Origin: Parcubacteria group bacterium
GTDB lineage: Bacteria; Patescibacteriota; Minisyncoccia; Phycocordibacterales; UBA2100
Assembly (NCBI GenBank): GCA_943358385.1
Contig: CALRGX010000005.1
Span: forward strand, 2,886 to 66,885
Length of the DNA stretch: 64,000 nucleotides
Reading direction: 5' to 3'
Shown one piece after another: positions 1 through 64,000 of this stretch; the first letter of the stretch is position 1, and each line of letters starts with the position of its first letter. The notes beneath the pieces were generated by a model. It worked only from the letters and a program-made list of their open reading frames with translations. It was not told the origin of the DNA and did no database searches. The position numbers were made by a program, and so were the translations under genes.

Positions 1-1
1 G

Positions 2-1036
2 ATGCAGTACCACACCGACCGAATGCAAGGACTTGCGCCCGATCTGCTGCAGCGTGCCGAGCGCAAAATGCACCTGCTGAACGAAGCACATGATGTGCTG
101 GGAAATCCAGAGCAGCGTGCGCAGTACGACACACTGTACGACACCTGGGAGAAACCCATCAGTCATGACGGTACTCCCATCATCGACCTCAGCGCCGAAG
201 GTTTTTCACTCTCGCGCTTGTTTGCGGGGATGGAAGGGTCTTCGGACGAGCATGATGCAAAAATGATTGAGCTGGCAGGGCAGCTGGCGCCTTTCAACGA
301 GGCCACCTACAACTTTTTCAAACATCAGGTGGAGTCCGAGGCGGGCTTGCCGCCAGGCCTCGAAAAGGCGTGGCAAGAGCAGCTGGAAGCACGTGAAGTG
401 CACCTGGCTCTGCGCGAATCTTTGATTCGCGACAGCATGGGTGTTCGTCGTAAGGACGGTGCGCCGCGCCTGTACTACGCGGAGCAGATTGAGGAAGAAG
501 TTGCCGCAGTCGTGCAGGAAGCACACGCAGCCATTGACACACAGGTGCTGCGACTTACTGCAGGCAAACCTGCTCTTTTGCCGGCGCCCGTTGGGGTGAG
601 CCCAGATGAAGGCAGCGTTGCCTTAATGGAGCACTACACGACGCGCATCAACCAGTACCTCGAGGCGAAAAAAGCGGAACTGGTTCCCTTGGTAAAAGAA
701 AGGGAAGAAATCCTCCGTCAGCGTTTCCAGCTCACGGCTCAGGTGTCGTATCATCCACTATCCACCGTCTTCACCGAACGGCTTGCCATTCAGGTGAAGA
801 CGCCAAAAAACACGACGCAATGGGTGACGGTAATCCGCACTGGCCCCACTCATGTGGAGATGAGTATGGAAGATGGTGTGAAAGAAATGGAAACGGATGC
901 GGGCGCAACGGCGTGGATTGCGAAGGGTTGGTCCATCGTTTCGTTTTTCGTGCAGCCAGGCATCGACATTCAGAGTCAGCTCTTGGAAGTGATTGAACAG
1001 CACATGAGCCAGGTGCCACACACAGAAACGGAATAG
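2..1036 (+). CDS. J-domain (DnaJ-like) protein, 5' partial
   Basis: The N-terminal segment (HLLNEAHDVLGNPEQRAQYD) matches the C-terminal half of a J domain. The ORF runs off the window start. The rest of the protein has no recognisable domain. Confidence 0.5.
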   Translation: MQYHTDRMQGLAPDLLQRAERKMHLLNEAHDVLGNPEQRAQYDTLYDTWEKPISHDGTPIIDLSAEGFSLSRLFAGMEGSSDEHDAKMIELAGQLAPFNEATYNFFKHQVESEAGLPPGLEKAWQEQLEAREVHLALRESLIRDSMGVRRKDGAPRLYYAEQIEEEVAAVVQEAHAAIDTQVLRLTAGKPALLPAPVGVSPDEGSVALMEHYTTRINQYLEAKKAELVPLVKEREEILRQRFQLTAQVSYHPLSTVFTERLAIQVKTPKNTTQWVTVIRTGPTHVEMSMEDGVKEMETDAGATAWIAKGWSIVSFFVQPGIDIQSQLLEVIEQHMSQVPHTETE

Positions 1037-1049
1037 ACGAGTGTGCGAA

Positions 1050-1080
1050 ACACACCGCCCGACAAAGTCGGGCGGTGTTC
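1050..1080 (+). terminator. GC-rich hairpin immediately after the J-domain gene stop
   Basis: ACACCGCCCGAC-aaa-GTCGGGCGGTGT forms a 12-bp stem 14 nt after the TAG. The U-tract is weak. Confidence 0.45.
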
Positions 1081-1084
1081 TGAT

Positions 1085-1172
1085 AAAAATATAAAGGTCG
1101 GTCCTTTATATTCTGAGGTGGTTCTCATGCAGACCTCCGTACTAAAAAATATAAAGGACCGACCTTTATATT
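1085..1172. promoter_or_regulatory. Pair of 28-bp near-palindromic elements bracketing an SD/ATG
   Basis: AAAAATATAAAGGTCGGTCCTTTATATT at 1085-1112 is the reverse complement of the copy at 1144-1172. Between them GAGGTGG-N5-ATG (ATG at 1127) is followed by ACCTCC, which can pair with the SD. Confidence 0.4.
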
Positions 1173-1250
1173 GCAGCTTGCGTGTGGGTGACCGCGTTCA
1201 TTTCGTGGATACAGGAGCCGACTGTGTGTGCGCAGTGCTACGATTTAGCC

Positions 1251-2282
1251 ATGTCATCAATGCGCCGGCTAGGTGCGCTTTTTGTGGGGGCCTGTGCCGC
1301 CATATGTACTTTTCCAGCAGTCGCGATGGCGCACACGCGCTGGTTTGCCGAAGGGACGCTTCAGCCCTACACCACCATGGAGCCTACTAGTTTATATTTG
1401 CTCGCCTGGGCCGTCATCACTACAGTTATTGTGAGTGTCGGCATCTATTTGGAGAGAAATACTATTCTGCGATTAGAATGGATTAAGCCGCGACTTGCGC
1501 ATTCCTTTGATAGAGCGGCGGGCACTTTTTCAATGGTGGCGGGCGCGTTTTTTGTAGTGGCAGGCACACATGAGTATCTCTTTTCGTCCAACATGGAAAA
1601 TGCTCTTGGTGTGCCCTCGTACTTCATTATTGCGCAGGTGTTTATTGGCCTCGCATTTTTGGTCGGAGCGTATGCACGTGTTGCGGCGCTCGCCTTGATT
1701 GCATTGTGGGCGCTCTCGATTGCATGGTTTGGTTGGTTGCCCATGGTTGAAAATCTGTGGGTGGTTGGGACTGGTCTTTTCATCCTGATAATGGGTAACG
1801 ATTATTTCAGCGTCCTAAATGTGCGGCTGCTCAAGAAATACACGCAGCACTATCATGCGTATGCATTGCCGCTTTTGCGCGTGTGTACTGGCGCCACATT
1901 GTTGGTGCTCGGCTTTTCGGAAAAGATTCTTCATCCCGAGTTCGGCATCAACTTTCTTGCTCAATACCACTGGAATTTTATGCAGCTGCTCGGATTTGCC
2001 GGGTACAGTGACTACCTCTTCACGCTCTCGGCCGGCTCGGTGGAAGCATTGCTCGGTATTGTATTTATTCTTGGCATCATGACCCGACTGAATGCATTGG
2101 TGGTCGCTACTTTTTTCACGATACCGCTTTTCATCCTGGGACCTATCGAGCTTGCTGGGCACCTGCCACATTTCGCGGCGGTGGTCATGCTTCTCTTGTT
2201 TGGAAGTGGTGACAAATTCGTTTTGATTCCACGGGTGCACCGCATTGCGGCCCACACGCGCCCAGGGGCGCATAGACGGTAA
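1251..2282 (+). CDS. Polytopic membrane protein with signal peptide, function unknown
   Basis: The ORF frame is 1182..2282. The start is chosen at MSSMRRLGALFVGACAAICTFPAVAMA|HTRW (signal-like) and is followed by multiple hydrophobic helices. Confidence 0.55.
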   Translation: MSSMRRLGALFVGACAAICTFPAVAMAHTRWFAEGTLQPYTTMEPTSLYLLAWAVITTVIVSVGIYLERNTILRLEWIKPRLAHSFDRAAGTFSMVAGAFFVVAGTHEYLFSSNMENALGVPSYFIIAQVFIGLAFLVGAYARVAALALIALWALSIAWFGWLPMVENLWVVGTGLFILIMGNDYFSVLNVRLLKKYTQHYHAYALPLLRVCTGATLLVLGFSEKILHPEFGINFLAQYHWNFMQLLGFAGYSDYLFTLSAGSVEALLGIVFILGIMTRLNALVVATFFTIPLFILGPIELAGHLPHFAAVVMLLLFGSGDKFVLIPRVHRIAAHTRPGAHRR

Positions 2283-2489
2283 TGATGGGTCTCGGGTACC
2301 TGGCTCGTCAGAGCTCTACACAGGTGGACGAGGTGAAGGGGGTGCGTACAATAGCCACAACACTCGTTTTATAGGCGTGTGATTAATAGCGTTACAACGC
2401 ATACATATGAAAGCAATACTAGGAATCGTGATTTTGATCGTGCTCGCAGCGGGCGGCTGGTACCTCTACGACAAAAAGAGTGCAGAAAA

Positions 2490-2957
2490 ATGGCACAAGA
2501 CGATGCGGCCATGAAAGCCGAAATGATGGCAAATGATCCAGATGGGGACGGTGACGACCACATGATGGGCACATCGACCGACGACATGATGATGGGTACA
2601 TCCAGCATGGCAACCTCGAGCTCTGCAACATCAACAGGCATGATGGATGACAAAAAGACGGAAGAAGTGGCTTCAGCGCCAGGAGCACCAGTCTTCACCA
2701 TGACCGGCAAAAATTTCGAGTTTTCCACGAAGGAGATGAAAGTAAAAAAAGGAGATAAAGTAACGGTGATTTTCGAGAGTTCGAGTGGATTCCATGATTG
2801 GGTGGTTGATGAATTTAAAGCAGCAACCAAACAGGTGAACCCTGGAACCAAGACATCGGTAACGTTTGTCGCAGATAAAACCGGCACGTTTGAGTACTAC
2901 TGCTCGGTAGGCAAGCATCGCCAGAGCGGTATGGTAGGGAAGTTGATTGTTGAGTAA
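2490..2957 (+). CDS. Cupredoxin (type-1 copper) domain protein with Met-rich linker; probably frameshifted from an upstream TM anchor ORF (2407..2511)
   Basis: The C-terminal domain has FHDW...YYCSVGKHRQSGM, matching the His/Cys/His/Met T1Cu ligand pattern. A Met/Asp/Gly-rich segment (DHMMGTSTDDMMMGTSSM) precedes it. A 34-aa TM ORF (MKAILGIVILIVLAAGGWYLYDKK...) lies in the +1 frame and overlaps at an A5 run at 2486-2490. Confidence 0.6.
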   Translation: MAQDDAAMKAEMMANDPDGDGDDHMMGTSTDDMMMGTSSMATSSSATSTGMMDDKKTEEVASAPGAPVFTMTGKNFEFSTKEMKVKKGDKVTVIFESSSGFHDWVVDEFKAATKQVNPGTKTSVTFVADKTGTFEYYCSVGKHRQSGMVGKLIVE

Positions 2958-3048
2958 AGGAGAAAACCGTTTCGGGAAAAGACAGCCGCGCCCTATGGGC
3001 GCGGCTGTCGTGTTTGTAGCAAGGCCTGGGTAGCGGTACAGTCTGGGT

Positions 3049-4194
3049 ATGCAAGGCGTCATTCATACGCGGAAAGTCGTTAGTAGTGTATTTTTCGTCG
3101 CCATCGCCATTGGCGGGTTTTTGGTCCCCGCATCGAGTGGTGCCCAAGAACTCTTGCCTGAAGTGGAGCACATATGGAAAGCTCAGGCCGTGAGTGTCTC
3201 GAGTGCGACGACAACATTCGAGGCATTTGGTGTGGAGTCGCAGTCCCAAATCCTCGAAGCTCGTATTCTGGAAGGCGAACGCTCGGGGGAAGTGGTACAG
3301 TTTCGCAACGACTACATCCTCCTTAAATCTGGAGACCGATTCTATCTGCGCCATAGCGTGCAGCCAGGAGGAGAAGATAGTTTTGCGGTGTTCGACCGAG
3401 ATCGACATCTGGTCTTGGGGGTGCTGGCTCTTTTATTTGTTGCGGCGGTTATATTCCTCGGAGGAATACAGGGTGTGCGTGCGCTGCTATCACTCATCGC
3501 CAGTTTCCTCTTGATTATGTACGTACTGGTGCCGTCACTCCTTGCGGCATATCCGCCCGTTTTGGTAAGTGTGGTGATTGCAGCGGGCATTTTGGCGCTC
3601 GCCATATTTCTGACACATGGCATCAATCGGGGGTCAGTCGTGGCGTTTGTAGGCACAGTCACTGCGGTGTTGTGTACTGGTGCACTGGCGACACTCGTCT
3701 CGTACTTTGCGGGATTTACGGGATTGGGCCCGGACGAGGCAACCTACCTTAATTTGGCAACGGGTGGAACGCTGGATTTAGCGGGTCTCCTTCTGGCGGG
3801 GATTATCATCGGTATGCTTGGTGTGTTGGACGATATTGCCATCACCCAGGTAGCGGTGGTGCGTGAGCTCTACCATGCGACACCGGATATGAGCAGGCAC
3901 GAAGTTTATACGCGTGCTATGCGTGTCGGGAAAGAACATGCCGGGGCATTGGTGAATACCTTGGTATTGGCGTACAGCGGTGCGGCGCTCCCGCTCATTA
4001 TGCTCTTCGCGCTCTCTGAAGAGAGTATGCTTTTTTTCATCAATAGAGAGATTTTTGCCGTGGAAATAGTACGAGCCCTGGTCGGCTCTATCGGCCTCAT
4101 GGTAGCGGTCCCCGTCACGACCGCGCTTGCCGCGTGGTTTTTGCGAGGACACGCGCATGGCGTCGGGCCCGTGCACGGCCATCACCACGGATAG
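3049..4194 (+). CDS. YibE/F-family-like integral membrane protein with His-rich C-terminus
   Basis: An N-terminal signal/TM is followed by a soluble domain and then about 6 hydrophobic helices. The architecture and the motifs LLKSGDRFYL and GVLDDIAITQ are reminiscent of the YibE/F family. The tail is HGHAHGVGPVHGHHHG. Confidence 0.45.
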   Translation: MQGVIHTRKVVSSVFFVAIAIGGFLVPASSGAQELLPEVEHIWKAQAVSVSSATTTFEAFGVESQSQILEARILEGERSGEVVQFRNDYILLKSGDRFYLRHSVQPGGEDSFAVFDRDRHLVLGVLALLFVAAVIFLGGIQGVRALLSLIASFLLIMYVLVPSLLAAYPPVLVSVVIAAGILALAIFLTHGINRGSVVAFVGTVTAVLCTGALATLVSYFAGFTGLGPDEATYLNLATGGTLDLAGLLLAGIIIGMLGVLDDIAITQVAVVRELYHATPDMSRHEVYTRAMRVGKEHAGALVNTLVLAYSGAALPLIMLFALSEESMLFFINREIFAVEIVRALVGSIGLMVAVPVTTALAAWFLRGHAHGVGPVHGHHHG

Positions 4195-4243
4195 GGTGCA
4201 TTTCCAAAAAAGGGTAGGGGCGCGTATACTCAGGGTACCTGCC

Positions 4244-5131
4244 ATGCTGTCACTCGTACTTTCCCCTCTGCGCATCCTGATGACGGGGCTCACCGCGCTG
4301 GCCATTGCCGTGTCATCCCTGGCGTACATGAAAAATGTAGAGCGCGTCCCTGTTCTCGTGGAGGCACCGCCGGTCTACTTTCATTGCGCACAAGGGAGGT
4401 CCTTCATTTTCACACCGCATACCGGCTCGGCAACAATTGAGCTTTCTGACGGCAGAGTGATGGAATTATATGCAAAAGAGACCGACGCGGGGGTGCGATA
4501 TTTAGACAAAGACGAGACCGGCGAATTTACCGTGCATGGTGATAGTGCTGGATTTATTTCACATGGGCTAGAAGATTTTAGCGATTGTTCGCGGGAAGAT
4601 GTGCCGAGTGTAAACACGTGCGTGCTGTCGTTGAAAAAGGCAGTGACTGCGTATGCTCGCCCGAGTACCAATGCTGCCGTGTTTGGCACCATTGCGATGG
4701 ATGAAAAGTCTCCCGTTGTAGGGCGCACCACGACGGGCTGGATTGGTGTTGAACCAGGTGTTCCTCAGGCGCCGAATATTGGTCCTTTTCGGGCTCGTTG
4801 GATTGAGCTCACCCCTGATGTGGCACTGGAAGGAGCTACCTGTAGTGTCCTTCCTATCATGCCTGCCCTTGATACACAGGCGTGTTACGTGATGGTGCAC
4901 CAAGACACTGCCGTGTATGCCCAGCCAGTTCGCGCATCAGCCACGGTGGCGACATTGTACAGCGGTGCGTATGTGCGCGCCGTATCACGCGACACGCGAG
5001 ATGCTGACTTTCTGAAGGTTAACCTTACCGACGGATCTTCTGGCATTGGGCGCACCGGAAAAACAATTGGATGGGTGCATAGCGCCGATGTGGATGTGAA
5101 TGGCGCGTGCGCGGCAGAAGATTTCTACTAG
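4244..5131 (+). CDS. Secreted/membrane-anchored hypothetical protein
   Basis: There is an internal start at MLSLVLSPLRILMTGLTALAIAVSSLA (signal/anchor) within the ORF frame 4127..5131. No recognisable domain was found. Confidence 0.45.
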   Translation: MLSLVLSPLRILMTGLTALAIAVSSLAYMKNVERVPVLVEAPPVYFHCAQGRSFIFTPHTGSATIELSDGRVMELYAKETDAGVRYLDKDETGEFTVHGDSAGFISHGLEDFSDCSREDVPSVNTCVLSLKKAVTAYARPSTNAAVFGTIAMDEKSPVVGRTTTGWIGVEPGVPQAPNIGPFRARWIELTPDVALEGATCSVLPIMPALDTQACYVMVHQDTAVYAQPVRASATVATLYSGAYVRAVSRDTRDADFLKVNLTDGSSGIGRTGKTIGWVHSADVDVNGACAAEDFY

Positions 5132-5150
5132 ACATTCCTACCATCCGCGT

Positions 5151-5864
5151 ATGTCCACCACACCGTACTCCAAAGTTGCTGCATTGTGGCATCCGTTTTT
5201 AGTGTTGGGAGGTTTTGACCGTGGCTTGCGCCACCTCATAAAACGATTGCCATACTTGCCGCCGAACGATGCACCACTCAAAGTACTCGATATAGGTTGC
5301 GGGTCTGCGGTGATGAGTTTTGCACTCCTGAAGCGCTTTCCTCAGGCTGAAGTTTTGGCCACTGATATGGACCCCATTATGGTGCGTGAGGCGGTAAAGC
5401 ACCGCGACAAGCTGGGCATCAAGAGAACACAGTGCGCTTTTGCCTGCTCGGATGCCAACTATCCCCACATGGTGCAGTACGGTTGTACGGGGGCATATCA
5501 GGAGTTGCCGCATGAAGCATTTGACCTGGTGGTTGCGGGTGCGGTCTTGGAGCATGTCGATTTAGATCGTGCCATACAATCAGTGTTTGCCTTGTTGAAG
5601 CCAGGCGGCACGTTTCTCATCATTGCGATGCGCGAAGAAGCCTTTCTTTCCAAGGTGTATGAGCGTGTCTATCATTGCATCCCGCGATCTATCGAGACAC
5701 ATCGCGAAAGTCTCATGGCCGCAGGGTTTCAAAGTGTTTTGGTGGAACGAACGCGATTGAGCGACTTCAGTGCAAACCTCACTCGCGTAGCAATTATTGC
5801 GCGCAAGGCACCTCACGTCGCTTCGTCTGAGGACCTCGCGTATACTGTGCCTATTATTGCGTAG
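5151..5864 (+). CDS. Class I SAM-dependent methyltransferase
   Basis: VLDIGCGSAVMSF...ATDMDPIMV matches SAM-binding motifs I and II. The start is chosen at MSTTPYSK. Confidence 0.6.
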   Translation: MSTTPYSKVAALWHPFLVLGGFDRGLRHLIKRLPYLPPNDAPLKVLDIGCGSAVMSFALLKRFPQAEVLATDMDPIMVREAVKHRDKLGIKRTQCAFACSDANYPHMVQYGCTGAYQELPHEAFDLVVAGAVLEHVDLDRAIQSVFALLKPGGTFLIIAMREEAFLSKVYERVYHCIPRSIETHRESLMAAGFQSVLVERTRLSDFSANLTRVAIIARKAPHVASSEDLAYTVPIIA

Positions 5865-5878
5865 TACTCAATCTCTCT

Positions 5879-6421
5879 ATGGTAAAGATGCTTACTGGTT
5901 TCGTGGTGGCTGGGGCGGTTATTCTTGGCGGGTGGTGGTACTTTGGGTCAGATACGACGGCGCCCGGTGCAGAAACTGCTCCCACAGAAAACACCGGCAC
6001 AGCTCCCACTGAGTCTGTACAAGCTGGTACGTTCAGCGGATCGTTTGATGATTTGGCAGCACGCGGCGGCGACTGGAAGTGCACCTTTACGTCAAAGACC
6101 GAAATGGGTGATGCAGTAGGTACTGTGTATGTTTCAGGAAAAAATATCCGTGGTGATTTTTCAATGATCGCGCCGGTTATTGGGAAAGTAGACAGCTACA
6201 TGATTGCTGATAGTGAATTCACGTACTCGTGGTCTTCGATGCTGCCGCAGGGTTTTAAAGCGAAGCGTGCAGATGGGGGAGTGGCTGCAGAGACTGACAC
6301 AAAAACTGCTGACACTATGGTGAACCCTAAGATGGCGATGAATTACAACTGCGAGCCGCATACGGCAGATGCGGCGCTCTTCGTCGTGCCGAGCAACGTT
6401 ACCTTCAAAGATTTGAACTAA
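5879..6421 (+). CDS. Hypothetical exported protein (N-terminal TM anchor)
   Basis: MVKMLTGFVVAGAVILGGWWYFG serves as an anchor and the remainder is a soluble domain. A terminator follows. Confidence 0.5.
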   Translation: MVKMLTGFVVAGAVILGGWWYFGSDTTAPGAETAPTENTGTAPTESVQAGTFSGSFDDLAARGGDWKCTFTSKTEMGDAVGTVYVSGKNIRGDFSMIAPVIGKVDSYMIADSEFTYSWSSMLPQGFKAKRADGGVAAETDTKTADTMVNPKMAMNYNCEPHTADAALFVVPSNVTFKDLN

Positions 6422-6448
6422 CGCTTCACGTTCAAGCAGTACAGAGTG

Positions 6449-6478
6449 AGGCGCGGCAACCTTTGGTTGCCGCGCCCT
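6449..6478 (+). terminator. Rho-independent terminator
   Basis: GAGGCGCGGCAACC-ttt-GGTTGCCGCGCCCTC is a perfect hairpin 28 nt after the stop. Confidence 0.6.
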
Positions 6479-6492
6479 CTTGCTCCCATCAC

Positions 6493-6789
6493 CTACATAC
6501 TCGGTGGTTCGTATACGCACAAAAGCTGCAGCGTGTGAGGCGAAATGCACACATGCCAACGCATATCGCGCGAAAGGCGTCGTGGGAACTCAGGCGGCAC
6601 TACTGCCGAGCGGCCGTGCTCGCTCATCATGTACAATCCGCCTGGCACCATTTCAATCCGTGATGCTGGCGCACAGTCGCCGTTGTTGCAGCAACCACTT
6701 TCATACCACGACACAACGCTACCATCGGTATTCACATGATCGTGTGCCATGGTGGATGCGGTAGTGATAAGGAGTATGAACGTCATCAT
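6493..6789 (-). CDS. Small putative exported His/Cys/Met-rich protein (low confidence)
   Basis: The internal start MMTFILLITTASTMA|HDHVNTDG... gives a signal-like N-terminus and a mature peptide beginning with His. It has the motifs WYESGCCNNGDCAP and LYMMSEHG. No SD is present, and the longer listed ORF frame 6493..7056 would overlap the next gene. Confidence 0.3.
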   Translation of the reverse strand: MMTFILLITTASTMAHDHVNTDGSVVSWYESGCCNNGDCAPASRIEMVPGGLYMMSEHGRSAVVPPEFPRRLSRDMRWHVCISPHTLQLLCVYEPPSM

Positions 6790-6959
6790 GCATACAGATA
6801 CCGCATTGTGCGGATGTCTGAGTATCATGCGATGTATCCTCCGTTTGGTGCAGTCTTTTTGCACCATACGCCGATTTATCATATGTGCAAGATTGTGATA
6901 TTCTCGAAAAAGGCAGCTCGTTGGTACAGCTGACCTCCTCGAACCAAGGAGACAGTACG

Positions 6960-7370
6960 ATGAAGAAACTGCGCTACGCAGGGGCAGCATTGCTCCTCCT
7001 GACACTGACGGCACTGACGGCCACACCTGCTGCCGCAAGCTTCTGCGGCGGCTCAACTGCCTGGAAGATGCTCACGAACGTCGCCTATGTCCAGTATGCC
7101 GACCCGGCACTACAGCAGAGGCTCTCGTTCTTCGAACGCTGGCAGGTACGCCGCGATCTCGACCTGCTCGAGACCACAACGGTCGGCCAGGCGCAGATCG
7201 ATGCGCTCGATCGTCTGATCGCAACGGCCCGTGCAAAACTTGGCCGTGATGCTGCTCGTCCCTATGCCGGCGCTGCCTACGAGCTCATCGGCAAGGTCTA
7301 CCACATCATGTCGGAGCACAATGGTGACCTCACGCTCGCCGATCGTGCCGAGGGCAATGTGGCTGGTTAA
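6960..7370 (+). CDS. Secreted hypothetical protein
   Basis: AAGGAG-N8-ATG precedes the start. The signal peptide is MKKLRYAGAALLLLTLTALTATPAAA. A strong terminator follows. Confidence 0.6.
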   Translation: MKKLRYAGAALLLLTLTALTATPAAASFCGGSTAWKMLTNVAYVQYADPALQQRLSFFERWQVRRDLDLLETTTVGQAQIDALDRLIATARAKLGRDAARPYAGAAYELIGKVYHIMSEHNGDLTLADRAEGNVAG

Positions 7371-7394
7371 GCTACGGCATTTTGATGCCTTTTG

Positions 7395-7431
7395 AAACGC
7401 CGCCTCCCCTTGAGGCGGCGTTTTCTTTTTT
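7395..7431 (+). terminator. Rho-independent terminator
   Basis: AAACGCCGCCTC-ccctt-GAGGCGGCGTTT is followed by TCTTTTTT. Confidence 0.75.
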
Positions 7432-7787
7432 GCACTCTTTTGCTGAGAGGCGTATGCTCGTGCTATGGAACTCTCTCAAGTCTGCCCCGATGTATCTAGC
7501 TGGCGTCACGACCGCCACGAGGCATTCGAATTGGGTGGGGCTGTGGTACCAGGACTTTTCCGTGATGTGTATCGCTATCGAGAAGATAGTACCGATGAGG
7601 ACTCACTTTCATGCGCATTCTACACACTCCATGATAAGCGGGTGCTTTCCGTCTGGGGTGTAGTTGGTGGCGCCGATTGCTGTCGGTACCACCAGCTGGA
7701 AGAGGGCGCGGTTCTCCCTGGTGCACCGAACATGCACGTGGACGTGAGCGAGCATTCTTTGTGGATTAACGATAAGCAATTTGCTCT

Positions 7788-8507
7788 ATGATTCAACATT
7801 TTTCTATAACCGGAATGCATTGTGGTGCGTGTGTTAAAAAAGTCGAAGCGGCCGTAGGTGCGCTTGCAGGGGTGCGAGTGGTGCGGGTCGACCTTGCGTC
7901 GCAATCAATAGTACTCGAACACGACGCGCCACTTGAGCGCGCTGTAGTGTCACATGCTATAGCCGCTGCCGGGCCATACGTTCTTGGCGACGCCCAGAAC
8001 ATAGTAAAGACACCACCTGCATCCGGTGGGGTTATACGCAGGGTTATGCCGCTCCTTCTCATGCTTGTGTTGGTAACCCTCTTTGCCCTCTTAAAGCAAA
8101 TATTTTTTGCATCGCCGGCCACATTCCATGGGCTAATGCAGGATTGGATGGCCGGATTCTTCTTGCTATTTGGAGTGCTGAAGGTTATCAATCTGAAGAA
8201 ATTTGCCCTCATGTATCAGGGGTATGATGTCGCGGCAAAGCGTTTCCCGTGGTGGGGTTACCTGTACCCATTTCTGGAAGTGGGTCTGGGTCTACTCTTC
8301 CTGTTTGGCGCTGCGCTCGTTTTTGCGAATGTGGCAACAGTCGCGCTGATGGGTTTGGGCATGATTGGCATCTACAAAAAAATCCACTCCGAAGGAGAGG
8401 TGCAGTGCGCGTGTCTGGGAGGATTTTTCAATGTGCCAGTCACCTGGTTTACGTTTGCTGAAAATGGATTGATGGTGGTGATGGCTGTGTGGATGCTTTT
8501 GCAATAG
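7788..8507 (+). CDS. HMA (heavy-metal-associated) domain fused to MauE/DoxX-family redox-associated membrane protein
   Basis: The N-terminus ITGMHCGACVKKVEAAV is an HMA ferredoxin-like metal-binding motif. The C-terminal 4-TM domain with LYPFLEVGLGLLFLFG and QCACLGGFF is clearly homologous to the ORF at 35873..36517. Confidence 0.6.
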   Translation: MIQHFSITGMHCGACVKKVEAAVGALAGVRVVRVDLASQSIVLEHDAPLERAVVSHAIAAAGPYVLGDAQNIVKTPPASGGVIRRVMPLLLMLVLVTLFALLKQIFFASPATFHGLMQDWMAGFFLLFGVLKVINLKKFALMYQGYDVAAKRFPWWGYLYPFLEVGLGLLFLFGAALVFANVATVALMGLGMIGIYKKIHSEGEVQCACLGGFFNVPVTWFTFAENGLMVVMAVWMLLQ

Positions 8508-8531
8508 AGCGCACAATAAACGACATCAGTC

Positions 8532-9617
8532 ATGAATATCGATCGCATCATTGGGCACATCGACCTTGATGCGTTTTTTGCATCGGTGGAAGAGCGCGAC
8601 AAGCCATACCTGAAAGGTATGCCGATTGCCGTAGGGTCAGACCCTCTTGGCGGGAAAGGGCGTGGCGTGGTTTCGACCGCGAGCTATGCAGCGCGTACAT
8701 ATGGAATTAGAAGCGCGCTCCCCATACAGACTGCGTGGAAATTATCACAAGCTGCCAAAGCGCGCGGTGAGCAAGAGTGCATTTTCATCGTGCCGCACCA
8801 CGACAAATACGGCACTGCATCTGCTGAAGTCTTTGCGATTATCCGAGAGATTTTTCCTATCGTTGAACAGGTGGGTGTAGATGAAGGGTACGTTGACATG
8901 ACAGAACTAGGCAGCATATCTGCCGCCGAGAAAAAAGCAGCGCTGTTGCGTACGCGCGTACGCGAAGAGCTGGGCCTGGCACTCACGGTTGGGATTGGTC
9001 CCAATAAGCTGATTGCAAAGCTGGCCTCTGAAAAAGGCAAGCCGGACGGACTGTTTGTAGTACCGAGTGAAGAAGTAGACGAGCTGCTCATGCCGCTTTC
9101 TCTACAAGAACTGCCAGGCATTGGCAAGGTTACCGCTGCGCGCCTTACTACACGTGGGCTCAAGACGGTACGCGATGCGCGCAAGCTCAGCTGGCAAGAT
9201 TTGAGGAAACTGTTTGGAAGCCACGGTTTTTCTATGTACGAACGACTGCGTGGGATAGATGAGCGCGTGGTCGAGGTGGTTGGTGAGGCGCCCAAATCAA
9301 TAGGTAAGCACCACACTTTTTTTGAGGATGTTACCGACATACGAGAGGTAGAGGTGGTCCTTGCTACACAAGTGCAGAGCATCATGCGCTCGTTGAAGCG
9401 AGAAAGCTTCAGTGCGTTTAGGACGGTCGTTTTGACGGTTCGCTTTGATGACTTCACGACAGTGAGCCGTGCACTCACGCTTTCCACACCGCGCGCGGAC
9501 GCAAAAGAGTTAGAACTGAAAGCTTTGAAATTGCTCCTCCCATTTTTTGAAAAGAAGGAAAATCCGCATAAGAGGCCGGTTAGATTGATTGGCCTACGAA
9601 TTGAGAAGCTCTCATGA
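8532..9617 (+). CDS. dinB: DNA polymerase IV (Y-family)
   Basis: IDLDAFFASVEERD...IAVG...GIGPNKLIAKLAS matches ImpB/UmuC family motifs. Confidence 0.8.
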   Translation: MNIDRIIGHIDLDAFFASVEERDKPYLKGMPIAVGSDPLGGKGRGVVSTASYAARTYGIRSALPIQTAWKLSQAAKARGEQECIFIVPHHDKYGTASAEVFAIIREIFPIVEQVGVDEGYVDMTELGSISAAEKKAALLRTRVREELGLALTVGIGPNKLIAKLASEKGKPDGLFVVPSEEVDELLMPLSLQELPGIGKVTAARLTTRGLKTVRDARKLSWQDLRKLFGSHGFSMYERLRGIDERVVEVVGEAPKSIGKHHTFFEDVTDIREVEVVLATQVQSIMRSLKRESFSAFRTVVLTVRFDDFTTVSRALTLSTPRADAKELELKALKLLLPFFEKKENPHKRPVRLIGLRIEKLS

Positions 9618-9632
9618 TAGTATCCGTGCACT

Positions 9633-10295
9633 ATGAGACGACTCGTTGAAAGGAAAGGGCGGATGGGAGACATACTGCGGTGCCTCAAAGATATGTACGG
9701 TGAGCCAAAAACGGAACTGCACTACAAAAAACCCCACGAGCTTTTGTTCGCGGTCATGCTATCAGCACAGTGCACGGATGTACGAGTGAACATGGTAACG
9801 AAGACACTCTTTAAAAAATATGCAACCTTGGCCGATTACGCGGCTGCCTCGCAGTCTGACATGCGCACCGCAATCACTTCGATAAGCTACCCAAATAATA
9901 AGGCGCAACATATCCGTGAGACTGCACAGATACTTTTGCGCGACTTCAAAGGGAAGGTGCCAGCAGTAATGGAAGATCTACTGACGCTCAAAGGAGTGGC
10001 TCGCAAGACCGCCAACGTGGTGCGTGGTGAGCTCTATGATGTCTGGGACGGTATCGCGATAGACACGCACGTAAAGCGGTTTGTGAAAAAATTTGATTTG
10101 TCTGACGCGACCACTAGTGATGGTATGGAGAAAGACCTCATGCTTCTCAATGCGCCTCACCATTGGAAGTATGTAAACAATGGATTGGTGCTGTATGGCC
10201 GCTATGTGTGCAAAGCAATTAAGCATGATTGTGATGAGCATCCACTCACCCAGTTGTGGCCGCCAGCAGAGAAAAGGTGGCCGAAGGCGAGTTAG
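9633..10295 (+). CDS. HhH-GPD DNA glycosylase (endonuclease III-like), apparently lacking a complete FeS cluster motif
   Basis: LKGVARKTANVV...DTHVKR is the HhH-GPD signature. The C-terminus has only 2 Cys. Confidence 0.6.
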   Translation: MRRLVERKGRMGDILRCLKDMYGEPKTELHYKKPHELLFAVMLSAQCTDVRVNMVTKTLFKKYATLADYAAASQSDMRTAITSISYPNNKAQHIRETAQILLRDFKGKVPAVMEDLLTLKGVARKTANVVRGELYDVWDGIAIDTHVKRFVKKFDLSDATTSDGMEKDLMLLNAPHHWKYVNNGLVLYGRYVCKAIKHDCDEHPLTQLWPPAEKRWPKAS

Positions 10296-10317
10296 CACGA
10301 GCTTCTCTATAGCAGGA

Positions 10318-10344
10318 AATGGCCGAGCTAAAAGCTCGGCCATT
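10318..10344. terminator. Bidirectional terminator between convergent genes
   Basis: AATGGCCGAGC-taaaa-GCTCGGCCATT. Confidence 0.6.
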
Positions 10345-10358
10345 CAATTCAGTGCGGG

Positions 10359-10682
10359 TCAGCAATTGCCGCCACGCACATGATCAGGGCTGATGGTGAA
10401 GCGCATACCTTTCGGCGCCGCAAGGGGAGGGAATCGATTCGCGAGTAGTTGATCGATAAACTCGGTCGCTTCCTTCGTCCGGTGGAGCGCGTTGAGCATG
10501 TCGTTGATGCTGCCGGTGTGGATAGCAATCGCAATGAATGCGTCTTGCCATGATCTGTGGCCACGCCGCGTTGCATAGTCAGCCGCCGCGCTGATGAGCC
10601 TTTCCTGTTCACTATGTGGGAGATCTGTTTGAATGCGTCCCGCAACGTATGCTCGATCTGCTTCGGTGATATTGATGGTCAT
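10359..10682 (-). CDS. Hypothetical protein
   Basis: The start MTINITEADRAY is preceded by AGAGGGTG-N5. No recognisable domain was found. Confidence 0.45.
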   Translation of the reverse strand: MTINITEADRAYVAGRIQTDLPHSEQERLISAAADYATRRGHRSWQDAFIAIAIHTGSINDMLNALHRTKEATEFIDQLLANRFPPLAAPKGMRFTISPDHVRGGNC

Positions 10683-10766
10683 GAGACACCCTCTTTCGCT
10701 GGTCCTCGTAACACCATACGCGCGTTGCATACTTCACGCAATGTTCAGCTGTGTAATGTATGAAGA

Positions 10767-10791
10767 GGGCCGCCTGTAATACAGGCGGCCC
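10767..10791 (-). terminator. Terminator hairpin downstream of the 10799..11077 gene
   Basis: GGGCCGCCTGTA-at-ACAGGCGGCCC. Confidence 0.55.
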
Positions 10792-10798
10792 CATCTAT

Positions 10799-11077
10799 TC
10801 AATCCCACCGCAGCCCCAGTACTTCGTTGCTGCGAGGGAAGAGCTCGTCCCGAAGTGCGTGACCGATCGCCTTACCCACTTCATGGCGCAGGGCGGTGAC
10901 GGCAAGAAAGTCGTCAATAGTTTGGTTGCTGGCCGTGCAGTGGCGCTCCACTGCGAGTGCGACCGCTTCTTCTGCATTCTGCAGCCCTTCCTTCTGTGCG
11001 AAGGCATCAGCCGCTTTTCGTATCGTTTTCTGTTCGTCTGCGGGGAGTGCGAATACCGCTTTCACGGATGGATGCAT
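10799..11077 (-). CDS. Hypothetical protein
   Basis: The start is MHPSVKAVF with GGAG upstream. No recognisable domain was found. Confidence 0.4.
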   Translation of the reverse strand: MHPSVKAVFALPADEQKTIRKAADAFAQKEGLQNAEEAVALAVERHCTASNQTIDDFLAVTALRHEVGKAIGHALRDELFPRSNEVLGLRWD

Positions 11078-11161
11078 GCCTTTTTCTCCGAGTGGACTTG
11101 AGGCAATGTATAACAACTACTGAGATTAGCCAAGGGACCCTAGGTTAGGTACCATGAGGCT

Positions 11162-11851
11162 ATGGAGAAGCGCAAAGTGGCGGTGTTTGATGTAGACGGT
11201 ACGATTTTCCGCTCGTCACTCTTTGTTGAATTGGTGGAGGCGCTGATGGCTAAGGGAGTGTTTCCATCGGCGGCACGCAAGCTCTATGATCGGGAGTATC
11301 GCACCTGGATCGAGCGTGAGGGCGACTATGAAGCCTACATTGCGGCGATGGTGAAAGCGTTCCGCCGAAATATCAAAGGCATTCACTACGGAGAGTTTAA
11401 AGACATTGCTCGCGAAGTGGCAAATCTAAAGTGGAAGAAATCATATCGCTACACGCGTGACCTCACCCAGGATCTTAAAAAACGAGGCTACTATCTCCTT
11501 GCCATATCGCACTCGCCAAAAACCATCATCGACTACTTTTGCCCGAAACTCGGCTTTGATAAAGCCTATGGCATGGTGTACGAGCTGGGACCACAAGACC
11601 GATTCACCGGATCAGTGATGGATGAGCATGTCATTTTGAATAAGGCCAATATTCTGAAGCGGGCTATTGAAAAAGAGAACCTCACGCTTGAAGGTTCTAT
11701 TGGTGTAGGTGACACTGAATCCGATATTCCATTTTTGGAACTCGTCGATCACCCCATCTGTTTCAATCCAAACCAAAAGCTCTATCGGCATGCAAAAATT
11801 AACGCATGGAAGGTGGTGGTAGAGCGTAAAGACGTCGTCTACGAGCTATGA
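11162..11851 (+). CDS. HAD-superfamily hydrolase (subfamily IB-like)
   Basis: VAVFDVDGTIF is HAD motif I, with GDTESD downstream. Confidence 0.6.
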   Translation: MEKRKVAVFDVDGTIFRSSLFVELVEALMAKGVFPSAARKLYDREYRTWIEREGDYEAYIAAMVKAFRRNIKGIHYGEFKDIAREVANLKWKKSYRYTRDLTQDLKKRGYYLLAISHSPKTIIDYFCPKLGFDKAYGMVYELGPQDRFTGSVMDEHVILNKANILKRAIEKENLTLEGSIGVGDTESDIPFLELVDHPICFNPNQKLYRHAKINAWKVVVERKDVVYEL

Positions 11852-12552
11852 AATGGATACTGCTTGTTTTGGCGGTGTGGGGGGTGTATGCGTATCTGCA
11901 TGTGGCACCTCGGCTGCGCGCAGCGGCAGTGACCGTCGCTCAGACGAAGCCCTACACACGTGGAGAGGCGCCAAAAGGTACGGCACTTTTGGTGGTGGGT
12001 GATAGTACTGCCTATGGTGTGGGTGCAGAAACGCCTGCCGTTTCTACGGCAAGCCGAGTAGGAGATGCGCTCGGGGCCTCAGTTGAAAACTATGCTCGCT
12101 CGGGCGGGAAAACTCGTGAAGTACTCGCCCAACTTAACAAAGCGCAGAAGGAAAAGTATGACGTGATTTTGATTCAAGTGGGCGCAAACGATATCATGCA
12201 GTTTTCCAGTAGTGTACAAACACAGGCAGAGCTCGATGTGGCGCTGCAACGAGCAAAAGAGCTCTCCAGCACCGTTGTATTGCTCACCTGTGGAGATATC
12301 GGAGCGGCGCCCCTCTGGCCATGGCCGGTAGGGTACCTGTACACGTATCGAGCACAAGTTCTACGAGAAAAGTTTATGAGCACGGCGCAAAAGTACGGTG
12401 TCCACTATGTCGATTTGCTGACCAAGCCCGACACGTACTCCACCGACCCTGCTCGGTACTATGTGCCTGATGGGTTGCATCTTTCCGGCGAAGGGTACGC
12501 GTTGTGGGCACAATATATACAGGAGATGATCAGCCATGCCGACACACCGTAG
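11848..12552 (+). CDS. SGNH/GDSL-family hydrolase
   Basis: An N-terminal TM is followed by LLVVGDSTAYG (GDS motif) and GANDI (block III). Confidence 0.6.
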   Translation: MKWILLVLAVWGVYAYLHVAPRLRAAAVTVAQTKPYTRGEAPKGTALLVVGDSTAYGVGAETPAVSTASRVGDALGASVENYARSGGKTREVLAQLNKAQKEKYDVILIQVGANDIMQFSSSVQTQAELDVALQRAKELSSTVVLLTCGDIGAAPLWPWPVGYLYTYRAQVLREKFMSTAQKYGVHYVDLLTKPDTYSTDPARYYVPDGLHLSGEGYALWAQYIQEMISHADTP

Positions 12553-13342
12553 TGTTCGCCACGCAGTGCTCGAGTATTTTAAAAAGCATGGTCGTGCGCA
12601 CCTTCCCTGGCGCAAGACCACAAAAGCCTATCGCATTCTCGTATCAGAAATTATGCTACAGCAGACGCAGGTGGATAGAGTGATGCCATTTTACAAAAAC
12701 TTTCTGAAACAATTTCCGACGCCAGCAGTGCTTTCTCAAGCACCACGTTCTGACGTCCTAAAGGCATGGAGTGGCCTTGGCTATAATCGCCGTGCAAAAT
12801 TCTTGCACGAAGCGGCAAGAGCTATGGTGATGCGGCATAGGGGAAAGGTGCCTCAAGGCTACGACGAGCTGAGAGCTCTTCCTGGCGTGGGGGAATACAC
12901 TGCAAAGGCAGTACGGGTATTTGCACACAATGAACCAGAGGTCCTCATTGAAACGAATGTGCGCACCGTAATTATCCACCACTACTTTCAGAAACAGGCG
13001 CACGTATCCGAACCGGCGCTCCTCGACATCGCGACCCATCTCGCCGCAGGGCAAGACCCTCGCACCTGGCATGGGGCGCTCATGGATTATGGAACACATC
13101 TCAAGGCAACCCATGGTAACCTGTCGCGCAAGAGTGCTCAGTACACCAAGCAAAAGCCGTTTAAGGGGTCCCTGCGCGAAGTGCGGGGCGCCGTACTAAA
13201 AGTGCTGCACCCAGGCGCTGCAACACAAAAAGCGCTGCAGAAAGCTCTGCCGCAAGAACTCCACGATCGTCTCGATGCAGCGCTTCTACAACTCCAAAAA
13301 GAAGGACTTATTACCAAGGACAAAGGGACGTTTCGCACTTAG
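12536..13342 (+). CDS. A/G-specific adenine glycosylase (MutY)-like HhH-GPD protein, short form
   Basis: HLPWRKT..YRILVSEIMLQQTQV...WSGLGYNRRAKFL is a MutY-family N-domain. At 268 aa it has no obvious FeS/NUDIX parts. Confidence 0.55.
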   Translation: MPTHRSVRHAVLEYFKKHGRAHLPWRKTTKAYRILVSEIMLQQTQVDRVMPFYKNFLKQFPTPAVLSQAPRSDVLKAWSGLGYNRRAKFLHEAARAMVMRHRGKVPQGYDELRALPGVGEYTAKAVRVFAHNEPEVLIETNVRTVIIHHYFQKQAHVSEPALLDIATHLAAGQDPRTWHGALMDYGTHLKATHGNLSRKSAQYTKQKPFKGSLREVRGAVLKVLHPGAATQKALQKALPQELHDRLDAALLQLQKEGLITKDKGTFRT

Positions 13343-14490
13343 CGAGTGTCTTTCAAAAGGAGTGTGACGGGAAGACCAATCAAGAGAATCAACGCACCCA
13401 AGAGACCAAAGAGTACGTCTATACTGGTAAAGACCAGAAGTACTCCAACGATGAGCGGCGTGATGACATACGATAGAGGAAAAAGAATACGGAAGGCGCT
13501 CACGATACCTGCATCAGCTCCTTTCATGTGTTTGAAAAAGTAGACATCGCTCATGATTTCAATACTTGCCGCACCAATACGCGTGGTAAACAAAAGAGCC
13601 GTCCAGACCCAAAAAGTGTGCACCGTGATGAAGGGAATGGCGAGCGTGGAAAGGCCCATAATAAGCAGCCCCGCAAAGAGAAATTCTTTTTCGCCAAAAC
13701 GCGTGTCGGCAAGAAAACCGAGCGGCAGTTGTATCAAGACGAAAGGAGCCATGGCAATAGAAAAAATGAGCCCCATTTCCGCAAGGCTAAATCCGAGATG
13801 AACGGTGAGGTACACCGGCATGTATACGACCATGAGGGCGCTAAACATGCGCATAACTGCCTGCACTATAAATATGTGGCGTACATCGCGTTTCTTTTTA
13901 AGCGTCTGGATGAGCGCCGGTATCGCGAGTGGGTGATAGCGGGCCTCGGGAATGTGGCGCAGGCCAAAGTGGACGATCATGAGGCACAAGAGCAGTACGA
14001 AGCTCCCAAACGCATAGAGCCCTGCGTAACCATGCAGAGTAACAAGGAGCGCGGCGAAGCCAGGGACGATGACAAATGCGAGGTTAGAGGCTGTATAGAA
14101 GACGCCACGCAAAAGTCCGGTGTCGCCTTCGTGTTTGGTCGTCTGCTCGATGAATATGTCGAGGGATGTGTACAGAATGAGGCTGCAGACGGTGTTGATC
14201 ACAAATGCGATGAGTGCACCCAGCGGTGTTGCGAGCGGGATGGCAATCAGAGAGAGTGCGGCACACGCAAGTGCGACGAAAGTGACGCGCCGGTTACCAT
14301 ACTTGTGCATGGCATACGGTGAGAGTATGAGGCCGAGGATGGTGGCGCTGTAGGCAATGATGAAGAACCAGCCGATCTCATGCTCGGTAAATCCTATTTC
14401 TACCAAAAGAGGTGTGGTGTAGAACGCGGTAATAGCGAGTACGCCGAAGAAAAGGAACTCGAACGCAAGGAGCGGGCGATGAATCTGCAT
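13339..14490 (-). CDS. MFS transporter
   Basis: It has 12 predicted hydrophobic helices and the loop motif GNRRVTF. Confidence 0.6.
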   Translation of the reverse strand: MQIHRPLLAFEFLFFGVLAITAFYTTPLLVEIGFTEHEIGWFFIIAYSATILGLILSPYAMHKYGNRRVTFVALACAALSLIAIPLATPLGALIAFVINTVCSLILYTSLDIFIEQTTKHEGDTGLLRGVFYTASNLAFVIVPGFAALLVTLHGYAGLYAFGSFVLLLCLMIVHFGLRHIPEARYHPLAIPALIQTLKKKRDVRHIFIVQAVMRMFSALMVVYMPVYLTVHLGFSLAEMGLIFSIAMAPFVLIQLPLGFLADTRFGEKEFLFAGLLIMGLSTLAIPFITVHTFWVWTALLFTTRIGAASIEIMSDVYFFKHMKGADAGIVSAFRILFPLSYVITPLIVGVLLVFTSIDVLFGLLGALILLIGLPVTLLLKDTR

Positions 14491-14517
14491 CGCCTTCAGT
14501 GTAACACCGTAGGATGC

Positions 14518-16398
14518 TTAGACGCTGACAATAACGGGGATGACAATCGGGTTTTTGTGCGTCTGTTGCAAGAGGAATCGTGCGACTGCATCCGAGAGGT
14601 CATCACGTGCGCGATCCAAGTCGCCACCTTTTGGTGGGCGCATCGATGTTTCTACACTCTTGCGCACAATGAGTCGCGTTTGATCCATCAATTCTTTGTT
14701 GTCACGCAGATACACAAAGCCACGCGAGATGATGTCGGGAGATTTGTGCAAGCGGCCGGTGCGGCGGTCAATGGTAGCCACCACCACGCAGAATCCGTCT
14801 TGCGAGAGCGCTTTGCGATCGCGCATCAACACATCAGAGAGTTCGCTGATTGATTGACCTTCCACGACGCGCAAACCAGCGGCAACTTTTTCTTTCAAGA
14901 GGACGAGTTTGTTGCCACCATCCTGGATTTCAACAATGGAGCTGTTGTCCGGAATGACAATGTGGTTGCGCGGGATTCCCGTAGCTTCCATCATCAGCTC
15001 GCCATGTGCGCGGAGCATGTAGTGGTGCCCGTGTTGTGGCATGAAGTACTTTGGTTTGATCTGCTGGTGAATCCAACGAGCTTCTTCACGGTTTCCGTGG
15101 CCTGAGGCGTGTACATCGGATGCCTGGTAAGTGATGATGCGCGCGCCTTGGCGTGCGAGCTGGTCTTTCAAGCGCTGCACTGAGCGTTCGTTTCCTGGGA
15201 TGACCGACGAAGAAAGCACGATAGTGTCCTCTGGGGTGAGGCGAATCTGTTTGTGCACTTTGTTGCCGATACGCATCAAAGAGGCGAATTCGTCTCCCTG
15301 GGCACCGGTTGCAAGGATGACGACCTTTTCCTTCGGGTATTCCTCCATATGATCGACTGATACCACCGTGTCATCTTTGTGTTTCAAGATGCCGAGCTCG
15401 CGCACGATTTCGATGTTGGTGCGCATTGAGCGACCGTCGACGATAATTTTCTTGCCACATCGCTCGGCAATCATCACGATGTTCATGAGGCGCTCGAGCT
15501 GGGAGGCAAAGGTACCAATGATGATGCGGCCGTTTGTTTCCGTAATGATTTTTTCGAGCGTGTGGTGCACGATGCGCTCGGGGATAGACCAGCCTGGTCG
15601 GTCGACGTTGGTTGAGTCCATCAACAGCATGAGCGACTTTCGATTCTTGAATGTTTCGAACTCGCGTACTTCGTTTTCTGCTACTACCGTGTTCTCGTGA
15701 TCGAGTTTGATGTCACCCGTGACGACGACGTCGCCGTAGGGTGTTTCGATGATGATACCCATGGCATCCGGAATGGTGTGCGTCACGGCAAAGAAACAGA
15801 CCTTCAAGCTGCCAATCTGTACCGTTTCGTTGCCCTCTACTTCACGGATGATGGGCGCGGGGAGGTATGAGAACTCTTCTTGGCGCTTCTTGATCATCAT
15901 GCCAGTGAGCTTGCGCGTATAAATCGGCGGGTGGCCGATGCGATCAATGATGTACGGAATACCACCGATGTGATCGAGGTGACCGTGCGAAATGATCAAT
16001 GCACGAATCTTATCTTTGTTGTCTTCGAGATATTGCGTGTTGGGAAGGATGTAGTCGACACCGGGAGTGTTTTCGTTTTCGCCGAAACCAAAACCACAGT
16101 CAACGACAATGATCTCGCCGCGGAATTCAATCGCGGTCATGTTGCGGCCGATTTCTTCCACACCACCGAGAGGAATGATACGGATAGCATCATCGGCAAG
16201 TGGCGGAATGGTGTCTTGGTGTGCACGATTCATGACACCTTCGCGCATAGGGTGCTTGTGCGGATTGCGCGGTGGGCGCAGACGGCGGCCATTGCCACCG
16301 CCACGTGGCGGACGCGAGCCTGCGCCACCACCTTTGTGTGGTGGGCGTGGGCCACGAGGGCCGCGTGCATCTCCCGCTGGTCGTTGTTGAGGGTTCAT
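14518..16398 (-). CDS. rnj: Ribonuclease J with Arg/Gly-rich N-terminal extension
   Basis: The metallo-beta-lactamase motif HGHLDHIGG and beta-CASP architecture are present. The first ~50 aa are an RG/RGG/PRG low-complexity segment. Confidence 0.75.
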   Translation of the reverse strand: MNPQQRPAGDARGPRGPRPPHKGGGAGSRPPRGGGNGRRLRPPRNPHKHPMREGVMNRAHQDTIPPLADDAIRIIPLGGVEEIGRNMTAIEFRGEIIVVDCGFGFGENENTPGVDYILPNTQYLEDNKDKIRALIISHGHLDHIGGIPYIIDRIGHPPIYTRKLTGMMIKKRQEEFSYLPAPIIREVEGNETVQIGSLKVCFFAVTHTIPDAMGIIIETPYGDVVVTGDIKLDHENTVVAENEVREFETFKNRKSLMLLMDSTNVDRPGWSIPERIVHHTLEKIITETNGRIIIGTFASQLERLMNIVMIAERCGKKIIVDGRSMRTNIEIVRELGILKHKDDTVVSVDHMEEYPKEKVVILATGAQGDEFASLMRIGNKVHKQIRLTPEDTIVLSSSVIPGNERSVQRLKDQLARQGARIITYQASDVHASGHGNREEARWIHQQIKPKYFMPQHGHHYMLRAHGELMMEATGIPRNHIVIPDNSSIVEIQDGGNKLVLLKEKVAAGLRVVEGQSISELSDVLMRDRKALSQDGFCVVVATIDRRTGRLHKSPDIISRGFVYLRDNKELMDQTRLIVRKSVETSMRPPKGGDLDRARDDLSDAVARFLLQQTHKNPIVIPVIVSV

Positions 16399-16413
16399 AG
16401 TCGTTGTTATTCG

Positions 16414-18177
16414 TTACAGTTGTTTAGAATCAGTGATAAATATATCCCACACACGTTCAGTCTCACGGTGCCACTCGTAGACATTCGCAAACCGTTCAGA
16501 AGCAGTAGTCAGAGTACCCAGGGACACACCGAAAAGGTCATCAGGGATACTATAGATGAACTCTGGTACGTAGAGGAAGATGGCAGGAACATCTTCTTCA
16601 ACTGTTGCTGCGAACTCTAGCAGCTTTTCCTTGCGAAGGGAAGGGTCGGTCTCGCGGCGGGCTTCCGTAAGGAGACGGTCAGCTTTCGCATTGGCATAGA
16701 GAGAAAGATTGAGGCCTGGGTCATTTCGCTGTGACGAGTGCCAAAAAGCATATAAATCTGCACCACGCCCCACTACCTCGCCAAAAAGGAGTGCCTCGTA
16801 CTCACGTGGGCGAATGACGGTGGTGTTTAAATCTCCCGTTGAGAACACCTTTATGGTGACCGTCGCGCCAAGAGAACGCCACGTCTGTGCCAAGGCTTCA
16901 GCAGTTTGCGACAATTCTGGCGTGTCGGCGGTGGTCAATGAAAAAGCGAGCGCAGTACCTTTTTTGTTGACGCGCACCTGCTTTGCTTCATCCATAACCC
17001 AGCCCGCTTTTTCCAGGATGGCGCGTGCTGCAACAAGACGTTCCTCGGATGTTACTGGTGTGGTAGGTGGTGCGGGTGTTGGTGCAATGTTTTTAGGCAA
17101 TGGGCCGGTTACTGCTTCGCCATAGCCAGAAAGAGAGGTGGCAATGAGGGCCTCGCGATCAACCGCCGTGTTCAGTGCTCGACGTACCTCTTTTTCAATA
17201 AGCACTGGTGATTTCGCTTCGTTTATGAAGACGGCGAAGACGCGAGGGAGCGGTGTGCGAATCACATTCGTGCCTTCAGGGAGGACCGAAGGGGTTATCG
17301 CGGCGATACTTTCGATATCGCGCTTTTCAAGTGCCTTAAGTGCGTCGTCTTCGTTTGCGTACACATGCAGAGTGATTCTTTTGATGTACGGCACCCCTAG
17401 AGTGAAGTCTTCAAAAGAGCGGAGAGAATATTCGATAGGGGCACCTGAAGAATCTTCACGCACGTCGTCAATGCGATACGGGCCGCTACCGACAGGCTTT
17501 TTATTTAGTTGGTGAAATGGGAAATCTGCAGGGCTCACGTTTTCCCACAGGTGCGCAGGGAGGATGCCGAGAGTCGTGGCTTCGAGGAATGGTGCATATG
17601 CGCGTGGCAGAGTGAATTTCACCGACACGGGATCAATTGCTTCTACGTGGACACCGTCCCACTCTGCGCGCTTCACACTTTTTATATCAGGATGCTGGGC
17701 GGCCGTAACGGTGAACACAATGTCTGCTGAAGTAACTGGCGTACCATCGTGGAAGGTTGCATCCGAGCGTAGGGTAAAGAGGTAGGTGATGCCGTCTTCT
17801 GATACTTCTACACCCTCTGCGATGTCGGGCGTGAGTGAACCGTCTGGAAGAGAACGCATCAAGCCGGAATAGACGAGCGCACTCACGTCTTTGTCGGTGT
17901 CGGATGCGGCAAGGAGTGGGTTCGCGAATCGAGAAGTTCCCACTACTCCTTCGGTAAGCGACCCACCTTGGGTAGGAATAGGATTAGTTACTTCGTAGTT
18001 TATGAGTGCAAGCATCCCAAATGCGCTCGCGGCGAGTATAAAAGAAAGTATGTAGAGCGTGAGGCGTTCGAACGGGGAGAAGGTGGGAAGGAGCGATTCG
18101 AGTTGTTGCAGAAATGCAAAACGACGCTCAGACACGAGAGGGTTAAGGATTGGTTCATGTGGTGGAGGAAAATCCAT
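16414..18177 (-). CDS. ABC transporter substrate-binding protein, family 5 (peptide/nickel-type)
   Basis: It has SBP_bac_5-like length and motifs, plus an N-terminal TM anchor. The start is chosen at MDFPPP (the ATG), because the listed ORF begins at a non-ATG codon. Confidence 0.55.
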   Translation of the reverse strand: MDFPPPHEPILNPLVSERRFAFLQQLESLLPTFSPFERLTLYILSFILAASAFGMLALINYEVTNPIPTQGGSLTEGVVGTSRFANPLLAASDTDKDVSALVYSGLMRSLPDGSLTPDIAEGVEVSEDGITYLFTLRSDATFHDGTPVTSADIVFTVTAAQHPDIKSVKRAEWDGVHVEAIDPVSVKFTLPRAYAPFLEATTLGILPAHLWENVSPADFPFHQLNKKPVGSGPYRIDDVREDSSGAPIEYSLRSFEDFTLGVPYIKRITLHVYANEDDALKALEKRDIESIAAITPSVLPEGTNVIRTPLPRVFAVFINEAKSPVLIEKEVRRALNTAVDREALIATSLSGYGEAVTGPLPKNIAPTPAPPTTPVTSEERLVAARAILEKAGWVMDEAKQVRVNKKGTALAFSLTTADTPELSQTAEALAQTWRSLGATVTIKVFSTGDLNTTVIRPREYEALLFGEVVGRGADLYAFWHSSQRNDPGLNLSLYANAKADRLLTEARRETDPSLRKEKLLEFAATVEEDVPAIFLYVPEFIYSIPDDLFGVSLGTLTTASERFANVYEWHRETERVWDIFITDSKQL

Positions 18178-18217
18178 ATGGGCGAGGCAATGCCTCTCTG
18201 TATACAAGAGAGGAAGC

Positions 18218-18448
18218 TTACACGAACAAGCTCATGAGCGCTGAAAGCGCAAAGAGGATGCCAAGCACTATGGTGCTGCGGAAAAGCGTCTTCTCGAAAC
18301 CGCGTCGGGTATGAAAACCTGACGAGAAGTTATCTGCGCCGAATGCACCACCAAGGCTGGCGCCAGTGCGTTGCATAAGAACGACGAATATAAGAAGCGC
18401 CGATAGGGTGAGCTGTATGTAGGGGAGATACCCCGCGAGTGTTGACAT
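18218..18448 (-). CDS. secG: Preprotein translocase subunit SecG
   Basis: At 76 aa it has two TM helices and LLIFVVLMQRTGASLGGAFG, which is SecG-like. Confidence 0.6.
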   Translation of the reverse strand: MSTLAGYLPYIQLTLSALLIFVVLMQRTGASLGGAFGADNFSSGFHTRRGFEKTLFRSTIVLGILFALSALMSLFV

Positions 18449-18520
18449 CGAACATAGGGTACCAAAAGCGGACTAGGAAGTCAAAAGCGGTAGGCTAGAA
18501 ATCATGTATGCATAAAGGAT

Positions 18521-18545
18521 GGCTGGAACCCTTCGGGTTCCAGCC
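18521..18545 (-). terminator. Terminator hairpin
   Basis: GGCTGGAACCC-ttc-GGGTTCCAGCC lies immediately downstream of the 18552..18800 gene. Confidence 0.6.
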
Positions 18546-18551
18546 ATGAAT

Positions 18552-18800
18552 TCACTCGACGAAGCCTGGTTGCACGGTGCGTGGCGCACTGTGTTGCCCG
18601 AGGAGTCGTTCGGGCGCCAGGCCTGAGCCCGGGCAGTGTGCGCGTAGTTCTGAGGCGTGCTCGCACATCACATACGCCTCTTCATCGGGAAGGTGTGCGG
18701 TGTTTTTGCCGTCACGATCAGGATAACCGACGAAGCGTGTGGCATGGACCGTTTTGCAAGTGACGCAGATACCCAAGACGTAGGGGAATTCGGAAGCCAT
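18552..18800 (-). CDS. Small Cys/His-containing hypothetical protein
   Basis: CVTCK...CEHASELRAHC may form a zinc-binding site. No family was recognised. Confidence 0.35.
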   Translation of the reverse strand: MASEFPYVLGICVTCKTVHATRFVGYPDRDGKNTAHLPDEEAYVMCEHASELRAHCPGSGLAPERLLGQHSAPRTVQPGFVE

Positions 18801-18868
18801 TAATTCTCTCCGCTATGTTCTGTTGCTGTGCTGAATTCAAAATACGTATCTAAAAAGATACTGTCAAG

Positions 18869-18897
18869 TTGGCAATACAGCCCGTGGTGCCTATAAT
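18869..18897 (+). promoter_or_regulatory. Sigma70-like promoter for groES-groEL
   Basis: TTGGCA-17 bp-TATAAT. A GCGTGCGC-containing palindrome lies between the promoter and the gene, and no CIRCE was seen. Confidence 0.55.
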
Positions 18898-18970
18898 TCA
18901 ACACGTTCTGCGTGCGCAGTGTCGCGTGCGCGGCAAACCATTTATTCGCTCAGTGTAAATACAATTTCAT

Positions 18971-19294
18971 ATGGCAAAGAAAGAAGCGAACAAGAGTGCG
19001 AAAGGAATAACTCCCTTAGGGGACCGCGTGCTCATAAGGCCGCTTGAGGCAGATACCAAAACGCCATCAGGCATTATTATTCCTGACTCAGCAAAGAAGA
19101 AGGAATCAAAGCAAGGGACGGTCATCGCATTGGGTGCTGGTAAGGTCTTGGAGAACGGCACGGTTCGCCCGATAGACGGTATTACCGTTGGTGACACGGT
19201 GTTGTATCGCCAAGGCTGGGACAACGAGGTTGAGATTGACGATGAAAAACATTACCTCATCTCTGAGAGCGACGTGCTTGCAGTAATCGCATAG
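18971..19294 (+). CDS. groES: Co-chaperonin GroES (with short N-terminal extension)
   Basis: PLGDRVLIRPLEADTKTPSGIIIPDSAK...GTVIALG. Confidence 0.85.
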   Translation: MAKKEANKSAKGITPLGDRVLIRPLEADTKTPSGIIIPDSAKKKESKQGTVIALGAGKVLENGTVRPIDGITVGDTVLYRQGWDNEVEIDDEKHYLISESDVLAVIA

Positions 19295-19354
19295 TGTTCC
19301 TGTGCGGGCACAAGCCCGTGCACTACCAACTACCAAAACTATCAACTACTACTT

Positions 19355-21013
19355 ATGGCAAATAAACAAGTTCTCTTTGGTCAGGATGTACGCGAAGCGC
19401 TGAAGCGTGGCGTGGATACGGTTGCAAATGCGGTGAAAGTTACCCTCGGGCCGCGAGGACGCAATGTGGCACTCGACAAGGCATTTGGTGGTCCACGCAT
19501 CACGAACGATGGTGTGTCGATCGCAAAAGAAATTTCTTTGAAGGATAAGTTTGCAAACATGGGCGTAGAAGTGGTGAAAGAAGTCGCCACAAAAACGAAC
19601 GACAAAGCAGGAGACGGTACCACCACTGCCGTTGTGTTGACCCAGGCAATCGTTTCAGAAGGCCTGAAGCGCGCAGCTATGGGCGCTAATGCGGTCATGA
19701 TTCGCCGCGGCATCGAGAAAGCGGCACGGGATGCCGTTGCCGAGTTGCGAAAAATGGCGAAGGAAGTGAAAGGAAAGAATGAAATTAAGCAGGTAGCTGC
19801 TATTTCTGCAGAATCGGAGGAACTGGGCGCCACGATTGCCGACACTATCGAAAAGGTGGGGAAGGATGGCGTGGTGACGGTAGAAGAATCGCAGTCGCTT
19901 GGAACAGAGATTGATTTGGTTGAAGGGATGGAATTTGATCGTGGATACGTCTCGGCCTACATGATCACCAACCCAGAGCGCATGGAAGCAGTGATGAAAG
20001 ATGCGTCAATACTTATCACCGACAAAAAGATCTCGTCAATTCAAGAGGTGCTGCCTTTCTTAGAGAAATTTCTACAGAGCGGCAAGAAAGAATTAGTTAT
20101 TATTGCTGATGATGTTGATGGCGAGGCACTCACCACTTTTGTGGTCAACAAGCTTCGAGGCGTCTTCACTGTCTTGGCGGTAAAAGCACCTGGGTATGGG
20201 GATCGCAAGAAAGAGCAGCTGCAGGATATTGCAACAACTATCGGCGCAACGGTCATTTCTGAAGAGGTGGGCCTGAAGTTCGATGCATTGGAGCTTTCAG
20301 TACTTGGACGCGCACAGCGTGTAGTTGCCACGAAAGACTCGACGTTGATTGTAGGCGGTAAGGGAAAGAAGCCTGAGATTGAAGCACGCATCGAGCAGTT
20401 GAAAAAGCAGATCGCTGTTACAGAATCTAAGTTCGATAAGGAGAAGCTGAACGAGCGCTTGGCAAAGCTTTCAGGCGGCGTTGCGGTCATCCGTGTGGGT
20501 GCGGCAACAGAAACCGAGATGAAGTACCTCAAGGATAAAATTGAGGACGCGGTGAATGCTACGAAAGCAGCTATTGCAGAAGGTATTGTTCCTGGTGGCG
20601 GCGCGGCACTCGTGAAGGTGGCCGACAAGCTCATGAAAAAGGTGGATGCGACTGCACACGATGAGTTTTCTATCGGCTACAAGATTCTGGTCCAAGCACT
20701 CTATGCACCGATGAAGCAGATTGCAAAAAATGCCGGATTCGATGACGCATCAGCAGTGGTGAAGATGGTGTCCGACAAGGGTGGAAACTGGGGTTTTGAT
20801 GCAAGTGCGGACAGCACCGAGCCAAAACTCGTCGATATGATTGAGCACGGCATCATCGATCCAGTGAAAGTAACCAGGAGTGGTGTGGAAAATGCCGCAT
20901 CAGCAGCAGCGGTACTTTTGACCACCGAAGCGGCGGTTGCAGACGAACCAGAAGATGAAAAGAGAGAGAATCATAACCACGGCATGAGCGACATGGGTGG
21001 GATGGATTACTGA
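19355..21013 (+). CDS. groL: Chaperonin GroEL
   Basis: AGDGTTTA is present, the length is 552 aa, and the C-terminus is GGM-like (GGMDY). Confidence 0.9.
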   Translation: MANKQVLFGQDVREALKRGVDTVANAVKVTLGPRGRNVALDKAFGGPRITNDGVSIAKEISLKDKFANMGVEVVKEVATKTNDKAGDGTTTAVVLTQAIVSEGLKRAAMGANAVMIRRGIEKAARDAVAELRKMAKEVKGKNEIKQVAAISAESEELGATIADTIEKVGKDGVVTVEESQSLGTEIDLVEGMEFDRGYVSAYMITNPERMEAVMKDASILITDKKISSIQEVLPFLEKFLQSGKKELVIIADDVDGEALTTFVVNKLRGVFTVLAVKAPGYGDRKKEQLQDIATTIGATVISEEVGLKFDALELSVLGRAQRVVATKDSTLIVGGKGKKPEIEARIEQLKKQIAVTESKFDKEKLNERLAKLSGGVAVIRVGAATETEMKYLKDKIEDAVNATKAAIAEGIVPGGGAALVKVADKLMKKVDATAHDEFSIGYKILVQALYAPMKQIAKNAGFDDASAVVKMVSDKGGNWGFDASADSTEPKLVDMIEHGIIDPVKVTRSGVENAASAAAVLLTTEAAVADEPEDEKRENHNHGMSDMGGMDY

Positions 21014-21127
21014 GGTAGGGAAAAGGGAGAAGTAAGAAGGGAGAAGGGGGAGTAGGTTGTAGGTGCGAGAAAAGAGGAGGTAGGTGGTAGGTGACAGGTT
21101 GTAGGTGTGAGAAAAAGGGAAAGAAAA

Positions 21128-21152
21128 CAGGCGCAACCGTTGGTTGCGCCTG
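21128..21152. terminator. Bidirectional terminator
   Basis: CAGGCGCAACC-gt-TGGTTGCGCCTG lies between groEL and the convergent 21207..21782 gene. Confidence 0.55.
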
Positions 21153-21206
21153 TTGGGTAAAAGGGAACGCCGGCACAGGGTGCCGGCGTTCGAGTTGGAC
21201 AGTTGC

Positions 21207-21782
21207 TTACGCGGTCGCGTTCTTCTTCGCGAAGAACGCGTCGCGCTTGGCTTGCGCTGCGGCGCCGAGGCTTGCCTTCGTTACGACGAGGCCGTGCTGA
21301 GACGCTACCTCGTCCTCGACAGAGATTGCCTTCACGGGGAAAGCAGTCTCGCCGTGGAGGAGGAGCGCGCTCACCAAATCGTCTTCGCTGCAGTAGGCGA
21401 TAACCGTGCTCCACCGCGTTTCGGCGAAGAGCATGGTCATGAGGCCGGCGTTGTCGTGCAAGGCCAGTTCGCGGCGGCGCGGTTCCGGGATTTCTCGCGG
21501 TTCCGTGCTGAACACGAACGTGAGCAGAGAATGCGGTTTGCCATCCTTGTTCTCGCGGTTTTGGACGAACACGTCCACCAGGCGGTGTCCCATGTTGGCC
21601 AGAAGTGCGGGCAAGTTGGCGAGCGTCGCGCCGTGCCGCTCGAAGGCGATATCACGTCCGGGCTTCGCGGCGCGGACAGTGCGTTCGGCAGTCGACTCCG
21701 TCGGCTTCCGCCGCACTCCCGTCGGGAAGACGGTGTTCGCTTCGAGCTTGAACTGAATCAATACGTCTTTCTTGCTGAGCAT
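21207..21782 (-). CDS. Hypothetical protein (GC-rich gene)
   Basis: The minus frame has protein-like composition. The overlapping plus-strand ORF 21144..21905 is Arg-rich and looks like a shadow ORF. Confidence 0.45.
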   Translation of the reverse strand: MLSKKDVLIQFKLEANTVFPTGVRRKPTESTAERTVRAAKPGRDIAFERHGATLANLPALLANMGHRLVDVFVQNRENKDGKPHSLLTFVFSTEPREIPEPRRRELALHDNAGLMTMLFAETRWSTVIAYCSEDDLVSALLLHGETAFPVKAISVEDEVASQHGLVVTKASLGAAAQAKRDAFFAKKNATA

Positions 21783-21909
21783 TGGATCTCTCCTGGTTTG
21801 CTCGTTGGACTGTTGTGTATTGTACTATGTTTCGAAGAATATGTCAATTACCGGCCAACGTGCATAAAGTCCTGCATTTGCAGGGAAATAGGCGTGCTAC
21901 CATAAAACT

Positions 21910-22914
21910 ATGCACATCGTATTCGACATTATGGAAGCTGAGGAGCGGGCGCTCTACGAAGCCGCCTTTGCAGGTCATCAATTAACATTTTTGGATACCG
22001 CTATTACTGAAGAAACCGTTGTTCCCGCAGACACCGAGCTCCTCTCGGTGTTCATTGCATCGAAAGTACCGGCAACACTTCTTGAAAAACTGCCTCAGCT
22101 GAAATTCATTACGACGCGGTCTATGGGGTACGATCACATAGATGTAAAGGCAGCACGTGCGCGTGGCGTGGCGGTTGCATCGGTCCCGAGCTACGGCGTG
22201 CGCACGGTCGCGGAATTTACTTTCGCGCTCATTTTGGCGCTGTCGCGTAAGGTGTATGACGCCTATGACCGACTGCGCTCGGAGGGGACCACTGATGTAA
22301 AAGATTTTGAGGGATTTGACTTGGCAGGACAAACTATCGGCATTGTGGGGACCGGCAACATCGGGCGAAATGTCGGGCGAATTGCAAAAGGCTTTGGTAT
22401 GCATGTGATGCTCTATGATCCGCATCACAATCACGCATTCGCACAGGAAGTGGGTGCGCACTACGTGGAGTTAGACGAATTAGTGATGAATAGCAGCATC
22501 GTCTCTATGCATGTGCCGTATATGCCTGCGACGCATCATTTGGTCAATGAGGCACTGCTGCAAAAATTTAAGCCGGGCGCGTATCTGATCAACACCTCGC
22601 GTGGTGGGATTGTGGACACCAAGGCATTGGTGATAGCTCTTACAGAGGGGCGCCTAGCAGGTGCGGGCCTCGATGTTGTGGAAGGCGAGCGAGAGCTGCT
22701 GGATGAAATGTCGCTCCTTTCAAACGAACACCACGACATCAATCAATTTCAGTCACTGGTTGCGGCACACGAGCTCCTCCACATGCCGAATGTGATACTC
22801 ACGCCGCACATTGCGTTTAACACCAAAAATGCGAAGCGTGAAATCGTGGATGTCACCGTGTGCAACATTAAAGACTTCCTTGACGGAAAACCACAGAATG
22901 TCATTCCTGCATGA
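21910..22914 (+). CDS. D-isomer-specific 2-hydroxyacid dehydrogenase (D-lactate dehydrogenase-like)
   Basis: GIVGTGNIGRNVGRIAKGFGMHVMLYDP is an NAD-binding motif, with catalytic R/E/H positions present. Confidence 0.75.
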   Translation: MHIVFDIMEAEERALYEAAFAGHQLTFLDTAITEETVVPADTELLSVFIASKVPATLLEKLPQLKFITTRSMGYDHIDVKAARARGVAVASVPSYGVRTVAEFTFALILALSRKVYDAYDRLRSEGTTDVKDFEGFDLAGQTIGIVGTGNIGRNVGRIAKGFGMHVMLYDPHHNHAFAQEVGAHYVELDELVMNSSIVSMHVPYMPATHHLVNEALLQKFKPGAYLINTSRGGIVDTKALVIALTEGRLAGAGLDVVEGERELLDEMSLLSNEHHDINQFQSLVAAHELLHMPNVILTPHIAFNTKNAKREIVDVTVCNIKDFLDGKPQNVIPA

Positions 22915-24176
22915 GTCGCCATATTCAAAATTTCGAAGAGCTAGCGCGCACTGGTGAGAGGCGAGATGTGCTTGCGTGCCTCGAAGCTGCCTACGATGCG
23001 ATTGATACTGAGAAAGTGATTCTCAAGAGTGTGCACCTAGAGGACGGGGTGCTCACCATTCTCGGGACGTCGTGGCAACTTAATGAGTATGAGCATGTAT
23101 ACATCATTGGGTTTGGAAAAGTGGCATGCAAAGCAGCGTCGGTCCTTGAAAATGTGTTGGGTGAGCGCGTGAAGGATGGGGCAGTGGTGGGGTCTGCGGA
23201 GTACAGCTGTGCAGTTATTTCTACATACAAGGGTACACACCCACTGCCGTCGCAGGCAAATTTTTTAGCCAGTGCGCACATTGGTCGGATTGGAGAAACA
23301 CTTACCGCTCGCGATTTGGTTCTGGTGGTAGTGGGCGGCGGCGGGAGCGCCATGCTGTGCGGCTCGGAAGAGGAGAAAGAACAAGGTGCGCGACTCTATA
23401 ATTCGTTCCTCGGGAGTGGTGGCACTATTGATGAGTTGAACGTGGTGCGCCGGCACATTTCCCCTTTGAAAGGTGGCGGCCTGGTGCAGATGCTTCACCC
23501 CGCCGAAGTTATTGGACTTATTTTCTCTGACGTGGTGGGAGGGCACCCTTCTACGGTTGCGTCGGGACCCACCTACTACGACGAAACAACTGCTGCTGAT
23601 GCGCAGCGCATCATCAACACGTACCAGCTGGGTAGCTACAAGCTGATAGAGACACCAAAAGAACGTTCCTACTTTGAAAAGGTAACCAACTTACTTTTGG
23701 TTTCAAATGAGACGGCTGTCGTTGCCATGGCAACCAAGGCGCGCGAGCTTGGCTATGCGACCATCATTCCACCGTGTAATCCATACGCCACGCCCGAAGA
23801 ATTGGTGCGCTGCCTCATGGGCGCAGCAACGCCGCATTCAATAGTGTGTGTGGGTGGCGAGCCGCGCCTGGCGGTGCCCGAGGGGACCGTGGGCCATGGA
23901 GGCCGAGCGACTGCCACTGCACTTTCAGCGCTTTCGTTTCTGCAAGAGCAGCACACATTTGTTGGCAGTGCATCAGATGGACACGATAACGGAGAGCATG
24001 CTGGTGCTATTGTTGATACGGCGAGCTTCAAAAAACTACACGAAGAAAAAATAGATATCGCGGCACATCTCGTTGCGTGCGATTCTGCTTCCGCACTGAC
24101 GCGTTCAAAGGATGTCTTGATGACCGGCACCGTTGAGGCAAATGTGTCGGACGTGTTTCTCCTACTTACCAAGTAA
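22911..24176 (+). CDS. Glycerate kinase, MOFRL family (glycerate 2-kinase-like)
   Basis: HPLP...LVLVVVGGGGSAMLC...ISPLKGGGL matches the DUF4147+MOFRL pattern. Confidence 0.6.
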   Translation: MSRHIQNFEELARTGERRDVLACLEAAYDAIDTEKVILKSVHLEDGVLTILGTSWQLNEYEHVYIIGFGKVACKAASVLENVLGERVKDGAVVGSAEYSCAVISTYKGTHPLPSQANFLASAHIGRIGETLTARDLVLVVVGGGGSAMLCGSEEEKEQGARLYNSFLGSGGTIDELNVVRRHISPLKGGGLVQMLHPAEVIGLIFSDVVGGHPSTVASGPTYYDETTAADAQRIINTYQLGSYKLIETPKERSYFEKVTNLLLVSNETAVVAMATKARELGYATIIPPCNPYATPEELVRCLMGAATPHSIVCVGGEPRLAVPEGTVGHGGRATATALSALSFLQEQHTFVGSASDGHDNGEHAGAIVDTASFKKLHEEKIDIAAHLVACDSASALTRSKDVLMTGTVEANVSDVFLLLTK

Positions 24177-24186
24177 CTATTATTGT

Positions 24187-25398
24187 ATGTCGGCATGCAT
24201 TGAAAACATTGAGGCGTTTCAGATTGAAGACTCGCGCAAGCGGCCGGCGTTGCGAGTGGTAGTGCGTGCGGGAGGGGGCGAAGGCTCTTTTGATGTACCG
24301 AGCGGTGCCTCTACGGGGAGTCGTGAGGCGCGTGAGCTGCGCGACCCTGATGGAGGTCTCACGAAAGCAATGCGCTGCATCACCGAAGAAATCGCGCCAG
24401 CTCTTTTCGGGCGAGATGCAGAAAAGCAGCGCCTGATAGATGAGACACTTCTGGCACTTGATGGGACCCCTTTGAAGGAGAGAATGGGTGGGAATAGTTT
24501 GATCGGTGTTTCTGTGGCGGTTGCGCGTGCTGCAGCAAGCGCGCGCGGAGTGCCACTCTCGACACACCTGCGCGAGCTTGCCGACATTCCTCGCTCGCGA
24601 CACGCGCCACACTTGTTCGTCAACCTCATTAACGGCGGCAAACATGCCGAGGGGGGTAGTTCTATTCAGGAGCATCAGATAGTCACGCTTGATGAAGATC
24701 CGCGTGTTGCGTTTGCGACCGCCGAGCGGGTGGAGCGTGCACTGCATGAATTGCTTACCGAAGAGGGGCGTCCTTTCACGATGGGCGATGAGGGTGGCGT
24801 GGTATTTCCGGTTACTGATGCATCCACTGCATTTGAGGTGCTGTTCCGTGCGGTGCAGAAAGCTGGTGCAGAGAAAGAGGTGGTGCTGGGGAGCGACATG
24901 GCGGCGTCGTCATTTTTCGGTAACGGCACCTACACGCTGTGCGGCTCATCGTACGATACAGCGCAACTGTCGGAGCAGTACCACCAATTAATACAGCGCT
25001 ACCCGCTCACCTTTATTGAAGATCCTTTTGATGAAAATGATGTGCCGGCCTTTGCGGCGTTTCAAGCAGCTCACCCTGGTGTGGTGGTCATTGGAGATGA
25101 TCTCACTACCACAACTGCATCTGCAATTACTGAAGCAGGTACCAAGGGGGCAATACAAGCGGTAATTATTAAACCGAATCAGGTTGGCACGTTGTCGGAA
25201 ACGCTTGCTGCGATGCAAGCTGCGCGTGTGGAAGGAGTACACTGCATCATGTCGCACAGAAGTGGGGAAACTATGGATGCTTTTATTGCTGACATGGCCT
25301 ATGCATACGGTACTCTTGGTCTGAAGGCAGGTGCGCCGAGTGCGCGCGAACGTGCGGTAAAATATCAGCGACTTATAGAGCTTTATGGAAACCACTAA
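24187..25398 (+). CDS. eno: Enolase
   Basis: SGASTGSREARELRD is present, the metal-binding region is conserved, and the length is about 400 aa. Confidence 0.8.
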   Translation: MSACIENIEAFQIEDSRKRPALRVVVRAGGGEGSFDVPSGASTGSREARELRDPDGGLTKAMRCITEEIAPALFGRDAEKQRLIDETLLALDGTPLKERMGGNSLIGVSVAVARAAASARGVPLSTHLRELADIPRSRHAPHLFVNLINGGKHAEGGSSIQEHQIVTLDEDPRVAFATAERVERALHELLTEEGRPFTMGDEGGVVFPVTDASTAFEVLFRAVQKAGAEKEVVLGSDMAASSFFGNGTYTLCGSSYDTAQLSEQYHQLIQRYPLTFIEDPFDENDVPAFAAFQAAHPGVVVIGDDLTTTTASAITEAGTKGAIQAVIIKPNQVGTLSETLAAMQAARVEGVHCIMSHRSGETMDAFIADMAYAYGTLGLKAGAPSARERAVKYQRLIELYGNH

Positions 25399-26197
25399 CA
25401 CCAGTTCACGAACCCAAATTGTTGCGACACTTGGCCCTGCATCAGAAAAGCCAGAGACGCTGCGCGCGATGATTGCAGCAGGCATGGATGTGGCGCGATT
25501 GAATTTGGCGTGGGGACCCGAAGAGGAGCACCGGCGATTCATTCGCGATGTGCGTGCGATGGCAGAGGAAGTGGGGAAAAAGGTCCCTATACTGTGTGAT
25601 TTGGCAGGGCCGCGCGTTCAAGAAGGTGGTGAACATCATTTTGGAGAAAAAGCAGGAAGCATTATTACGGTCAAAGACCGGGCCGACGTGGCGGTGGGTG
25701 TTTCTGCGTCGGTAGAATACTTTGCGCTGTCATATGTAGGCGGGGCTGCTGACATCGAAGAGCTTCGCCAGATATTAAAAGATACAGGAAGCACGGCGCG
25801 CATCATTGCAAAAATAGAGCGTCCTGAGGCAGTGGAACATATAGAAGGGATTATCCGCGCGGCAGACGGCATCATGGTTGCGCGAGGTGATTTAGGAAAT
25901 GCACTCCCGTTTGAGCAGGTACCTTTTGTGCAGCATCGCCTTACCATCCTGGCGCGGGCATTGGGAAAGCCAGTGATTGTGGCGACCGAGATGATGACAT
26001 CGATGATTGAAGGCGACCGTCCCTCGCGCGCGGATGTCACCGACGTGGCATTTGCGGTGGTGACGGGCGCTGATGCGGTGATGCTTTCAAATGAAACGAC
26101 AGCCGGGAAGGATCCGGTTGCCGTTATTGCGGCGATGGAAAAAATTGTATCCGAGGCTGAGAAACACAGTGTGCCTTTTGGGCACCGCGCTCTCTAA
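25385..26197 (+). CDS. pyk: Pyruvate kinase, minimal form (short B-domain region, no C-terminal domain)
   Basis: IVATLGPAS...NLAWG...LAGPRVQ...MVARGDLG...VATEMMTSMIE...MLSNETTAGKDPV are PK barrel motifs. The protein is only 270 aa. Confidence 0.6.
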   Translation: METTNTSSRTQIVATLGPASEKPETLRAMIAAGMDVARLNLAWGPEEEHRRFIRDVRAMAEEVGKKVPILCDLAGPRVQEGGEHHFGEKAGSIITVKDRADVAVGVSASVEYFALSYVGGAADIEELRQILKDTGSTARIIAKIERPEAVEHIEGIIRAADGIMVARGDLGNALPFEQVPFVQHRLTILARALGKPVIVATEMMTSMIEGDRPSRADVTDVAFAVVTGADAVMLSNETTAGKDPVAVIAAMEKIVSEAEKHSVPFGHRAL

Positions 26198-26255
26198 GAG
26201 AATCTCTAGGGTGTATCGAAAAGGGCGCAAGCATAGCTTGCGCCCTTGGATTCAT

Positions 26256-27437
26256 TCACACCGAACTAAACAGTGCCGCTGCGTGCACGCCGCCGATGCC
26301 TGACGACGTCTTGAGCAACAGCTTTTGCTCGCGGTGCAGCGGTTCACGCGGGAGGAAAATGTTTCCGCAGGCAGGGTCTTGTTCCGAAAGATAATTTCCA
26401 GGAACCGTTTCAGATACCATGCCTTGCAGACCGAGTACTAATTCCATCGCGCTCGCGGCACCGTTGCAGTGGCCGATAAGTGGCTTCACGGAGTACACAG
26501 GGGTGCCACGTGAGAGTAATCGCTCGAGCGCCTTGCCTTCGCCAATGTCTCCCGCAACAGTGCCCGGTGCATGCACATTCGCCACACTTATTTCCTGTGG
26601 CATCAGCCATGCGCGGTGCAATGCCGTCTCGATAGCGCGTTGTATGCCCGACCCCGAAGGATCGTTTGCATACGCAAAGCCATCGTTTACCGATGCGTAA
26701 CCGCGTACACGTGCAATAACGCGCGCGCGACGGGAATGGGCGTGATCGAACGTCTCCAAGACAAGTGCTGCTGCACCCTCACCAGGAATGGTGCCGTCGC
26801 GTGCGCGATCAAACGGCAGGCAGCGACTGGAAGGTGAGCACACGCCGAGTTGTGCGAATTGTTCGACGCACAGCTCGGTGAGGCTGGTTTCCACACCAAT
26901 GACAATCGCCTTCTGGATGTAGCCCAACTTCAGTTGATTGCACGCATCCATGAGCGCCTGCAGCGACCCTGTGCAAGCGCTGCTCACCATCTCGGTAACG
27001 CCCGTGATGCCGAAGTGTTTTGCTACCCAAAACGCAGGTGCCAGAGCGAGGCTCTGGATGAGTGCGTCACGGGGCAGAAGCCCTCCGATGTTGAGCGTGT
27101 GCTGATACGCGCTCTTGGTGTGGTCGGTGAAGCGTGAGCTGCCAACGAACACGCCCGTCTTGTCGCCGGATACTTCTACCAGGTCGGCGTCCCGAATGGC
27201 TGCATCTGAGACTGCTACTGCAGCTTGTACGCTGCGATCGAGCGTGCGAATTTTCGGGGGTAGATTGCTCGTATGAGCGGCAAAGTGGTCACCCAATTCG
27301 CATGTGCACGCCCGTATTCCCGTCGTTGATGTGCATGGCTTGTGGCGAGTGCGTTTTTTCAGAAGCGCGCGCCATGTCGCTTCGAGATGACCTGCTGCCG
27401 AGAGCAGGCTTGTGCCAGTAATCACTATGTCATGCAT
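26256..27437 (-). CDS. Beta-ketoacyl-[ACP] synthase (KAS I/II family)
   Basis: It starts MHDIVITGTS, has the active-site Cys context SSACTGS and the His motifs (HAPGT, GHCNGAAS), and ends SSGIGGVHAAALF. Confidence 0.7.
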   Translation of the reverse strand: MHDIVITGTSLLSAAGHLEATWRALLKKRTRHKPCTSTTGIRACTCELGDHFAAHTSNLPPKIRTLDRSVQAAVAVSDAAIRDADLVEVSGDKTGVFVGSSRFTDHTKSAYQHTLNIGGLLPRDALIQSLALAPAFWVAKHFGITGVTEMVSSACTGSLQALMDACNQLKLGYIQKAIVIGVETSLTELCVEQFAQLGVCSPSSRCLPFDRARDGTIPGEGAAALVLETFDHAHSRRARVIARVRGYASVNDGFAYANDPSGSGIQRAIETALHRAWLMPQEISVANVHAPGTVAGDIGEGKALERLLSRGTPVYSVKPLIGHCNGAASAMELVLGLQGMVSETVPGNYLSEQDPACGNIFLPREPLHREQKLLLKTSSGIGGVHAAALFSSV

Positions 27438-27513
27438 CGGAAAGCTCCGTGTAAGAGAACAACTGCGGGCAGCATGCATGGTGCCCGCAGTCGCGTCAAC
27501 GTGCAGTACCATT

Positions 27514-28365
27514 CTAGGTCGTCGACAAAGGGTTCTGTACGCGCAGTGCTCGCGAAAAATCTTCGCGCGGAACAGGGCACACATCCTTCTTGGTGTAGGA
27601 GAGTGGTTCGCCCACCAAGCCTACTACCTTGAGAAGTTGTGACGCATGTGCGGTAAATAGATAACTATGATGCCACAGGGGGAGTTTGCTTTCCTTCCAC
27701 ACACGGCGGAGGTGCCACAGTGGGAGCGACGTACAGTTCTCAGCAATCAAATCGTAGAAGACCGGTCGCTCGCGTAGTTCGTCCATGCGGGTGAGCATAT
27801 CAACCAGGACCGCACGTATGTATTCCTTTGGTACACGCATCTCAAAAATAGAAACGGCTTCATCGGTGCGGTCGCAGATGCGTGTGCGCAGCACATCTGC
27901 TTCGGTTGTAGCAATGTACATCAGCTCTACAGGGCGGAAAAGTATCTTCCAGCCAAAGACCACATCGGTGCGTTTGCGTATTTCAATGGAAATGGGTAAG
28001 CAGCGCCCATCTTTAAACTCGAATGAGAAAAATACATGTGCCGCGAGCGGCCCGAACACTGATTCGATAAACCACAGCCGTTCAACGTCATCTAGGTTGT
28101 AGGTGGCATCGTGGTGGCGCACATCGTATTCCTCACCATTGGTCCCAGGGTAATAGTGGGAATCGCGTACGTTGTGGATGGTGACGGTTTTCCCGGTAGC
28201 ATCAAAGGTGGCACCTTGCAGGGTCTCTTGGTCTTTGGTCCACTGACGGTGGTTTGAGGGGGAAAGAATGAAGTGTTTGTAGCGCTGCCACAAGGCAAGT
28301 AGCAAGAGCACCACCGAAGCACCCATGAGAAAGTTGCTTATGAATTGCAGAATGGCATATGGCAT
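27514..28365 (-). CDS. Membrane-anchored hypothetical protein (DUF4105-like?)
   Basis: It has an N-terminal TM and a conserved-looking core (WFIESVFGPLAAHVFFSF). The family assignment is tentative. Confidence 0.4.
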   Translation of the reverse strand: MPYAILQFISNFLMGASVVLLLLALWQRYKHFILSPSNHRQWTKDQETLQGATFDATGKTVTIHNVRDSHYYPGTNGEEYDVRHHDATYNLDDVERLWFIESVFGPLAAHVFFSFEFKDGRCLPISIEIRKRTDVVFGWKILFRPVELMYIATTEADVLRTRICDRTDEAVSIFEMRVPKEYIRAVLVDMLTRMDELRERPVFYDLIAENCTSLPLWHLRRVWKESKLPLWHHSYLFTAHASQLLKVVGLVGEPLSYTKKDVCPVPREDFSRALRVQNPLSTT

Positions 28366-28430
28366 CCAGGGGAGTGTAACACCAAAAAAGAGGGTTGCAT
28401 TTCATCAGCTGGAGGGTATAATTTTCTCAT

Positions 28431-28991
28431 ATGACACCACTATTTATTGTTCTTGGGATAGTTGCCGTACTAGTCGTTTGGTTTATTAGCGTCTACAACC
28501 GGTTTATCGCGCTTGCCAATCGTACGAAGGAAGCATCTTCGGATATCGAAGTGCAGCAGAAGCGTCGCTACGACCTCATTCCGAATTTGATTGAGACGGT
28601 GAAAGGGTATGCCGCACACGAAGCAGGAACACTGACGAAGGTGACCGAAATGCGCACACGCGCAATGAATGCAACGGCACCTGAAGAAAAAGCTGAAGCC
28701 GAGAATATGCTCTCTGGCGCATTGAAGTCACTGTTTGCCGTATCAGAAAATTACCCCACACTCCAGGCAAATGCGAACTTCATTGAGCTCCAGCGCGAAC
28801 TATCCGACACCGAAAACAAAATCCAGGCTGCGCGCCGCTTCTTTAACTCGGTGGTAAACGATTTGAACACGGCCCTCCAGACATTCCCGAGCAACATTGT
28901 GGGCGGTATGTTTGGCTTCAAAGAAGGAACACTGTTTGCACTTGATGCAACGGAGCAGGCGGCAAAGCAGCCCGTGAAAGTGAGCTTCTAG
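28431..28991 (+). CDS. lemA: LemA family protein
   Basis: An N-terminal TM is followed by YNRFIALANRTKEASSDIEVQQKRRYDLIPNL, the LemA signature. Confidence 0.7.
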   Translation: MTPLFIVLGIVAVLVVWFISVYNRFIALANRTKEASSDIEVQQKRRYDLIPNLIETVKGYAAHEAGTLTKVTEMRTRAMNATAPEEKAEAENMLSGALKSLFAVSENYPTLQANANFIELQRELSDTENKIQAARRFFNSVVNDLNTALQTFPSNIVGGMFGFKEGTLFALDATEQAAKQPVKVSF

Positions 28992-29749
28992 TCGGTATAA
29001 AAGGTGTGGTTTCCAAACTCTCCTACTGCGCGTAGTGCGCGCCACATCCTTTTTGATTTCTCTGACATTCTCGTGTCGGTAGAACCAACATGGCTCCAAT
29101 CGGTGCGCTTGTAGTAGAGCGTACCTTTGGGGAGCTTGAGCATGTGTGCCAAGAGACCGATGGCATCGGCATACTTTTTTCCGTTGATGAGCATATCTAG
29201 TAGTGCGCGCATGTTTTTCCGGTACATTTCAGGAGGTTCTTTTTCCATGAGCTGTACCTCGCGGGTCCATGAGTATTGATTCTTTTGATACACTACGCCG
29301 CAAACTGAATTCGCAAAGCGGCGGTCTTGCGATCGCGCAAGGGTGACCAGTGCGACGGCAAGTTGGCCACGGTCGGGCTCTCCACGTGCCTCGTGGTAGA
29401 TATTTTTTATGAGACAGGAAATGTCGTCGTCGGATACCTTATCGCCTCCAGAAATCTCTATATCGGGCGAGACTACATCCTGAATGAGACTTTTTAATCG
29501 GGCTTTCTCCGCCGCGGTTGGTTCAGAAGTGGTTAGTGGTACGGCGGGTGCCTGTTGAGCAAAGGCGCTTGCTGGTGCGATGCCCGCCAGCGTTGCCGCA
29601 AGTGCCATCTGGCGAGCGGTGCGTTGCAGTTCAACTCCATCAAGTGACGCTCTCTCGGGTGGTTGCGCGGCATTTTGATCATGGCTAAACCGATCAACTA
29701 ACTGTGCAATGGTCTCCCGTTTCTTTGCCTTGCCCCTGCGTTCGCTCAT
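28988..29749 (-). CDS. Cell-wall hydrolase, SleB/CwlJ (Hydrolase_2) family
   Basis: IYHEARGEP...AVALVTLAR...SVCGVVYQKNQYSW matches the family core. Confidence 0.65.
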   Translation of the reverse strand: MSERRGKAKKRETIAQLVDRFSHDQNAAQPPERASLDGVELQRTARQMALAATLAGIAPASAFAQQAPAVPLTTSEPTAAEKARLKSLIQDVVSPDIEISGGDKVSDDDISCLIKNIYHEARGEPDRGQLAVALVTLARSQDRRFANSVCGVVYQKNQYSWTREVQLMEKEPPEMYRKNMRALLDMLINGKKYADAIGLLAHMLKLPKGTLYYKRTDWSHVGSTDTRMSEKSKRMWRALRAVGEFGNHTFYTD

Positions 29750-29822
29750 GCTCGTATTCTAGCAAGCAAACATAGGTACTGTGTAGGAAAGGCCCGCATG
29801 CGCAGCATGCGGGCCCCACTCT

Positions 29823-30311
29823 CTACATCCACCCTGCCATCACGACCGCTGCTTCGCGTTCATTGAGTAATGTGCGTCGCACTTCCCAAACACGCTGCGA
29901 ACGGATTCCTTGCGAGGGGAAGCGTGCCTCCAGAATGAAGCGGCTGCAGAGCTCTTGGGCAGCAGCTTCGGCGCTCATGGCCTCACGCAGCGGCACCGCT
30001 TGGTTGTGCGGTGCGGTAAGCAGCACTCGCACTGATGCGCTGTGTCCAGTGACGGGCATCCAGTGGGTGAATGCGCTGAAACGCGGCCCCATGGCATCTT
30101 TGAGTGCCTCCATGGTGGCGAGGCAATCTTCGACCGGTATGGAGCGCACGCGCATTGAGGCGGGGAGTTCGCTGAAAAGCATGGCAATCTCCGTGATGCT
30201 TTGACTGCCGCGACGATAGCACAGAGCTTTGCGAAAATACATCCTTTTGCATGTGGAGGTTACCCAGGTATGATGTGCCCATGGCAAGCCTCTATACACA
30301 TCGTGCATCAA
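29823..30311 (-). CDS. Hypothetical protein (start uncertain)
   Basis: This is an ORF with no recognisable domain. It may start at the internal MYFRKA, which would avoid overlap with htpX. Confidence 0.3.
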   Translation of the reverse strand: MMHDVYRGLPWAHHTWVTSTCKRMYFRKALCYRRGSQSITEIAMLFSELPASMRVRSIPVEDCLATMEALKDAMGPRFSAFTHWMPVTGHSASVRVLLTAPHNQAVPLREAMSAEAAAQELCSRFILEARFPSQGIRSQRVWEVRRTLLNEREAAVVMAGWM

Positions 30312-31177
30312 ATGTCAGGAAGACGTGGGCGCTGATGAGCGTGTTTTTTGTGGCGGTTATTGGTATTGGGTGGGTGCTTTCAGAAGTGTATGGAAATCCT
30401 GGCATGCTCTATACGGCCGCCTTGTTTTCAATCGGCATGAATATTTCGGCTTTTTGGTTTTCCGACAAAGTGGCGATAGCTGCAGCACGTGCAAAACCCG
30501 CAGACGGGCCAGAGTACCTCGAGCTGAATCGTATTGTGGAGAATCTCGCCATCACTGCGGGGCTCCCTAAGCCGCGTGTGTATGTGATGGACGAACCTGC
30601 GCCAAATGCATTTGCCACCGGGCGCGATGCGAAACACGCGGCAATTGCGGTGACCACCGGCTTGATGCGCACACTCGACAAAGCAGAGTTGGAAGGCGTA
30701 ATTGCACATGAGCTTTCGCACATCGGGAATCGCGACATTTTGGTAATGACGGTTGCGGTGGTGTTGGTGGGCTTCCTCTCCATTATTGGGGACATGTTTT
30801 TCCGCATGAGCGTTTTTGGAGGGAATCGTGATAGTGATAGTAAAAACGGTGGGCTCCTAGCAATTCTTGCAGTTGTGGCGCTGGTGATTGCACCAATTGC
30901 GGCCCAGTTGATGCAGTTGGCGATTTCACGCAAGCGCGAGTTTCTGGCGGATGCTTCAGGTGCGCTTCTCACGCGCTACCCTGATGGCCTCGCGTCTGCA
31001 CTTCAAAAGATCGGCTCCTACAGCGCGCCGATGTCGAGTGCGAGCTCGGCCACAGCACATTTGTACATTTCGAATCCTTTTGGTAAAGAACAGGCCGGAA
31101 GATTTGTCGCGAAATTGTTTGCCACACATCCGCCCATGGAAGAACGCATAGCGGCACTCAACGACATGCGCCTGTAA
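30281..31177 (+). CDS. htpX: Protease HtpX (M48 family)
   Basis: HELSHIGNRD is the HExxH motif, with 4 TM segments and the start MASLYTHR. Confidence 0.8.
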   Translation: MASLYTHRASNVRKTWALMSVFFVAVIGIGWVLSEVYGNPGMLYTAALFSIGMNISAFWFSDKVAIAAARAKPADGPEYLELNRIVENLAITAGLPKPRVYVMDEPAPNAFATGRDAKHAAIAVTTGLMRTLDKAELEGVIAHELSHIGNRDILVMTVAVVLVGFLSIIGDMFFRMSVFGGNRDSDSKNGGLLAILAVVALVIAPIAAQLMQLAISRKREFLADASGALLTRYPDGLASALQKIGSYSAPMSSASSATAHLYISNPFGKEQAGRFVAKLFATHPPMEERIAALNDMRL

Positions 31178-31188
31178 AAGCGCCTAGT

Positions 31189-31767
31189 ATGAAAGAAAGC
31201 ATACCCAACCTACTCACTATTTTCCGTGTGCTGCTCACTTTGGTGGCGATTGCGCTCGTGCCTTTCTCGCCCATTCATTTCTATGAATGGCTTCTGGTGA
31301 TATTCATACTGGCCGCTGCGACGGACAATCTGGATGGCTACCTAGCACGACGTTGGCGTGTAGAATCTGATTTTGGAAAAATCTTTGACCCACTTGCTGA
31401 TAAGGTGCTGACGTTTATTTTCCTCGTGATCCTTTACAGCACAGGCACCATTCCTGCGGTCATCATCCTCCTGCTCATTGTGCGCGATTTGGTGGTGGAT
31501 AGCGTACGCGCTGTTGGTGCAGCACAAGGGAAGGTGGTGCAGGCAATCATGACGGCAAAAATTAAAACCGTGCTGCTGTTTGTGTTGATTATCGCCGCTC
31601 TCAGCTCACTCACCCTCGGTGCAGGCAATGCCGTGCAGCCGTTGGTTATGCCGCTTGCCATCGCCGCGCTCCTATTTTCGTATGTCAGCGCTGCACAGTA
31701 TGGTGTCGTTTTTTGGCAGCACTACAGAATCGTGAAAAGCAGCGAAAAGAAATCATCAGCCCAGTAG
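31189..31767 (+). CDS. pgsA: CDP-diacylglycerol--glycerol-3-phosphate 3-phosphatidyltransferase
   Basis: NLLTIFRVLL...DNLDGYLARRW...GKIFDPLADK matches the CDP-alcohol phosphatidyltransferase motif. Confidence 0.75.
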   Translation: MKESIPNLLTIFRVLLTLVAIALVPFSPIHFYEWLLVIFILAAATDNLDGYLARRWRVESDFGKIFDPLADKVLTFIFLVILYSTGTIPAVIILLLIVRDLVVDSVRAVGAAQGKVVQAIMTAKIKTVLLFVLIIAALSSLTLGAGNAVQPLVMPLAIAALLFSYVSAAQYGVVFWQHYRIVKSSEKKSSAQ

Positions 31768-32210
31768 GAGAGGGTGATGATGAGGCGGTCGCGTGGGCTC
31801 ACCAGGCGGTCCTTCAGGAGGAATGCTCGGCCGCCGATGTTGCGAGCGAACAAACCGTCGGTAAAAAATTTGTCGCCAATCACGAGGAACTGCGTGTGCT
31901 CGTCGTGCGGGATGGCGGCGAGGATGCGGGCGCTTGGCTTTCTGCGCGGCGATTCAACAAGCGGGATGCCCAACTCTTGGGCGAATCTGCGCGCGCGAGT
32001 CCGGTCGCGCGTGTTGGTGACCAAGAGTACACGGGTGAGGCTCACCAGCTGCTGCGCGCAGGCACGCGCGTGGGTGTCCATGTCATCATCACCATCTGCT
32101 GCAAGCACGCCGTCTACATCAAGCAGTACGAGGTGCTCTTTGTGGACAGCGGCGAGAATTTCTTCCCACGTCTTTCGTTCAACATGTAATTTCTTTCGGG
32201 GGGTATGCAT
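31722..32210 (-). CDS. HAD-superfamily phosphatase (YqeG/IIIA-like)
   Basis: LVLLDVDGVL matches HAD motif I, with LLVTN and FFTDG downstream. The gene overlaps the pgsA 3' end by 46 bp. Confidence 0.5.
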   Translation of the reverse strand: MHTPRKKLHVERKTWEEILAAVHKEHLVLLDVDGVLAADGDDDMDTHARACAQQLVSLTRVLLVTNTRDRTRARRFAQELGIPLVESPRRKPSARILAAIPHDEHTQFLVIGDKFFTDGLFARNIGGRAFLLKDRLVSPRDRLIITLSYWADDFFSLLFTIL

Positions 32211-32213
32211 AAG

Positions 32214-32960
32214 CTACGCAATTTCAAGCAATAGTGGGAAGTGATCGGATCCATGGAGCCCGAGCCGCTTTTGCTTGAGTACGGTGAGATGCAGTGGCAC
32301 TAGGATGTAATCGAGCTGATTCGGAACCTTCCAAAAAGTGATGGTGCGACGGAAGGGATTTTTGAGCTGGTACAAATCGAGGAGCGCATGGAGAATGTTG
32401 CGCTCGTGAATCTGGATTTCGTGCAGCTTGTAGCCAAAATATTTCCATACGAATAAATTGAGAAAGGGTTTACCAAAGGTATTAAAGTCGCCGCAGATGA
32501 TGTTCATCCGCTCGCGGCTGAGGCTCTCGACCACTTCACGAAATTGGGAGAGGCGGTGGTAGGGGCCAGCTTCACACTTGAAGTGCGTGTTGAAAATGCG
32601 AAATTTTCCCTGCGGTGCATCTACTTCAACAAACTGAGAATCTGCCTTGTAGTCGGCATAGGTGGTATCGAAGCCAGAGACATGCTCGTAGTGATACTGG
32701 TGGGGGACTATCTTCTGACTCACGATGGGAAATTTTGATGCAATCACCATGTACAGTTTTTCAGTGGCTTTTTTGGGATTGCGGAAGCGCATAATCTCCT
32801 CGTTGAGTGTGATGTGCATGCCGAGCTTTTCAAGCAGTGGTGCGTGTCGTTGGGGGAGTTCTTGGAGGCAGATAATATCCGCATCTTGTTCCTTCAGAAA
32901 ATCAATCGCCTCCGGGATGCGTTTGTTCTTGTTGTACATGTTCCAGGTGATGATTTTCAT
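32214..32960 (-). CDS. Endonuclease/exonuclease/phosphatase (EEP) family protein, Xth-like
   Basis: MKIITWNMYN...DADIICLQEL. The start is trimmed to this Met because the longer ORF would run through the ssrA gene. Confidence 0.65.
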   Translation of the reverse strand: MKIITWNMYNKNKRIPEAIDFLKEQDADIICLQELPQRHAPLLEKLGMHITLNEEIMRFRNPKKATEKLYMVIASKFPIVSQKIVPHQYHYEHVSGFDTTYADYKADSQFVEVDAPQGKFRIFNTHFKCEAGPYHRLSQFREVVESLSRERMNIICGDFNTFGKPFLNLFVWKYFGYKLHEIQIHERNILHALLDLYQLKNPFRRTITFWKVPNQLDYILVPLHLTVLKQKRLGLHGSDHFPLLLEIA

Positions 32961-33009
32961 GGTCGTGCCTACTATACCACTCTCCCTGGGTAGGTGTTTA
33001 CGCTGAATA

Positions 33010-33038
33010 TTGACGTGGAACGTACTTGAAAGTATAGT
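33010..33038 (+). promoter_or_regulatory. Strong sigma70-like promoter driving ssrA
   Basis: TTGACG (33010-15), a 17-bp spacer, then TATAGT (33033-38). Confidence 0.6.
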
Positions 33039-33044
33039 CCAAAA

Positions 33045-33107
33045 CGGTGTTAGGTGCGGTGTAACTAAGTGGATCGGACCCGGGGGCGGTACCCGGCGCC
33101 TCCACCA
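33045..33107 (+). ncRNA. ssrA: tmRNA acceptor (3') piece of a circularly permuted ssrA
   Basis: A T-arm-like hairpin CCGGG-ggcggta-CCCGG is followed by CGCCTCC-ACCA. This is the 3' acceptor strand, discriminator and CCA, and it lies upstream of the 5' GGGGGCG strand. Confidence 0.55.
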
Positions 33108-33149
33108 AAAACACATCGCTCTGTTCTTTACAGAAGGTGTGCTTTTGCT

Positions 33150-33340
33150 GGGGGCGAAATAGGATCGACGACCACCCAAAAGCTCCGCTGCTTCAACGCA
33201 AGCCGAAGCACCAACTCAAGTGCCAACCATCAGGACGGCGCTGTTCACGCCTAAGGGCTGAACGGGGTTCGGGGAGTACCTGGCAACAGAAACTCCCCAC
33301 TCATACCATGGGCCCGCTCAAAGAGAGCGGGCCCAACTCA
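33150..33340 (+). ncRNA. ssrA: tmRNA coding (5') piece of permuted ssrA
   Basis: It begins GGGGGCGAAATAGGATCGACG, which resembles the tmRNA 5' end GGGGcugauucuGGAUUCGACG. Its GGGGGCG is complementary to the upstream CGCCTCC. It contains a short reading frame ending TAA (a candidate tag ...ANHQDGAVHA) and a terminal hairpin GGGCCCGCTC-aaagag-AGCGGGCCC. Confidence 0.55.
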
Positions 33341-33420
33341 TATCTGAGTGAATTTGACACTAGTATTTTACGGTGGTACTATATAAAAGGTACAGTAGGA
33401 AACCAAAGGAGAACAGACGA

Positions 33421-34080
33421 ATGGCCAAGCATCTCAAGAGTTCGGCAACGAACATGCGCCATTCCGACACGATCAACGCCCACACCCTGTGGGCATTCAT
33501 GAACCCCGAGTACGCAGAGGACGATATCCGTGTCGAGCGCAAGCTCGAGGCATTGGAAGATGAACTGCGCGAAACATGGGAGCCGTACGAAACTTCGCAG
33601 CCGACCCACGGTTACAACGGGCATGACCCGTTCACTGAGGCAGGTGAATTCGCACGATTCCCCAAGTCCGGCATCTATTTCCGGGACATGGAGCGGATGG
33701 ATTATGACTACAGCGGATCGGACGACGAGTTCCAAGACGAAGCTGACTACGAGCCTCAGCATCACTTTTATGACGGGTCAGTGTACGAAGACTACACCCG
33801 ATCGTCGCGGCAGGCCGACATCGACGACTGGTACGACGACTATCCGCAGTACGAATTCCCGGACTACGAGTGGGAAGCGTACGAGGCGTCACTCGTCTGC
33901 GAGCCTGATCCCACGGAGTCCGAGTACCTGGAGGACCGATACTCACTCCCGTACACGCAATCCTTGCGGATGGCGGTGCGCGAACGAGTGAATGGCGACA
34001 TGGAGAGCTGCCGGTGGAATGGGCCGTATTCGCGTGGCAAACGCTGCAAGCCTTCGCACCGGCCGCGCGCTGGCCGCTGA
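33421..34080 (+). CDS. Highly acidic Tyr/Asp/Glu-rich hypothetical protein
   Basis: AAAGGAG-N9-ATG precedes the start. Low-complexity acidic segments include DYDYSGSDDEFQDEADYEPQHHFYDG and DDWYDDYPQYEFPDYEWEAYEA. A terminator follows. Confidence 0.55.
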   Translation: MAKHLKSSATNMRHSDTINAHTLWAFMNPEYAEDDIRVERKLEALEDELRETWEPYETSQPTHGYNGHDPFTEAGEFARFPKSGIYFRDMERMDYDYSGSDDEFQDEADYEPQHHFYDGSVYEDYTRSSRQADIDDWYDDYPQYEFPDYEWEAYEASLVCEPDPTESEYLEDRYSLPYTQSLRMAVRERVNGDMESCRWNGPYSRGKRCKPSHRPRAGR

Positions 34081-34110
34081 CAGTCGTCCTTGTTCGAGAT
34101 ACTAAAACAC

Positions 34111-34144
34111 ACAGCCGGAGCATTCGCTCCGGCTGTACTTTTTC
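34111..34144 (+). terminator. Rho-independent terminator
   Basis: ACAGCCGGAGC-attc-GCTCCGGCTGT is followed by ACTTTTTTC. Confidence 0.7.
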
Positions 34145-34165
34145 TATTCGTATTCGCTAAGATGT

Positions 34166-34747
34166 CTATCCGCGCATCGCTTTCAGGCCGCGTGTCCATT
34201 TAAGGAGCTGTTGAATCATGACACCTGCTTTCTCTTCATACTTTGCAAATAGTTCAGCGGGCGTGCCTTTGCCAAACAGCACAGGGAAGTAGTCGTTCCC
34301 CAAGAGGTGAACTGCCTCGCGCACCGGTGCCATTTGCAATTCGATGGCAACCAAGCGCAGGTGCTCGACGGCGCGTGCTCCGCCTACTGATCCGTAGGCG
34401 ACGAATGCTACTGGCTTGTCGTTCCATTCCTGGTACACCCAGTCCATCGCATTTTTGAGCACACCTGAAGTAGAGTGATTGTACTCGGGAGTTACGATGA
34501 CGTAGCCATCTGCCTCTGCAATCTTCTTGGTGAATCGCGCTACAGCCTCGTGAGTATAGGGCGCGGTTTTAAATGCTGGGCTCACCGGCTCATTGAAAAG
34601 CGGCATGTCGTAGTCGCGTAAATCAAGCATTTCTGCAACGACACCTTCTTGCTTTGCGAGGTGTTCGGCAACCCAGGCGGCTGCCTTATCACCAAACCTT
34701 CCTTCACGCGTGCTGCCAATAATCACTTTTATGTTGAGTGGTGCCAT
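34166..34747 (-). CDS. NAD(P)H-dependent FMN reductase (flavodoxin-like)
   Basis: MAPLNIKVIIGSTREGRFGDKAA matches the NADPH-dependent FMN reductase N-terminal motif. Confidence 0.65.
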   Translation of the reverse strand: MAPLNIKVIIGSTREGRFGDKAAAWVAEHLAKQEGVVAEMLDLRDYDMPLFNEPVSPAFKTAPYTHEAVARFTKKIAEADGYVIVTPEYNHSTSGVLKNAMDWVYQEWNDKPVAFVAYGSVGGARAVEHLRLVAIELQMAPVREAVHLLGNDYFPVLFGKGTPAELFAKYEEKAGVMIQQLLKWTRGLKAMRG

Positions 34748-34787
34748 ACATATGTTGAAAAGAGTAATACCTCTAGCGTAGCGTGCC

Positions 34788-34846
34788 ACTTTACAAAGTA
34801 AAGTGAATACAACGCTGCACGACAACTACTTTACATTGTAAAGTAG
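34788..34846. promoter_or_regulatory. Two perfect palindromes sharing the half-site ACTTTAC in the divergent FMN-reductase/hxlR intergenic region
   Basis: CACTTTAC-aaa-GTAAAGTG at 34788-34806 and CTACTTTACA-t-TGTAAAGTAG at 34826-34846. Confidence 0.5.
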
Positions 34847-34854
34847 CGATTCGT

Positions 34855-35166
34855 TTGCTATGCTCCTCGTATATGGCGGAGAGCCCCAAAGAAGTGTGCC
34901 CCATCACCAAAGTAGCCGAGCTCCTCTCGGATACCTGGACGATGCTTATTATGCGAGCCCTCACTGAAGGGTCCAAGCGATTTACCGAGCTAGAGGTATG
35001 GTTGGGTGACATATCCTCACGCACGCTCACTCTGAAGCTGGCCAAGCTGCAAGAGCAAGGCTTGGTAGAAAAAACCCAAGAAGGCACCTACCAGGCCACC
35101 AAAAAAGGGAAGGGCTTGAAAATGATTGAAAAGGCAATGGTGAAGTACAGTAAGGAGTATCTGTAG
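34855..35166 (+). CDS. HxlR-family winged-helix transcriptional regulator
   Basis: CPITKVAELLSDTWTMLIMRAL...RFTELEVWLGDISSRTLTLKLAKLQEQGLV is the HxlR-type HTH. It is divergent from an FMN reductase gene. Confidence 0.65.
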   Translation: MLCSSYMAESPKEVCPITKVAELLSDTWTMLIMRALTEGSKRFTELEVWLGDISSRTLTLKLAKLQEQGLVEKTQEGTYQATKKGKGLKMIEKAMVKYSKEYL

Positions 35167-35196
35167 TTCTTGCCTGTGCACTACGGCAAAGTTGGG

Positions 35197-35202
35197 TATA
35201 AT
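35197..35202 (+). promoter_or_regulatory. -10 box (TATAAT) for tRNA-Ser
   Basis: TATAAT lies 9 nt upstream of tRNA position 1. No clean -35 is present. Confidence 0.4.
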
Positions 35203-35211
35203 CCAACCCAC

Positions 35212-35301
35212 GGAGGGTTCGCATAGTGGTCTAGTGCACGTCCCTGGAAAGGACGAGTCTGGGAAACCGGACCGAGAGTTCGAATCTCTCACCCTCCGCC
35301 A
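35212..35301 (+). tRNA. tRNA-Ser (anticodon GGA), CCA encoded
   Basis: The acceptor GGAGGGT/ACCCTCC is followed by GCCA. The anticodon loop is CTGGAAA, and the long variable arm is GTCTGGGAAACCGGAC. Confidence 0.85.
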
Positions 35302-35322
35302 ACACAATTTAGTCTCGGAGTC

Positions 35323-35357
35323 AACTCACTTGCCTGAGCAAGTGGTGCGACTCACAT
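35323..35357. repeat. Left copy of imperfect direct repeats flanking the AT-rich islet (AACTCACTTGCCT ... GCGACTCACAT), containing palindrome CACTTGC-ctga-GCAAGTG
   Basis: ACTCACTTGCCT and GCGACTCAC recur at 37653-37667 as GCGACTCACTTGCCT. ACTCACAT recurs at 37729-37736. Confidence 0.5.
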
Positions 35358-35371
35358 ACATAAATTGCAAC

Positions 35372-35402
35372 AAAAAAACACGATAATCTCGTGTATTTTT
35401 TG
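35372..35402. terminator. Bidirectional terminator (tRNA-Ser on + and the island operon on -)
   Basis: AAAAAAACACGA-taatc-TCGTGTATTTTTTT. Confidence 0.65.
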
Positions 35403-35417
35403 TTGCAAGAGTAACTC

Positions 35418-35837
35418 TCAATAAGACTTTAGCCACTCATTCATCATTTTAATTTCAACCTCTTGAGCTTTTATTATATTCTCTGCAAAAGTCCTAATTT
35501 CAGGATTTACAGTTTTGTCTTGTAGTAACAATTTGGCCATGTCTACAGCACCTTGATGATGAGGTATCATGCCAGCAATAAATTCTTTTTCTAGAGCTTT
35601 ACCTGTTTTACCTTTCATCATCCCGACCATGTCTGTCATGGTCATATCCATCATACTGTTACCAGTATTCATCATCATTGAACCATCTGGCATTTGATGC
35701 ATATTCTGCATTGTTTTCTGTGCACCAGTTAGATTGTTTATTCGCTCTTTATCTTTCTGTACGATATCTCCGAAGTGAAATACCCATGTAGAGATGAGTG
35801 CTATTGCTAATACGATTGTAGAAATTTTGTAATTCAT
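35418..35837 (-). CDS. DUF305-family protein with Met-rich segment (copper-associated four-helix-bundle family)
   Basis: Signal peptide, the Met-rich run MQNMHQMPDGSMMMNTGNSMMDMTMTDMVGMM, and the DUF305 motif GMIPHHQGAVDMA. Confidence 0.65.
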   Translation of the reverse strand: MNYKISTIVLAIALISTWVFHFGDIVQKDKERINNLTGAQKTMQNMHQMPDGSMMMNTGNSMMDMTMTDMVGMMKGKTGKALEKEFIAGMIPHHQGAVDMAKLLLQDKTVNPEIRTFAENIIKAQEVEIKMMNEWLKSY

Positions 35838-35872
35838 AAATCTGTTTATTAATTAATAATACTTTGGGGACA

Positions 35873-36517
35873 TTACATTGCCATATGCCCCATACTTAAA
35901 GTTGTGATCACCATATAGAGAGCCATAAGTGCCATAAATAGATTCTCGAAAAGAGTTACCTTTGTCATTGGTACAGAGAAAACTGTTCCTAAGCATGCAC
36001 AAGGTATCTCATCTTTGTTTTGAAGTGCTTTCCAGACCCCTATAGTACCTATAGACATAATAATAAAGGTAAACACGTCTCTGTATATTCCACCAATGAC
36101 AAAGAAGTACAGTACTCCAAGCCCTATTTCAATAAATGGATACAGAAGTGCGTATGTGCGAGACTTCTTTGCCAAGATATCATACGTCATGTAAGCGTCT
36201 GCAAAAGCACTCAAATTGGGTAGTTTAAATAATCCAAAAACAAGAAAGAAATAGGACATCATGTACATCATTCCTGTCATAAAGCTATAATCTTGTTTGA
36301 GATACATAGAGACAATAGTCAAAATTGTAATGACTCCGATCATAGCTATTAATGGTAATAGTTTTTGGAAAGTTGATTGATGTGGAAGATTCAAGACTTT
36401 TATTGATTGTTCGGTTTTGTGGTGTTCACAAAAGTAATGAGGACTACCATTTGTGTTCTCATAATAGGTGCCAGCCATACTACACTTCTCACATTTGTTG
36501 TATTTTATTGCATGCAT
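35873..36517 (-). CDS. MauE/DoxX-family redox-associated membrane protein with N-terminal zinc-ribbon-like domain
   Basis: The N-terminus CEKC...FCEHH is followed by a 4-TM domain with LYPFIEIGLGVLYFFV and IPCACLGTVFSVPMTKVTLFEN. It is a paralogue of the C-domain of 7788..8507. Confidence 0.6.
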   Translation of the reverse strand: MHAIKYNKCEKCSMAGTYYENTNGSPHYFCEHHKTEQSIKVLNLPHQSTFQKLLPLIAMIGVITILTIVSMYLKQDYSFMTGMMYMMSYFFLVFGLFKLPNLSAFADAYMTYDILAKKSRTYALLYPFIEIGLGVLYFFVIGGIYRDVFTFIIMSIGTIGVWKALQNKDEIPCACLGTVFSVPMTKVTLFENLFMALMALYMVITTLSMGHMAM

Positions 36518-36522
36518 ACAAT

Positions 36523-36888
36523 TTAATGTTGAACGCTTTCACTTCCATGATGATCTTCACCAAGTAGTGTGTTATCCATAACATAATGAGAAAACAACAT
36601 AAAAAGTATTGCTAAAATTACCACAACTGCAAGATTTCTCTTTTCTATTTTGAATCTGTCTTTCAAGAAAAATGTTACATAGGTGATAATCATTCCAAGG
36701 CCAAGAAGTATTCCAGCGTATGACGGATTATCAAGATAATGCTGTATACCACCTGACAAAAATCCAGTTGCAAACGAAAGTCCTGTGATTATAAGAAAAT
36801 AATTTAGGTTGATTTTTTGCCCATGTTCTTTTGCTTCTTTAATATTTCCTATAATAGTGAAGATTAGACCTATACCAATTAGAACCAC
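36523..36888 (-). CDS. Small integral membrane protein, His-rich C-terminus; start may lie upstream (non-ATG)
   Basis: It has 3-4 hydrophobic helices and a C-terminus EDHHGSESVQH. The in-frame hydrophobic sequence continues upstream to 36993 without an ATG. Confidence 0.45.
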   Translation of the reverse strand: MVLIGIGLIFTIIGNIKEAKEHGQKINLNYFLIITGLSFATGFLSGGIQHYLDNPSYAGILLGLGMIITYVTFFLKDRFKIEKRNLAVVVILAILFMLFSHYVMDNTLLGEDHHGSESVQH

Positions 36889-37008
36889 ATATCTAGTAAC
36901 TCCATTTTGGAGTGTTCCGATATGAACTACTGACCCTGCGATAAGGGCAACTCCTAAATATTTGCAATATAAGTAAAAAATGCATAATGTGATTTATTTA
37001 TATCCATA

Positions 37009-37281
37009 CTATTTCCTCTTTAGCTTATAGACTTTAATAATCTCCTCTTGCATTTCCTTGATTCGACTTTTATTTGTGTCTTTTGTAAGACAGTGGGCAA
37101 GGTGGCTCTGTAGCATCTCATCTTCAAGGGAAGAGATGGCACTTTTTATAGCACTTGTTTGAGTAATGATATCAATACAGTATTTATCTGCTTGAATCAT
37201 CTTTTCAACTCCCTCCAGTTGTCCCATTATGCGTTTAATGCGACTAACTATTTTTTTGTTATCTTTGTGTACTCCGTGCAT
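37009..37281 (-). CDS. csoR: CsoR/RcnR-family metal-sensing transcriptional repressor (copper-sensing CsoR-like)
   Basis: VSRIKRIMGQLEGVEKMIQADKYCIDIITQTSAIKSAISSLEDEMLQSHLAHC carries the DUF156 pattern with conserved Cys...His...Cys ligand positions. Confidence 0.75.
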   Translation of the reverse strand: MHGVHKDNKKIVSRIKRIMGQLEGVEKMIQADKYCIDIITQTSAIKSAISSLEDEMLQSHLAHCLTKDTNKSRIKEMQEEIIKVYKLKRK

Positions 37282-37283
37282 AT

Positions 37284-37367
37284 TTATTTACAGCAATTAG
37301 AACCACAATTTGAACAAGCACACTTCTCACATTTACATGTGATACAAGAGCATTTTGTATTTTTCAT
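37284..37367 (-). CDS. 27-aa Cys-rich peptide (MKNTKCSCITCKCEKCACSNCGSNCCK), candidate metallothionein/Cu-binding peptide; first gene of csoR operon
   Basis: I translated the minus strand by hand. It gives 9 Cys in 27 aa, in CxC and CC motifs. The stop TAA lies 2 nt before the csoR ATG. The ORF is below the size cutoff of the ORF track. Confidence 0.5.
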   Translation of the reverse strand: MKNTKCSCITCKCEKCACSNCGSNCCK

Positions 37368-37421
37368 AATAATAGAGATATTGTAGTGGGTTATGGTAAT
37401 GGACTAGAATATCTTGTATAT

Positions 37422-37450
37422 ATTATATACCCTATGGGGGTATATTGCAA
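37422..37450 (-). promoter_or_regulatory. Promoter of the Cys-peptide/csoR operon with CsoR-like operator in the spacer
   Basis: On the minus strand the promoter reads TTGCAA - 17 bp - TATAAT. The spacer contains the GC-rich pseudo-palindrome ATACCCTATGGGGGTAT (37427-37443), which resembles known CsoR operators (TACCC...GGGGGTA type). Confidence 0.55.
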
Positions 37451-37652
37451 CTAGTCTATAAGCGTTAATTCTTTATCTTTATACACGATCTTGCTCCGCA
37501 GATTTGCTAATAGCTCTCGCTTCTCTGTGACCGCACCCTCTTTCAGAATGTATTTTGCATAATTTCGTATATCAGTATCAGGTGCTTATTTCTCTAGGTG
37601 TCTCATTTGTCTCATTTTCATCTAAAACCCTTTGTTTTATTACTGGGAGATA

Positions 37653-37667
37653 GCGACTCACTTGCCT
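37653..37667. repeat. Right copy of direct repeat (GCGACTCACTTGCCT) bounding the AT-rich islet
   Basis: It matches the left-flank segments at 35323-35335 and 35347-35355. Confidence 0.45.
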
Positions 37668-37827
37668 CAATGAGACACTCTAAAAAGTGCTATAATACAC
37701 TTACAAGGCCTCAAGTCGTGGGTACTTAACTCACATGGCCCGCAAAAATAAAGAGACAGAAGCGAAAGCTTCTGGCGATTATATTTTTGTAGGAAGGGTG
37801 AAAGATTCGAAGGCCGGAGGCGGGGGT

Positions 37828-37960
37828 CCCCAAAAGCTTTTGGGGCGCCGAGGCAGGGTCGTGGAATTTTCAAGTGCGACGGCACTTGAAAATATCCCTG
37901 ACCGAATCCCGGTCAAAAGTCTGCATCTACTGATACAGCTTTCGACCCTGCCTCGCGCCG
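37828..37960 (+). other. Highly structured ~130-nt element (candidate ncRNA or MITE-like repeat)
   Basis: A perfect 18-bp palindrome CCCCAAAAGCTTTTGGGG lies at 37828-37845. A 13-bp long-range stem pairs CGAGGCAGGGTCG (37849-61) with CGACCCTGCCTCG (37943-55). Inside it are the hairpins TTTTCAAGTGC-gacg-GCACTTGAAAA and GACCG-aatcc-CGGTC. Confidence 0.4.
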
Positions 37961-38381
37961 ACGCGCTCCGGCCTTGCGAAGCTGCGCACGGCTCGCTTCT
38001 CACCCCTCCGCTTTGTTCAAGAGAAAGCTTCAAGATAAAGAGAGAAGTTCGCCGCCTTCGCATGTATACTTTCAGTATGTGGATTCACCAGCGCTCGCTG
38101 CTCATCGGTGCTGCCTTCGCACTTCCATTTTTCGCTGCAAATGTGCTGGTAGCTTTGCAGGCAAAACTATTCCTTTGGCTCCTGCGCCCCCTGGGGCATA
38201 CCACGCTGGATGAAGAAATCGCCCAGCCCCCAGCCGATAAGGGCAATAAAAGCACACAGAACACCCCACGAAAGTGACATGGGGGAAGTGTAGCATCGCT
38301 GCCACAGACAGCTCGGCAGTATGTACATTGCGTTCACGTGTGTGCTAATGTAATTCGGGTTTAGCTACAGGAGAGTGCTAC

Positions 38382-38801
38382 GTGCAGCAACTTGAAGTAA
38401 CGGATCGTTCCCCGGGCGCACAAATACAGGCGGTCCTCATCCAGGTGAGTGACCAGGTGGCGCACAGCAGTGCTATGCGCTGGCTTTGCCGTGTCGTGTC
38501 TCTCGTCCCCGGAGGAATACAAACCTTCAGTGTCGTCCTCATTATCATCGCTGGCCTCGTGCCAATGGTGCTGATGGGTGTTGCGGTAGCCGTGGCAGAA
38601 AAGCTCTGCGCGCGCCGCGTAGGGTTGCTGCCCGCGCAGTATATCGGGGCGACCTGCTATCTGCTCACCCTCTTAGGGGCTGCAGTGTTCAGCAACATAG
38701 CGCTCGTACTCTTTGCACTCACCACGCTCTTTTTGATAACGGGCTGGTTCATCAGTGCGGTACCTGCAGCATCAGTGAGTAAAAAGGAAACCGCGGAATA
38801 G
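38382..38801 (+). CDS. Small hypothetical membrane protein
   Basis: It has three hydrophobic helices and no recognisable domain. A terminator follows. Confidence 0.4.
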   Translation: MQQLEVTDRSPGAQIQAVLIQVSDQVAHSSAMRWLCRVVSLVPGGIQTFSVVLIIIAGLVPMVLMGVAVAVAEKLCARRVGLLPAQYIGATCYLLTLLGAAVFSNIALVLFALTTLFLITGWFISAVPAASVSKKETAE

Positions 38802-38816
38802 TCACCGCCGTATGGC

Positions 38817-38847
38817 GAAACCACTTCAGAGAAGTGGTTTCTTCTTT
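38817..38847 (+). terminator. Rho-independent terminator
   Basis: GAAACCACTTC-aga-GAAGTGGTTTC is followed by TTCTTT. Confidence 0.7.
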
Positions 38848-38885
38848 AATGGAAATATATCTGAAGTACGTGGTATCATAAAAAT

Positions 38886-39278
38886 ATGAACGACGAGCAG
38901 TGGAAAGAAAAACTCACGGACGAGCAATTCGAGGTCATGCGCCAAAAAGGGACCGAGCTGCCTTTCACGGGAGACTACTGGGACACCAAAACGCCTGGCA
39001 AGTATCGCTGTGCTGGTTGCGGTGCTGAATTGTTTGATTCTGATACGAAATTTAATTCCGGGACTGGTTGGCCTTCCTTTGCAGAGGCCAAAGAGGGCGC
39101 TGTTCGTTTTGAAAAAGATGCCAGCCTTGGCTTGGAGCGAACGGAAGTGGTGTGTGCGCAGTGTGGTGGGCACCTTGGGCACGTTTTTGAAGACGGACCT
39201 GAAATGGTGAATGGGAAGGAAACCGCTGGCAAGCGCTATTGCATTAACTCCTGTGCCTTGAATCTTGAGGAAAAATAA
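38886..39278 (+). CDS. msrB: Peptide-methionine (R)-S-oxide reductase MsrB
   Basis: YRCAGCGAELFDSDTKFNSGTGWPSF...CAQCGGHLGHVF carries the SelR CxxC pairs and the catalytic Cys. Confidence 0.8.
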   Translation: MNDEQWKEKLTDEQFEVMRQKGTELPFTGDYWDTKTPGKYRCAGCGAELFDSDTKFNSGTGWPSFAEAKEGAVRFEKDASLGLERTEVVCAQCGGHLGHVFEDGPEMVNGKETAGKRYCINSCALNLEEK

Positions 39279-39380
39279 GTACCGCTCTCCACTGCTGAAT
39301 ACCGTGTTATGCACTACACCCGCTTGCGGGCTCTAGGTGGGGCAGGCACAATGAGGCTACTTAGCAATTTATAAAACCCT

Positions 39381-39791
39381 ATGTTTGAAGTAAATCTATT
39401 GGCAGTTCTTGTGGCAGCAGTCGTCAACATGGCGATTGGCATGGCCTGGTACAACCCGAAAGTATTTGGTACGTCGTGGATGAAGATGGTAGGCCTAACT
39501 CCTGAGCTCGGCGAGATGGGCAAGAAGAAAATGCCACTCCATGCGTTCTTTGGTTTGCTCGCAGCATTTGTGATGGCATACGTCCTTAACCACTTTGGTA
39601 TCGCATGGGGAGTGTTCGATTGGATCGGTGCTGTCGAACTTGCCTTCTGGGTCTGGCTCGGCTTCTTGGTACCAGTTCTTCTTTGGCCTGCACTCTGGGA
39701 GATGAAGCCATGGAAATTGGTGGTCATCAACGCCAGCTATTGGCTGGTTGCCTTGATTGCAACATCATCAGTGTTGATGTTTTTTGCGTAA
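39381..39791 (+). CDS. DUF1761-family membrane protein
   Basis: It has four TM helices, and MAIGMAWYNPKVFGTSWMKM is DUF1761-like. Confidence 0.5.
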   Translation: MFEVNLLAVLVAAVVNMAIGMAWYNPKVFGTSWMKMVGLTPELGEMGKKKMPLHAFFGLLAAFVMAYVLNHFGIAWGVFDWIGAVELAFWVWLGFLVPVLLWPALWEMKPWKLVVINASYWLVALIATSSVLMFFA

Positions 39792-39807
39792 CAAGACCAG
39801 TAATCAT

Positions 39808-39838
39808 GAAAACGGCCGCGCGACGCGCGGCCGTTTTC
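39808..39838 (+). terminator. Rho-independent terminator
   Basis: GAAAACGGCCGCGCG-ac-GCGCGGCCGTTTTC. Confidence 0.75.
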
Positions 39839-39866
39839 ATATACCACCGTATGCTATCCTTTCCGT

Positions 39867-40334
39867 ATGGTTTTCAATGCGCGCGCAGCAGTGTACGGCT
39901 TTATCGCACTGCTCTCTATTATCGGCATCGGCATAGCATTTTCATCCATGGGCGGATACTACGAACATGCGTCACAGACTCCCTACGAACGATTAATCAC
40001 GGTAGGCGGCACGCCATTTAAGGTGGATGTTGCCGATACGCCAGCCGAGCGAGAGCGTGGGCTTTCCAATACGCCACCGCAACCACCGCGCGCCATGTTG
40101 TTTATTTTCGATTATGACGAACAGTGGGGTATATGGATGAAGGACATGAACTATCCTATAGATGTGCTCTGGATTACCGCTGATTTGCAGGTGGTTCAGA
40201 TAGAGCCTAATATGCATCCCGCATCGTTTCCACGCGTGTATCGAGCCAGCATTCCCGTGCGCTACGTGCTAGAGCTCCCAGGAGGGACCATCGAGGCATA
40301 CAATCTTGCCGTAGGTAATCAAGTAGTGCTCTAA
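39867..40334 (+). CDS. DUF192-family protein (COG1430)
   Basis: It has a TM anchor, and RGLSNTPP...MLFIFDYDEQWGIWMKDMNYPIDVLWI...YVLELPGG matches the DUF192 core. Confidence 0.55.
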   Translation: MVFNARAAVYGFIALLSIIGIGIAFSSMGGYYEHASQTPYERLITVGGTPFKVDVADTPAERERGLSNTPPQPPRAMLFIFDYDEQWGIWMKDMNYPIDVLWITADLQVVQIEPNMHPASFPRVYRASIPVRYVLELPGGTIEAYNLAVGNQVVL

Positions 40335-40360
40335 AAGGGGCGCATGATAAACTGCGCCCG

Positions 40361-40771
40361 ATGAAGCGAGTCCTCATAACTGGCGGAGCGGGCTTTATAG
40401 GGCACCACGTCGTGGACTACCTCCTCGAGAGAACCGATTGGCAGCTGGTTTTGCTGGATCGCCTCGACACCTCGGGTGATTTGAATCGCCTCACCCATCT
40501 TCCCATCTGGCCGGCTCAGAAAGCACGCGTCACTTTCGTACATCACGATTTGAAAGCTCCATTCAACGAAGCGATATGTGCGCGCCTCGGGAGTATCGAC
40601 TACATCTTTCATTTGGCCGCATCGACGCACGTTGATCGAAGTATCAGTGACCCCATGCTTTTTGTGGGCGATAACGTCGTAGGAACGGGGCACTTGTTGG
40701 AATACGCACGCACACTACCCGCGCTTTCACTGTACTCTTTTGTGTCGCATCCGTGTATACATTTTATATAG
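40361..40771 (+). pseudogene. Truncated NAD-dependent epimerase/dehydratase (RfbB/GalE-like) N-terminal fragment
   Basis: MKRVLITGGAGFIGHHVVDYLL is the Rossmann GxxGxxG motif, and DYIFHLAASTHVDRS is present. The ORF stops after 136 aa, whereas full-length enzymes are about 310-350 aa. Confidence 0.55.
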
Positions 40772-40959
40772 GCTATCGCCTAGCGCAAAAACACAAAAGT
40801 ACTTTCTCAAAAGAGAAGATTGCATAGGTCAAAAAGTGCTGCAAATGCACTCATTTTGAGTGAACGTATTTACAGTGTCCTCTGCTTGTTTCGTGCGCAT
40901 TATCCACAGGGGACTACACCCCATGAGGAGTACAATGAATTCATTACAAGCATCAGTAC

Positions 40960-43329
40960 GTGCGCATGACCACTGCAATAAAAAACGCGGGTAAAAAATC
41001 TGCCCCTTCGGAAGCCCCGAAGGCAACTCACAAAGTTGTCGACTCGGCTGCTATCAAAGTTTACAAAAAGTATCTTCCTAAAATCCAGAAGCGTGATGGT
41101 CGCATCATGCCGTTCGAGTTTGACAAGATAGTGACTGTTATCGAGAAGGCAATGGAAGCAACCGGCGAAGGTTCATTTGAAGAGGCGGTCGTGGTTGCCC
41201 ACAAGGTGGCGAGCGAAATGATGACCATTGCGAGGAAGTACAAGAACTTCCTCCCTACGGTGGAGGGGTGCCAGGACGAAGTTGAACGCCAACTGATGCT
41301 TGCAGACTATGTCGCGCCTTCAAAGGCGTACATTCTCTATCGTGCTGATCGCGCCAAAATGCGCGCGCTCCAAGGTGATGTGCCGCCACACGTAAAAAAG
41401 CTTGCTGACGAAAGCAAGAAGTACTTTGAAGGAAATCCGCTGGGTGAATTTGTGTATTTGCGCACCTACGCACGCTGGATCGAGGCTGAACAGCGCCGCG
41501 AGACGTGGATTGAGACGGTAGAGCGCTACATCGGTTTCATGAAGGAGAACTTGGGCAACAAACTCACAGAAAAAGAGTATGCCATGGTACGTGAATCAAT
41601 CCTGAAACAAGAGGTGATGCCGAGTATGCGTGCGATGCAGTTCTCGGGCCCCGCTGCGCGTCGCTGTCATGCAGTGGTGTACAACTGCTCGTTTATTGCA
41701 CCGACGAAGCTCGAAGATTTCGCTGAAATCATGTATCTCTCGATGAGTGGCTGTGGAGTGGGATACAGTGTTGAGCACGAAAATGTTGAACAGCTTCCAC
41801 AAATTCAGAAGCAGACGGGCGCGAAATTGGCAACATACGTTGTTGAAGACTCAAAAGAAGGATGGGGCAACGCACTCACGCATGGGCTGAAAGCGTGGTA
41901 TGCAGGCAAAGACGTGGAATTCGACTTCTCTCAGTTGCGCCCACTCGGTGCTCGTCTAAAGACGATGGGCGGCAAATCCTCAGGCCCTGATCCTTTGCGT
42001 TCACTCCTTTCATTCGCGCGCGAACGATTGATGGTGCGCCAAGGAAGACGCCTACGCACGATTGATGTACACGACATGATCTGCAAGATTGGCGAATGTG
42101 TGGTTGCTGGCGGTACACGCCGCTCAGCTATGATTTCGCTTTCTGATTTGGACGACGAGCTGGTGCGTGATGCTAAAGCTGGCCAATTCTGGATGACTGA
42201 CCCACACCGAGCGATGGCAAACAACTCGGCGGTCTACGAAACAAAGCCGACCAACGAAGAATTCATGGATGAGTGGGCGTCTCTCATGAAAGCAAAGACG
42301 GGTGAGCGCGGTATTTTCAACCGCACAGCACTCGAGACCACCATGCCTAAGCGTCGTTTGGATTACCTGAAGAAAAAGAACGGTGGCCGTCTGCCTCTGA
42401 TCGGTACGAATCCTTGCGGCGAAATCACTCTCCAGAGTAAGCAGTTCTGCAACCTCTCCGAAGTGATTGCGCGCGCGAATGACACCGAAGAAACGCTGGT
42501 GCAGAAGGCAAAGGTGGCAGCACTATTGGGCACCTTCCAGTCGTCCTTGACGAAATTCAGCTACCTCTCGAAAGAGTGGACTGAAAACTGTGAAGCAGAG
42601 CGCCTTTTGGGTGTGTCGGTCACGGGCCAGTGGGATTCTCCTGCGTTCCGCAACGAGAAAACAATGCGCAAAATGCGTGATGCAGCGGTCAAAGAGAATG
42701 AAAAGTATGCAAAGCGCTTTGGTATCAATCCGTCCAAATCGGTTACCTGTGTGAAGCCTTCCGGAACGGTGTCGAAGACCTTCGACAACGCCTCAGGCAT
42801 GCATGCGCGATTTGCGCCGTACTACATCCAGCGCATTCGCATCTCATCAACGGACTCGCTCTTCAAAATGGTGCGCGATCAGGGCGTGCCGTATCACCCA
42901 GAAGTAGGGCAGCAGATGGAAACAGCGAACACCTATGTATTGGAGTTCCCGGTAAAGGCGCCAAAAAACGCAGTGTACAAGAACGACCAGACCGCGCTTG
43001 AGCAGCTTGAATACTGGAAGATGGTCAAGCTCAACTTCACTGAGCACAATCCTTCCGTCACCATTTCAGTAGGAGACAACGAATGGATTGCGGTGGCGAA
43101 CTGGCTCTACGAAAATTGGGACATCATCGGTGGACTTTCATTCCTTCCACGCTCAGACCATGCGTATCGCTTGGCACCGATGGAAGAGTGCACTAAAGAG
43201 CAGTACGAAGAGCTCTTGAAGAAAGTGGCTCACATCGACTACTCGAAAATCATTCTCTACGAAAAACGAGATGAGACTGAGCAGAAGAAGGAGTTGGCGT
43301 GTGCAGGAGGAGTATGCGAAATCGTTTAA
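40960..43329 (+). CDS. nrdJ: Ribonucleotide reductase class II (adenosylcobalamin-dependent), with N-terminal ATP-cone
   Basis: NPCGEI is the active-site thiyl Cys context. The N-terminus KRDGRIMPFEFDKIVTVIEKAM is an ATP-cone. The length is 789 aa. Confidence 0.8.
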   Translation: MRMTTAIKNAGKKSAPSEAPKATHKVVDSAAIKVYKKYLPKIQKRDGRIMPFEFDKIVTVIEKAMEATGEGSFEEAVVVAHKVASEMMTIARKYKNFLPTVEGCQDEVERQLMLADYVAPSKAYILYRADRAKMRALQGDVPPHVKKLADESKKYFEGNPLGEFVYLRTYARWIEAEQRRETWIETVERYIGFMKENLGNKLTEKEYAMVRESILKQEVMPSMRAMQFSGPAARRCHAVVYNCSFIAPTKLEDFAEIMYLSMSGCGVGYSVEHENVEQLPQIQKQTGAKLATYVVEDSKEGWGNALTHGLKAWYAGKDVEFDFSQLRPLGARLKTMGGKSSGPDPLRSLLSFARERLMVRQGRRLRTIDVHDMICKIGECVVAGGTRRSAMISLSDLDDELVRDAKAGQFWMTDPHRAMANNSAVYETKPTNEEFMDEWASLMKAKTGERGIFNRTALETTMPKRRLDYLKKKNGGRLPLIGTNPCGEITLQSKQFCNLSEVIARANDTEETLVQKAKVAALLGTFQSSLTKFSYLSKEWTENCEAERLLGVSVTGQWDSPAFRNEKTMRKMRDAAVKENEKYAKRFGINPSKSVTCVKPSGTVSKTFDNASGMHARFAPYYIQRIRISSTDSLFKMVRDQGVPYHPEVGQQMETANTYVLEFPVKAPKNAVYKNDQTALEQLEYWKMVKLNFTEHNPSVTISVGDNEWIAVANWLYENWDIIGGLSFLPRSDHAYRLAPMEECTKEQYEELLKKVAHIDYSKIILYEKRDETEQKKELACAGGVCEIV

Positions 43330-43530
43330 GGAAAGTCTTATAAACGGCGGGTTGCGTCGTTGTGGGTCCCAGTAGTTTTCTCCGCCGTACCAGGCAGTAC
43401 GTCTATGAAAATTACTATCCCACGCCTAGCACTCCATCAGTTTTTAAAACTTTTATCGAGTCGGAAAACACCTGTCGGTATCTGCAGGTGTTTTCTGCGC
43501 AGGTGTGGATAGGGATGGTGGAAAAAGTTT

Positions 43531-43555
43531 CAGGCCGGCGCTATGCGCCGGCCTG
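43531..43555 (-). terminator. Terminator hairpin for the 43584..44039 gene
   Basis: CAGGCCGGCGC-tat-GCGCCGGCCTG. Additional hairpins lie at 43462-43496 and 43560-43577. Confidence 0.5.
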
Positions 43556-43583
43556 ATGCGTGTTGGGGATGCAACACGTCGAT

Positions 43584-44039
43584 TCACTGCTTCTTCGTCA
43601 GCTCTTCGAGCATAAAATCGAGTGCGCCGTCGAGCGCGTGCTCGTAGAGCTCTTGCCGTAGGGCAGGGAAGAGTGGATCCCGCACGATGGGGGCACGGAG
43701 GTGGATGACGGTCGCGTGCGTCAAGGTGCCGGTAATGCCAACATCCTTGAACACGTAGATGACCTCGTGCGCGTTGTGCTCGGTGTCGAACACATGTCCA
43801 CTTGCCTGCACGGTGAGCGTAGGTACGCCATGCTGGCCGATAGTCACCGATATCCACTCTGTGCAATCACCAGTCAGATCGACGTTTTCAGTAGTGCACG
43901 CCTTGATAATCGGTGCCGAGGGAGCCTTTGCCTTGATGAGTTGCATCATGGTGCCGATTCTCGGATCGGCCTCAGTAGCGGCGGCAGGTGTACCCCATAT
44001 GGCGCAAAGCAGTGCTGTAGCGATGAGTATTCGTATCAC
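43584..44039 (-). CDS. Secreted hypothetical protein
   Basis: The signal peptide is MIRILIATALLCAIWGTPAAA. No recognisable domain was found. Confidence 0.5.
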   Translation of the reverse strand: MIRILIATALLCAIWGTPAAATEADPRIGTMMQLIKAKAPSAPIIKACTTENVDLTGDCTEWISVTIGQHGVPTLTVQASGHVFDTEHNAHEVIYVFKDVGITGTLTHATVIHLRAPIVRDPLFPALRQELYEHALDGALDFMLEELTKKQ

Positions 44040-44140
44040 GTGTCAATCCTCCGGATTGGTTTGTACTGGGTTGGTACTGCTAGGATTATGCAACGAAATA
44101 ATAAAATTTGCAAGCATACCAGGAGTATGAAATACTGTGT

Positions 44141-44487
44141 GGGCTGCATCGGGTAGCTGCTATCAATGGCAACATCGATAGAGGAAAGTCCGGGCTCGGG
44201 CCGATAGAAATATCGCGCAGCAGGGTAATAGGTAACGCCTATCCATCGTAAGGTGAGAGGTGCGAGCAGAAACGCCCGCGGCGAAAGCCAGAGGCCCCGC
44301 AAGGGTGACGTCTGTGGAAACACAGATATGAAACGGCTAAATCCTTACCTCCGTGCAAGGTCGTGCCTGTCGCAAGACAGGAGTGCCGCTTGAGGGTGTT
44401 GGCGACAACACTCCCAGATGAATAGTTACACAGTCCTTCGCCTGAAAAGGCTCGGGATGGACAGAACCCGGCTTACAGGTGCAGCGC
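44141..44487 (+). ncRNA. rnpB: RNase P RNA, bacterial type A
   Basis: GGAAAGTCCGGGCTC is the P4 5' strand, GGTAACGCC is present, ACAGAACCCGGCTTA is the P4 3' strand, the P3 hairpin is TATCAATG-gcaa-CATCGATA, and P1 pairs GCTGCATC with GGTGCAGC. Confidence 0.85.
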
Positions 44488-44795
44488 AGTGAGTGAAAAG
44501 AGGCCCCGAATAGGGGTCTCTTTTCCGAATAAGCAATTCTGTATGCTCCGCATACAGATGCAGCGCAGCGAATAAAGAAGAGACCCGAACAGGGTCTTTT
44601 CTTTTGAGCAAGCAAAATCTGAAAGGTTTCCTTATAGGTGCAGCGAAATGAGCGAAGAAAAACCCCGAATAGGGGTTTTTCTTCCGAATGAGCAATCCTG
44701 TATGCTTTGCATATAGGTGCAGCGAACGAGTCAAAAGAGAACGCGAAAGCGTTCTCTTTTGCGAGAGAGCCAGAACTGTATCGACCCGTGCCCGC
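44477..44795 (+). repeat. Four tandem ~80-bp units, each = copy of rnpB P1-3' strand (GGTGCAGCG / GATGCAGCG) + hairpin with GAANA pentaloop + U-tract (+ second hairpin in units 1 and 3)
   Basis: Units start at 44477, 44556, 44636 and 44716. The stems are GGCCCC/GGGGTC, AGACCC/GGGTCT, AAACCCC/GGGGTTT and AGAACGC/GCGTTCT, so they covary. Units 1 and 3 also carry TGTATGC-nnn-GCATACA. Confidence 0.6.
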
Positions 44796-44876
44796 ATGCC
44801 CCTGTGTGTATACGATATGCATAGTTTTTCTTGTGCTAGAATTATTCCAATTATAGGAATCTTAAAAGCAGTTATC

Positions 44877-47237
44877 ATGTCCACATCAATGCAAGGTTTG
44901 TCAAAAGTGCTTCAAAGTGTTGCTCTCTGGAGCGCAACACTCACTGTGGCATTACTCCCCGTATTTTTCCTCCCTGTGCAATGGGCAACTATTGCGCATG
45001 CGAAATTCTTGTTGCTTGCATTGGGCGTGGGCATCGGCGTTGCGGCTGCAGCGATAGCGAGCTTGGTGCGTGGGGACATACGCATTCCAAAGAGCATTGC
45101 GCTTTTCACCGTCTTCTTGGTCCCCTTGGCCTATATGGCCTCAGGTTTGATGCGCGGTGATGCGCATAGTTTCTATGCAGTTGAGAGAGACACGGTCTTG
45201 GCGTCGCTCCTGTGGGCAGGCGCGCTGTGGCTTGCGGTCCTCGGTTTCCAAAGTCGCGTACGAGTACTGTGGGCATATCGTGCCTTTTTGATTCTGGCCA
45301 CACTCATCACACTCTTCCAGATCGCGCGGCTCCTCATTGGGCCTGATCTCTTTACCTTTGGCGGTGCGCTCATTGGTCCCTCTGCAAGCGTCGTTGGCTC
45401 GTGGCACGACCTGGCCATCTTCTTGGGCTTTACCTTCATCCTCGCTATCTCGTTTCTGGGGAGTACTCATGCGGAAGGCACCGATCGCATCATCAGCATA
45501 GCGACAGGTATCATTGCGTTTCTAGGTCTTGCACTCATCAATATGCTTGATGTGTGGGTAGTAATTTCACTCACGACGGGTGCAATTGGTGCGTACCATG
45601 TGTACCGCTTCTACGCGCAGGATAAAAAGTGGAGTGTTGATCTGTTGAAGCATACCAGCACCGCACTCTTCCTCGGTGCGGCACTCCTGGCAGGTCTCTT
45701 TGCGATTGCAGGCACCACACTACACACCGTATTACCAACGGCGCTGCAAGTTACTCAAGTGGAAGTGCGGCCTTCATGGCAAGGGACTTTTGATGTTGCC
45801 TCGGCCGTCTATCGATCTTCGGGCGCTCTTTTCGGCTCAGGACCAAACACCTTTGTACGCGAGTGGGGAATGTACAAGCCTGCTGGCGTAAACGAAACAG
45901 CGTTCTGGAACGCGGATTTTGCGCAAGGTGTTGGTTTTATTCCAACCTCGCTCATTACGCTAGGAATTTTCGGCGCGATCGCGTGGCTCTTGTTCCTTGG
46001 CAGTTTTGCGTTTGAAGGTGTGCGTACGCTCATGCGCTCGGCGTCTGACAACAGTGTTGAGCCAATCATTGCAGGCCTCTTTGGTGGAGCGCTCTATCTC
46101 TGGGCGCTGCATGTGACTTACCCACCAGGGCCAGCCATTATGGCGTTGGCATTTTTGGTGAGTGGCCTTGCAATTTCATGGGCTGCGCACTCAGGCACTA
46201 TTCCGCTGATTCATATCTCAACACTTGCTGGCAGCCCACGATGGAAAATATTCTCGGTCACCCTCGGTTTTATTGTGCTCGGTGCCGGTATGTTTGTTAC
46301 CTCGGGGCTGTTTGTGCGCGCACTTGCAGCCGACATGCTCGTCAACAAATCAGTCGCCTCATTTAATCGCACTGGCTCGCTCGAGCAATCAGATGCGCTA
46401 CTCAAGACATCACTCGCGCTCTATCCCGGATACGATCGTGCCCACCGTGCGAGCGTTGAGCTGGGGCTTCTGCAGCTCGCCACCTTGGCAAAGGATGCAA
46501 ACGCTGAAGATCAAGCACGAGTAAAGTTGCTCCAGGACACCGTTTCAAACGCTATTGCGCACGGCCTTGCTGCCGTTGAATCCAATGCAGACGATTATCA
46601 AAACTGGCTCACGCTCGCTCGCGCATACGAGCAACTGGCAGGTGCGCAGGTAGAAGGTGCCTATGAGCGCGCCATTGACGCATATCAGGGCGCCGTTGCA
46701 AAAAACCCTACCAATCCTGCGCCACACCTCCTCTTAGCGCGCCTTGCTCTTCTGAAAGAAGATGTGGAGGGTGCCAAGAGTCAGCTCGCGCTTGCCGTTC
46801 AAAAGAAACAGAACTTCGCCGAGGCATACTTCTTGCTCTCACAGATCGCATCCTCAGCAGGTGATGTCGAAGGTGCTATTGCTGCAGCAGAGCGAGCAGT
46901 GCTCTCTGCACCACAAGAACCGGTTGCATGGTTCCAGTTGGGTGCGCTTCAGTATGGTGCACAGACCTACGACAAGGCTGTTGCGGCACTTGAGCAAGCG
47001 GTACTCCTGAACACCAACTATGCAAACGCACTCTACGTTCTCTCGCTCTCATATGCCGCACAAGGCAGATTCGAAGAAGCTGCGCGCGCGATGGAGTTGG
47101 TTTCTGCACTCAACCCAGATAGTACGGACTTGAAAAGCCTGGTGCAACAGTTGCGCACACAGGCTACAGCTACGCCTGCACCAGCTGTTCAAGACGTTCC
47201 TGCAGTAGAAGCAACGGAGCCAGCAACTGCTGAATAA
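44877..47237 (+). CDS. O-antigen ligase (Wzy_C)-like polytopic membrane protein with C-terminal TPR repeats
   Basis: Ten or more TM helices are followed by a C-terminal ~300 aa of TPR-like repeats (AYERAIDAYQGAV..., AEAYFLLSQIAS..., ALYVLSLSYAAQGRFEEA). The start is trimmed to MSTSMQG to avoid the repeat array. Confidence 0.55.
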   Translation: MSTSMQGLSKVLQSVALWSATLTVALLPVFFLPVQWATIAHAKFLLLALGVGIGVAAAAIASLVRGDIRIPKSIALFTVFLVPLAYMASGLMRGDAHSFYAVERDTVLASLLWAGALWLAVLGFQSRVRVLWAYRAFLILATLITLFQIARLLIGPDLFTFGGALIGPSASVVGSWHDLAIFLGFTFILAISFLGSTHAEGTDRIISIATGIIAFLGLALINMLDVWVVISLTTGAIGAYHVYRFYAQDKKWSVDLLKHTSTALFLGAALLAGLFAIAGTTLHTVLPTALQVTQVEVRPSWQGTFDVASAVYRSSGALFGSGPNTFVREWGMYKPAGVNETAFWNADFAQGVGFIPTSLITLGIFGAIAWLLFLGSFAFEGVRTLMRSASDNSVEPIIAGLFGGALYLWALHVTYPPGPAIMALAFLVSGLAISWAAHSGTIPLIHISTLAGSPRWKIFSVTLGFIVLGAGMFVTSGLFVRALAADMLVNKSVASFNRTGSLEQSDALLKTSLALYPGYDRAHRASVELGLLQLATLAKDANAEDQARVKLLQDTVSNAIAHGLAAVESNADDYQNWLTLARAYEQLAGAQVEGAYERAIDAYQGAVAKNPTNPAPHLLLARLALLKEDVEGAKSQLALAVQKKQNFAEAYFLLSQIASSAGDVEGAIAAAERAVLSAPQEPVAWFQLGALQYGAQTYDKAVAALEQAVLLNTNYANALYVLSLSYAAQGRFEEAARAMELVSALNPDSTDLKSLVQQLRTQATATPAPAVQDVPAVEATEPATAE

Positions 47238-47245
47238 GGCGGCAT

Positions 47246-48922
47246 ATGATTCGTGATGCCCTGCGGATGCTACGCGGCGAAGTGCGTGGGATGCACGCCG
47301 CGGCATATGTGCTCGGGCTTTCTGCGCTCGGTTCAGCGCTCCTTGCACTCGTCCGCGATAGACTTTTCGCGCACACCTTTGGGGCGAGCGAAATGCTGGA
47401 CATCTACTATGCGGCGTTTCGCGTGCCCGACCTGATCTTCGTCTTAATCGCATCACTGTTCTCAGCATATGTGTTGATTCCTGAACTGGCAAAGCGGGTA
47501 GATCGCATTGATGCGCGTCGGTATCTTGATGCAATTTTTATTGGCTATGGGGCGCTGATGCTTGCGGTGAGCGCCATTGCGTTTGTGGCGACACCATACC
47601 TGCTTGAGGCATTGTTCCCCGAACTGTATGCCGGGGCTCATCGTGAAGAGTTTTTATTGTTGGCACGTATGCTTTTGTTACAACCACTCTTTCTGGGCGC
47701 ATCAAACATATTCGCCGCGATTACCCAACATGAAAATCGATATGGGCTGTATGCGATTACGCCGCTTCTGTACAATGCATCAATCATTGTGGGGCTAGTA
47801 CTGCTGTACCCGCAATTTTCACTCCTGGGTATTGGTATCGGTGTGGTTGTGGGCGCGTTTCTTCACCTTGCGGTGCAGGTGCCGGCAGCGTTCCAGTCAG
47901 GCTTCATTAATACAGGCATTCCGCGTGCAGATTTTGCGGTGGTATGGGAAACCATGCGTGTATCACTCCCTCGCACCCTCGCGCTTTCAATGGGGCAGCT
48001 CTTGATTTTTGGACTGCTCGCTTTGGCTGGTATGTTGCGCGAAGGATCCATTGCCATATTTATTTTTGCCCTTAATTTGCAGGCGGTCCCCCTCAGTATT
48101 ATCGGGGCAAGCTACTCCGTAGCGGCATTCCCGACACTCTCGCGCATGTTTGCACAAGGTGATACACCTGCGTTTGTAGAGCAAGTGGTGGGGGCCGCAC
48201 GACACATTATCTTTTGGTCTGCTCCTGCGGTCGCGCTTTTTATTGTGTTGCGAGCACACGTGGTGCGCGTAGTCTTGGGTTCGGGTGCATTTGATTGGAC
48301 CGACACACGATTGACGGCAGCAGCACTCGCGCTCTTGGTGACTGCACTTATACCCCAATCACTCTCGCTCCTTTTGGTGCGCGGTTACTACGCCGCTGGG
48401 CGCTCGTATGTTCCGCTCATTGTCACATTGCTTTCAAGTATCGTGGCTTACATCTTTGCACTGGGTTTCTTGGGAGCGTTTTCATTCGTTGGTGTGGTGC
48501 ATTTCGTGGGCGAGCTGCTACGTGTCTCGGACGTCCCTGGCGTGGAAATGCTCGCACTCCCTGCTGCATACAGTATCGGTATGTGGCTCTCATTCCTGTT
48601 ACTCACTATGCTGTTCGAGCGCCGATTTCAAGGATTTGTGCGTGGTATTTCGCGTACAGTGTGGGAGGCGCTCACGGCTGCTGGATTAGCGGGAGCTGCA
48701 GCTTATACTTTGCTCGCGGTATTGGGGGAAATATCTCCGCTCGACAGTCTCTTTGCCGTCTTGCTACAGGCCTCTGTGGCGGGCGTGGGCGGTATTTTAG
48801 TGGGGATTATGGTGTACGCCTTTGCGGGGAGCCAAGAGCTTCTAGAGACCTACCAAACGATTGCCCGCCGTACCAAGCCAGCGGCACACCCAGGCTCGAG
48901 CGAAGAGCAGCTCACCCAATAG
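47246..48922 (+). CDS. murJ: Lipid II flippase MurJ (MviN)
   Basis: LFAHTFGASEMLDIYYAAFRVPDLIF is the MurJ N-terminal signature. It has 14 TM segments and the length is 558 aa. Confidence 0.75.
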   Translation: MIRDALRMLRGEVRGMHAAAYVLGLSALGSALLALVRDRLFAHTFGASEMLDIYYAAFRVPDLIFVLIASLFSAYVLIPELAKRVDRIDARRYLDAIFIGYGALMLAVSAIAFVATPYLLEALFPELYAGAHREEFLLLARMLLLQPLFLGASNIFAAITQHENRYGLYAITPLLYNASIIVGLVLLYPQFSLLGIGIGVVVGAFLHLAVQVPAAFQSGFINTGIPRADFAVVWETMRVSLPRTLALSMGQLLIFGLLALAGMLREGSIAIFIFALNLQAVPLSIIGASYSVAAFPTLSRMFAQGDTPAFVEQVVGAARHIIFWSAPAVALFIVLRAHVVRVVLGSGAFDWTDTRLTAAALALLVTALIPQSLSLLLVRGYYAAGRSYVPLIVTLLSSIVAYIFALGFLGAFSFVGVVHFVGELLRVSDVPGVEMLALPAAYSIGMWLSFLLLTMLFERRFQGFVRGISRTVWEALTAAGLAGAAAYTLLAVLGEISPLDSLFAVLLQASVAGVGGILVGIMVYAFAGSQELLETYQTIARRTKPAAHPGSSEEQLTQ

Positions 48923-48960
48923 TTGCTCTTATGGCAACTCCTGCGTAGAGTGTCCACACT

Positions 48961-50730
48961 ATGCCCATTCGAAACTTTTCAATTATTGCTCATATCGACC
49001 ACGGCAAGTCCACGCTTGCCGACCGCATGCTCGAAGTAACCAACACGGTGGAGAAGCGTTCTATGCGCGCACAGGTCTTGGATTCAATGGAGCTCGAGCG
49101 AGAGCGTGGGATTACCATCAAAATGCAGCCAGTGAGAATGGAATGGAAAGGGCACACGGTGAACTTGATTGATACTCCCGGACACGTCGACTTTGCATAC
49201 GAAGTATCGCGAGCATTGTCGGCCGTTGAAGGAGTGGTGCTTTTGGTTGATTCTACACAAGGCGTGCAAGCTCAGACACTCTCGGTGCTGAATTCAGCAC
49301 AGGCTCTCGGACTCGTGATCATCCCCGTGCTTTCAAAAATTGATGCGCCGCACGCACGTGTCGAGGACGTTCGTTCAGAAGTGTCGCTCCTTTTGGGTTG
49401 TGAAGAAGAAGACATACTGCTCTGTTCAGGAAAGACTGGTGAGGGTGTGCCGGAACTCCTCGACACTATTATTGATAAGGTCTCACCACCACGCGCCGCT
49501 ACGGATGGTAACCGCGCGCTCATTTTCGATTTTTCGTACTCGGATCACCGTGGCGTGATTATGTATTGCCGCGTCTTTGATGGCGCGTTCAAAAAAGGCG
49601 ATCGCATGCGCTTTGTGGCCGCAGGTGAAGAATTTATCGCCGCAGAAGTGGGGGTTATGAAGCCGGACGAAACTCCTGCGGAAGCACTCGGGCCGGGCGA
49701 CATTGGTTACATCGTGACCGGCATCAAACGGCCAGGTGTGGCATCAGTGGGTGACACCGTAACGCTCGCGAAATTACCGTCGACGTCTCTCGGGGGATAC
49801 CGCACGCCTGCGCCGGTGATTTGGGCGAGTGTGTATCCGGAAGGGCAAGACGATTTTGTGCTCTTGCGCCAAGCACTCGAGCGCCTGCGCCTCACGGATT
49901 CATCTCTTTCATACGAAGAAGAACAATCGGGCATTATGGGGCGAGGATTTCGTTGCGGTTTTTTGGGAATGCTTCACTTGGAAATTATTACAGAGCGTTT
50001 GCGTCGTGAATTCTCGCTGGAATTGGTAGTTACTCTCCCGACAACGGTCTATGAGGTCACTACAGCGAGTGAAATGCTCACCATCTATTCGCCAGCACGT
50101 TTTCCTGATGACGGCTCTATCAAAGGGGTGCGCGAGCAGTGGGCGCGCATGCACGTATACACTCCATCGAATTCTCTTGGGCCGATTGTGCAGCTTCTGC
50201 ACGAGCACGAAGCAAACACCGAAAGTACGGAAACACTTCCTGATGGCCGTATTCAGATTGTCGCCACCATGCCATTGCGTGAAATGATGCGCGGTTTTTT
50301 CGATCAGCTCAAAAACGCATCATCAGGTTTTGCGTCGCTCTCGTATGAATTGATGGGTATGCACGATGCTGAGGTGGCACGTTTGGATATTTTGGTGAAC
50401 GAAGAGGTGATGCCGGCATTTTCGCGCATCGTATCAAAGCGCCGTGTGCAAGAAGAGGGCGAGGCGATGGTTGAGCGTCTTGAAAAGCTCCTCCCGCAAC
50501 AATTGTTCGTACTGAAAATCCAGGCGAAAGCAGCGGGGCGTATTATTGCTTCTCGTCGCAAGTCGGCACGCCGAAAAGACGTAACCGGCTACCTGTATGG
50601 GGGCGACATTACCCGCAAAATGAAGCTTCTGGAGAAGCAGAAGAAAGGAAAGAAGCGTCGCGCCGAGCTCGGTGGTACGAAGGTAAACATTCCGCACGAT
50701 GTGTTTTTGAAAGTGATGAGGGAAGAATAG
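48961..50730 (+). CDS. lepA: Elongation factor 4 (LepA)
   Basis: IRNFSIIAHIDHGKSTLADR is the G1 motif, DTPGHVDF is G3, and there is a LepA-specific C-terminal domain. The length is 589 aa. Confidence 0.9.
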   Translation: MPIRNFSIIAHIDHGKSTLADRMLEVTNTVEKRSMRAQVLDSMELERERGITIKMQPVRMEWKGHTVNLIDTPGHVDFAYEVSRALSAVEGVVLLVDSTQGVQAQTLSVLNSAQALGLVIIPVLSKIDAPHARVEDVRSEVSLLLGCEEEDILLCSGKTGEGVPELLDTIIDKVSPPRAATDGNRALIFDFSYSDHRGVIMYCRVFDGAFKKGDRMRFVAAGEEFIAAEVGVMKPDETPAEALGPGDIGYIVTGIKRPGVASVGDTVTLAKLPSTSLGGYRTPAPVIWASVYPEGQDDFVLLRQALERLRLTDSSLSYEEEQSGIMGRGFRCGFLGMLHLEIITERLRREFSLELVVTLPTTVYEVTTASEMLTIYSPARFPDDGSIKGVREQWARMHVYTPSNSLGPIVQLLHEHEANTESTETLPDGRIQIVATMPLREMMRGFFDQLKNASSGFASLSYELMGMHDAEVARLDILVNEEVMPAFSRIVSKRRVQEEGEAMVERLEKLLPQQLFVLKIQAKAAGRIIASRRKSARRKDVTGYLYGGDITRKMKLLEKQKKGKKRRAELGGTKVNIPHDVFLKVMREE

Positions 50731-50776
50731 GGAGAAGCGTATAGGGAAAAGTGTGAAAAAGGGGGGGGTGTAGGAA

Positions 50777-50802
50777 GAGGCCGCTGCAGATTGCAGCGGC
50801 CT
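50777..50802. terminator. Hairpin after lepA (bidirectional)
   Basis: GAGGCCGCTGCA-ga-TTGCAGCGGCCTC. Confidence 0.5.
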
Positions 50803-50812
50803 CTGTAGGCGA

Positions 50813-51079
50813 TTAGGACGTGGGGCCGGGACCGTAGGAGTCGAAGTCCTTGACGGGCGCCTCGAGCGCTTTGAGCATGCGCACGAGGCTCTCGCGGAGC
50901 TCCTCAATGGTGTCGCCTTGGGCGGCGACAGCTTCCTCCGTAATGCTCACCGAGCCGTCGGAGCCGGTGTGCTCCTCGTGGATGGCCAGGAAATGGCCAT
51001 CCAAGCCGCCTCCATAAGGACGCCGAATTACGACGTGGCGCCATTTCGCAGGGGTCGTGGCGGTATCAGTGTCAGTCAT
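50813..51079 (-). CDS. HicB-like antitoxin-domain protein (UPF0150-type), orphan
   Basis: AAGGAGG-N6-ATG precedes the start. YGGGLDGHFLAIHEEH...AAQGDTIEELRESL resembles the HicB N-domain motif (...pdlpGc...qGdTleEa). Confidence 0.45.
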   Translation of the reverse strand: MTDTDTATTPAKWRHVVIRRPYGGGLDGHFLAIHEEHTGSDGSVSITEEAVAAQGDTIEELRESLVRMLKALEAPVKDFDSYGPGPTS

Positions 51080-51221
51080 GCAAACCTCCTTGATAACCGA
51101 ATATATAATAACACAAAAACAGGTAAACACAAGTTTTAGTCTTTCAACAACAGAAGAGCGGCAGTGACATTTGTTCTGCCTCTGAATATCCGATACGATT
51201 CAAGTAGAAAGGAGATGCTCA

Positions 51222-51545
51222 ATGCGCATACTGGTGCACGCTGATCCACAACCTCACGTGAAAGAGCCGATGTTTGTAAAAGAGGCCTACATCGGGCTCA
51301 TTCTCGATGTAGAACGTGCGTTTCTTGGGCACCGAGCTCCCGACAAATGGCCAAACGGTTTGTACATGGTGTGTCTCGCAGACGTGCTAGAAGCGATGCG
51401 GGAGGTAAGTCCTCTGGCATATGAATGGCTCCGCAACGAAGAACAGAGCGCAGACACTTACATGCGTGAACACGGTGATCCAACAGGAGTGCAGCTGCCA
51501 TTTCCAGCGGAGTGCTGCACGGAGGTACCAGAACGGTTTCATTGA
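51222..51545 (+). CDS. Hypothetical protein
   Basis: AGGAG-N6-ATG precedes the start. No recognisable domain was found. A terminator follows. Confidence 0.45.
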   Translation: MRILVHADPQPHVKEPMFVKEAYIGLILDVERAFLGHRAPDKWPNGLYMVCLADVLEAMREVSPLAYEWLRNEEQSADTYMREHGDPTGVQLPFPAECCTEVPERFH

Positions 51546-51550
51546 TGTGA

Positions 51551-51580
51551 AAGTCAGCCCACCGATGTGGGCTGACTTCT
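51551..51580 (+). terminator. Rho-independent terminator
   Basis: AAGTCAGCCCAC-cgat-GTGGGCTGACTT. Confidence 0.7.
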
Positions 51581-51725
51581 TGACTGCCTGCTAGAAGAAA
51601 ATTCCTGGAGCAAACAACGCAACCATCGAGAGAATGATCAAGACGGCGATAATCTTCCAAATCCAGGTGAGGACCTTGGTTGTTTTTTTATGAAATAGAA
51701 AACTCATACGTGGTAGAATATCAGA

Positions 51726-52094
51726 ATGAGAGAGTTCGAGCAACGCAGGCACCCCGCACGGCTTCTGGGGAAAAGGCTCATTACGGTGGTGCTTTTTATA
51801 GCGCTTTTGCTGGCAGTAAAAGGGGCGTGGGGGGTGTACGATAAAAAGCAAGAAACTGACCGATTGCGCACGGAAGCTGAAGCAAAGATGAGCGAGCTTT
51901 CGGAGCGGTCAGAAGCGCTCTCGGAGACGGTGGCCAAACTTAAGACCGAAGAGGGTATAGAAGCAGAATTGAGGCGGCAATTCGAAGTGGGGAAAGAAGG
52001 GGAGGGAGTGATTATTGTGATGGACGGAGAGCCAATAGTTGCCGAGACTCCCACGAGTACTGTATGGTGGAAGAAATTGAAAAGTTCTGAATAG
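51726..52094 (+). CDS. Septum-formation initiator (FtsB/DivIC)-like protein
   Basis: A single N-terminal TM is followed by a coiled-coil region rich in E/K/L heptads. Confidence 0.4.
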   Translation: MREFEQRRHPARLLGKRLITVVLFIALLLAVKGAWGVYDKKQETDRLRTEAEAKMSELSERSEALSETVAKLKTEEGIEAELRRQFEVGKEGEGVIIVMDGEPIVAETPTSTVWWKKLKSSE

Positions 52095-52112
52095 CGACAC
52101 TACTACGTAAGG

Positions 52113-52141
52113 GCGCGCTAGATTCATAGAATCTAGCGCGC
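52113..52141. terminator. Bidirectional terminator between convergent genes
   Basis: GCGCGCTAGATTC-ata-GAATCTAGCGCGC. Confidence 0.65.
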
Positions 52142-52162
52142 GATGGATTGAGGATGCTGACG

Positions 52163-52603
52163 CTATACGCCACGCACGCGCGACCCGCTATCGATCGCGA
52201 CCATGCGATGATGGAGCGAAACGACGTTGTCGTAAAATGCTTGGAACGTTTCGGGAAGTGCACGCAGCTGTGGATGCTCAGTACTCCACTGGTCGCTGTA
52301 CAGATCCGCGATGGCGCGCTTTGCCCTTGCCGTGCCCCATCCGTCCACCTCCTCTCCTTCGAGCTGACTTCGCTGAACGAGCGCCCAGCTCGCCAGCATG
52401 AGCATTCTGCTGGTCATCTGCATAGATGCACCAACATACGCGCCCTGAAGTGCTCGAGAGAGCTTCTTGCACTCTCGTCGTCCTTGGCCGTCAAGATACG
52501 TGGCCATTGATTCGGTAAGACTCATTGCCTCGGTGAAAAGTCCATCGAACTTGCGTTTTTTGTACTCTGCACCAAAAGAAACAACGGTGACAGGTGATGT
52601 CAT
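52163..52603 (-). CDS. Hypothetical protein
   Basis: The start MTSPVTVVSF is preceded by GAGGA-N5. A longer start would overlap the tRNA-Gly promoter. Confidence 0.45.
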   Translation of the reverse strand: MTSPVTVVSFGAEYKKRKFDGLFTEAMSLTESMATYLDGQGRRECKKLSRALQGAYVGASMQMTSRMLMLASWALVQRSQLEGEEVDGWGTARAKRAIADLYSDQWSTEHPQLRALPETFQAFYDNVVSLHHRMVAIDSGSRVRGV

Positions 52604-52688
52604 GTGGTCCTCGCTTTCTCTGTGCGCATAGTGCAACGCGTACATGCGCGAGTCAATGCACACAGCGCGAGCACAGGAGTCCGAGTCT

Positions 52689-52697
52689 TGGTATAAT
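52689..52697 (+). promoter_or_regulatory. Extended -10 promoter (TGgTATAAT) for tRNA-Gly
   Basis: TGGTATAAT ends 10 nt before tRNA position 1. Confidence 0.5.
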
Positions 52698-52707
52698 CGG
52701 CGCGTAC

Positions 52708-52778
52708 GCGGAATTAGTTCAGTGGTAGAACGAATGCTTCCCAAGCATTAGACGCGGGTTCGATTCCCGCATTCCGCA
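52708..52778 (+). tRNA. tRNA-Gly (anticodon CCC)
   Basis: The acceptor is GCGGAAT/ATTCCGC with discriminator A. The anticodon stem AATGC/GCATT carries the loop TTCCCAA. The T-arm is GCGGG-TTCGATT-CCCGC. Confidence 0.85.
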
Positions 52779-53204
52779 CAAAAAAGATGAGCTGGAAGCG
52801 TGAGCTTCCGGCGATTACTTTTTGTAGCGAAATGCGGGAATCGAAAGGCGGAGCCTGAATGAATGCCGAACTGAGTGAGGCAGAGAACAGGCGAGCCCGG
52901 GGAGGAAGCACTTAGATTTTTCTGCGTGAGCTAGAAAAAACTTAGTGACTTGACCCCGATTCCCGCATTCCGCACAAAACTCGCTGAGCGAGTGTGTGTG
53001 GAATGAGAAACATGCCTGCGCATGTTTCGTCGGGAATCGAAGCCCGGAGCGTTGTGTTTGTTTGTGTAGCAAGGCAAACACCCTGCCCGACCGGCAGGCG
53101 GGCGCGAGGGCCGGCTCGAAGAAAATTGCGTCAGCAATTTTACTGAGAGGATCCCGCATTCCGCGTTATCGTAAATATCCCTGATTGATTCCCGCATTCC
53201 GCAC
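52758..53204. repeat. Patchwork of direct and inverted copies of the tRNA-Gly 3' end
   Basis: Direct copies of GATTCCCGCATTCCGCAC(AAAA) lie at 52763-80 (in the tRNA), 52958-79 (22 bp), 53152-64 (13 bp) and 53187-204 (18 bp). Inverted partial copies ATGCGGGAATCGAA lie at 52832-45 and CGGGAATCGAA at 53031-41. The arrangement looks like two ~195-bp units, each a direct core, a hairpin and an inverted core. Confidence 0.6.
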
Positions 53205-53271
53205 TCCACTATCCACTTGCGTCCCTGTGGAGTGCCAATGCTATACTGACCCTCTAAAAGCTAGCGTGCAC

Positions 53272-53511
53272 ATGCGTATGCAATCAGTAACCATTTACAG
53301 CACTCCTACCTGCCACTTCTGTCACATGGCAAAGGAGTTTTTTACAGAGAATAAAGTTGAGTATACCGAGCATGACGTTGCGGCAGATATGGAAAAGCGC
53401 AATGAAATGATTGAGAAAAGTGGCCAGATGGGAGTACCGGTCATTATGATTGGCAGTGAATTGATCGTAGGATTTGACGAGGATACCTTGCGCGAAAAAC
53501 TGGGCTTGTAA
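53272..53511 (+). CDS. Glutaredoxin-family (NrdH/Grx-like) small redox protein, CHFC active site
   Basis: VTIYSTPTCHFCHMAKEFF...GVPVIMIGSELIVGFD has a thioredoxin-fold CxxC and the Grx GVP motif. Confidence 0.6.
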   Translation: MRMQSVTIYSTPTCHFCHMAKEFFTENKVEYTEHDVAADMEKRNEMIEKSGQMGVPVIMIGSELIVGFDEDTLREKLGL

Positions 53512-53571
53512 AAGTTTCTTCCCGTAAAGCCTGCCTCCAACGAGGTGGGCTTTGTGCTACAGTTGCTGCGA

Positions 53572-53643
53572 GCCTCCATAGTTCAATGGATAGAACAGAC
53601 CCGTCCTAAGGGTTAGATCCTGGTTCGATTCCGGGTGGGGGCA
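53572..53643 (+). tRNA. tRNA-Arg (anticodon CCT)
   Basis: The acceptor is GCCTCCA/TGGGGGC plus A. The anticodon stem GACCC/GGGTT carries the loop GTCCTAA. The T-arm is CCTGG-TTCGATT-CCGGG. Confidence 0.75.
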
Positions 53644-53665
53644 CTGAAATGGTATAATCTTTGCC

Positions 53666-53995
53666 ATGCCCCCCAACACTGAAGATCTTCTTAAGAAAAT
53701 ATACGAGCTCGAGCGTGACAATAACCGCATGCTTCACGCCATGCGTCGCAGCTCCTTCATCTCGGGGACGCTCAAGGTGATTATGTGGATTGTGGCGCTG
53801 ATCATTCCTCTGTATATCTACATTAATTACCTTGGTCCGGCCTTGAATCAAGCCATGGGGGCCTTGAATCAAGTACAGGGGCAGATGCAGCAGGTACAGG
53901 AAGCGGGAGCCAAAATATCCGTGCCTTTTTCTGAATTTTCTGGTATCTTGGAAGGGCTCAAGAAGTACGCTCCAAAGGGGAGTACCGAGCAATAA
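53666..53995 (+). CDS. Small hypothetical membrane protein
   Basis: It has one central TM helix, a Q-rich C-terminal segment and no recognisable domain. Confidence 0.4.
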   Translation: MPPNTEDLLKKIYELERDNNRMLHAMRRSSFISGTLKVIMWIVALIIPLYIYINYLGPALNQAMGALNQVQGQMQQVQEAGAKISVPFSEFSGILEGLKKYAPKGSTEQ

Positions 53996-53996
53996 T

Positions 53997-54070
53997 GCCC
54001 AGGTAGCTCAGTTGGTTAGAGCATTCGCCTGAAGAGCGAAGGGTCGCCGGTTCGAATCTGGCCCTGGGCA
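53997..54070 (+). tRNA. tRNA-Phe (anticodon GAA)
   Basis: GCCCAGGTAGCTCAGTTGGTTAGAGC...CTGAAGA...GGTTCGAATCTGGCCCTGGGCA has the canonical bacterial tRNA-Phe features. Confidence 0.85.
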
Positions 54071-54072
54071 CA

Positions 54073-55338
54073 ATGTGGGATCCATTTGCGTCTTTTTCCA
54101 AACAGACCCTAGACAATGGTCTGGCCGTTTACACATCGGAGTGGAAAGATCGTCCGTTGCAGGTGTTTCATTTTGTGGTGAACACAGGAGGCTTTCATGA
54201 TGCAGAGAATCACCACGGCACGGCGCACTTCATTGAGCACATGGTCTCCAAAAATGCGTCGTTGCCCTACCAGGAGCTACGAGATTTTTTTGAAAATATA
54301 GGCGGCTTTGTGAGGCTAGGCTCTACCAGTATGCTCTCTACGCGCTATTCGTGTGGCCTACCTCTCGATGAAAAGCATATTGCACGCGGGCTCGAAATTT
54401 TTGGGCATATGTTGCTAGGGGCGTCTCTCACACAAAATTTTGAGCGAGAAGGTACCGTCATACAGAGTGAATTCGAGCGTGAATTCCCTTTAAAGATTTC
54501 ACAAACCATGCAAGTGGATCGCTACAAGGCGCTTTTAGAGGGGCTCCCTGGAACGCATCCGTATTGGGTCATTGGAGACCCTGAAACGCGCCGCACTATG
54601 ACCACCGCCTATCTGCAGGAGGAGTATGACCGACGCTACGTGCCTGCATCGATGAAGGTCATTACAGCCGGCGGTCTGTCGCCTGAGAAGGTTGCATCCG
54701 CAATCGCCGCGAGCCCATTCGGTAACATAAAACAAGGTGCTGCTTCAGCAGCAATAGTACCTTTGCAGTCATTTAGGAATCCGCGTGAAGCGTCGAATAC
54801 CGTGCATCTTGCCGACCATATCAAAGACGTACAAAACGCTTCAAATTCATATGAAACCGCGTGTGTAGTGCCGAAAGCGCTTTTTACAGACATCGTACTT
54901 GCGCTATACCTCGACATACTCGACGAGCATACATTCAGAGTTTTCAGAGAAGAGAAAGGGTGGGCATACCACGTGGGGTCCGGATACCAAGATTTGGGTG
55001 TTGCGCACGATCTGAAAATCACGATGGACGGAATTCCTAAAGACGCGATAGCACAAGTAGAAGACCTCATGACTCAATGTATCGAAAAGTCTGCCGTTGA
55101 TGCGGTTGCCTTTGAGAAATTTAAAAAACAGCGACTGAATAGCCTAGGGCGGCACGACTTGTCAGTTCGTGCGGTCACGGATCAGGCGGCAAGCGACGTT
55201 GCTTCGTATGACCGTATCATTCCCATGCAAGAGGAAGACGAGCGCATTCTGCAAGTGACACTAGCCGATATGGCGTTGGTGGGACATGCGTTAAGCCGCA
55301 CCAAAAGGTGGAGCCGACGTGTACTCGCTTCTTCGTAA
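54073..55338 (+). CDS. M16-family (pitrilysin/insulinase-like) zinc peptidase
   Basis: HGTAHFIEHM is the inverted zinc motif HxxEH. The length is 421 aa. Confidence 0.65.
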   Translation: MWDPFASFSKQTLDNGLAVYTSEWKDRPLQVFHFVVNTGGFHDAENHHGTAHFIEHMVSKNASLPYQELRDFFENIGGFVRLGSTSMLSTRYSCGLPLDEKHIARGLEIFGHMLLGASLTQNFEREGTVIQSEFEREFPLKISQTMQVDRYKALLEGLPGTHPYWVIGDPETRRTMTTAYLQEEYDRRYVPASMKVITAGGLSPEKVASAIAASPFGNIKQGAASAAIVPLQSFRNPREASNTVHLADHIKDVQNASNSYETACVVPKALFTDIVLALYLDILDEHTFRVFREEKGWAYHVGSGYQDLGVAHDLKITMDGIPKDAIAQVEDLMTQCIEKSAVDAVAFEKFKKQRLNSLGRHDLSVRAVTDQAASDVASYDRIIPMQEEDERILQVTLADMALVGHALSRTKRWSRRVLASS

Positions 55339-55341
55339 GAT

Positions 55342-56166
55342 ATGTCATCAGGTGCACACCTCATACGGGTCGACTACCATTTCCATCCCAATCTGCCAAC
55401 CAGTAATGCGCGCGCAGCGCGCAAGGTGGCACGCCTGTACAAGCGTTTTGCACAACGTGGCATTTCGGCGGTTTTGATTACCGAGCATGTATACAAAGAT
55501 CCTGTGCGTGCTTGGCGCATGATGCAAGAACAGAAACCGGCAGACATCACCATTTTTCCTGGGCTTGAGTATCTGACGAGAGAGGGTATAGACATCTGTC
55601 TTTTTGCTGAAACCGACGCTATCTATTCGTATTCATGGATTCCTTATGCGCTCAGCTATGAGGAAGTTATCGACTTTCTCCAAACGCATCCCGACGTGCG
55701 TGGTTTTGTGACACATCCATACACGCTCGGCACCACCAGTATCATTACCAAAAAAGGCGATTCTTTCACCAGGGAGGCTATAGAGGCACTTGGCTCGGTG
55801 GAGTGCGTATACTCCGTCTTCAAGGACTTGAAGAAGCTGCTCAGTCTTCCAATTCTGCGACTCTGCACCGCTTCACTGCGCGCGCGTATAGATAAAAATG
55901 AATCCTTGCCACTCGATTTCCATCCACGAACCTTGCGCTTTTTTGCAATCGGCTCTGACGCACACCACGTGTGGGAAATCGGCCCTTGTGCAGAGGTCGC
56001 CATCAAAGAATCCGTTTTTGCATCAATAGTGGGCAACACTGCCATACAGCCGTATGGTATCGACCAGGGGAAGCTCTGGCGCTTGATACCGGCTGCTTTC
56101 ACCACCGCGCACGAATGGTTGCTTAAGCGAGTGACTGCAGCGCCTTCAAGCAACGCTACCGCGTAA
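55342..56166 (+). CDS. PHP-domain metal-dependent phosphoesterase
   Basis: VDYHFH is the N-terminal HxH, followed by ITEH and further His/Asp ligand positions. Confidence 0.5.
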   Translation: MSSGAHLIRVDYHFHPNLPTSNARAARKVARLYKRFAQRGISAVLITEHVYKDPVRAWRMMQEQKPADITIFPGLEYLTREGIDICLFAETDAIYSYSWIPYALSYEEVIDFLQTHPDVRGFVTHPYTLGTTSIITKKGDSFTREAIEALGSVECVYSVFKDLKKLLSLPILRLCTASLRARIDKNESLPLDFHPRTLRFFAIGSDAHHVWEIGPCAEVAIKESVFASIVGNTAIQPYGIDQGKLWRLIPAAFTTAHEWLLKRVTAAPSSNATA

Positions 56167-56791
56167 AAACTGTTTTCTTAATCGTTCGAAAATCAACCAG
56201 TGCCTTTATGCTTAGGGCAGTTGCACTTATTGCCGCTATCAGTGGAACGATGTTGCCGTACCCCAGTGCGAGTAAGAAAAAACCGGCATATAAAACATAC
56301 ACGAAGAAGTTGGGAAAAAATCCTGCGTACGCCTTGATGAGCCAGTCACTTTCTTTGGTCACGTTTTTCTTTATCACCATGAACGTTCGGCACAGAAGCA
56401 TTGCATACACCACTATGCCGGCCAAGAAACCCGAGACAAATCCAGCGTATGCCATACCAAGCATGAACACGGTGAACGTCACGTTATCAACCACCACGTC
56501 AGTAAATTTTCCCTTGTCAGATGCAGTGCCGCGGTAGCGAGCAATCTCACCGTCTAAATTGTCGGCAAAAAGTGCAATGAGGAGTATCACCAGAGCGGTC
56601 GTTATCTGGGTACTCATAAAGCTCACACTTAGGAAAACGAGCCCCAGCCCGATGTAGCTCATCAGGTCTGCGGAAATACCTATCGCCGAAAAAAACAGCA
56701 CCGCAGGACGCACTATTATGCCTCGCCAGGCCCGTGCCCGCACATAGAGACTCTCTTCAAAGGTGCGGACACGTGTTTCTTCAAAGGCCAT
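56156..56791 (-). CDS. CDP-alcohol phosphatidyltransferase family protein
   Basis: FADNLDGEIARYRG...GKFTD...D matches the family motif D-G-x2-A-R...G...D...D, with multiple TM segments. Confidence 0.6.
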   Translation of the reverse strand: MAFEETRVRTFEESLYVRARAWRGIIVRPAVLFFSAIGISADLMSYIGLGLVFLSVSFMSTQITTALVILLIALFADNLDGEIARYRGTASDKGKFTDVVVDNVTFTVFMLGMAYAGFVSGFLAGIVVYAMLLCRTFMVIKKNVTKESDWLIKAYAGFFPNFFVYVLYAGFFLLALGYGNIVPLIAAISATALSIKALVDFRTIKKTVFTR

Positions 56792-56872
56792 ACCTAAAGC
56801 GTATCACAGAGGCCGCAGCGTTCCTGGTTGCGAGCGCATGCGCACGAGGTCTTTCTGACCTATACTCTCTGC

Positions 56873-57460
56873 ATGAATCGCGTGTTTATTGTGCACGGCT
56901 GGGCGTCTTCGCCTGAGGATGCGTGGTTTCCGTGGCTCAAAATCGAGCTAGAGAAAAACGGTTGCTTGGTCGAGGTTCTCTCGCTACCTGAACCCAAGCG
57001 ACCTGCGCCCGATGCGTGGATTGCCGCCATACAGGATGCGGTTGGCACCGTGGATGTAGACACGTATTTCGTGTCCCACAGTTTGGGCTGCCGTGCCACT
57101 GCACTTTTTTTGCAATCGCGAGCAGAAGGTGAAGTGGCAGGTGGAGCCGTGTTTGTAGCCGGCTCATTCCTCCCACCAAAGGCACCCCACCCGCATCCTC
57201 TTGCAGAAGAAGTGCGCGCGAAGTGGAAGGAACACTCGGTAGAACCTGAAGGGCTTGCGGCTCACCTCAAACGCCTTATCGCCATATACTGCGAAGATGA
57301 TCCATGGGTGTCGTTTGAAAATGCTGCATTTTCAAAAAATATCCTCGGTGCAACATTGATTGTGGAAACAGGAAAAGGACATTTTCGAGGCAAGCACGAC
57401 GGCATCCTCGAGCTACCGTCGGCACGCGACGCAGTTGAATCTTTGATGTGCAAAGATTGA
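56873..57460 (+). CDS. Alpha/beta hydrolase, YdeN/RBBP9-like serine hydrolase
   Basis: VFIVHGWASSPEDAWFPWL...FVSHSLGC contains GxSxG-like HSLGC. Confidence 0.55.
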   Translation: MNRVFIVHGWASSPEDAWFPWLKIELEKNGCLVEVLSLPEPKRPAPDAWIAAIQDAVGTVDVDTYFVSHSLGCRATALFLQSRAEGEVAGGAVFVAGSFLPPKAPHPHPLAEEVRAKWKEHSVEPEGLAAHLKRLIAIYCEDDPWVSFENAAFSKNILGATLIVETGKGHFRGKHDGILELPSARDAVESLMCKD

Positions 57461-57500
57461 TGCCTTTTGTATTGGATGGTACGGTGCCTGCTGGAAAGCA

Positions 57501-58004
57501 ATGGAGGAATGTGACATGGAAGCAGCGTCAGGTGATGCGGGGTTTGGCACGGTCTTTTTGGCGCTCGTGTGTATCGCGATTGGATTCTACGCGTCGCGCG
57601 TCGTCAAGAACGTACACGCCGTCTCCGAGGGTGTAAGACATCTACGCGCATGGCGCTGGGTACAGCGGCCAATTATATTTGCGCCACCGCCACAGCTGCA
57701 CCAAGCGCAACAGACCATTCTGCGCAGTGATGAATACGAAGTCGCACTCACATCGAGTATGAAGCAAGGCGTTCGTCTGGCACTGCTTCAGGTGCGATTT
57801 TCTAACCGTACACTCTTCGAGTTTCAACTCTTCGATCACTTTGTGGCCGGCGTTCGGTACTATCCTCCAGGAGATAGGAAGAATGTAGCAACGCTCGGCA
57901 TGTTGATGCGTTGGTCTCATCCAGCAGAGTATGCAGCAGTGGAAAAGTTCTGCGCTACTTGTCTGGAAGAAGTTGCCCACTGGGAGAGCGGCTCGCAGCA
58001 CTGA
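57501..58004 (+). CDS. Hypothetical protein with N-terminal TM
   Basis: No recognisable domain was found. Confidence 0.35.
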   Translation: MEECDMEAASGDAGFGTVFLALVCIAIGFYASRVVKNVHAVSEGVRHLRAWRWVQRPIIFAPPPQLHQAQQTILRSDEYEVALTSSMKQGVRLALLQVRFSNRTLFEFQLFDHFVAGVRYYPPGDRKNVATLGMLMRWSHPAEYAAVEKFCATCLEEVAHWESGSQH

Positions 58005-58162
58005 TGCGTTCGTAAGCGTTTCTCGACACAGCGCCCCACTATGTGGGGCGCTGTTCTCATAGAACCCACCTACTCTAGGAATGCGGGGATTCTGGATAAG
58101 TTTGCAATACATGCATATGTGTGTTCTGATTAATATAGTCAACCAATCAATAGGAGTTTCCC

Positions 58163-58435
58163 ATGGAAACCGTGTTGCTTCTCGGAAAGTCATGGCTCGT
58201 TTTAGCGGGTGGTGTGGTCACGCTATTCATACTGCTCTACGCCTTTACTACGCATCGCACATGGGCGAGCAGCCGCATCATTTCTCCTGAGATGGCGCGG
58301 TTAAAAATGATGGCTAGTCGGTCGTGTCTTGTGCGTACCAATGGTGCACGCGACTGGTTCACCCTGGAAAACGTAGATCTGCTCATCCGTTGCCACTCAC
58401 CGATTATACGGAAGGCGTGTATGTGGGCACCATAG
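58163..58435 (+). CDS. Small hypothetical membrane protein
   Basis: AGGAG-N7-ATG precedes the start. The N-terminus is a hydrophobic helix. Confidence 0.35.
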   Translation: METVLLLGKSWLVLAGGVVTLFILLYAFTTHRTWASSRIISPEMARLKMMASRSCLVRTNGARDWFTLENVDLLIRCHSPIIRKACMWAP

Positions 58436-58653
58436 TGGTGCTTTACAAACAAGAAGCTGCCTATTGGATTTTTTCGATGGCAGGCGACGAGTGCCAGCAA
58501 ATAACCCTGGTGCACGCTGACTATCGGAAGACCAGGTTGCTCGCCCTCGACTTGCGGTCGCGCTATCCTGCAGCTGCAGATGCGCTCACTGAGCTCACTC
58601 ATCAGTGGGGGTTACTCGGGCGAACCGAGTAACGTTGAGTACCCGGGCAACAA

Positions 58654-58678
58654 GAAGCCCCGCACACTGCGGGGCTTC
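58654..58678. terminator. Bidirectional terminator (also serves hsp20 on minus strand)
   Basis: GAAGCCCCGC-acact-GCGGGGCTTC. Confidence 0.65.
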
Positions 58679-58691
58679 TCTTATTCACACC

Positions 58692-59195
58692 CTATCGGCT
58701 CTTCACTTTCAGCTTAGTCTCCTTTGCTTTGTTTATTTTTGGCAAACGAATCACGAGGACACCATGCTTTTCGGATGCTTCTGCAGCGTCAACGTCAACC
58801 TCCTCAGGCAGAAGTATGGTGCGAGAAAAAGCACCCCAATACAGTTCACGGCGGAAATAGCCGTCTTCTTGTGCTTCACGATCATCTTCGCGCACGCCTT
58901 TGATGGTTACCATGTCGCGGGTGAGCACGATGTCAACATTACCTGGCATGACCCCCGCAATGAGTGCTTTAATCACCACAAATGCAGTGGTTTGATACAT
59001 ATCGATAGGAAGCTCCTCAGAACCTTCTTGTGCATCATCTTGCCATGTTTTTGATGTAGGGCGGGCTCGCGAAGCGACACGTTCATCTCGTGGGGTTTCA
59101 GCGCGTTCAGGCTCCTGCGGTTCGTCGTAAAAAGTATCGAATTCGTCTTGGTCGCCAGCGCCGGTGAGTCGTTCGAGTAATGATGGTTTTTTCAT
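58692..59195 (-). CDS. Hsp20/alpha-crystallin family small heat-shock protein
   Basis: DMVTIKGVRE...YFRRELYWGAFSRTILLPEEVDVDAAEASEKHGVLVIRLPK matches the ACD core. The N-terminal region is acidic. Confidence 0.7.
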   Translation of the reverse strand: MKKPSLLERLTGAGDQDEFDTFYDEPQEPERAETPRDERVASRARPTSKTWQDDAQEGSEELPIDMYQTTAFVVIKALIAGVMPGNVDIVLTRDMVTIKGVREDDREAQEDGYFRRELYWGAFSRTILLPEEVDVDAAEASEKHGVLVIRLPKINKAKETKLKVKSR

Positions 59196-59211
59196 GGCGA
59201 ATGTAGAAATA

Positions 59212-59898
59212 CTAACGGTGGTGAATACGCTTCACAATCTCAATGGCCCCAAGAAGCGCAAGCACACCTACCCAGACAAGCGCAAACGTTCTGAAAATAT
59301 GCTCGCTCGGTGTGTTCAGTATAAGGAAGTTGAATAGGCTATGCAAAGATGCGGCGAGGATAACTCCGCCCACCGCAGCCATGCGGCGCACGTGCTTGGG
59401 TTTATAGAAGCTCAGCGCGAGGCACACACCGACCGCTGCGGATGAAAGAGTATGCAACAAAGTGGCGCCAATAAAACGAAGGTTGCCCGTCATCAGATTC
59501 GCCACCACACCGTCACCTGCAAGGGGGGAAACCAGAAACAGGGCATTTTCTGCAGCAGCAAAGCCAAGTGCGACCAACACCATATAAATCACCATATCAA
59601 TCGGCTCATCTACATCGCGGCGCCACAAAATAACGATACCGGCGAGTGCTGCCTTCACTATTTCCTCAATAAAGGACCACACGATAAACGTCAGTGTGGT
59701 GCCCACTACGAATGCAGCCACGCTCTTTTGTATGGGAATAACCACTGCAACGGCGATCATGCCTACCAAAAAGGCGAGTGCGATCAATTGGCGCGGCTCA
59801 GGGTGTGCACGATCTTCACGTAACCAAAACCATACCCACAGGAGTGCAGGCAGAAAACCACCACCCATGGCAACCGCAATAGAGCCAAATTCGGACAT
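59212..59898 (-). CDS. PrsW-family intramembrane protease-like protein
   Basis: It has 7 TM segments, FIEEIVK (EExxK motif), FAAAENALF and HTLSS. It is co-oriented with hsp20 16 bp downstream. Confidence 0.45.
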   Translation of the reverse strand: MSEFGSIAVAMGGGFLPALLWVWFWLREDRAHPEPRQLIALAFLVGMIAVAVVIPIQKSVAAFVVGTTLTFIVWSFIEEIVKAALAGIVILWRRDVDEPIDMVIYMVLVALGFAAAENALFLVSPLAGDGVVANLMTGNLRFIGATLLHTLSSAAVGVCLALSFYKPKHVRRMAAVGGVILAASLHSLFNFLILNTPSEHIFRTFALVWVGVLALLGAIEIVKRIHHR

Positions 59899-59929
59899 GG
59901 GGAAAGTATAGCAAGAGAATGGTATGCAG

Positions 59930-59956
59930 ATGGCGCCACCTGAAAGGTGGCGCCAT
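59930..59956 (-). terminator. valS terminator hairpin
   Basis: ATGGCGCCACC-tgaaa-GGTGGCGCCAT lies downstream of the valS stop on the minus strand. Confidence 0.5.
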
Positions 59957-60162
59957 GAAATTCAGAGCTGCTGAATAAAGAAGCAAGGAACTGCTACTTC
60001 AGTATGCAGCATGATGTCGCCGCGACGAGTCCGAGTCACGATTCTCGGTTCTTCTCCAAATAGGTAGGTAAAGCAGTGGTCGCGATGGTTCGCTCTGTGC
60101 ATGGGGTCCTCACCAGTTAAATTACCTGAGAGGATTATGCAAGAAAACAACAAAAAAACAAA

Positions 60163-62322
60163 TTACTTTTTCGACTCAGGCCAGCGGGCGACCATGAGGA
60201 AATCAGTGTCCTTACCAGGCAACTTCTGCCAAATAGTTTCCGTTACAAACGGCATGAAGGGATGGAGCATCTTGATACTGGTCGTCAATAGATGGTGCAG
60301 TGTCCAGGCGCGCGATGCCAAGGCTACTTCATCCGCGCCAGCGAGAATTGGCTTGCTCTCTTGAATAATCTTTGCTGCCAAATTGTCCCATATGTAGTGA
60401 TAAAGCTTTTCTGCTGCGAGATGGAAACGGAATCCTTCGAGGTCGCTTGTTACATCAGCCACCACAGCATCAAGTTCTTGCACCAGCGTCTCGTCTGCAG
60501 GGGTCAGTGTTGGCTTATCTTTGGGAAGCTTGCTCGAAGTACCTTCCAAAATGAAGCGGGTAATGTTCCACAGCTTGTTGGCGAATTTTTTGTATGCACC
60601 GATTTTTTGCGGATCGAGGTTGAGGTCCGTGCCAGGTGTGTTGCCTACGATGAGTCCCATACGGAGTGCGTCGGTCCCATACTCGTCACATACGGTCGCC
60701 GGGGCGATGACGTTACCCTTGCTCTTGCTCATCTTCACACCCTTAGCGTCGCGAACCAACCCGTGCAGGTACACTTTCTTGAACGGGACGTCTCCTGTGC
60801 GATATATACCGAGCATGATCATACGTGCCACCCAAAAGAAAAGAATATCTGCACCGGTTTCCATTACGGAAGTAGGGTAGTGACGCTTGAAGTCGGGGCT
60901 ATCAGGGTAGCCGAGCGTTGCAAATGGCCACTGGCCCGACGAGAACCAGGTGTCGAAAGTGTCGGGGTCTTTCACCAACTGACCTTTGCAGGTAGGGCAG
61001 GTGGTCAGCGCATCGTCTATATCCACAAATCCATCGTTGCAGCCAGTGCATAGTTTTGCTGGAATCGGAATGCCCCACACCACTTGGCGAGAAATGTTCC
61101 AGTCTTGGATGTTCTCGAGCCAATGCATAAATACTTTTTCGTGCTGCTCGGTCAGAATGTGGACGCGCTTTTCACGCACGGCATCCATCGCTTTCTCTGC
61201 AAGCGGCTGCATTTTTACGAACCACTGAGCTTTTACCTGCGGCTCAATTTCGCGGGCACATTTGTAGCAGACAGGCACTTCGTTTTGATACTTCTCATCC
61301 ATTCCTTCCACCAGTCCCTTTGCTTTGAGTTTTTCGATAATCTTTCCACGGGCTTCGGTGATAGCCATACCTGCAAATTCTCCTGCGATAGGGAGGAGCT
61401 TTCCTCGCCAATCAATTATTTGTTCAAATGGCAGGTTGTGACGCTGAGCGATTTCAAAGTCGATACCAGAGTGCCATGGTGTGATGGTCATAACACCGCT
61501 GCCGATGGTCGGGTCGCTCGCTGCATCTTTGATAACGGTTGCCGTGATAGGGCCGTTGATCCACTCGAGCTCAATCTGCTGCCCATGGGTATACGACGCA
61601 TAGCGTGCATCCTCGGGATGCATCACGACGTACTTGTCGCCAAATTTTGTCTCCGGGCGCACGGTGCCGATGGTGAATGGGCCATACTTCAGGTAGTAGA
61701 AAGGTGTTGTGCGCGTCTCGCGTTCCGTTTCCAAATTCGAGAGGGAAGTCTGATGCTTCGGGCACCAGTTCACAATGCGAGCGCCACGATACAGCAACTT
61801 ATCGTCAGAAAGTTTCTTAAAGGTGTCGTACACGGTCGTGCGTACACGATCATCCAAGGTGAAGAGTTCACGGGACCAATCGCACGATGCACCCAGCTGG
61901 CGGATTTGACCCTCCATGAATGTTTTGTTGGCGAGCGTGAAATCAAGAATTTCTTTGTACAGTTCCTCCGGTTTCATATCGAAACGCGAGCGACCTTCCT
62001 TTTCAAGTTTCTTTTCGTACACCACCTGCGTTTCAAAACCTGCATGATCAGCACCTGGGTACCACAGCGCTCGCATACCCTTCATACGGGCAAAACGAAT
62101 CATAATGTCCTGAAGTGTTACGAACAGCGCGTGCCCGGCGTGGAGGCTGCCGTTTGCATTCGGCGGAGGCATGATAATCGTGAATGCTTCCTGAGGGTTG
62201 CCAGGGAGGTGGTCTGGGTTGAAGTACCCGCTCTTTTCCCATGCAGTGTAAATGCTGCTTTCCGTAGCTTTTGGGTCGTAGGGTTTGAGGAACTCCTCGG
62301 GAATATTAAAGCGGTTGTCCAT
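60163..62322 (-). CDS. valS: Valyl-tRNA synthetase (short form lacking C-terminal coiled-coil)
   Basis: PPPNANGSLHAGHA is the HIGH region and KMSKSKGNVI is KMSKS. The editing domain region is present. At 719 aa it is shorter than typical bacterial ValS. Confidence 0.8.
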   Translation of the reverse strand: MDNRFNIPEEFLKPYDPKATESSIYTAWEKSGYFNPDHLPGNPQEAFTIIMPPPNANGSLHAGHALFVTLQDIMIRFARMKGMRALWYPGADHAGFETQVVYEKKLEKEGRSRFDMKPEELYKEILDFTLANKTFMEGQIRQLGASCDWSRELFTLDDRVRTTVYDTFKKLSDDKLLYRGARIVNWCPKHQTSLSNLETERETRTTPFYYLKYGPFTIGTVRPETKFGDKYVVMHPEDARYASYTHGQQIELEWINGPITATVIKDAASDPTIGSGVMTITPWHSGIDFEIAQRHNLPFEQIIDWRGKLLPIAGEFAGMAITEARGKIIEKLKAKGLVEGMDEKYQNEVPVCYKCAREIEPQVKAQWFVKMQPLAEKAMDAVREKRVHILTEQHEKVFMHWLENIQDWNISRQVVWGIPIPAKLCTGCNDGFVDIDDALTTCPTCKGQLVKDPDTFDTWFSSGQWPFATLGYPDSPDFKRHYPTSVMETGADILFFWVARMIMLGIYRTGDVPFKKVYLHGLVRDAKGVKMSKSKGNVIAPATVCDEYGTDALRMGLIVGNTPGTDLNLDPQKIGAYKKFANKLWNITRFILEGTSSKLPKDKPTLTPADETLVQELDAVVADVTSDLEGFRFHLAAEKLYHYIWDNLAAKIIQESKPILAGADEVALASRAWTLHHLLTTSIKMLHPFMPFVTETIWQKLPGKDTDFLMVARWPESKK

Positions 62323-62362
62323 CCAGCTATCCTACATGAGCCACCTCGTGCTGAAAAGCCTA

Positions 62363-63838
62363 TTATTTTGCGCGACAGGCAGTCGTATCTGTGGCGCTCG
62401 GCAATGAAGTGCACAGCGCGTCTATCTCTTCGTACGAAAATTGAGACAAGAGGCGGCCACGGATACCACCAAAGCAGCTCTTGCGGCCCAGTGACCCGGG
62501 AGTATACAGCGAACAAAATTCAACCATGCGGTCAAACTTCTTTTCTGGAGTGATGCCATTGTTGAAACCGGTAAGGATACCTTCCATGCAAATGGTGAGC
62601 AGTTCCTTCCTCGGTAATTTTTCACAGGTGGCGTGGATGCCCTTAATATCTAGATGGGCGATCTTGCGGCGCACTTCATCATCGATGATGCCGTACACGC
62701 CTGCGCTCTGATCTTCAATCCTGGGGAGCGTTGTCATGTATACCAAGCCTTCTTCAAACGAAAGTAGGTTGCGATTGCGCACGTACCCCGTTGCAATCTC
62801 TGTGTAGCAGACGCTTCTATATGGCGGCGATAGGGTCGAGCATACCGCTGTTGGATTGTTGTCTGAAAAACTCAGTTTATACAAATCAGAACCATACGCA
62901 ATTGAAAGAGCATTAAATATGCCCGAGCCGCAGCGCTCACGTTTGTGCTCTTCGGTCGTTAAGCGTTCGCATTCAGTAATACTTTTAGCCACCATCTTGG
63001 GTGCATCGCCCCACAGAGTGCCGTCGAGTGAATCAAAAATAGCGTGGCCCATGCCGTGATAGCAGCCAGCGCGGGCCTCGTCGGCTGCGTGTTTATTTTC
63101 GAATCTGCCCGGTTCGATCAGTGAGTCACAGTACCGGGCGCCTTCTTCGAGCCTACCTACACCGTACTCGCGCGCCATTTCTTCCACGAACCCGTGGTAA
63201 AAGCCAAAGCCGCAGTACCCCGTTTCAGGGAGTGTCACTACCGTGTCGTGGTCTTTGAATTCATGAAATGCTTCCACGCCTAATATGTGCGTCACGTCAT
63301 GGCAGTTGCGTTGAAATTCAGGATCCTCAGTGTACCAAAGGCGAAATTGGTCGAAGGCTGCAGTAAGTCCAGTATCGTCAATAATTTTTTTCAGATCAGC
63401 TTCCCAACAAACAGCTCTGATGGTGTCGGTATTGGTGCGGAGGCAGCTCTCGATGGTCTCGCCGTCATCACCTGCGACAAAAATGGTGCCATGAAATTGT
63501 GACGCCATATGATCGTGAAGGGGCCAGACACCTGGCTCCATGAAAGTAAACGACCACTCGCCACGCGGAGGAACTTCTGTCTTGGGGTCGAAGGCTGGGT
63601 AGCGTGTGTGATTCGGATGCGAGTCAGATGCTGGCCAAAAGGGAAGGTCGATGTCGGACACAAAACGCACGGTGTCACCCCTCTGTAGATAGACCTTGGT
63701 CGGCACAAAACCAGATGCAGTGCGTGTGATGGTGACCGTTTTGGGGAGCTGTTCGCGCAGTGTCCACGCGTATGCTGCAATCAAGGTGAGCACCATGATA
63801 GCAAGGACTATTGTTGGTTTCGTCCAAGCGATACGCAT
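62363..63838 (-). CDS. Secreted hypothetical protein with cupredoxin-like N-terminal region
   Basis: It has a signal/anchor. The N-terminal segment KVYLQRGDTVRFVSD...PGVWPLHDHM...GTIFV suggests a beta-sandwich with His/Met. The rest is Cys/Tyr-containing with unknown function. Confidence 0.4.
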   Translation of the reverse strand: MRIAWTKPTIVLAIMVLTLIAAYAWTLREQLPKTVTITRTASGFVPTKVYLQRGDTVRFVSDIDLPFWPASDSHPNHTRYPAFDPKTEVPPRGEWSFTFMEPGVWPLHDHMASQFHGTIFVAGDDGETIESCLRTNTDTIRAVCWEADLKKIIDDTGLTAAFDQFRLWYTEDPEFQRNCHDVTHILGVEAFHEFKDHDTVVTLPETGYCGFGFYHGFVEEMAREYGVGRLEEGARYCDSLIEPGRFENKHAADEARAGCYHGMGHAIFDSLDGTLWGDAPKMVAKSITECERLTTEEHKRERCGSGIFNALSIAYGSDLYKLSFSDNNPTAVCSTLSPPYRSVCYTEIATGYVRNRNLLSFEEGLVYMTTLPRIEDQSAGVYGIIDDEVRRKIAHLDIKGIHATCEKLPRKELLTICMEGILTGFNNGITPEKKFDRMVEFCSLYTPGSLGRKSCFGGIRGRLLSQFSYEEIDALCTSLPSATDTTACRAK

Positions 63839-64000
63839 CCGAACATTTAATCATGCGCACACGGCATGGCTTCATTGACATGCAATGTCAGAGTGGTACT
63901 GTCTAAAAAGCGGGTACGGTAAGCACACGCGATCGTCCCCCCGAAGAGCGGCCTTTGTCTGCAATCAGCACAGTCTCCACACTTTCTTTCAATGGAGATT

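What the first reader, a model, noticed from the sequence alone, without database searches (positions are those of the whole stretch)
35323..37667. AT-rich 2.3 kb islet at tRNA-Ser carrying a CsoR-controlled putative copper-handling operon
Immediately downstream of tRNA-Ser(GGA) the sequence becomes visibly AT-rich. This is an eyeball judgement, not a computed value. The stretch is bounded by imperfect direct repeats: ACTCACTTGCCT and GCGACTCAC on the left at 35323-35357, and GCGACTCACTTGCCT on the right at 37653-37667. All five genes in it are on the minus strand and form one apparent operon. They are a 27-aa Cys-rich peptide, a CsoR-family repressor, a His-tailed membrane protein, a MauE/DoxX redox membrane protein with an N-terminal zinc-ribbon, and a Met-rich DUF305 protein. 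The islet genes lack Shine-Dalgarno sequences. Flanking host genes have strong ones, for example AAGGAGG before the hicB-like gene and AAAGGAG before the acidic protein. That suggests acquisition from a donor lineage that does not use SD. No integrase is present, so this would be a decayed or minimal island. The combination of a metallothionein-like peptide, CsoR, a zinc-ribbon-MauE/DoxX protein and DUF305 is not a described copper-resistance module that I know of.
Basis: partly seen in the sequence, partly recalled or inferred. Interest (0 to 1): 0.75.

Follow-up and report, generated by a model that had tools for sequence, protein, structure and literature searches.

The report
Decayed mobile copper-response cassette at tRNA-Ser
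A 2.4-kb stretch of foreign, AT-rich DNA beside a serine tRNA gene in an uncultured Paceibacterota (CPR) bacterium is the worn-down remnant of a very small self-inserting element that spreads a copper-sensing, copper-binding gene set among these bacteria.

Summary
Window 35358-37652 has GC 0.34 against 0.525 +/- 0.013 elsewhere (z = -13.9). It carries one minus-strand operon: a 27-aa Cys-rich peptide, CsoR, a membrane protein, ZnR-MauE and DUF305. The host is a Candidatus Paceibacterota bacterium. Two relatives (90-92% identical neighbouring proteins) have the same tRNA-Ser(GGA) without the islet.

The interpretation needs four corrections.
1. An integrase relic is present. Window 37457-37579 encodes the last ~40 residues of a large serine recombinase (LSR). 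Intact ~3.5-kb elements elsewhere run LSR, then the same five genes, then a convergent tRNA.
2. The left repeats lie inside a conserved element arm. The true left boundary is the tRNA 3' end (35301/35302). Host homology resumes at 37740.
3. The donors are other low-GC Patescibacteria (cargo ~95% nt identical). The Shine-Dalgarno contrast is not significant.
4. The "His-tailed" gene is a frameshifted 161-aa gene of a narrow family with no Pfam or NCBIfam match, found in named Patescibacteria and often fused to DUF305. DUF305 here is a single-repeat CopM, a known Cu(I) binder.

The best reading is a CsoR-repressed copper buffering and exclusion operon without a P-type ATPase, carried by a now immobile mini-element. 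This is a new variant of known kinds and of moderate interest.

The parts
35212..35301 (+). Host tRNA-Ser(GGA). The element abuts its 3' end.
   Evidence: ARAGORN and Rfam tRNA at 55.9 bits. It is 100% identical in the relative L042. Sequence diverges from L015 and L042 immediately after ...CACCCTCCGC.
35302..35357 (.). tRNA-proximal arm of the element. GC is normal here.
   Evidence: Homology with L046 (92% over window 36654-35209) and with L047 (89%, to that contig's end at 35329) includes this arm. In L046 it abuts a different tRNA-Ser(tga) in a 41.5% GC genome. A diverged homologous arm is present in L051, L052 and L010.
35365..35408 (-). Operon terminator: a nested hairpin followed by a T-run, bidirectional.
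   Evidence: Inverted repeat I5, 13/13. The terminator scan finds 35378-35394 on both strands. It is conserved in L046, L047, L051 and L052.
35418..35837 (-). Membrane-anchored, Met-rich, single-repeat CopM-like (DUF305) protein of 139 aa.
   Evidence: PF03713 at E 3e-20. NCBIfam CopM at 74 bits, below the cut-off of 90. PDB CopM 5FFA at E 9e-23, with the PHHQ motif aligned to both CopM repeats.
35873..36517 (-). MauE/DoxX-fold membrane protein of 214 aa with an N-terminal CxxC...CxHH knuckle.
36523..37007 (-). TM161: a 5-helix membrane protein gene with no Pfam/NCBIfam family, found in named Patescibacteria. In this window it is broken by a 1-nt deletion near 36960.
   Evidence: Frames are shown. 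The intact 161-aa allele occurs in L002, L003 and L044. The same deletion occurs in L001, L004, L005 and L043. L045 has a separate break. There is no Pfam or NCBIfam family. Invariant residues are H29, E58, Q89, H90, D93 and P95. The profile finds 285 clusters among 1.84 billion representatives.
37009..37281 (-). CsoR-family repressor of 90 aa with Cu(I) ligands C35, H60 and C64.
   Evidence: PF02583 at E 3e-25. It aligns to S. lividans CsoR 4ADZ (E 2.5e-15) and to 4M1P, with YCIDI and H-x3-C conserved.
37284..37367 (-). Cys27: a 27-aa peptide with 9 Cys, metallothionein-like.
   Evidence: The ORF is. It is conserved upstream of csoR in L010, L047, L048, L051, L052 and L055-L064. All 9 Cys are kept, and synonymous to non-synonymous changes against the window reach 5:1 and 5:2. 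No Pfam, NCBIfam or PDB match.
37422..37450 (-). Promoter (TTGCAA, 17 nt, TATAAT) with the 21-nt CsoR operator ATATACCCCCATAGGGTATAT (37425-37445) filling the spacer and touching both hexamers.
   Evidence: The promoter scan scores 10/12. Promoter and operator are conserved in all module-bearing loci examined. The operator matches the streptomycete CsoR consensus ATATACCCCTNAGGGGTATAT (PMC3902906).
37457..37579 (-). Relic of the last ~40 codons of a large serine recombinase gene.
   Evidence: Translation gives DIRNYAKYILKEGAVTEKRELLANLRSKIVYKDKELTLID*. tblastn to the L010 LSR residues 410-450 gives E 4e-9. It is 100% identical to the C-terminus of the L059 LSR and 87-90% to those of L051 and L052.
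37653..37739 (.). Stretch of unresolved origin between the LSR relic and the resumption of host homology.
   Evidence: No match in any fetched locus. Host homology with L042 begins at 37740.

Best explanation
What it is. The islet is the immobilised remnant of a ~3.5-kb integrative element of Patescibacteria. The intact form runs: large serine recombinase (LSR), Cys27, CsoR, TM161, ZnR-MauE, DUF305, a short arm, then the 3' end of a convergent tRNA gene. A low-GC Patescibacterium donated it to this 52% GC Paceibacterota lineage. It was already present in the ancestor of the sampled strains. It has since lost all but ~40 codons of the recombinase. In several haplotypes TM161 is also inactivated.

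How the cargo most likely works.
1. With little copper, CsoR binds the 21-nt G-tract pseudopalindrome that fills the promoter spacer and blocks transcription, including its own. The site and its position are shown here; binding is inferred.
2. Cu(I) bound at C35/H60/C64 releases CsoR. The ligands are shown by alignment; the response is inferred.
3. The 9-Cys peptide buffers Cu(I) in the cytoplasm. This is inferred.
4. ZnR-MauE takes metal on its cytoplasmic CxxC...CxHH knuckle. It then passes the metal, or passes reducing power, through a bundle lined with an invariant PCAC motif and Met residues. This is inferred and is the weakest step.
5. On the outer face, the His cluster and His tail of TM161, together with the Met/His-rich CopM-like DUF305, capture copper and limit re-entry. 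The topology and the link to copper rest on domain fusions and on CopM biochemistry.

No P-type ATPase is involved.
For: Foreign origin.
- GC z = -13.9 and GC3 of 0.21-0.37 against 0.60 for host genes.
- The relatives L015 (FMN reductase 91%, HxlR 92%) and L042 (HxlR 90%) have the same tRNA-Ser without these genes.
- The cargo block, window 37453-35422, is about 95% nt identical to copies in genomes of 32-40% GC (L055-L064), 88-91% to L010, and 89% to L047.

Mobile element.
- Intact LSR plus the five genes plus a convergent tRNA-Ser occur in L051 and L052.
- L061 and L064 carry intact LSRs. L062, L047, L060, L010 and the window carry truncated LSRs or relics.
- The identical TM161 protein is indexed in 40 blocks of the collection. 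At least 5 distinct neighbourhoods were seen, next to tRNA-Gln, tRNA-Arg or tRNA-Ser.
- The element arm next to three different tRNA-Ser genes is conserved.

Presence in the ancestor of the sampled strains. SNP density in the islet (0.12-0.16%) equals that of the flanks (0.05-0.3%) between haplotypes.

Regulation. See the CsoR ligands, the promoter, operator conservation, and the match to the published operator consensus.

Copper chemistry.
- DUF305 matches CopM at E 9e-23. CopM binds Cu(I) with KD ~3e-16 and confers resistance (PMC4335983).
- The TM161 domain is fused to DUF305 in 5 of 10 sampled distant members and to a YtkA-like domain in one.
- The host's own MauE paralogue (window 7788-8507) carries a canonical HMA GMxCxxC domain where the islet protein has its Cys/His knuckle.
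- Cys27 keeps all 9 Cys under purifying selection.
Against: - No experiment or expression data exists.
- The metal specificity of CsoR-family sensors cannot be proven from sequence.
- TM161 is knocked out in this window and, independently, in L045. Either it is dispensable or the operon is decaying here.
- The right end, 37653-37739, is unexplained.
- LSR type and tRNA-arm type are not strictly coupled. L059 has a type-A LSR with a tRNA-Gln arm. That the LSR is the enzyme which targets the tRNA is therefore inferred, not shown.
- No att sites were defined.
Confidence: 0.75

Rival explanations
1. The short direct repeats (GCGACTCAC / ACTCACTTGCCT) are the att sites or target-site duplication that bracket the inserted AT-rich DNA. 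The element would then be exactly 35358-37652.
For: The repeats are exact, improbable by chance, and sit at the two GC transitions. SCCmec-type LSR cassettes are flanked by short direct repeats (own knowledge).
Against: Both left copies lie within a 56-nt arm that travels with the cargo in other genomes (L046 at 92%, L047 at 89%). That arm abuts a different tRNA-Ser in L046. The right copy sits where the recombinase gene is truncated, so it is not the natural LSR-proximal end seen in L051 and L052. Host homology resumes only at 37740.
Confidence: 0.12
2. The operon responds to and handles something other than copper. Candidates are Ni/Co (an RcnR/InrS-like sensor) or reactive sulfur species (a CstR-like sensor with a DoxX/MauE redox protein).
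For: CsoR-family members sense several effectors. The N-terminus has His2 and His5, which could add a fourth ligand. NCBIfam scores fall below every specific cut-off: RicR 70.5 against 175, FrmR 47, RcnR 42. MauE/DoxX is described as redox-associated.
Against: The His-x3-Cys plus Cys ligand set aligns with proven Cu(I) sensors, and S. lividans CsoR has the same VHGYHK N-terminus. The operator is the copper-type G-tract pseudopalindrome. The partners are a CopM homologue, a Met-rich region, a 9-Cys peptide, and fusions to HMA and YtkA-like domains.
Confidence: 0.1
3. The MauE-like protein does not move copper. It is a membrane thiol-disulfide oxidoreductase that repairs copper-induced mis-oxidation of exported proteins, or keeps the Cys and Met sites of its partners reduced.
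Against: An N-terminal HMA domain in the host paralogue, or a Cys/His knuckle here, is the usual mark of metal hand-off to a membrane transporter. Six invariant Met in the bundle and a C-terminal MGHMAM motif fit a Cu(I) path. The cassette itself encodes no thioredoxin-like partner.
Confidence: 0.35
4. The block is ancestral to this lineage and was deleted in L015 and L042, or it is an assembly or binning chimera.
For: All contigs that carry the identical HxlR protein and are long enough also carry the islet. Only two islet-free relatives were found.
Against: GC and GC3 are far from host values. Copies about 95% identical lie in unrelated low-GC genomes at other tRNAs. A recombinase relic is present. 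The same junctions were recovered in at least 9 independent assemblies from ENA and Logan with linked SNP haplotypes, which excludes a chimera.
Confidence: 0.03

Closest known systems
CsoR-regulated copper operons of Firmicutes and Actinobacteria (B. subtilis copZA; S. lividans csoR and copZA)
   Same: A CsoR repressor with Cys/His/Cys Cu(I) ligands. Its operator is a G-tract pseudopalindrome that overlaps the promoter, almost identical to the streptomycete consensus ATATACCCCTNAGGGGTATAT. The operon is autoregulated.
   Different: There is no P1B-type ATPase and no CopZ in the operon or anywhere in the 64-kb window. The effectors are instead a Cys-rich peptide, a knuckle-MauE membrane protein, TM161 and a CopM-like protein.
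M. tuberculosis RicR regulon (mymT metallothionein, lpqS, membrane proteins). Recalled from own knowledge, not tested here.
   Same: A CsoR-family repressor controls a small Cys-rich Cu(I)-buffering peptide together with envelope and membrane proteins rather than an efflux ATPase. The best NCBIfam hit of the repressor is the RicR model.
   Different: The RicR hit scores 70.5 bits against a cut-off of 175, so this is not an orthologue. Cys27 has no detectable similarity to any solved or curated metallothionein. Here the genes form one operon on a mobile element.
CopM of Synechocystis (copMRS), the DUF305 family
   Same: The fold family and the PHHQ His-His motif are shared, there is a Met-rich segment, and the location is extracytoplasmic. 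CopM binds Cu(I) tightly and confers resistance by itself (PMC4335983).
   Different: There is a single DUF305 repeat of 139 aa with an N-terminal membrane anchor, where CopM has two repeats. The score is below the NCBIfam CopM cut-off (74 against 90). Control is by CsoR, not by the CopRS two-component system. It is paired with, and elsewhere fused to, TM161.
Small cassettes mobilised by large serine recombinases, such as SCCmec, including SCCmec-linked copper loci (copXL, PMC5947656)
   Same: A short element encodes an LSR and metal-resistance cargo. It inserts at one conserved housekeeping locus, decays in place, and exchanges cargo between backbones.
   Different: The targets are the 3' ends of tRNA genes (Ser, Gln, Arg). 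The element is only ~3.5 kb with a single recombinase. The hosts are Patescibacteria. att sites and excision have not been demonstrated.
MauE (methylamine dehydrogenase maturation) and DoxX membrane proteins
   Different: No mau genes are nearby. It has an N-terminal metal-binding knuckle, or an HMA domain in the host paralogue. The context is copper-regulated.

Membership tests
CsoR (Cu(I)-sensing branch of the CsoR/RcnR family) | Match to Pfam PF02583 above the gathering score | tested here: met
   88.8 bits against a cut-off of 22.8, E 3e-25.
CsoR (Cu(I)-sensing branch of the CsoR/RcnR family) | x-C-H-C ligand fingerprint: one Cys in helix 2 and a His-x3-Cys pair in helix 3 | tested here: met
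   C35 (YCIDI), H60 and C64 align with the ligands of S. lividans CsoR 4ADZ and of 4M1P.
CsoR (Cu(I)-sensing branch of the CsoR/RcnR family) | G-tract pseudopalindromic operator at the regulated promoter | tested here: met
   ATATACCCCCATAGGGTATAT lies at 37425-37445 between and overlapping the -35 and -10 hexamers. Published consensus: ATATACCCCTNAGGGGTATAT (PMC3902906).
CsoR (Cu(I)-sensing branch of the CsoR/RcnR family) | Cu(I)-dependent release from DNA | not testable with these tools
   Needs EMSA or ITC with purified protein.
CopM / DUF305 | Match to Pfam PF03713 and conservation of the His-His motif | tested here: met
   73.2 bits against a cut-off of 27. MIPHHQGAVDMA aligns to both repeats of CopM 5FFA.
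CopM / DUF305 | NCBIfam CopM metallochaperone model above its cut-off, and the two-repeat architecture | tested here: not met
   74 bits against a cut-off of 90. There is one repeat only, at residues 66-137. I file it as CopM-like, not as CopM.
MauE (methylamine utilisation) | Match to Pfam PF07291 | tested here: met
   53.6 bits against a cut-off of 27.
MauE (methylamine utilisation) | mau gene cluster context (mauA, mauB, mauD) | tested here: not met
   The neighbours are CsoR, TM161 and DUF305 in every locus examined.
Metallothionein | Similarity to a curated or solved metallothionein family | tested here: not met
   No Pfam hit even at E <= 10, no NCBIfam hit, and no PDB hit at E <= 10. 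What remains is only the composition (9 Cys in 27 aa, CxC and CxxC spacing) and the conservation of every Cys.
tRNA-linked integrative element or genomic island | Site-specific recombinase gene | tested here: inconclusive
   The window holds only a 40-codon LSR relic. Intact LSRs with Resolvase, Recombinase and Zn_ribbon_recom domains occur in the sister elements L051, L052, L061 and L064.
tRNA-linked integrative element or genomic island | Insertion at a tRNA 3' end, deviant composition, and islet-free alleles in relatives | tested here: met
tRNA-linked integrative element or genomic island | Defined attL and attR sites, and excision or circularisation | not tested
   The ends could not be defined. 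37653-37739 has no counterpart. Junction PCR or in-vitro recombination is needed.
CsoR-CopA-CopZ efflux operon | P1B-type Cu(I) ATPase under CsoR control | tested here: not met
   tblastn with the L010 P-type ATPase finds nothing in the 64-kb window. None of the compact elements encodes one.

The most novel reading that the evidence does not exclude
MauE-fold proteins that carry a cytoplasmic metal-binding head (a Cys/His knuckle here, an HMA domain in the host paralogue) may be a previously unrecognised, ATP-independent Cu(I) translocator. Together with the family-less TM161 membrane protein and a CopM-like outer-face binder, they would form a complete copper detoxification route that does not use a P-type ATPase. 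Minimal (~3.5 kb) serine-recombinase elements would spread this route among Patescibacteria by docking at tRNA 3' ends and swapping cargo and ends by recombination.
Probability: 0.2. Interest if true: 0.8.

Novelty: new variant of a known kind. Interest (0 to 1): 0.55.

Why it matters
Patescibacteria have tiny genomes and few stress systems, and their mobile elements are poorly known. This locus documents recent gene flow between lineages with very different GC content. It also documents one of the smallest cargo-carrying integrative elements, and a copper-response module built from unusual parts. Two of those parts have no described function: knuckle- or HMA-headed MauE proteins, and the TM161 domain that recurs fused to DUF305. 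Their tight, repeated linkage to CsoR and CopM makes that function directly testable. If the MauE protein moves Cu(I), it would be a new transporter class.

Tried and rejected
- An exact-pattern scan of JGI metagenomes with a conserved 29-mer of the neighbouring structured element, meant to find more islet-free alleles, found nothing.
- A protein-based metagenome scan with the MauE protein gave only 4 loci. Two of them, L051 and L052, proved decisive.
- Looking up the 214-aa MauE protein by exact sequence failed because gene callers used a later start, giving 201 aa.
- The afdb50 fold library was unavailable.
- Literature searches for MauE with CsoR or copper returned only author names (Maue) or unrelated papers. 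No paper combined CsoR with DUF305.
- I first placed the TM161 frameshift in the T6/A6 run at about 36968-36975. Alignment of haplotypes showed it is a 1-nt deletion near 36960, an A4 run shortened to A3 on the coding strand.
- I considered that the 220-nt structured element at 37792-38012 was a second tmRNA, a tRNA with a group I intron, or another known RNA. Rfam gives no hit at E <= 1.
- I looked for repeats at the ends of the larger L010 island and found nothing informative.
- I could not derive attL and attR. The right-hand 87 nt (37653-37739) resembles a degenerate second copy of the arm only weakly, by eye.

Full report

Yes. The stretch 35358-37652 has GC 0.341, against 0.533 and 0.522 in the adjoining 10 kb and 0.519 for the whole window. 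Among 566 windows of the same size elsewhere, the mean is 0.525, the sd 0.013 and the minimum 0.498. The islet is therefore 13.9 sd low. It is also the only place where 1-kb GC falls below 0.44. Third-position GC of its genes is 0.21-0.37, against 0.60 +/- 0.06 for 21 neighbouring host genes.

tRNA-Ser(gga) lies at 35212-35301. The repeats exist: ACTCACTTGCCT is matched 12/12 and GCGACTCAC 9/9. The composite 15-mer with up to 3 mismatches occurs 7 times against 2.2 expected. None of 100 shuffles reached that number, and three of the seven copies sit at the islet's edges.

The five ORFs are on the minus strand, 1-35 nt apart. Pfam confirms three of them: CsoR (PF02583, E 3e-25), MauE (PF07291, E 3.5e-14) and DUF305 (PF03713, E 3e-20).

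**2. Host and islet-free relatives**

The flanking FMN reductase finds a 91% identical copy in a MAG named Candidatus Paceibacterota bacterium (JAGOVW010000012.1, locus L015, GC 0.528). L015 has the same gene order: acidic protein, FMN reductase, HxlR, tRNA-Ser(gga). After about 25 nt it continues with the sequence that in the window begins near 37793. None of the five islet genes is present.

A second relative, L042 (HxlR 90% identical), has an identical tRNA-Ser followed by different content. Its homology to the window resumes at 37740.

Every contig that carries the identical HxlR protein and is long enough carries the islet with the same junctions. These contigs come from at least 9 independent ENA and Logan assemblies. 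Divergence between haplotypes is the same inside the islet and outside it. The islet is therefore not an assembly artefact, and it predates the sampled strains.

**3. Where it came from**

Homologues of the MauE protein are all from Patescibacteria where a name exists. The same gene set occurs in genomes of 30-41% GC in quite different neighbourhoods. At the DNA level, the block 37453-35422 (promoter to the DUF305 stop codon) has these identities:
- about 95% to copies in L055-L064;
- 89% to L047;
- 88-91% to L010 and L011, which lack the TM161 gene;
- 70-75% to L012-L014, L051 and L052.

The donor is thus another, low-GC Patescibacterium, and the transfer is too recent for the composition to have adjusted to the host's.

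**4. It is a decayed integrative element, and an integrase relic is present**

Translating 37457-37579 on the minus strand gives DIRNYAKYILKEGAVTEKRELLANLRSKIVYKDKELTLID*. This is the C-terminus of a large serine recombinase (LSR). It is 100% identical to the end of the LSR in L059, and 87-90% identical to the ends of the intact 441-aa LSRs of L051 and L052.

L051 and L052 show the complete element: LSR, Cys27, CsoR, TM161, MauE, DUF305, a ~60-nt arm, then the 3' end of a convergent tRNA-Ser (tga and gct respectively). The whole is about 3.5 kb.

One exact TM161 protein (P0248) is indexed in 40 blocks of the collection. The places read show at least five neighbourhoods:
- with an intact LSR (L061, L064);
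- with a truncated LSR (L062);
- with only a relic (L060);
- with none (L055).

These copies lie next to tRNA-Gln(ttg), tRNA-Arg(tct) or tRNA-Ser. Two LSR lineages, about 50% identical to each other, carry nearly identical cargo. LSR type and tRNA-arm type are not strictly coupled. The copper block therefore behaves as a cassette that recombines between backbones.

**5. Boundaries**

This GC-normal stretch travels with the cargo. It is conserved at 92% in L046, where it abuts a different gene, tRNA-Ser(tga), in a 41.5% GC genome. Homology with L046 stops at the 5' end of the tRNA. The stretch is conserved at 89% in L047 up to that contig's end. The left boundary is therefore the tRNA 3' end (35301/35302), not the GC transition.

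On the right, the LSR relic runs to about 37579, with possibly frameshifted traces up to about 37640. The 15-mer repeat follows at 37653-37667. Then come about 70 nt with no counterpart anywhere. Host homology resumes at 37740.

The natural LSR-proximal end seen in L051, L052 and L010 (TTTTAGYTACCAACA...) is missing. The right junction is therefore a secondary deletion or rearrangement scar. Its exact history, and the meaning of the repeat, remain unresolved.

**6. The Shine-Dalgarno argument**

I looked for an SD core of 4 nt or more at positions -20 to -4. It is found for 7 of 21 host genes and for 1 of 5 islet genes (AGAGGA before the 161-aa ORF). In three donor-like loci it is found for 1 of 21, 4 of 20 and 2 of 19 genes. 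The donors are indeed SD-poor. But the host is not a uniformly strong SD user, and 1/5 against 7/21 is not a difference.

**7. The operon**

A sigma70-type promoter (TTGCAA, 17 nt, TATAAT; 37450-37422) scores 10/12. Its spacer is filled by ATATACCCCCATAGGGTATAT (37425-37445), which touches both hexamers. Promoter and operator are conserved in all 16 module-bearing loci examined. The site is almost the published streptomycete CsoR consensus, ATATACCCCTNAGGGGTATAT (PMC3902906). A hairpin with a T-run follows DUF305 (35378-35394).

*CsoR.* It aligns with S. lividans CsoR (4ADZ, E 2.5e-15), keeping Cys35, His60 and Cys64.

*DUF305.* The protein has an N-terminal anchor, a Met-rich segment and the PHHQ motif. 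It matches Synechocystis CopM (5FFA, E 9e-23), but as a single repeat, and it falls below the NCBIfam CopM cut-off. CopM binds Cu(I) with KD ~3e-16 and confers resistance on its own (PMC4335983).

*Cys27.* The peptide MKNTKCSCITCKCEKCACSNCGSNCCK has no database relative. It is nevertheless conserved upstream of csoR in most copies. All nine Cys are kept, and there is an excess of synonymous change. It is absent from the more distant copies L012, L013 and L054.

**8. The two poorly understood membrane proteins**

*TM161.* In this window, and in L001, L004, L005 and L043, the gene is broken by a 1-nt deletion near 36960. It is intact in L002, L003 and L044. L045 has an independent break. The alleles are linked to SNPs, so they are real haplotypes.

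Of ten longer distant members sampled, five are fused to DUF305, one to a YtkA-like domain and two to beta-propellers. From my own knowledge, the YtkA-like family includes the B. subtilis Cu chaperone CtaK. TM161 is therefore a membrane partner of extracytoplasmic copper-binding domains.

The host genome itself encodes a 36% identical paralogue (window 7788-8507). Its N-terminus is a canonical HMA domain with GMHCGAC. A metal-binding head on this bundle is thus a recurrent design. That is the best argument that the bundle receives metal, although a thiol-redox role is not excluded.

**9. Mechanism, and how sure each step is**

I regard as well supported (about 0.8) that this is a CsoR-repressed, copper-induced operon acquired on an LSR element that is now immobile. 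I regard the following three steps as plausible but inferred:
- cytoplasmic buffering by Cys27;
- hand-off through, or redox support by, the MauE protein (about 0.3 for true transport);
- capture of copper outside the cell by TM161 and the CopM-like protein.

No P-type ATPase is present in the cassette or in the window. TM161 has been inactivated twice in this host. This suggests that it is dispensable here or that the cassette is decaying.

**10. Comparison and novelty**

The regulatory logic is that of known CsoR operons. DUF305/CopM is a described copper protein. LSR-borne resistance cassettes at fixed loci are known, for example SCCmec and its copper loci (PMC5947656). What appears undescribed is the following:
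- the effector set (a Cys-rich peptide, a metal-headed MauE protein, TM161 and a half-CopM, with no ATPase);
- its packaging in a ~3.5-kb tRNA-docking LSR element;
- its circulation among Patescibacteria.

I found no account of any of these in the searchable literature. I rate it a new variant of known kinds, with interest 0.55.

Noticed in passing
window 37792-38012 (+); L015 9188-9424 (-); L042 1820-1970: A ~220-nt element just right of the islet folds into a very stable multi-branched structure (-124.6 kcal/mol, z -8.85). It is conserved in L015, where 12 of 68 pairs show compensatory changes, and truncated in L042. Its outer helix is made of the tRNA-Ser 3'-end sequence (CTCACCC(C)TCCGC) and its complement. 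Rfam gives no hit. A possible extended -10 promoter, TGCTATAAT, lies at 37688-37696. The called 180-aa ORF 37735-38277 over it has no Pfam hit and is probably spurious. It may be an undescribed ncRNA or a palindromic recombination relic.
   Followed up: partly
L042 1340-1810; L015 ~9100-9133 (-): Relatives carry a patchwork of tRNA-Ser fragments around the intact tRNA-Ser(gga): 5' halves, 3' halves with insertions, and internal pieces. Each has different cargo downstream (Hypoth_Ymh and others in L042). The locus is a recombination and integration hot spot.
   Followed up: partly
window 7788-8507 (+): The host encodes an HMA-MauE fusion protein of 239 aa (Pfam HMA 1.3e-11 plus MauE 3.3e-14). 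It is 36% identical to the islet MauE protein over the membrane part.
   Followed up: partly
proteins P0270, P0271, P0314, P0328, P0395, P0417, P0429, P0437, P0460, P0439: The TM161 domain occurs naturally fused to DUF305, on either side, and once to a YtkA-like domain. Two other members carry beta-propellers.
   Followed up: yes
window 36523-37007; L045: The TM161 gene has two independent inactivating mutations in the host population: a 1-nt deletion near 36960 in five assemblies, and C to A at 36696 in L045. The other four genes stay intact.
   Followed up: yes
L010 700-9700: This is a larger composite island in a low-GC CPR genome. It runs: intact LSR, DsbB, DsbA, DUF305, DsbA-like, an unknown gene, and a P-type ATPase. 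Then come an LSR relic and Cys27-CsoR-MauE-DUF305 (no TM161) with a tRNA-Gln-type arm remnant. Then come a VTT fragment, a tRNA-Ser-type arm and tRNA-Ser. The elements have accreted in a nested fashion.
   Followed up: partly
window 33006-33345 (+): A permuted (two-piece) tmRNA gene matches Rfam alpha_tmRNA at 122.9 bits and tmRNA_permuted at 91.9 bits. The tag peptide is ANHQDGAVHA.
   Followed up: no
L010, L012, L013 (many genes): In the low-GC Patescibacteria loci, many genes have a TATAAT-like box directly before the ATG and almost no SD sequences. This suggests widespread leaderless mRNAs.
   Followed up: no
window 37653-37739: 87 nt between the recombinase relic and the resumption of host homology match nothing fetched. 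By eye they contain two more ACTCAC-type motifs (37656 and 37726) resembling the element arm. Their origin is unexplained.
   Followed up: partly

What the first reader, a model, noticed from the sequence alone, without database searches (positions are those of the whole stretch)
37284..37367. Unannotated 27-aa peptide with 9 cysteines directly upstream of csoR (candidate bacterial metallothionein)
Hand translation of the minus strand from ATG 37367 gives MKNTKCSCITCKCEKCACSNCGSNCCK, then TAA, with 2 nt before the csoR ATG. The ORF track has a >=60 aa cutoff and misses it. CxC, CC and CxxC spacing at this density is typical of Cu(I)-thiolate cluster peptides such as MymT-type copper metallothioneins. 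Its position as the first cistron of a CsoR-regulated operon fits a copper-buffering role. A Cys-rich RiPP precursor is an alternative, but no modifying enzymes are nearby.
Basis: seen in the sequence. Interest (0 to 1): 0.7.

Follow-up and report, generated by a model that had tools for sequence, protein, structure and literature searches.

The report
Copper-regulated 27-residue cysteine-rich peptide gene
A real, conserved but never-annotated 27-amino-acid gene with nine cysteines sits first in a copper-sensor (CsoR) operon on a small mobile island of uncultivated CPR bacteria, and it most likely makes a miniature copper-binding metallothionein of a new sequence family.

Summary
ATG 37367 to TAA 37284 (minus strand) encodes MKNTKCSCITCKCEKCACSNCGSNCCK, 2 nt before csoR. 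It is the most Cys-rich of 1,299 ORFs in the window (chance about 1e-5).

It is a real gene. I found 17 distinct versions (25, 27 and 56 aa), all directly upstream of close CsoR relatives in Patescibacteria/CPR assemblies. In 10 distinct DNA versions of the 27-codon form, Cys codons never change at positions 1 and 2 (0 of 18 sites) and change only T/C at position 3. Other codons vary freely (Fisher p=5e-6). dN/dS is 0.05-0.2 for most pairs. One variant swaps a Cys for His.

A sigma-70-like promoter carries a near-consensus type-2 CsoR operator and sits about 48 nt upstream. The CsoR has the Cu(I) x-C-H-C ligand set. The peptide heads three operon types (MauE-DUF305, CopA ATPase, thioredoxin-Msr), so it travels with csoR. 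About 60% of sister operons lack it.

No RiPP enzymes are nearby. There was no match in Pfam, NCBIfam, PDB or 5.8 billion predicted proteins.

Best reading: a copper-induced, metallothionein-like Cu(I)-thiolate buffer, analogous but not homologous to MymT. Metal binding and translation are untested.

The parts
37284..37367 (-). 27-codon Cys-rich ORF (MKNTKCSCITCKCEKCACSNCGSNCCK) plus TAA stop; Cys spacing CxCxxCxCxxCxCxxCxxxCC
   Evidence: Translation. Conserved in 17 distinct versions upstream of csoR. Codon-position selection test.
37422..37450 (-). Sigma-70-like promoter, TTGCAA (37450-37445), 17 nt spacer, TATAAT (37427-37422)
   Evidence: Best-scoring promoter-like site in 35000-38000, 10 of 12 matches. 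The same architecture is conserved in all close loci.
37425..37445 (-). CsoR operator ATATACCCCCATAGGGTATAT (TAC-N9-GTA core at 37428-37442), overlapping the -35 and -10 hexamers
   Evidence: The only exact TACCC-N5-GGGTA site in the 64-kb window. Matches the experimentally defined type-2 consensus ATATACCCCTNAGGGGTATAT (PMC3902906). Present in front of nearly all csoR clade members.
37368..37415 (-). Inferred 5' leader of about 48 nt, A/U-rich, with no Shine-Dalgarno sequence and a weak 5' hairpin
   Evidence: Position inferred from the -10 box. Fold z = -2.3, with the AUG region unpaired. The other cassette genes also lack an SD, except the membrane-protein gene.
37009..37281 (-). csoR: 90-aa Cu(I)-sensing CsoR-family repressor (Y34, C35, H60, C64)
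   Evidence: PF02583 E=3e-25. Best PDB matches are CsoR 4ADZ and 4M1P, with the YCID and HxxxC motifs aligned. W-X-Y-Z rule from PMC11672702. Ligands invariant in 27 of 27 clade members.
36523..37005 (-). Membrane protein gene of unknown family with a His-rich C-terminus. Here it is broken by a 1-nt deletion in an A-run; it is intact at 161 aa in other copies.
   Evidence: The intact form has no Pfam hit.
35873..36517 (-). MauE/DoxX-like membrane protein with an N-terminal Cys/His-rich segment
   Evidence: PF07291 E=3.5e-14.
35418..35837 (-). DUF305/CopM-like Met/His-rich protein with an N-terminal hydrophobic anchor
   Evidence: PF03713 E=3e-20. NCBIfam CopM E=7e-21, below the curated cut-off.
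35378..35394 (-). Intrinsic-terminator-like hairpin followed by a T-run at the end of the operon
37451..37566 (-). C-terminal remnant of a large serine recombinase gene (...NYAKYILKEGAVTEKRELLANLRSKIVYKDKELTLID*)
   Evidence: Read. 82% identical to the matching stretch of L026. A 273-aa Recombinase + Zn_ribbon_recom gene ends at this position in L327, whose upstream sequence matches the window's remnant; full-length serine recombinases flank the cassette in L324, L330 and L004.
35212..35301 (+). tRNA-Ser(GGA) bordering the AT-rich islet; a likely integration landmark
   Evidence: GC drops from about 0.49 to 0.33-0.36 between 35300 and 37700.
35324..35335 (+). 12-nt direct repeat ACTCACTTGCCT at the left islet border; possible att remnant
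   Evidence: Only suggestive, since about 0.25 such repeats are expected by chance.
37656..37667 (+). Second copy of the 12-nt direct repeat, at the right islet border

Best explanation
The ORF is a genuine protein-coding micro-gene and the first cistron of a CsoR-autoregulated, copper-inducible operon. The operon is carried on a mobile cassette of about 2.3 kb. When cytoplasmic Cu(I) is low, CsoR tetramers sit on the palindrome between the -35 and -10 boxes and block transcription. When Cu(I) rises, it binds C35/H60/C64 of CsoR, the repressor leaves, and the peptide is made together with CsoR and the downstream envelope proteins. In the window, csoR starts 2 nt after the peptide's stop codon and has no ribosome-binding site of its own, so it is probably translated by ribosomes that have just finished the peptide. 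The peptide has 9 thiolates in 27 residues, with CxC, CxxC and CC spacing, no aromatic residues and no signal peptide. It most likely folds around a small Cu(I)-thiolate cluster (a few Cu(I) per chain) and acts as a metallothionein-like cytoplasmic copper buffer. By lowering free Cu(I), it would also feed back on CsoR. What is shown: the ORF, its conservation, selection on Cys, its position behind a CsoR operator, the Cu(I) ligand set of CsoR, and the mobility of the cassette. What is inferred: translation, Cu(I) binding, cluster stoichiometry, buffering and translational coupling.
For: Sequence and rarity:
-.

Conservation:
- 9 of 25 genome loci whose CsoR is at least 70% identical carry the ORF.
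- 9 of 9 loci with the identical CsoR carry it.
- 4 of 9 further CsoR clusters sampled carry it.
- This gives 17 distinct peptides in 25-, 27- and 56-aa classes, all with 0 aromatic residues.

Selection:
- Cys codons are variable at 0 of 18 first and second positions, against 21 of 34 for the other codons (Fisher p=5e-6).
- 7 of 9 Cys codons switch between TGT and TGC.
- dN/dS is 0.05-0.2 for most pairs.
- One natural variant replaces a Cys with His, another metal ligand, through a two-base change.

Regulation:
- The promoter and a near-consensus type-2 CsoR operator lie upstream.
- In peptide-less sister operons the same module abuts csoR directly, so the peptide cistron is inserted between operator and csoR.
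- CsoR has the x-C-H-C motif.

Linkage to copper rather than to one pathway:
- The peptide heads csoR-MauE-DUF305, csoR-CopA (HMA plus P-type ATPase) and csoR-thioredoxin-MsrAB operons.

Precedent:
- MymT is a small, originally unannotated Cys-rich Cu(I)-binding protein controlled by the CsoR paralogue RicR.
- A 25-residue, 7-Cys fungal Cu-metallothionein has a solved structure, PDB 1T2Y.
Against: - There is no direct evidence of translation. No Shine-Dalgarno sequence precedes the ATG, and no proteomic or ribosome-profiling data were available.
- There are no metal-binding data. Copper specificity is inferred only from the regulator.
- The peptide is dispensable. About 60% of closely related csoR operons lack it, and its distribution on the CsoR tree is patchy.
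- No homology to any known metallothionein could be shown.
- Every family member was retrieved through csoR, so exclusive linkage to csoR is not established. The viral scan found no members.
Confidence: 0.68

Rival explanations
1. Regulatory upstream ORF. The peptide's job is in cis. Translating the Cys-rich ORF, possibly with the nascent chain sensing Cu(I), sets how many ribosomes reinitiate on the SD-less csoR or how much transcript continues into csoR. The released peptide has no role of its own.
For: - csoR has no SD and starts 0-3 nt after the peptide's stop in the window and many other loci.
- In peptide-less loci csoR is near-leaderless, so adding a cistron changes how csoR is translated.
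- Stable hairpins fill the long spacers in L004/L342 and L021.
- There is a precedent for a copper-sensing uORF: CruR/DUF2946, with a CXXC motif and a RAPP arrest motif (PMC9426467).
Against: - Spacer length ranges from 0 to 96 nt, with and without structure, so no single coupling or attenuation geometry is conserved.
- All nine Cys are under selection, not just one sensing motif, and a 56-aa, 15-Cys version exists. That fits a metal-cluster product better than a leader peptide.
- There is no DUF2946 hit and no RAPP-type arrest motif.
- Sister operons work without the peptide.
Confidence: 0.12
2. Cu(I) chaperone or transfer peptide rather than a storage buffer. It binds one or two Cu(I) ions and hands them to CsoR, to the CopA-type pump or to the MauE/DUF305 envelope proteins.
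For: It is always co-transcribed with CsoR, and in different loci with a P1B ATPase or with DUF305/CopM-like proteins. CxxC is the classical chaperone motif (PMC7558416).
Against: Nine invariant Cys are far more than a chaperone site needs. There is no ferredoxin-like HMA fold, and the CopA in L010 carries its own HMA domain. The downstream partners differ between operon types.
Confidence: 0.1
3. A thiol-rich peptide for another stress, such as Zn/Cd binding or a sacrificial redox or persulfide buffer, that is merely co-regulated with copper genes.
For: The long form heads an operon with thioredoxin and methionine sulfoxide reductases. CsoR-family members also sense persulfides (PMC11672702).
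Against: The regulator has His at the Y position (x-C-H-C), not the x-C-N-C or x-C-x-C motif of persulfide sensors. The operator is the Cu-CsoR type. The other operon partners are copper proteins: CopA, and DUF305/CopM.
Confidence: 0.05
4. RiPP precursor, or an exported copper-binding natural product (chalkophore-like), matured by the MauE-like protein or by enzymes encoded elsewhere.
For: It is a very short Cys-rich peptide, and a MauE/DoxX-type redox membrane protein is encoded in the same operon in many loci.
Against: - No radical-SAM, YcaO, lanthipeptide or other maturase is conserved next to it. The single radical-SAM gene, in L330, lies outside the cassette beyond the recombinase and is absent from the other contexts.
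- The peptide also occurs in operons without MauE (L010, L011, L333-L336).
- It has no leader/core architecture and no signal peptide.
Confidence: 0.03
5. Not a gene: a chance ORF, or a conserved RNA or DNA element read as codons.
For: No SD, and it is below gene-caller length limits.
Against: The chance expectation is 1.5e-5. Start, stop and frame are preserved in 17 versions. Variation concentrates at third positions in Cys codons and is amino-acid-specific.
Confidence: 0.02

Closest known systems
MymT, the mycobacterial copper metallothionein of the RicR regulon
   Same: A small Cys-rich cytoplasmic protein that genome annotation missed. It is induced by copper through a CsoR-family repressor (RicR) that binds a palindromic promoter motif, and it is proposed to hold several Cu(I) ions in a thiolate core (PMC7558416; PMC3944814; PMC11672702). 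NCBIfam's best match for the window's CsoR is RicR, although below the curated cut-off.
   Different: MymT is 4.9 kDa, about twice the size. It is a separate transcription unit rather than the first cistron of the repressor's own operon, and it is restricted to pathogenic mycobacteria. No sequence relationship was detected by any profile library.
Neurospora crassa copper metallothionein (PDB 1T2Y; 25 residues, 7 Cys)
   Same: Almost the same size, with no aromatic residues and CxC-rich spacing. The C-terminal stretch CSCSNCGS resembles CACSNCGS in the window peptide.
   Different: It is eukaryotic, has 7 rather than 9 Cys, and has different overall spacing. Alignment scores are only marginally above composition-preserving shuffles (p about 0.01-0.15 across family members). 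This is resemblance or convergence, not demonstrated homology.
SmtA/BmtA bacterial metallothioneins (Pfam Metallothio_Pro)
   Same: Bacterial, small, metal-cluster-forming and metal-induced (PMC7558416).
   Different: SmtA/BmtA proteins are built around a zinc-finger fold and SmtA's structure was solved as the Zn form; from general knowledge they also use His ligands, are about 55 aa, and SmtA is regulated by SmtB. The peptide gave no Pfam hit.
CruR (DUF2946) copper-responsive upstream ORF of Bordetella
   Same: It is the first gene of a copper-homeostasis operon, Cys-dependent, and influences the downstream genes (PMC9426467).
   Different: CruR acts through a nascent-chain CXXC motif, a C-terminal RAPP arrest motif and Rho-dependent termination, and it down-regulates an uptake operon. 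The peptide here has no DUF2946 hit, no RAPP motif and nine selected Cys, and it sits in a derepressed detoxification operon.
Csp3 copper storage proteins and CopZ chaperones
   Same: Cytoplasmic Cu(I) thiolate binders, sometimes under copper-sensor control.
   Different: Csp proteins are pre-folded four-helix bundles that form tetramers, and CopZ has a single Cu site with a linear CxxC motif. A 27-residue peptide can be neither.

Membership tests
Metallothionein (operational class) | Low molecular mass | tested here: met
   25-56 residues; 27 in the window.
Metallothionein (operational class) | High Cys content in CxC, CxxC and CC motifs | tested here: met
   27-33% Cys. The spacing CxCxxCxCxxCxCxxCxxxCC is invariant in the 27-aa class except for one Cys-to-His variant.
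Metallothionein (operational class) | Few or no aromatic residues | tested here: met
   0 Phe/Trp/Tyr in all 17 versions; His only in the L329 variant.
Metallothionein (operational class) | Forms metal-thiolate clusters binding several metal ions | not testable with these tools
   Needs Cu(I) titration, ESI-MS and spectroscopy of the peptide.
Metallothionein (operational class) | Metal-inducible expression | tested here: inconclusive
   A near-consensus CsoR operator lies within the promoter, and the CsoR has Cu(I) ligands. Induction itself was not measured.
MymT family | Sequence homology to MymT | tested here: inconclusive
   No hit in NCBIfam or Pfam at E up to 10, but I could not confirm that those libraries hold a MymT model. 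The MymT paper and sequence were not held.
MymT family | Control by a CsoR/RicR-type repressor through a palindromic promoter motif | tested here: met
   (sequence level only).
SmtA/BmtA (Metallothio_Pro) | Match to the family profile with its zinc-finger fold (from general knowledge, also conserved His ligands) | tested here: not met
   No Pfam hit. The peptide has no His and is half the length.
Fungal Cu-metallothionein (N. crassa type, 1T2Y) | Significant sequence similarity and shared Cys spacing | tested here: inconclusive
   phmmer finds nothing. The local alignment score of 57 compares with a shuffle mean of 40 (sd 6), giving p about 0.01-0.15 across members. The spacing differs.
CruR / DUF2946 copper-sensing uORF | DUF2946 domain and a C-terminal RAPP arrest motif | tested here: not met
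   No Pfam hit, and the C-terminus is CCK.
RiPP precursor | Conserved adjacent maturase (radical SAM, YcaO, LanM and the like) and a leader/core layout | tested here: not met
   Neighbour annotation in more than 12 contexts shows none conserved.
Cu(I)-sensing CsoR (the neighbouring gene) | PF02583 fold, x-C-H-C ligand motif, and a G-tract TAC-N9-GTA operator | tested here: met

The most novel reading that the evidence does not exclude
The peptide may be a mobile, plug-in copper buffer for genome-reduced CPR bacteria. In this reading it is a gene-encoded substitute for low-molecular-weight thiols. It may also work in two ways at once: as the smallest known bacterial Cu(I)-cluster metallothionein in trans, and as a translational coupler that lets the otherwise leaderless csoR be made in proportion to it. 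Together these would form a self-limiting sensor-buffer module that serine-recombinase cassettes spread between hosts of 35-52% GC. That CPR bacteria lack glutathione-type thiols is my assumption and was not tested here.
Probability: 0.2. Interest if true: 0.8.

Novelty: new variant of a known kind. Interest (0 to 1): 0.62.

Why it matters
The reviews read here describe only two bacterial metallothionein families, SmtA/BmtA and MymT. This would add another, unrelated in sequence, about half the size of MymT and as small as the smallest fungal copper metallothionein. It would also be the first in the uncultivated Patescibacteria/CPR, whose metal physiology I believe is essentially unknown.

The case also exposes a blind spot. 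Neither the 27-aa form nor the 56-aa form exists in a collection of 5.8 billion predicted proteins, even though the identical cassette is listed in 97 blocks of the contig index across many public assemblies. Metal-sensor operons may therefore hide more micro-genes of this kind.

A 27-residue peptide with a fixed 9-Cys scaffold is easy to synthesise, so the hypothesis can be tested directly. The peptide could also serve as a minimal model of Cu(I)-thiolate clusters or as a part for biosensing and bioremediation.

Tried and rejected
1. Direct protein searches with the 27-aa peptide. It is too short for the search for homologous proteins. A profile of nine members found nothing among 5.8 billion proteins, and neither did the 56-aa form.
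2. Pfam and NCBIfam scans of the short and long forms gave no hits, even at E=10. PDB phmmer also found none.
3. tblastn of the peptide against plasmids found no match.
4. A generic 7-Cys DNA pattern on viral contigs saturated on giant-virus and simple repeats.
5. My single metagenome scan used an anchored Cys pattern that did not exclude (TGY)n microsatellites. Only L250 (phage tail/baseplate context) and L293 looked like real Cys-rich micro-ORFs, and neither is near csoR. The question of csoR-independent copies therefore stays open.
6. A repeat-proof pattern (CxCxxCKCxKCxC) on viral contigs found 15 loci: no family member, no CsoR, no operator.
7. Homology to the N. crassa Cu-MT was considered because of the shared C(A/S)CSNCGS stretch. 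I rejected it as evidence because the scores are only marginally above shuffles.
8. N-terminally extended CsoR database entries were checked for fused peptides. The extensions are just the operator read in frame, so these are peptide-less loci.
9. I tried to name the host through cluster membership of flanking proteins, but no names are on record.
10. The MymT primary paper is not held, so I used reviews instead.

Full report
**Observation**

The minus strand from ATG 37367 to TAA 37286-37284 reads MKNTKCSCITCKCEKCACSNCGSNCCK*. Two bases later, ATG 37281 opens a 90-aa gene that matches Pfam PF02583, the CsoR/RcnR family, at E=3e-25. The ORF has the highest cysteine fraction (33%) of all 1,299 ORFs of at least 15 aa in the window. 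With the local base composition, the chance of at least 9 TGY codons in 26 codons is 1.2e-8, or about 1.5e-5 over the whole window.

**Setting in the window**

The ORF lies in an AT-rich islet of about 2.3-2.4 kb. GC is 0.33-0.36 between roughly 35,300 and 37,700, against about 0.5 in the flanks. A tRNA-Ser(GGA) at 35212-35301 borders one side. The C-terminal remnant of a large serine recombinase gene, at about 37566-37451, borders the other.

The minus strand carries one operon:
- the peptide
- csoR (37281-37009)
- a membrane protein of no known family (37005-36523), broken here by a 1-nt deletion
- a MauE/DoxX-like membrane protein (36517-35873, PF07291)
- a DUF305/CopM-like protein (35837-35418, PF03713)
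- a terminator-like hairpin (35394-35378)

The best promoter-like site in the region is TTGCAA-17-TATAAT at 37450-37422. Between and overlapping the two hexamers lies ATATACCCCCATAGGGTATAT. This is the only exact TACCC-N5-GGGTA site in the 64 kb. It matches the experimentally defined type-2 CsoR operator consensus ATATACCCCTNAGGGGTATAT with its essential TAC-N9-GTA repeat (PMC3902906).

**The regulator**

The best solved relatives of the window's CsoR are the Cu(I) sensors of Streptomyces lividans (4ADZ) and Geobacillus (4M1P). The YCID and HxxxC segments align with them. The protein has C35, H60 and C64. That is the x-C-H-C 'W-X-Y-Z' motif that distinguishes Cu(I) sensors from RcnR (H-C-H-H), FrmR (P-C-H-x) and the persulfide sensor CstR (x-C-N-C) (PMC11672702). 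Y34, C35, H60 and C64 are invariant in all 27 clade members I aligned.

**Is the small ORF a gene?**

Because the peptide is too short for the protein tools, I collected loci through the adjacent CsoR.
- A scan of one genome per species returned 79 loci, almost all from Patescibacteria/CPR assemblies.
- Among the 25 loci whose CsoR is at least 70% identical, 9 carry an ORF of the same design directly upstream of csoR. None of the 54 more distant loci does.
- The identical CsoR protein is listed in 97 blocks of the contig index. All nine loci fetched carry the ORF, with only I9V, A17T or N24S changes, and no gene is called there.
- Sampling nine more CsoR clusters added four positives.

In total there are 17 distinct peptides in three length classes:
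- 27 aa, 9 Cys, spacing CxCxxCxCxxCxCxxCxxxCC
- 25 aa, 8 Cys
- 56 aa, 15 Cys, with the same N-terminal CSCxxCKCExC core followed by three xxxxCxNCDC-like modules

None contains an aromatic residue.

**Selection**

I compared ten distinct nucleotide versions of the 27-codon form.
- The nine Cys codons show no change at first or second positions (0 of 18 sites). Seven of the nine switch between TGT and TGC.
- The 17 other codons vary at 21 of 34 first and second positions (Fisher p=5e-6).
- Pairwise dN/dS is 0.05-0.2 for most pairs, with synonymous sites near saturation.
- One natural variant (L329) replaces the first Cys of the terminal CC pair with His through a two-base change. That swaps one metal ligand for another.

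This pattern is what a translated, metal-ligand-constrained peptide predicts. It is not what an RNA element or a neutral ORF predicts.

**Operon logic**

All close loci share the promoter-operator module.
- In peptide-less loci, the -10 box ends about 9 nt before the csoR ATG, so csoR is near-leaderless.
- In peptide-bearing loci, the same module sits about 45-95 nt upstream of the peptide's ATG. The peptide cistron is inserted between operator and csoR.
- The spacer between the peptide's stop and the csoR ATG is 0-3 nt in the window and many loci, but 11, 35-36, 70 or 96 nt in others. The long spacers fold into stable hairpins, with z = -4.5 and -5.9.
- None of the cassette genes except the membrane-protein gene has a recognisable Shine-Dalgarno sequence. 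The missing SD before the peptide is therefore typical of this element and is not evidence against translation.

The peptide heads three different operon types:
- csoR-(membrane protein)-MauE-DUF305
- csoR plus a CopA-type P1B ATPase with an HMA domain (L010, L011)
- csoR-thioredoxin-MsrA/B (L333-L336)

The peptide therefore travels with the copper sensor and its promoter, not with MauE or any candidate maturase. On a neighbour-joining tree of CsoR the peptide is patchy and includes the deepest branch. That fits an old accessory gene lost repeatedly.

**Mobility**

Cassettes with the identical CsoR sit in at least four unrelated genomic contexts, with flank GC from 0.35 to 0.52. Full-length large serine recombinases (Resolvase + Recombinase + Zn_ribbon_recom) lie next to the cassette in L324, L330/L331 and L004. 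The window matches L026 and L324 only across the cassette, while L321 is 99.96% identical over 10.3 kb and so comes from the same organism. I could not name the window's host.

**Most likely mechanism**

CsoR represses the promoter until Cu(I) fills its C35/H60/C64 sites. Derepression then produces the peptide, more CsoR, and the envelope or efflux partners. With nine thiolates in 27 residues, no aromatic residues and no export signal, the peptide has every sequence-level hallmark of a copper metallothionein. I expect it to wrap a small Cu(I)-thiolate cluster and to buffer cytoplasmic Cu(I). That in turn would help CsoR re-repress the operon.

The 0-3 nt stop-start spacing suggests that csoR is translated by termination-reinitiation in those loci. 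Hairpin-containing spacers in other loci may allow more peptide than repressor to be made.

All steps after 'the operator and ligand motifs are present' are inference. I put 0.68 on this reading as a whole, and about 0.9 on the narrower claim that this is a translated, selected, CsoR-controlled Cys-peptide gene.

**Rivals**

- **Purely cis-acting regulatory uORF**, on the model of the copper-sensing CruR uORF (PMC9426467). This is the most serious rival. It is weakened by the variable spacer geometry, by selection on all nine Cys, by the 56-aa form, and by the absence of DUF2946 or RAPP features.
- **Chaperone role.** Possible, but nine invariant Cys exceed what a chaperone needs.
- **Zn/Cd or redox buffer.** This is disfavoured by the Cu-type regulator and operator.
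- **RiPP precursor.** No maturase is conserved in more than a dozen contexts, and the peptide occurs without MauE.
- **Chance.** Excluded.

**Comparison with known systems**

In function and regulation the closest system is MymT of Mycobacterium tuberculosis. MymT is a 4.9-kDa Cys-rich Cu(I) binder encoded by an originally unannotated ORF and repressed by the CsoR paralogue RicR through a palindromic promoter motif. The present peptide is about half that size and is co-transcribed with the repressor itself. It is mobile and occurs in CPR bacteria. No homology to MymT, SmtA/BmtA or any Pfam or NCBIfam family was detected.

In size and composition it resembles the 25-residue N. crassa copper metallothionein, whose sequence I verified against PDB 1T2Y. 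The shared C(A/S)CSNCGS stretch scores only marginally above composition-matched shuffles. I treat that as convergence.

**Limits**

- Translation and metal binding are untested.
- All members were found by anchoring on csoR. My one metagenome pattern scan was wasted on (TGY)n repeats, and the viral collection held no members. Whether the family also occurs away from csoR is therefore unknown.
- The literature library held no report of a metallothionein in CPR bacteria or of this arrangement. The library is incomplete, so prior description cannot be fully excluded.

**Verdict**

This is a real, conserved and unannotated micro-gene. It is best read as a new sequence family of copper-regulated, metallothionein-like peptides, which makes it a new variant of a known kind. 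It is cheap to test and of solid interest to specialists in metal homeostasis and small proteins (interest 0.62).

Noticed in passing
window 36523-37005 (-): The membrane-protein gene after csoR is split by a 1-nt deletion in an A-run (GCAAATATTTAGG against GCAAAATATTTAGG). It is intact at 161 aa, with a His-rich C-terminus and no Pfam family, in L320 and L322-L326. L321, from the same organism as the window, shares the break.
   Followed up: partly
window 35324-35335 and 37656-37667: An exact 12-nt direct repeat, ACTCACTTGCCT, sits at both GC-shift borders of the islet, just past tRNA-Ser(GGA) at 35212-35301. These could be att-site remnants, but about 0.25 such repeats are expected by chance in this stretch.
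   Followed up: partly
window 33006-33345 (+) and 44141-44491 (+): A permuted (two-piece, alpha-type) tmRNA gene with tag peptide ANHQDGAVHA, and a type-A RNase P RNA. They may help identify the unnamed host.
   Followed up: no
L333-L336, about 3330-3500 (+): A 56-aa, 15-Cys long form of the peptide (MTDQMTSQNCSCTDCKCENCTCDKASCTNCDCQDGACKNCDCDNSTCANCDGSCGK). Its stop codon abuts the csoR ATG (TAAATG). The operon continues with thioredoxin and MsrA/MsrB, on contigs up to 467 kb. It is not called as a gene and is absent from the protein database despite its length.
   Followed up: partly
L329, 87 nt upstream of csoR: The variant MNNTECSCATCKCKKCTCTNCGANHCK has His in place of the first Cys of the terminal CC pair (TGC to CAC). 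This is a ligand-for-ligand substitution.
   Followed up: partly
L004/L342 and L021, peptide-csoR spacers: The 96-nt and 70-nt spacers fold into stable stem-loops (-27.6 and -18.9 kcal/mol; z = -4.5 and -5.9). They may be partial terminators or stabilisers that uncouple peptide and CsoR levels. Short spacers have no structure.
   Followed up: partly
L250 about 8019-8100 (phage tail/baseplate context); L293; L352 (giant-virus MAG): Other Cys-rich micro-ORFs unrelated to csoR. L250 has MSNKKECCCSDCDCIDCDCSDCNCCS, with a strong SD, between phage structural genes. L293 has MNKCECEVCDCENCDCECECCK. L352 has a 33-aa MTCCKSCKCKDCKCNKCDCKCNKCDCKNCCKSC. Their function is unknown.
   Followed up: no
L002-L024 (peptide-less loci), csoR upstream regions: In operons without the peptide, the -10 box ends about 9 nt before the csoR ATG, which implies near-leaderless csoR mRNAs in this clade. 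Gene callers often extend csoR through the operator, giving spurious ...IYPxGVY... N-termini (P0053, P0066, P0068 and others).
   Followed up: partly
L342 4105-4334 (-): A multicopper oxidase gene lies just downstream of one peptide-bearing cassette, which suggests larger copper-resistance neighbourhoods in some hosts.
   Followed up: no

What the first reader, a model, noticed from the sequence alone, without database searches (positions are those of the whole stretch)
37422..37450. CsoR-type operator sitting exactly in the 17-bp spacer of the islet promoter
On the minus strand the promoter reads TTGCAA, then a 17-bp spacer, then TATAAT. The spacer is the GC-rich pseudo-palindrome ATACCCTATGGGGGTAT. 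This closely resembles described CsoR operators (TACCC-N-GGGGGTA type, for example the Bacillus copZA operator as I recall it). A repressor bound between -35 and -10 is the classical arrangement for Cu-dependent derepression. It ties the Cys-peptide/csoR/membrane/MauE/DUF305 genes into one Cu-responsive unit.
Basis: partly seen in the sequence, partly recalled or inferred. Interest (0 to 1): 0.55.

Follow-up and report, generated by a model that had tools for sequence, protein, structure and literature searches.

The report
CsoR copper-repressor operator inside a promoter
A textbook binding site for a copper-sensing repressor sits between the two halves of the promoter of a small, horizontally acquired copper-handling operon in a Parcubacteria-like genome; it is a real regulatory site, but of an already well-understood kind.

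Summary
On the minus strand 37450..37422 reads TTGCAA-17 bp-TATAAT. A perfect 8+5+8 pseudo-palindrome, ATATACCCCCATAGGGTATAT (37445..37425), fills the spacer and overlaps both hexamers. Its core TACCC-N5-GGGTA is unique in the 64 kb, with 0 matches in 100 shuffles. It matches published, experimentally bound CsoR boxes: TAC-X9-GTA, and TATACCCnnnnnGGGTATA.

The csoR gene downstream keeps the Cu(I) ligands Cys35/His60/Cys64 and the DNA-contact residues.

In 79 genome loci with csoR relatives, mostly labelled as Patescibacteria, the motif lies within 350 nt upstream of csoR in 72, and five more carry a one-mismatch version. Only 5 hits occur in the other 533 kb. The motif is almost always nested the same way between TTGACA and TATAAT. 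In 55 of 80 sites csoR starts 6-9 nt after the -10, which implies leaderless mRNA and independently validates the promoter.

Relatives place copper-type P1B ATPases, or the same membrane/MauE/CopM-like genes, behind this unit.

Best reading: apo-CsoR occludes the promoter and Cu(I) releases it, giving an autoregulated five-gene operon. No binding or transcript data exist.

This is a new member of a known kind. Side finds are an unannotated 27-residue, nine-cysteine first cistron and the portability of the 2-kb module.

The parts
37445..37450 (-). -35 hexamer TTGCAA (4 of 6 to TTGACA; relatives mostly have TTGACA or TTGACT)
37425..37445 (.). CsoR box: 21-bp pseudo-palindrome ATATACCC-CCATA-GGGTATAT. 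The core TAC-N9-GTA lies at 37428-37442.
   Evidence: 8-bp arms; literature; conservation
37422..37427 (-). -10 hexamer TATAAT, abutting the GGGTA arm of the core. The predicted start of transcription near 37415 is inferred, not mapped.
37284..37367 (-). First cistron: unannotated 27-aa peptide MKNTKCSCITCKCEKCACSNCGSNCCK with 9 Cys, metallothionein-like. It has a leader of about 47 nt with no obvious Shine-Dalgarno sequence.
   Evidence: 12 DNA versions keep the frame and every Cys; no Pfam or NCBIfam match; not in the protein collection
37009..37281 (-). csoR, 90 aa. It carries Tyr34-Cys35, His60, Cys64, the RIKR (RLXR) motif and Gln41. It lies downstream of its own operator, so it is autoregulated.
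   Evidence: PF02583, 3e-25; alignment to 4ADZ and 4M1P; best NCBIfam hit is RicR, below its cutoff
36523..37007 (-). Membrane protein gene with a His-rich C-terminus. It encodes 161 aa in other copies. Here a 1-nt deletion in an A-run at 36961-36963 shifts the frame, leaving a 121-aa ORF at 36888..36523.
35873..36517 (-). MauE-family membrane protein with an N-terminal Cys/His segment (CxxC...C-x-HH). I read that segment as TRASH/YHS-like by eye only.
   Evidence: PF07291, 3.5e-14; 42% identical to a native HMA-MauE fusion at 7788..8507
35418..35837 (-). DUF305 / CopM-like protein (the family of the copper-binding protein CopM)
   Evidence: searches (PF03713, 3e-20; NF049983 CopM domain, 74 bits, below the cutoff of 90), PMC4335983
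35365..35408 (-). Intrinsic-terminator-like hairpin (stem-loop 35394..35378 followed by a T-run) inside a longer inverted repeat. It marks the end of the operon.
   Evidence: I5
37451..37579 (-). Last 129 nt of a large serine recombinase gene, which is intact in L004 and present in L007. Its TAG stop codon abuts the -35 hexamer.
35212..35301 (+). tRNA-Ser(GGA). Its 3' end faces the 3' end of the operon, and the AT-rich islet begins just beyond it.
   Evidence: the same geometry in L001 and L004

Best explanation
The 21-bp pseudo-palindrome at 37425-37445 is the operator of the CsoR repressor encoded 140 nt downstream. It fills the spacer of a sigma-70-type promoter. Bound apo-CsoR would therefore block RNA polymerase; by analogy with S. 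lividans CsoR and CstR, two tetramers probably bind per site. When Cu(I) binds the Cys35/His60/Cys64 site, DNA affinity falls and one polycistronic mRNA is made. That mRNA encodes a nine-cysteine peptide, CsoR itself (negative autoregulation), a membrane protein, a MauE-type membrane protein and a CopM-like DUF305 protein, and it ends at the hairpin near 35380. The whole unit is cargo of a decayed, tRNA-adjacent integrative element acquired by a Kaiserbacteria-like (Parcubacteria) genome.

Shown: the sequence features, their uniqueness in the window, their conservation and their placement.

Inferred: binding, stoichiometry, the copper effector, the transcription start and co-transcription.
For: - Sequence: the promoter and palindrome are as described. 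The core is unique in the window, with 0 of 100 shuffles matching.
- Match to bound operators: TAC-X9-GTA and the conserved positions ATACCC/GGGTAT of the S. lividans consensus (12 of 12). It is an exact fit to TATACCCnnnnnGGGTATA of B. liaoningense, where the box overlaps the -10 and csoR mRNA is leaderless by 5'RACE. It also resembles the EMSA-tested S. aureus sites and the RicR site TACCCCGCTGGGTA.
- Protein: PF02583. The ligands C-H-C, R14/R17 and Q41 align with S. lividans residues whose mutation (R57A, Q81A) abolishes DNA binding.
- Comparative: 73 motif hits fall in the 26.9 kb upstream of csoR in 79 loci, against 5 hits in the other 533 kb. 69 of 74 sites sit in a promoter scoring at least 9 of 12, with the box 0-5 bp after the -35 and abutting the -10 or overlapping it by 2 bp. 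Five of the six loci without an exact hit have a one-mismatch box in the same place. 55 of 80 sites have the csoR start codon 6-9 nt after the -10.
- Copper context: 29 relatives place a P1B ATPase after csoR. Sixteen carry the CPC/YN(x4)P/M(x2)SS signature and ten carry CPH. The DUF305 protein is CopM-like.
- Operon: intergenic gaps are 1-35 nt and a terminator follows. The block 37453..35416 is shared at about 95% identity across contexts.
Against: - There are no binding, footprint, transcript or metal-response data for this or any Patescibacteria CsoR.
- The CstR (persulfide) operator is almost the same sequence, so the DNA does not name the effector.
- C-H-C CsoRs can also respond to Zn and Cd in vivo.
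- This cassette has no efflux pump.
- The -35 hexamer matches only 4 of 6, and promoter-like hits are common in this AT-rich DNA.
- The leader before the first cistron has no Shine-Dalgarno sequence.
- The membrane gene is frameshifted in this copy, so part of the unit may be decaying.
- My search pattern fixed the arms TACCC/GGGTA, so arm invariance is partly built into the count. The relaxed search offsets this only in part.
Confidence: 0.85

Rival explanations
1. The site is a real operator of this CsoR-family protein, but the sensor responds to persulfide or another thiol-reactive signal, as CstR does, rather than to copper.
For: The S. mitis cst operator ATATACCCTTATGGGGTATAT is nearly identical in form. 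The operon has no copper pump. MauE-type proteins are linked to disulfide chemistry; this last point comes from my own knowledge.
Against: CstRs lack the His in the Y position, and this protein has His60 aligned with the CsoR ligand. Relatives with the same box are followed by copper-type P1B ATPases and CopM-like proteins. No sulfurtransferase, persulfide dioxygenase or sqr gene is nearby.
Confidence: 0.05
2. The palindrome acts as a nucleic-acid hairpin rather than a protein site. It would be a terminator for the upstream recombinase gene, or a recombination site marking the edge of the mobile module.
For: The homology between contexts starts 3 nt before the -35. The recombinase stop codon abuts the -35. 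The RNA can form an 8-bp stem of -9.4 kcal/mol.
Against: The fold is unremarkable (z = -1.5, and 15 of 200 shuffles fold as well) and no U-run follows it. The box is present in about 70 loci where I did not look for a recombinase. In most of them csoR starts within about 10 nt of the -10 element. Arm variants are one-sided (GGGTA to AGGTA or GGAGTA) with no compensating change.
Confidence: 0.03
3. The operator and promoter are ancestral features of the cassette, but the copy in this genome is a decaying remnant that no longer gives a working copper response.
For: Only 129 nt of the recombinase remain. The membrane gene has a frameshift. Neighbouring host genes (EamA, epimerase) are truncated relative to relatives that are 97% identical.
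Against: The promoter, operator, peptide ORF, csoR, MauE and DUF305 genes are all intact. The CsoR is 100% identical to copies found in many samples. A sister contig (L003) has the membrane gene intact, so the frameshift may be a strain variant or a homopolymer sequencing error.
Confidence: 0.1
4. It is a chance palindrome in AT-rich DNA with no function.
For: Promoter-like hexamer pairs are near the chance level here.
Against: 0 of 100 shuffles give the core. The motif is enriched roughly 290-fold upstream of csoR relatives and sits at a fixed place in the promoter.
Confidence: 0.01

Closest known systems
Streptomyces lividans CsoR and its type-2 operators (csoR-4375, copZA1, copZA2); PDB 4ADZ
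   Same: It is the best structural-sequence match of the window protein. The consensus ATATACCCCTNAGGGGTATAT, the essential TAC-X9-GTA and the N5 centre are all present here. The repressor also sits behind its own operator, so it is autoregulated.
   Different: The window protein is a minimal 90-aa version without the long N-terminal extension. Its targets are not copZA. The host is a Parcubacteria-like genome. The binding stoichiometry and Cu(I) release are untested here.
Bradyrhizobium liaoningense csoR-cueA CsoR box
   Same: The box TATACCC-N5-GGGTATA is matched exactly, and it overlaps the -10 element. Leaderless csoR mRNA was mapped there by 5'RACE, which is the arrangement inferred for 55 of 80 sites at csoR relatives, mostly labelled Patescibacteria.
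   Different: That system is a divergent promoter pair driving a P1B ATPase. Here there is one promoter, a peptide ORF lies between it and csoR, and there is no ATPase.
Mycobacterium tuberculosis RicR regulon (ricR, mymT, lpqS, socAB, Rv2963)
   Same: A CsoR paralogue binds TACCC-N4-GGGTA and controls a small cysteine-rich copper metallothionein, MymT, as well as itself. RicR is the best NCBIfam hit, though far below its cutoff.
   Different: MymT is 53 aa (from my own knowledge) and is transcribed separately. The peptide here is 27 aa, matched no Pfam or NCBIfam family (I did not compare it with MymT directly), and is the first cistron of the csoR operon.
Staphylococcus aureus CsoR with copA and the horizontally acquired copXL locus
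   Same: CsoR boxes (ATACCtataGGGGGTAC, ATACCctggGTGGGTAT) lie in the promoters of copper genes carried on a mobile element, and binding was shown by EMSA.
   Different: The cargo there is an ATPase plus a lipoprotein, and the regulator is chromosomal. Here the repressor travels with the cargo.
CstR persulfide sensors
   Same: The operator architecture is nearly identical, and the protein belongs to the same superfamily.
   Different: CstR lacks the ligand His, and this protein has it. The gene context here is copper-type.

Membership tests
Type-2 CsoR operator (CsoR box) | 5'-TAC-X9-GTA-3' inverted repeat, shown to be essential for binding in S. lividans | tested here: met
   TAC CCCCATAGG GTA at 37442..37428. 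Definition from PMC3902906.
Type-2 CsoR operator (CsoR box) | [quoted passage not shown] | tested here: met
   ATATACCC-CCATA-GGGTATAT. 12 of 12 at the most conserved consensus positions, and 17 of 20 overall.
Type-2 CsoR operator (CsoR box) | Lies within or overlaps the core promoter of csoR or a copper-homeostasis operon | tested here: met
   It sits between the TTGCAA and TATAAT hexamers. The same placement is seen in 69 of 74 sites in relatives.
Type-2 CsoR operator (CsoR box) | Conserved upstream of orthologous regulators (phylogenetic footprint) | tested here: met
   72 of 79 loci have an exact-pattern hit and 5 more have one mismatch. Only 5 hits occur in 533 kb elsewhere.
Type-2 CsoR operator (CsoR box) | Bound by the cognate apo-CsoR and released by Cu(I) | not testable with these tools
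   Needs EMSA, anisotropy or ITC.
Cu(I)-sensing CsoR (PF02583, C-H-C clade) | Membership of the Trns_repr_metal fold family | tested here: met
   PF02583 at 3.1e-25 and 88.8 bits against a cutoff of 22.8. PDB hits 4ADZ, 4M1P and 2HH7.
Cu(I)-sensing CsoR (PF02583, C-H-C clade) | x-C-H-C ligand fingerprint (Cys, His, Cys) preceded by Tyr | tested here: met
   Y34-C35, H60 and C64 align with YC...H..HC of 4ADZ and 4M1P.
Cu(I)-sensing CsoR (PF02583, C-H-C clade) | RLXR motif on helix 1 and the Gln on helix 2 needed for DNA binding | tested here: met
   R14-I-K-R17 and Q41 align with S. lividans R54/R57 and Q81.
Cu(I)-sensing CsoR (PF02583, C-H-C clade) | Cu(I) binding with allosteric loss of DNA affinity | not testable with these tools
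   Biochemistry is required.
CstR (persulfide sensor) | Two Cys but no His at the Y position | tested here: not met
   His60 is present. Criterion from PMC8643695.
RcnR / type-1 operator | A single unbroken G/C tract (TACT-G6-N-AGTA), a RASK motif and H-C-H-H ligands | tested here: not met
   The G/C tract here is split. The protein has RIKR and C-H-C.
Metallothionein (for the 27-aa first cistron) | Very high Cys content in C-x-C / C-x-x-C arrays with no aromatic residues | tested here: met
   9 Cys in 27 residues, in the pattern C-x-C-x2-C-x-C-x2-C-x-C-x2-C-x3-CC. Every Cys is kept in 12 DNA versions.
Metallothionein (for the 27-aa first cistron) | Sequence membership of a described metallothionein family | tested here: not met
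   No Pfam or NCBIfam hit at E<=0.01.
Metallothionein (for the 27-aa first cistron) | Translated, and binds metal in thiolate clusters | not testable with these tools
   Needs peptide chemistry or proteomics.

The most novel reading that the evidence does not exclude
The operator controls a self-contained, mobile copper-sequestration module that has no efflux pump. Its first product would be a new, minimal (27-aa, nine-Cys) bacterial copper metallothionein, too short for gene callers and therefore invisible in databases. The module spreads among ultra-small Patescibacteria on serine-recombinase elements that insert next to tRNA genes.
Probability: 0.4. Interest if true: 0.55.

Novelty: new member of a known kind. 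Interest (0 to 1): 0.3.

Why it matters
This gives one well-founded cis-regulatory assignment in Patescibacteria (candidate phyla radiation). I know of very few assigned promoters or operators in this group, and my one literature search found no paper on CsoR operators there. The same TTGACA-box-TATAAT unit recurs in about 75 of the 79 genome loci, and it usually drives a leaderless csoR mRNA. It could therefore serve as a ready-made regulon marker and as a copper-inducible promoter part for these uncultivated bacteria. The operator itself adds nothing new to CsoR biology. The unannotated Cys9 peptide and the portability of the promoter-to-stop module are the parts worth a follow-up.

Tried and rejected
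- B. subtilis copZA operator. A full-text search for TACCCTACGGGGGTA found nothing, and Smaldone & Helmann 2007 (PMC3019219) is not held. That comparison is unverified, so I replaced it with the S. lividans, S. aureus, B. liaoningense and RicR sites.
- Second CsoR box in the window. Only weak one- or two-mismatch look-alikes turned up (17960, 44581 and 8606, the last inside a coding region). None is credible.
- Native copper-related genes at 2379-2957 and 7788-8507. I saw no box in the 230 nt upstream of the second; the stretch upstream of the first was covered only by the window-wide scans.
- Hairpin or terminator reading. Rejected: z = -1.5 and no U-run.
- Exact look-up of the Cys peptide. 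It is absent from the protein collection. At 84 nt it is shorter than the usual gene-caller minimum as I recall it, so I ran no further search on it.
- Empty integration site. I looked for one through the neighbouring SelR gene. Relatives L091 and L092 share only 38196-40731, so the exact insertion junctions stay undefined.
- The 12-nt direct repeat at 35324 and 37656 could be chance, so I do not rely on it.

Full report
**What is in the sequence.** On the minus strand the window reads ...GACTAG TTGCAA TATACCCCCATAGGGTA TATAAT ATATAC....
- The promoter scan lists TTGCAA (37450..37445), a 17-bp spacer and TATAAT (37427..37422). It is the joint top hit in 35000-38500, at 10 of 12.
It is ATATACCC-CCATA-GGGTATAT, with 8-bp perfect arms and a 5-nt centre, at 37445..37425. 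It overlaps one base of the -35 and three bases of the -10. The fold confirms the 8-bp arms.
It is one base out of register with the true spacer, which is a trivial correction.
- The core TACCCNNNNNGGGTA occurs once in 64 kb and never in 100 shuffles. With one mismatch allowed, only one unrelated site appears.
- Promoter-like hexamer pairs are close to chance in this AT-rich stretch (14 found, 9.9 expected). The promoter call therefore needs outside support.

**The genes behind it.** Five minus-strand ORFs follow in tight order.
- A 27-aa ORF at 37367..37284.
- csoR at 37281..37009, after a 2-nt gap.
- A membrane protein gene from 37007, after a 1-nt gap.
- A MauE-family gene at 36517..35873, after a 5-nt gap.
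- A DUF305 gene at 35837..35418, after a 35-nt gap.
- A terminator-like hairpin at 35394..35378 with a T-run.

Pfam gives PF02583 for csoR (3e-25), PF07291 for MauE and PF03713 for DUF305. NCBIfam places the DUF305 protein nearest the CopM metallochaperone domain, and places CsoR nearest RicR; both hits are below their cutoffs. CopM is a copper-binding protein involved in copper resistance (PMC4335983).

The CsoR aligns best with S. lividans CsoR (4ADZ) and Geobacillus CsoR (4M1P). Tyr34-Cys35, His60 and Cys64 fall on the ligand columns. R14/R17 and Q41 fall on the RLXR and Gln positions, and the R57A and Q81A mutations at the corresponding S. lividans positions abolish DNA binding.

**Comparison with operators that have been tested.**
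- The S. lividans work defines a 21-nt type-2 consensus, ATATACCCCTNAGGGGTATAT. It has an N5 centre, and the TAC-X9-GTA repeat is indispensable. The window site has TAC-X9-GTA and all twelve of the most conserved positions.
- It fits the B. liaoningense box TATACCCnnnnnGGGTATA exactly. That box overlaps the -10, and csoR mRNA there is leaderless by 5'RACE.
- S. aureus copA and copX boxes bound in EMSA have the same form, as does the RicR site TACCCCGCTGGGTA.
- One caution: the persulfide sensor CstR uses an almost identical operator, ATATACCCTTATGGGGTATAT. What separates the two sensors is the ligand His, and that His is present here.

**Comparative test.** A scan of one genome per species returned 79 loci with csoR relatives at 35-100% identity. 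Most records are labelled Patescibacteria (Paceibacterota, Parcubacteria and many 'uncultured Candidatus Saccharibacteria'); several are labelled only 'bacterium', and a few carry other labels (Gammaproteobacteria, Chloroflexia, Nocardiopsaceae).
- TACCC-N3-7-GGGTA lies within 350 nt upstream of csoR in 72 loci. That is 73 hits in 26.9 kb, against 5 hits in the remaining 533 kb.
- Five of the six exceptions carry a one-mismatch box in the same place. The change is one-sided, for example GGGTA to AGGTA, which argues for protein recognition rather than a hairpin. The sixth exception, L081 (labelled Chloroflexia), has what looks by eye like a related box inside a TTGACT...TATACT promoter.
- 69 of 74 exact sites sit in a promoter scoring at least 9 of 12. 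The box starts 0-5 bp after the -35, and it ends flush with the -10 or overlaps it by 2 bp.
- In 55 of 80 sites the in-frame csoR start codon lies 6-9 nt after the -10, most often 6 nt. This is the geometry of a leaderless mRNA. It validates these hexamers as real promoters independently of the operator.

**What the unit regulates elsewhere.**
- The close family (70-87% identical CsoR) mostly carries the same membrane/MauE/DUF305 genes.
- 29 loci place a P1B ATPase after csoR instead. Sixteen have the Cu(I) signature CPC/YN(x4)P/M(x2)SS and ten have CPH. The assignment of these signatures to copper is established knowledge of P1B subgroups, recalled rather than looked up.
- This supports copper as the effector, even though this cassette has no pump.

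**Mechanism.** I conclude that apo-CsoR binds the box and blocks RNA polymerase, and that Cu(I) binding at Cys35/His60/Cys64 releases it. The result is an autoregulated five-gene transcript.
- Shown: the motif, its uniqueness, its placement, its conservation, the ligand and DNA-contact residues, and the gene packing.
- Inferred: binding, two-tetramer stoichiometry, the effector, the start near 37415 and co-transcription.
- Confidence: 0.85.

**Wider context.**
- The islet is 33-36% GC in a genome of about 52% GC. It lies just beyond tRNA-Ser(GGA).
- The named relatives of the flanking class II ribonucleotide reductase are Kaiserbacteria and Parcubacteria.
- The identical CsoR occurs in at least four different neighbourhoods. 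The shared DNA, about 95% identical, runs from 37453 (3 nt before the -35) to 35416 (the DUF305 stop).
- In L004 and L007 a large serine recombinase gene lies just upstream. L034 shares the same upstream DNA, but I did not check its genes. The window keeps only the last 129 nt of that gene, and its stop codon touches the -35.
- In the window, L001 and L004 the module's 3' end faces the 3' end of a tRNA gene. For L001 and L004 the tRNA was recognised by eye from the sequence, not with a tRNA finder.

**Verdict.** The observation and the interpretation both stand at the level sequence analysis can reach. The site is a canonical CsoR box, so it is a new member of a known kind and of modest interest. 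The more unusual items are secondary to the finding: the conserved but unannotated Cys9 first cistron and the portable, pump-less module.

Noticed in passing
window 37284-37367 (-): An unannotated 27-aa ORF with nine Cys is the first cistron after the operator. Twelve distinct DNA versions in relatives keep the frame and every Cys, with TGT/TGC swaps, while other residues vary. It matches no Pfam or NCBIfam family and is absent from the protein collection. From memory, its C-terminal C-A-C-S-N-C-G-S resembles the Neurospora copper metallothionein.
   Followed up: partly
window 36961-36963 (membrane gene 36523-37007, -): There is a one-base deletion in an A-run relative to L003 and L001. It shifts the frame of a 161-aa membrane protein after about 15 codons. 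Sister contig L003 from the same context is intact, so this may be a strain variant or a homopolymer error.
   Followed up: yes
window 35416-37453; loci L001, L004, L007, L034: The promoter-to-stop module (2.04 kb) is about 95% identical in at least four unrelated neighbourhoods. In L004 and L007 a large serine recombinase lies upstream. The window keeps only that gene's last 129 nt (37451-37579).
   Followed up: partly
window 35324-35335 and 37656-37667: A 12-nt direct repeat, ACTCACTTGCCT, brackets the AT-rich islet just beyond tRNA-Ser. It may be an attachment-site remnant, but a repeat of this length in 3 kb could be chance.
   Followed up: no
window 38196 and 40731: Relatives that are 97% identical (L091, L092) share only 38196-40731. 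In the window the EamA transporter gene is cut to its first roughly 28 codons. The epimerase is cut to 136 aa (330 aa in L091, 337 aa in L092), so the surroundings of the islet are rearranged.
   Followed up: partly
window 33006-33345 (+): A two-piece (permuted) tmRNA scores 122.9 bits on the Alphaproteobacteria tmRNA model, with tag peptide ANHQDGAVHA. The flanking genes, however, point to a Kaiserbacteria/Parcubacteria host.
   Followed up: no
window 7788-8507 (+) and 2379-2957 (+): The host has its own fusion of an HMA domain (GMHCGAC) to a MauE membrane domain, 42% identical to the islet MauE. It also has a cupredoxin-like protein. I saw no CsoR box in the 230 nt upstream of the fusion gene, and the window-wide scans found no credible second box.
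   Followed up: partly
window 37795-37811 (minus-strand reading): A fragment resembling the T-arm and 3' end of the tRNA-Ser gene lies in inverted orientation in the GC-rich stretch between the islet and the truncated EamA gene. Neither ARAGORN nor Rfam calls a tRNA there.
   Followed up: no
loci L009-L087: In 55 of 80 sites at csoR relatives, mostly labelled Patescibacteria, the csoR start codon lies 6-9 nt after the -10 hexamer. This implies leaderless csoR mRNAs as the rule in this group. Loci with the Cys peptide are the exception.
   Followed up: yes
window 36420-36517 (N-terminus of the MauE gene, -): The MauE protein starts with a soluble Cys/His segment (KCEKC...HYFCEHH). It looks like a TRASH/YHS-type metal-binding module, but Pfam gave no hit at E<=0.01.
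   Followed up: no
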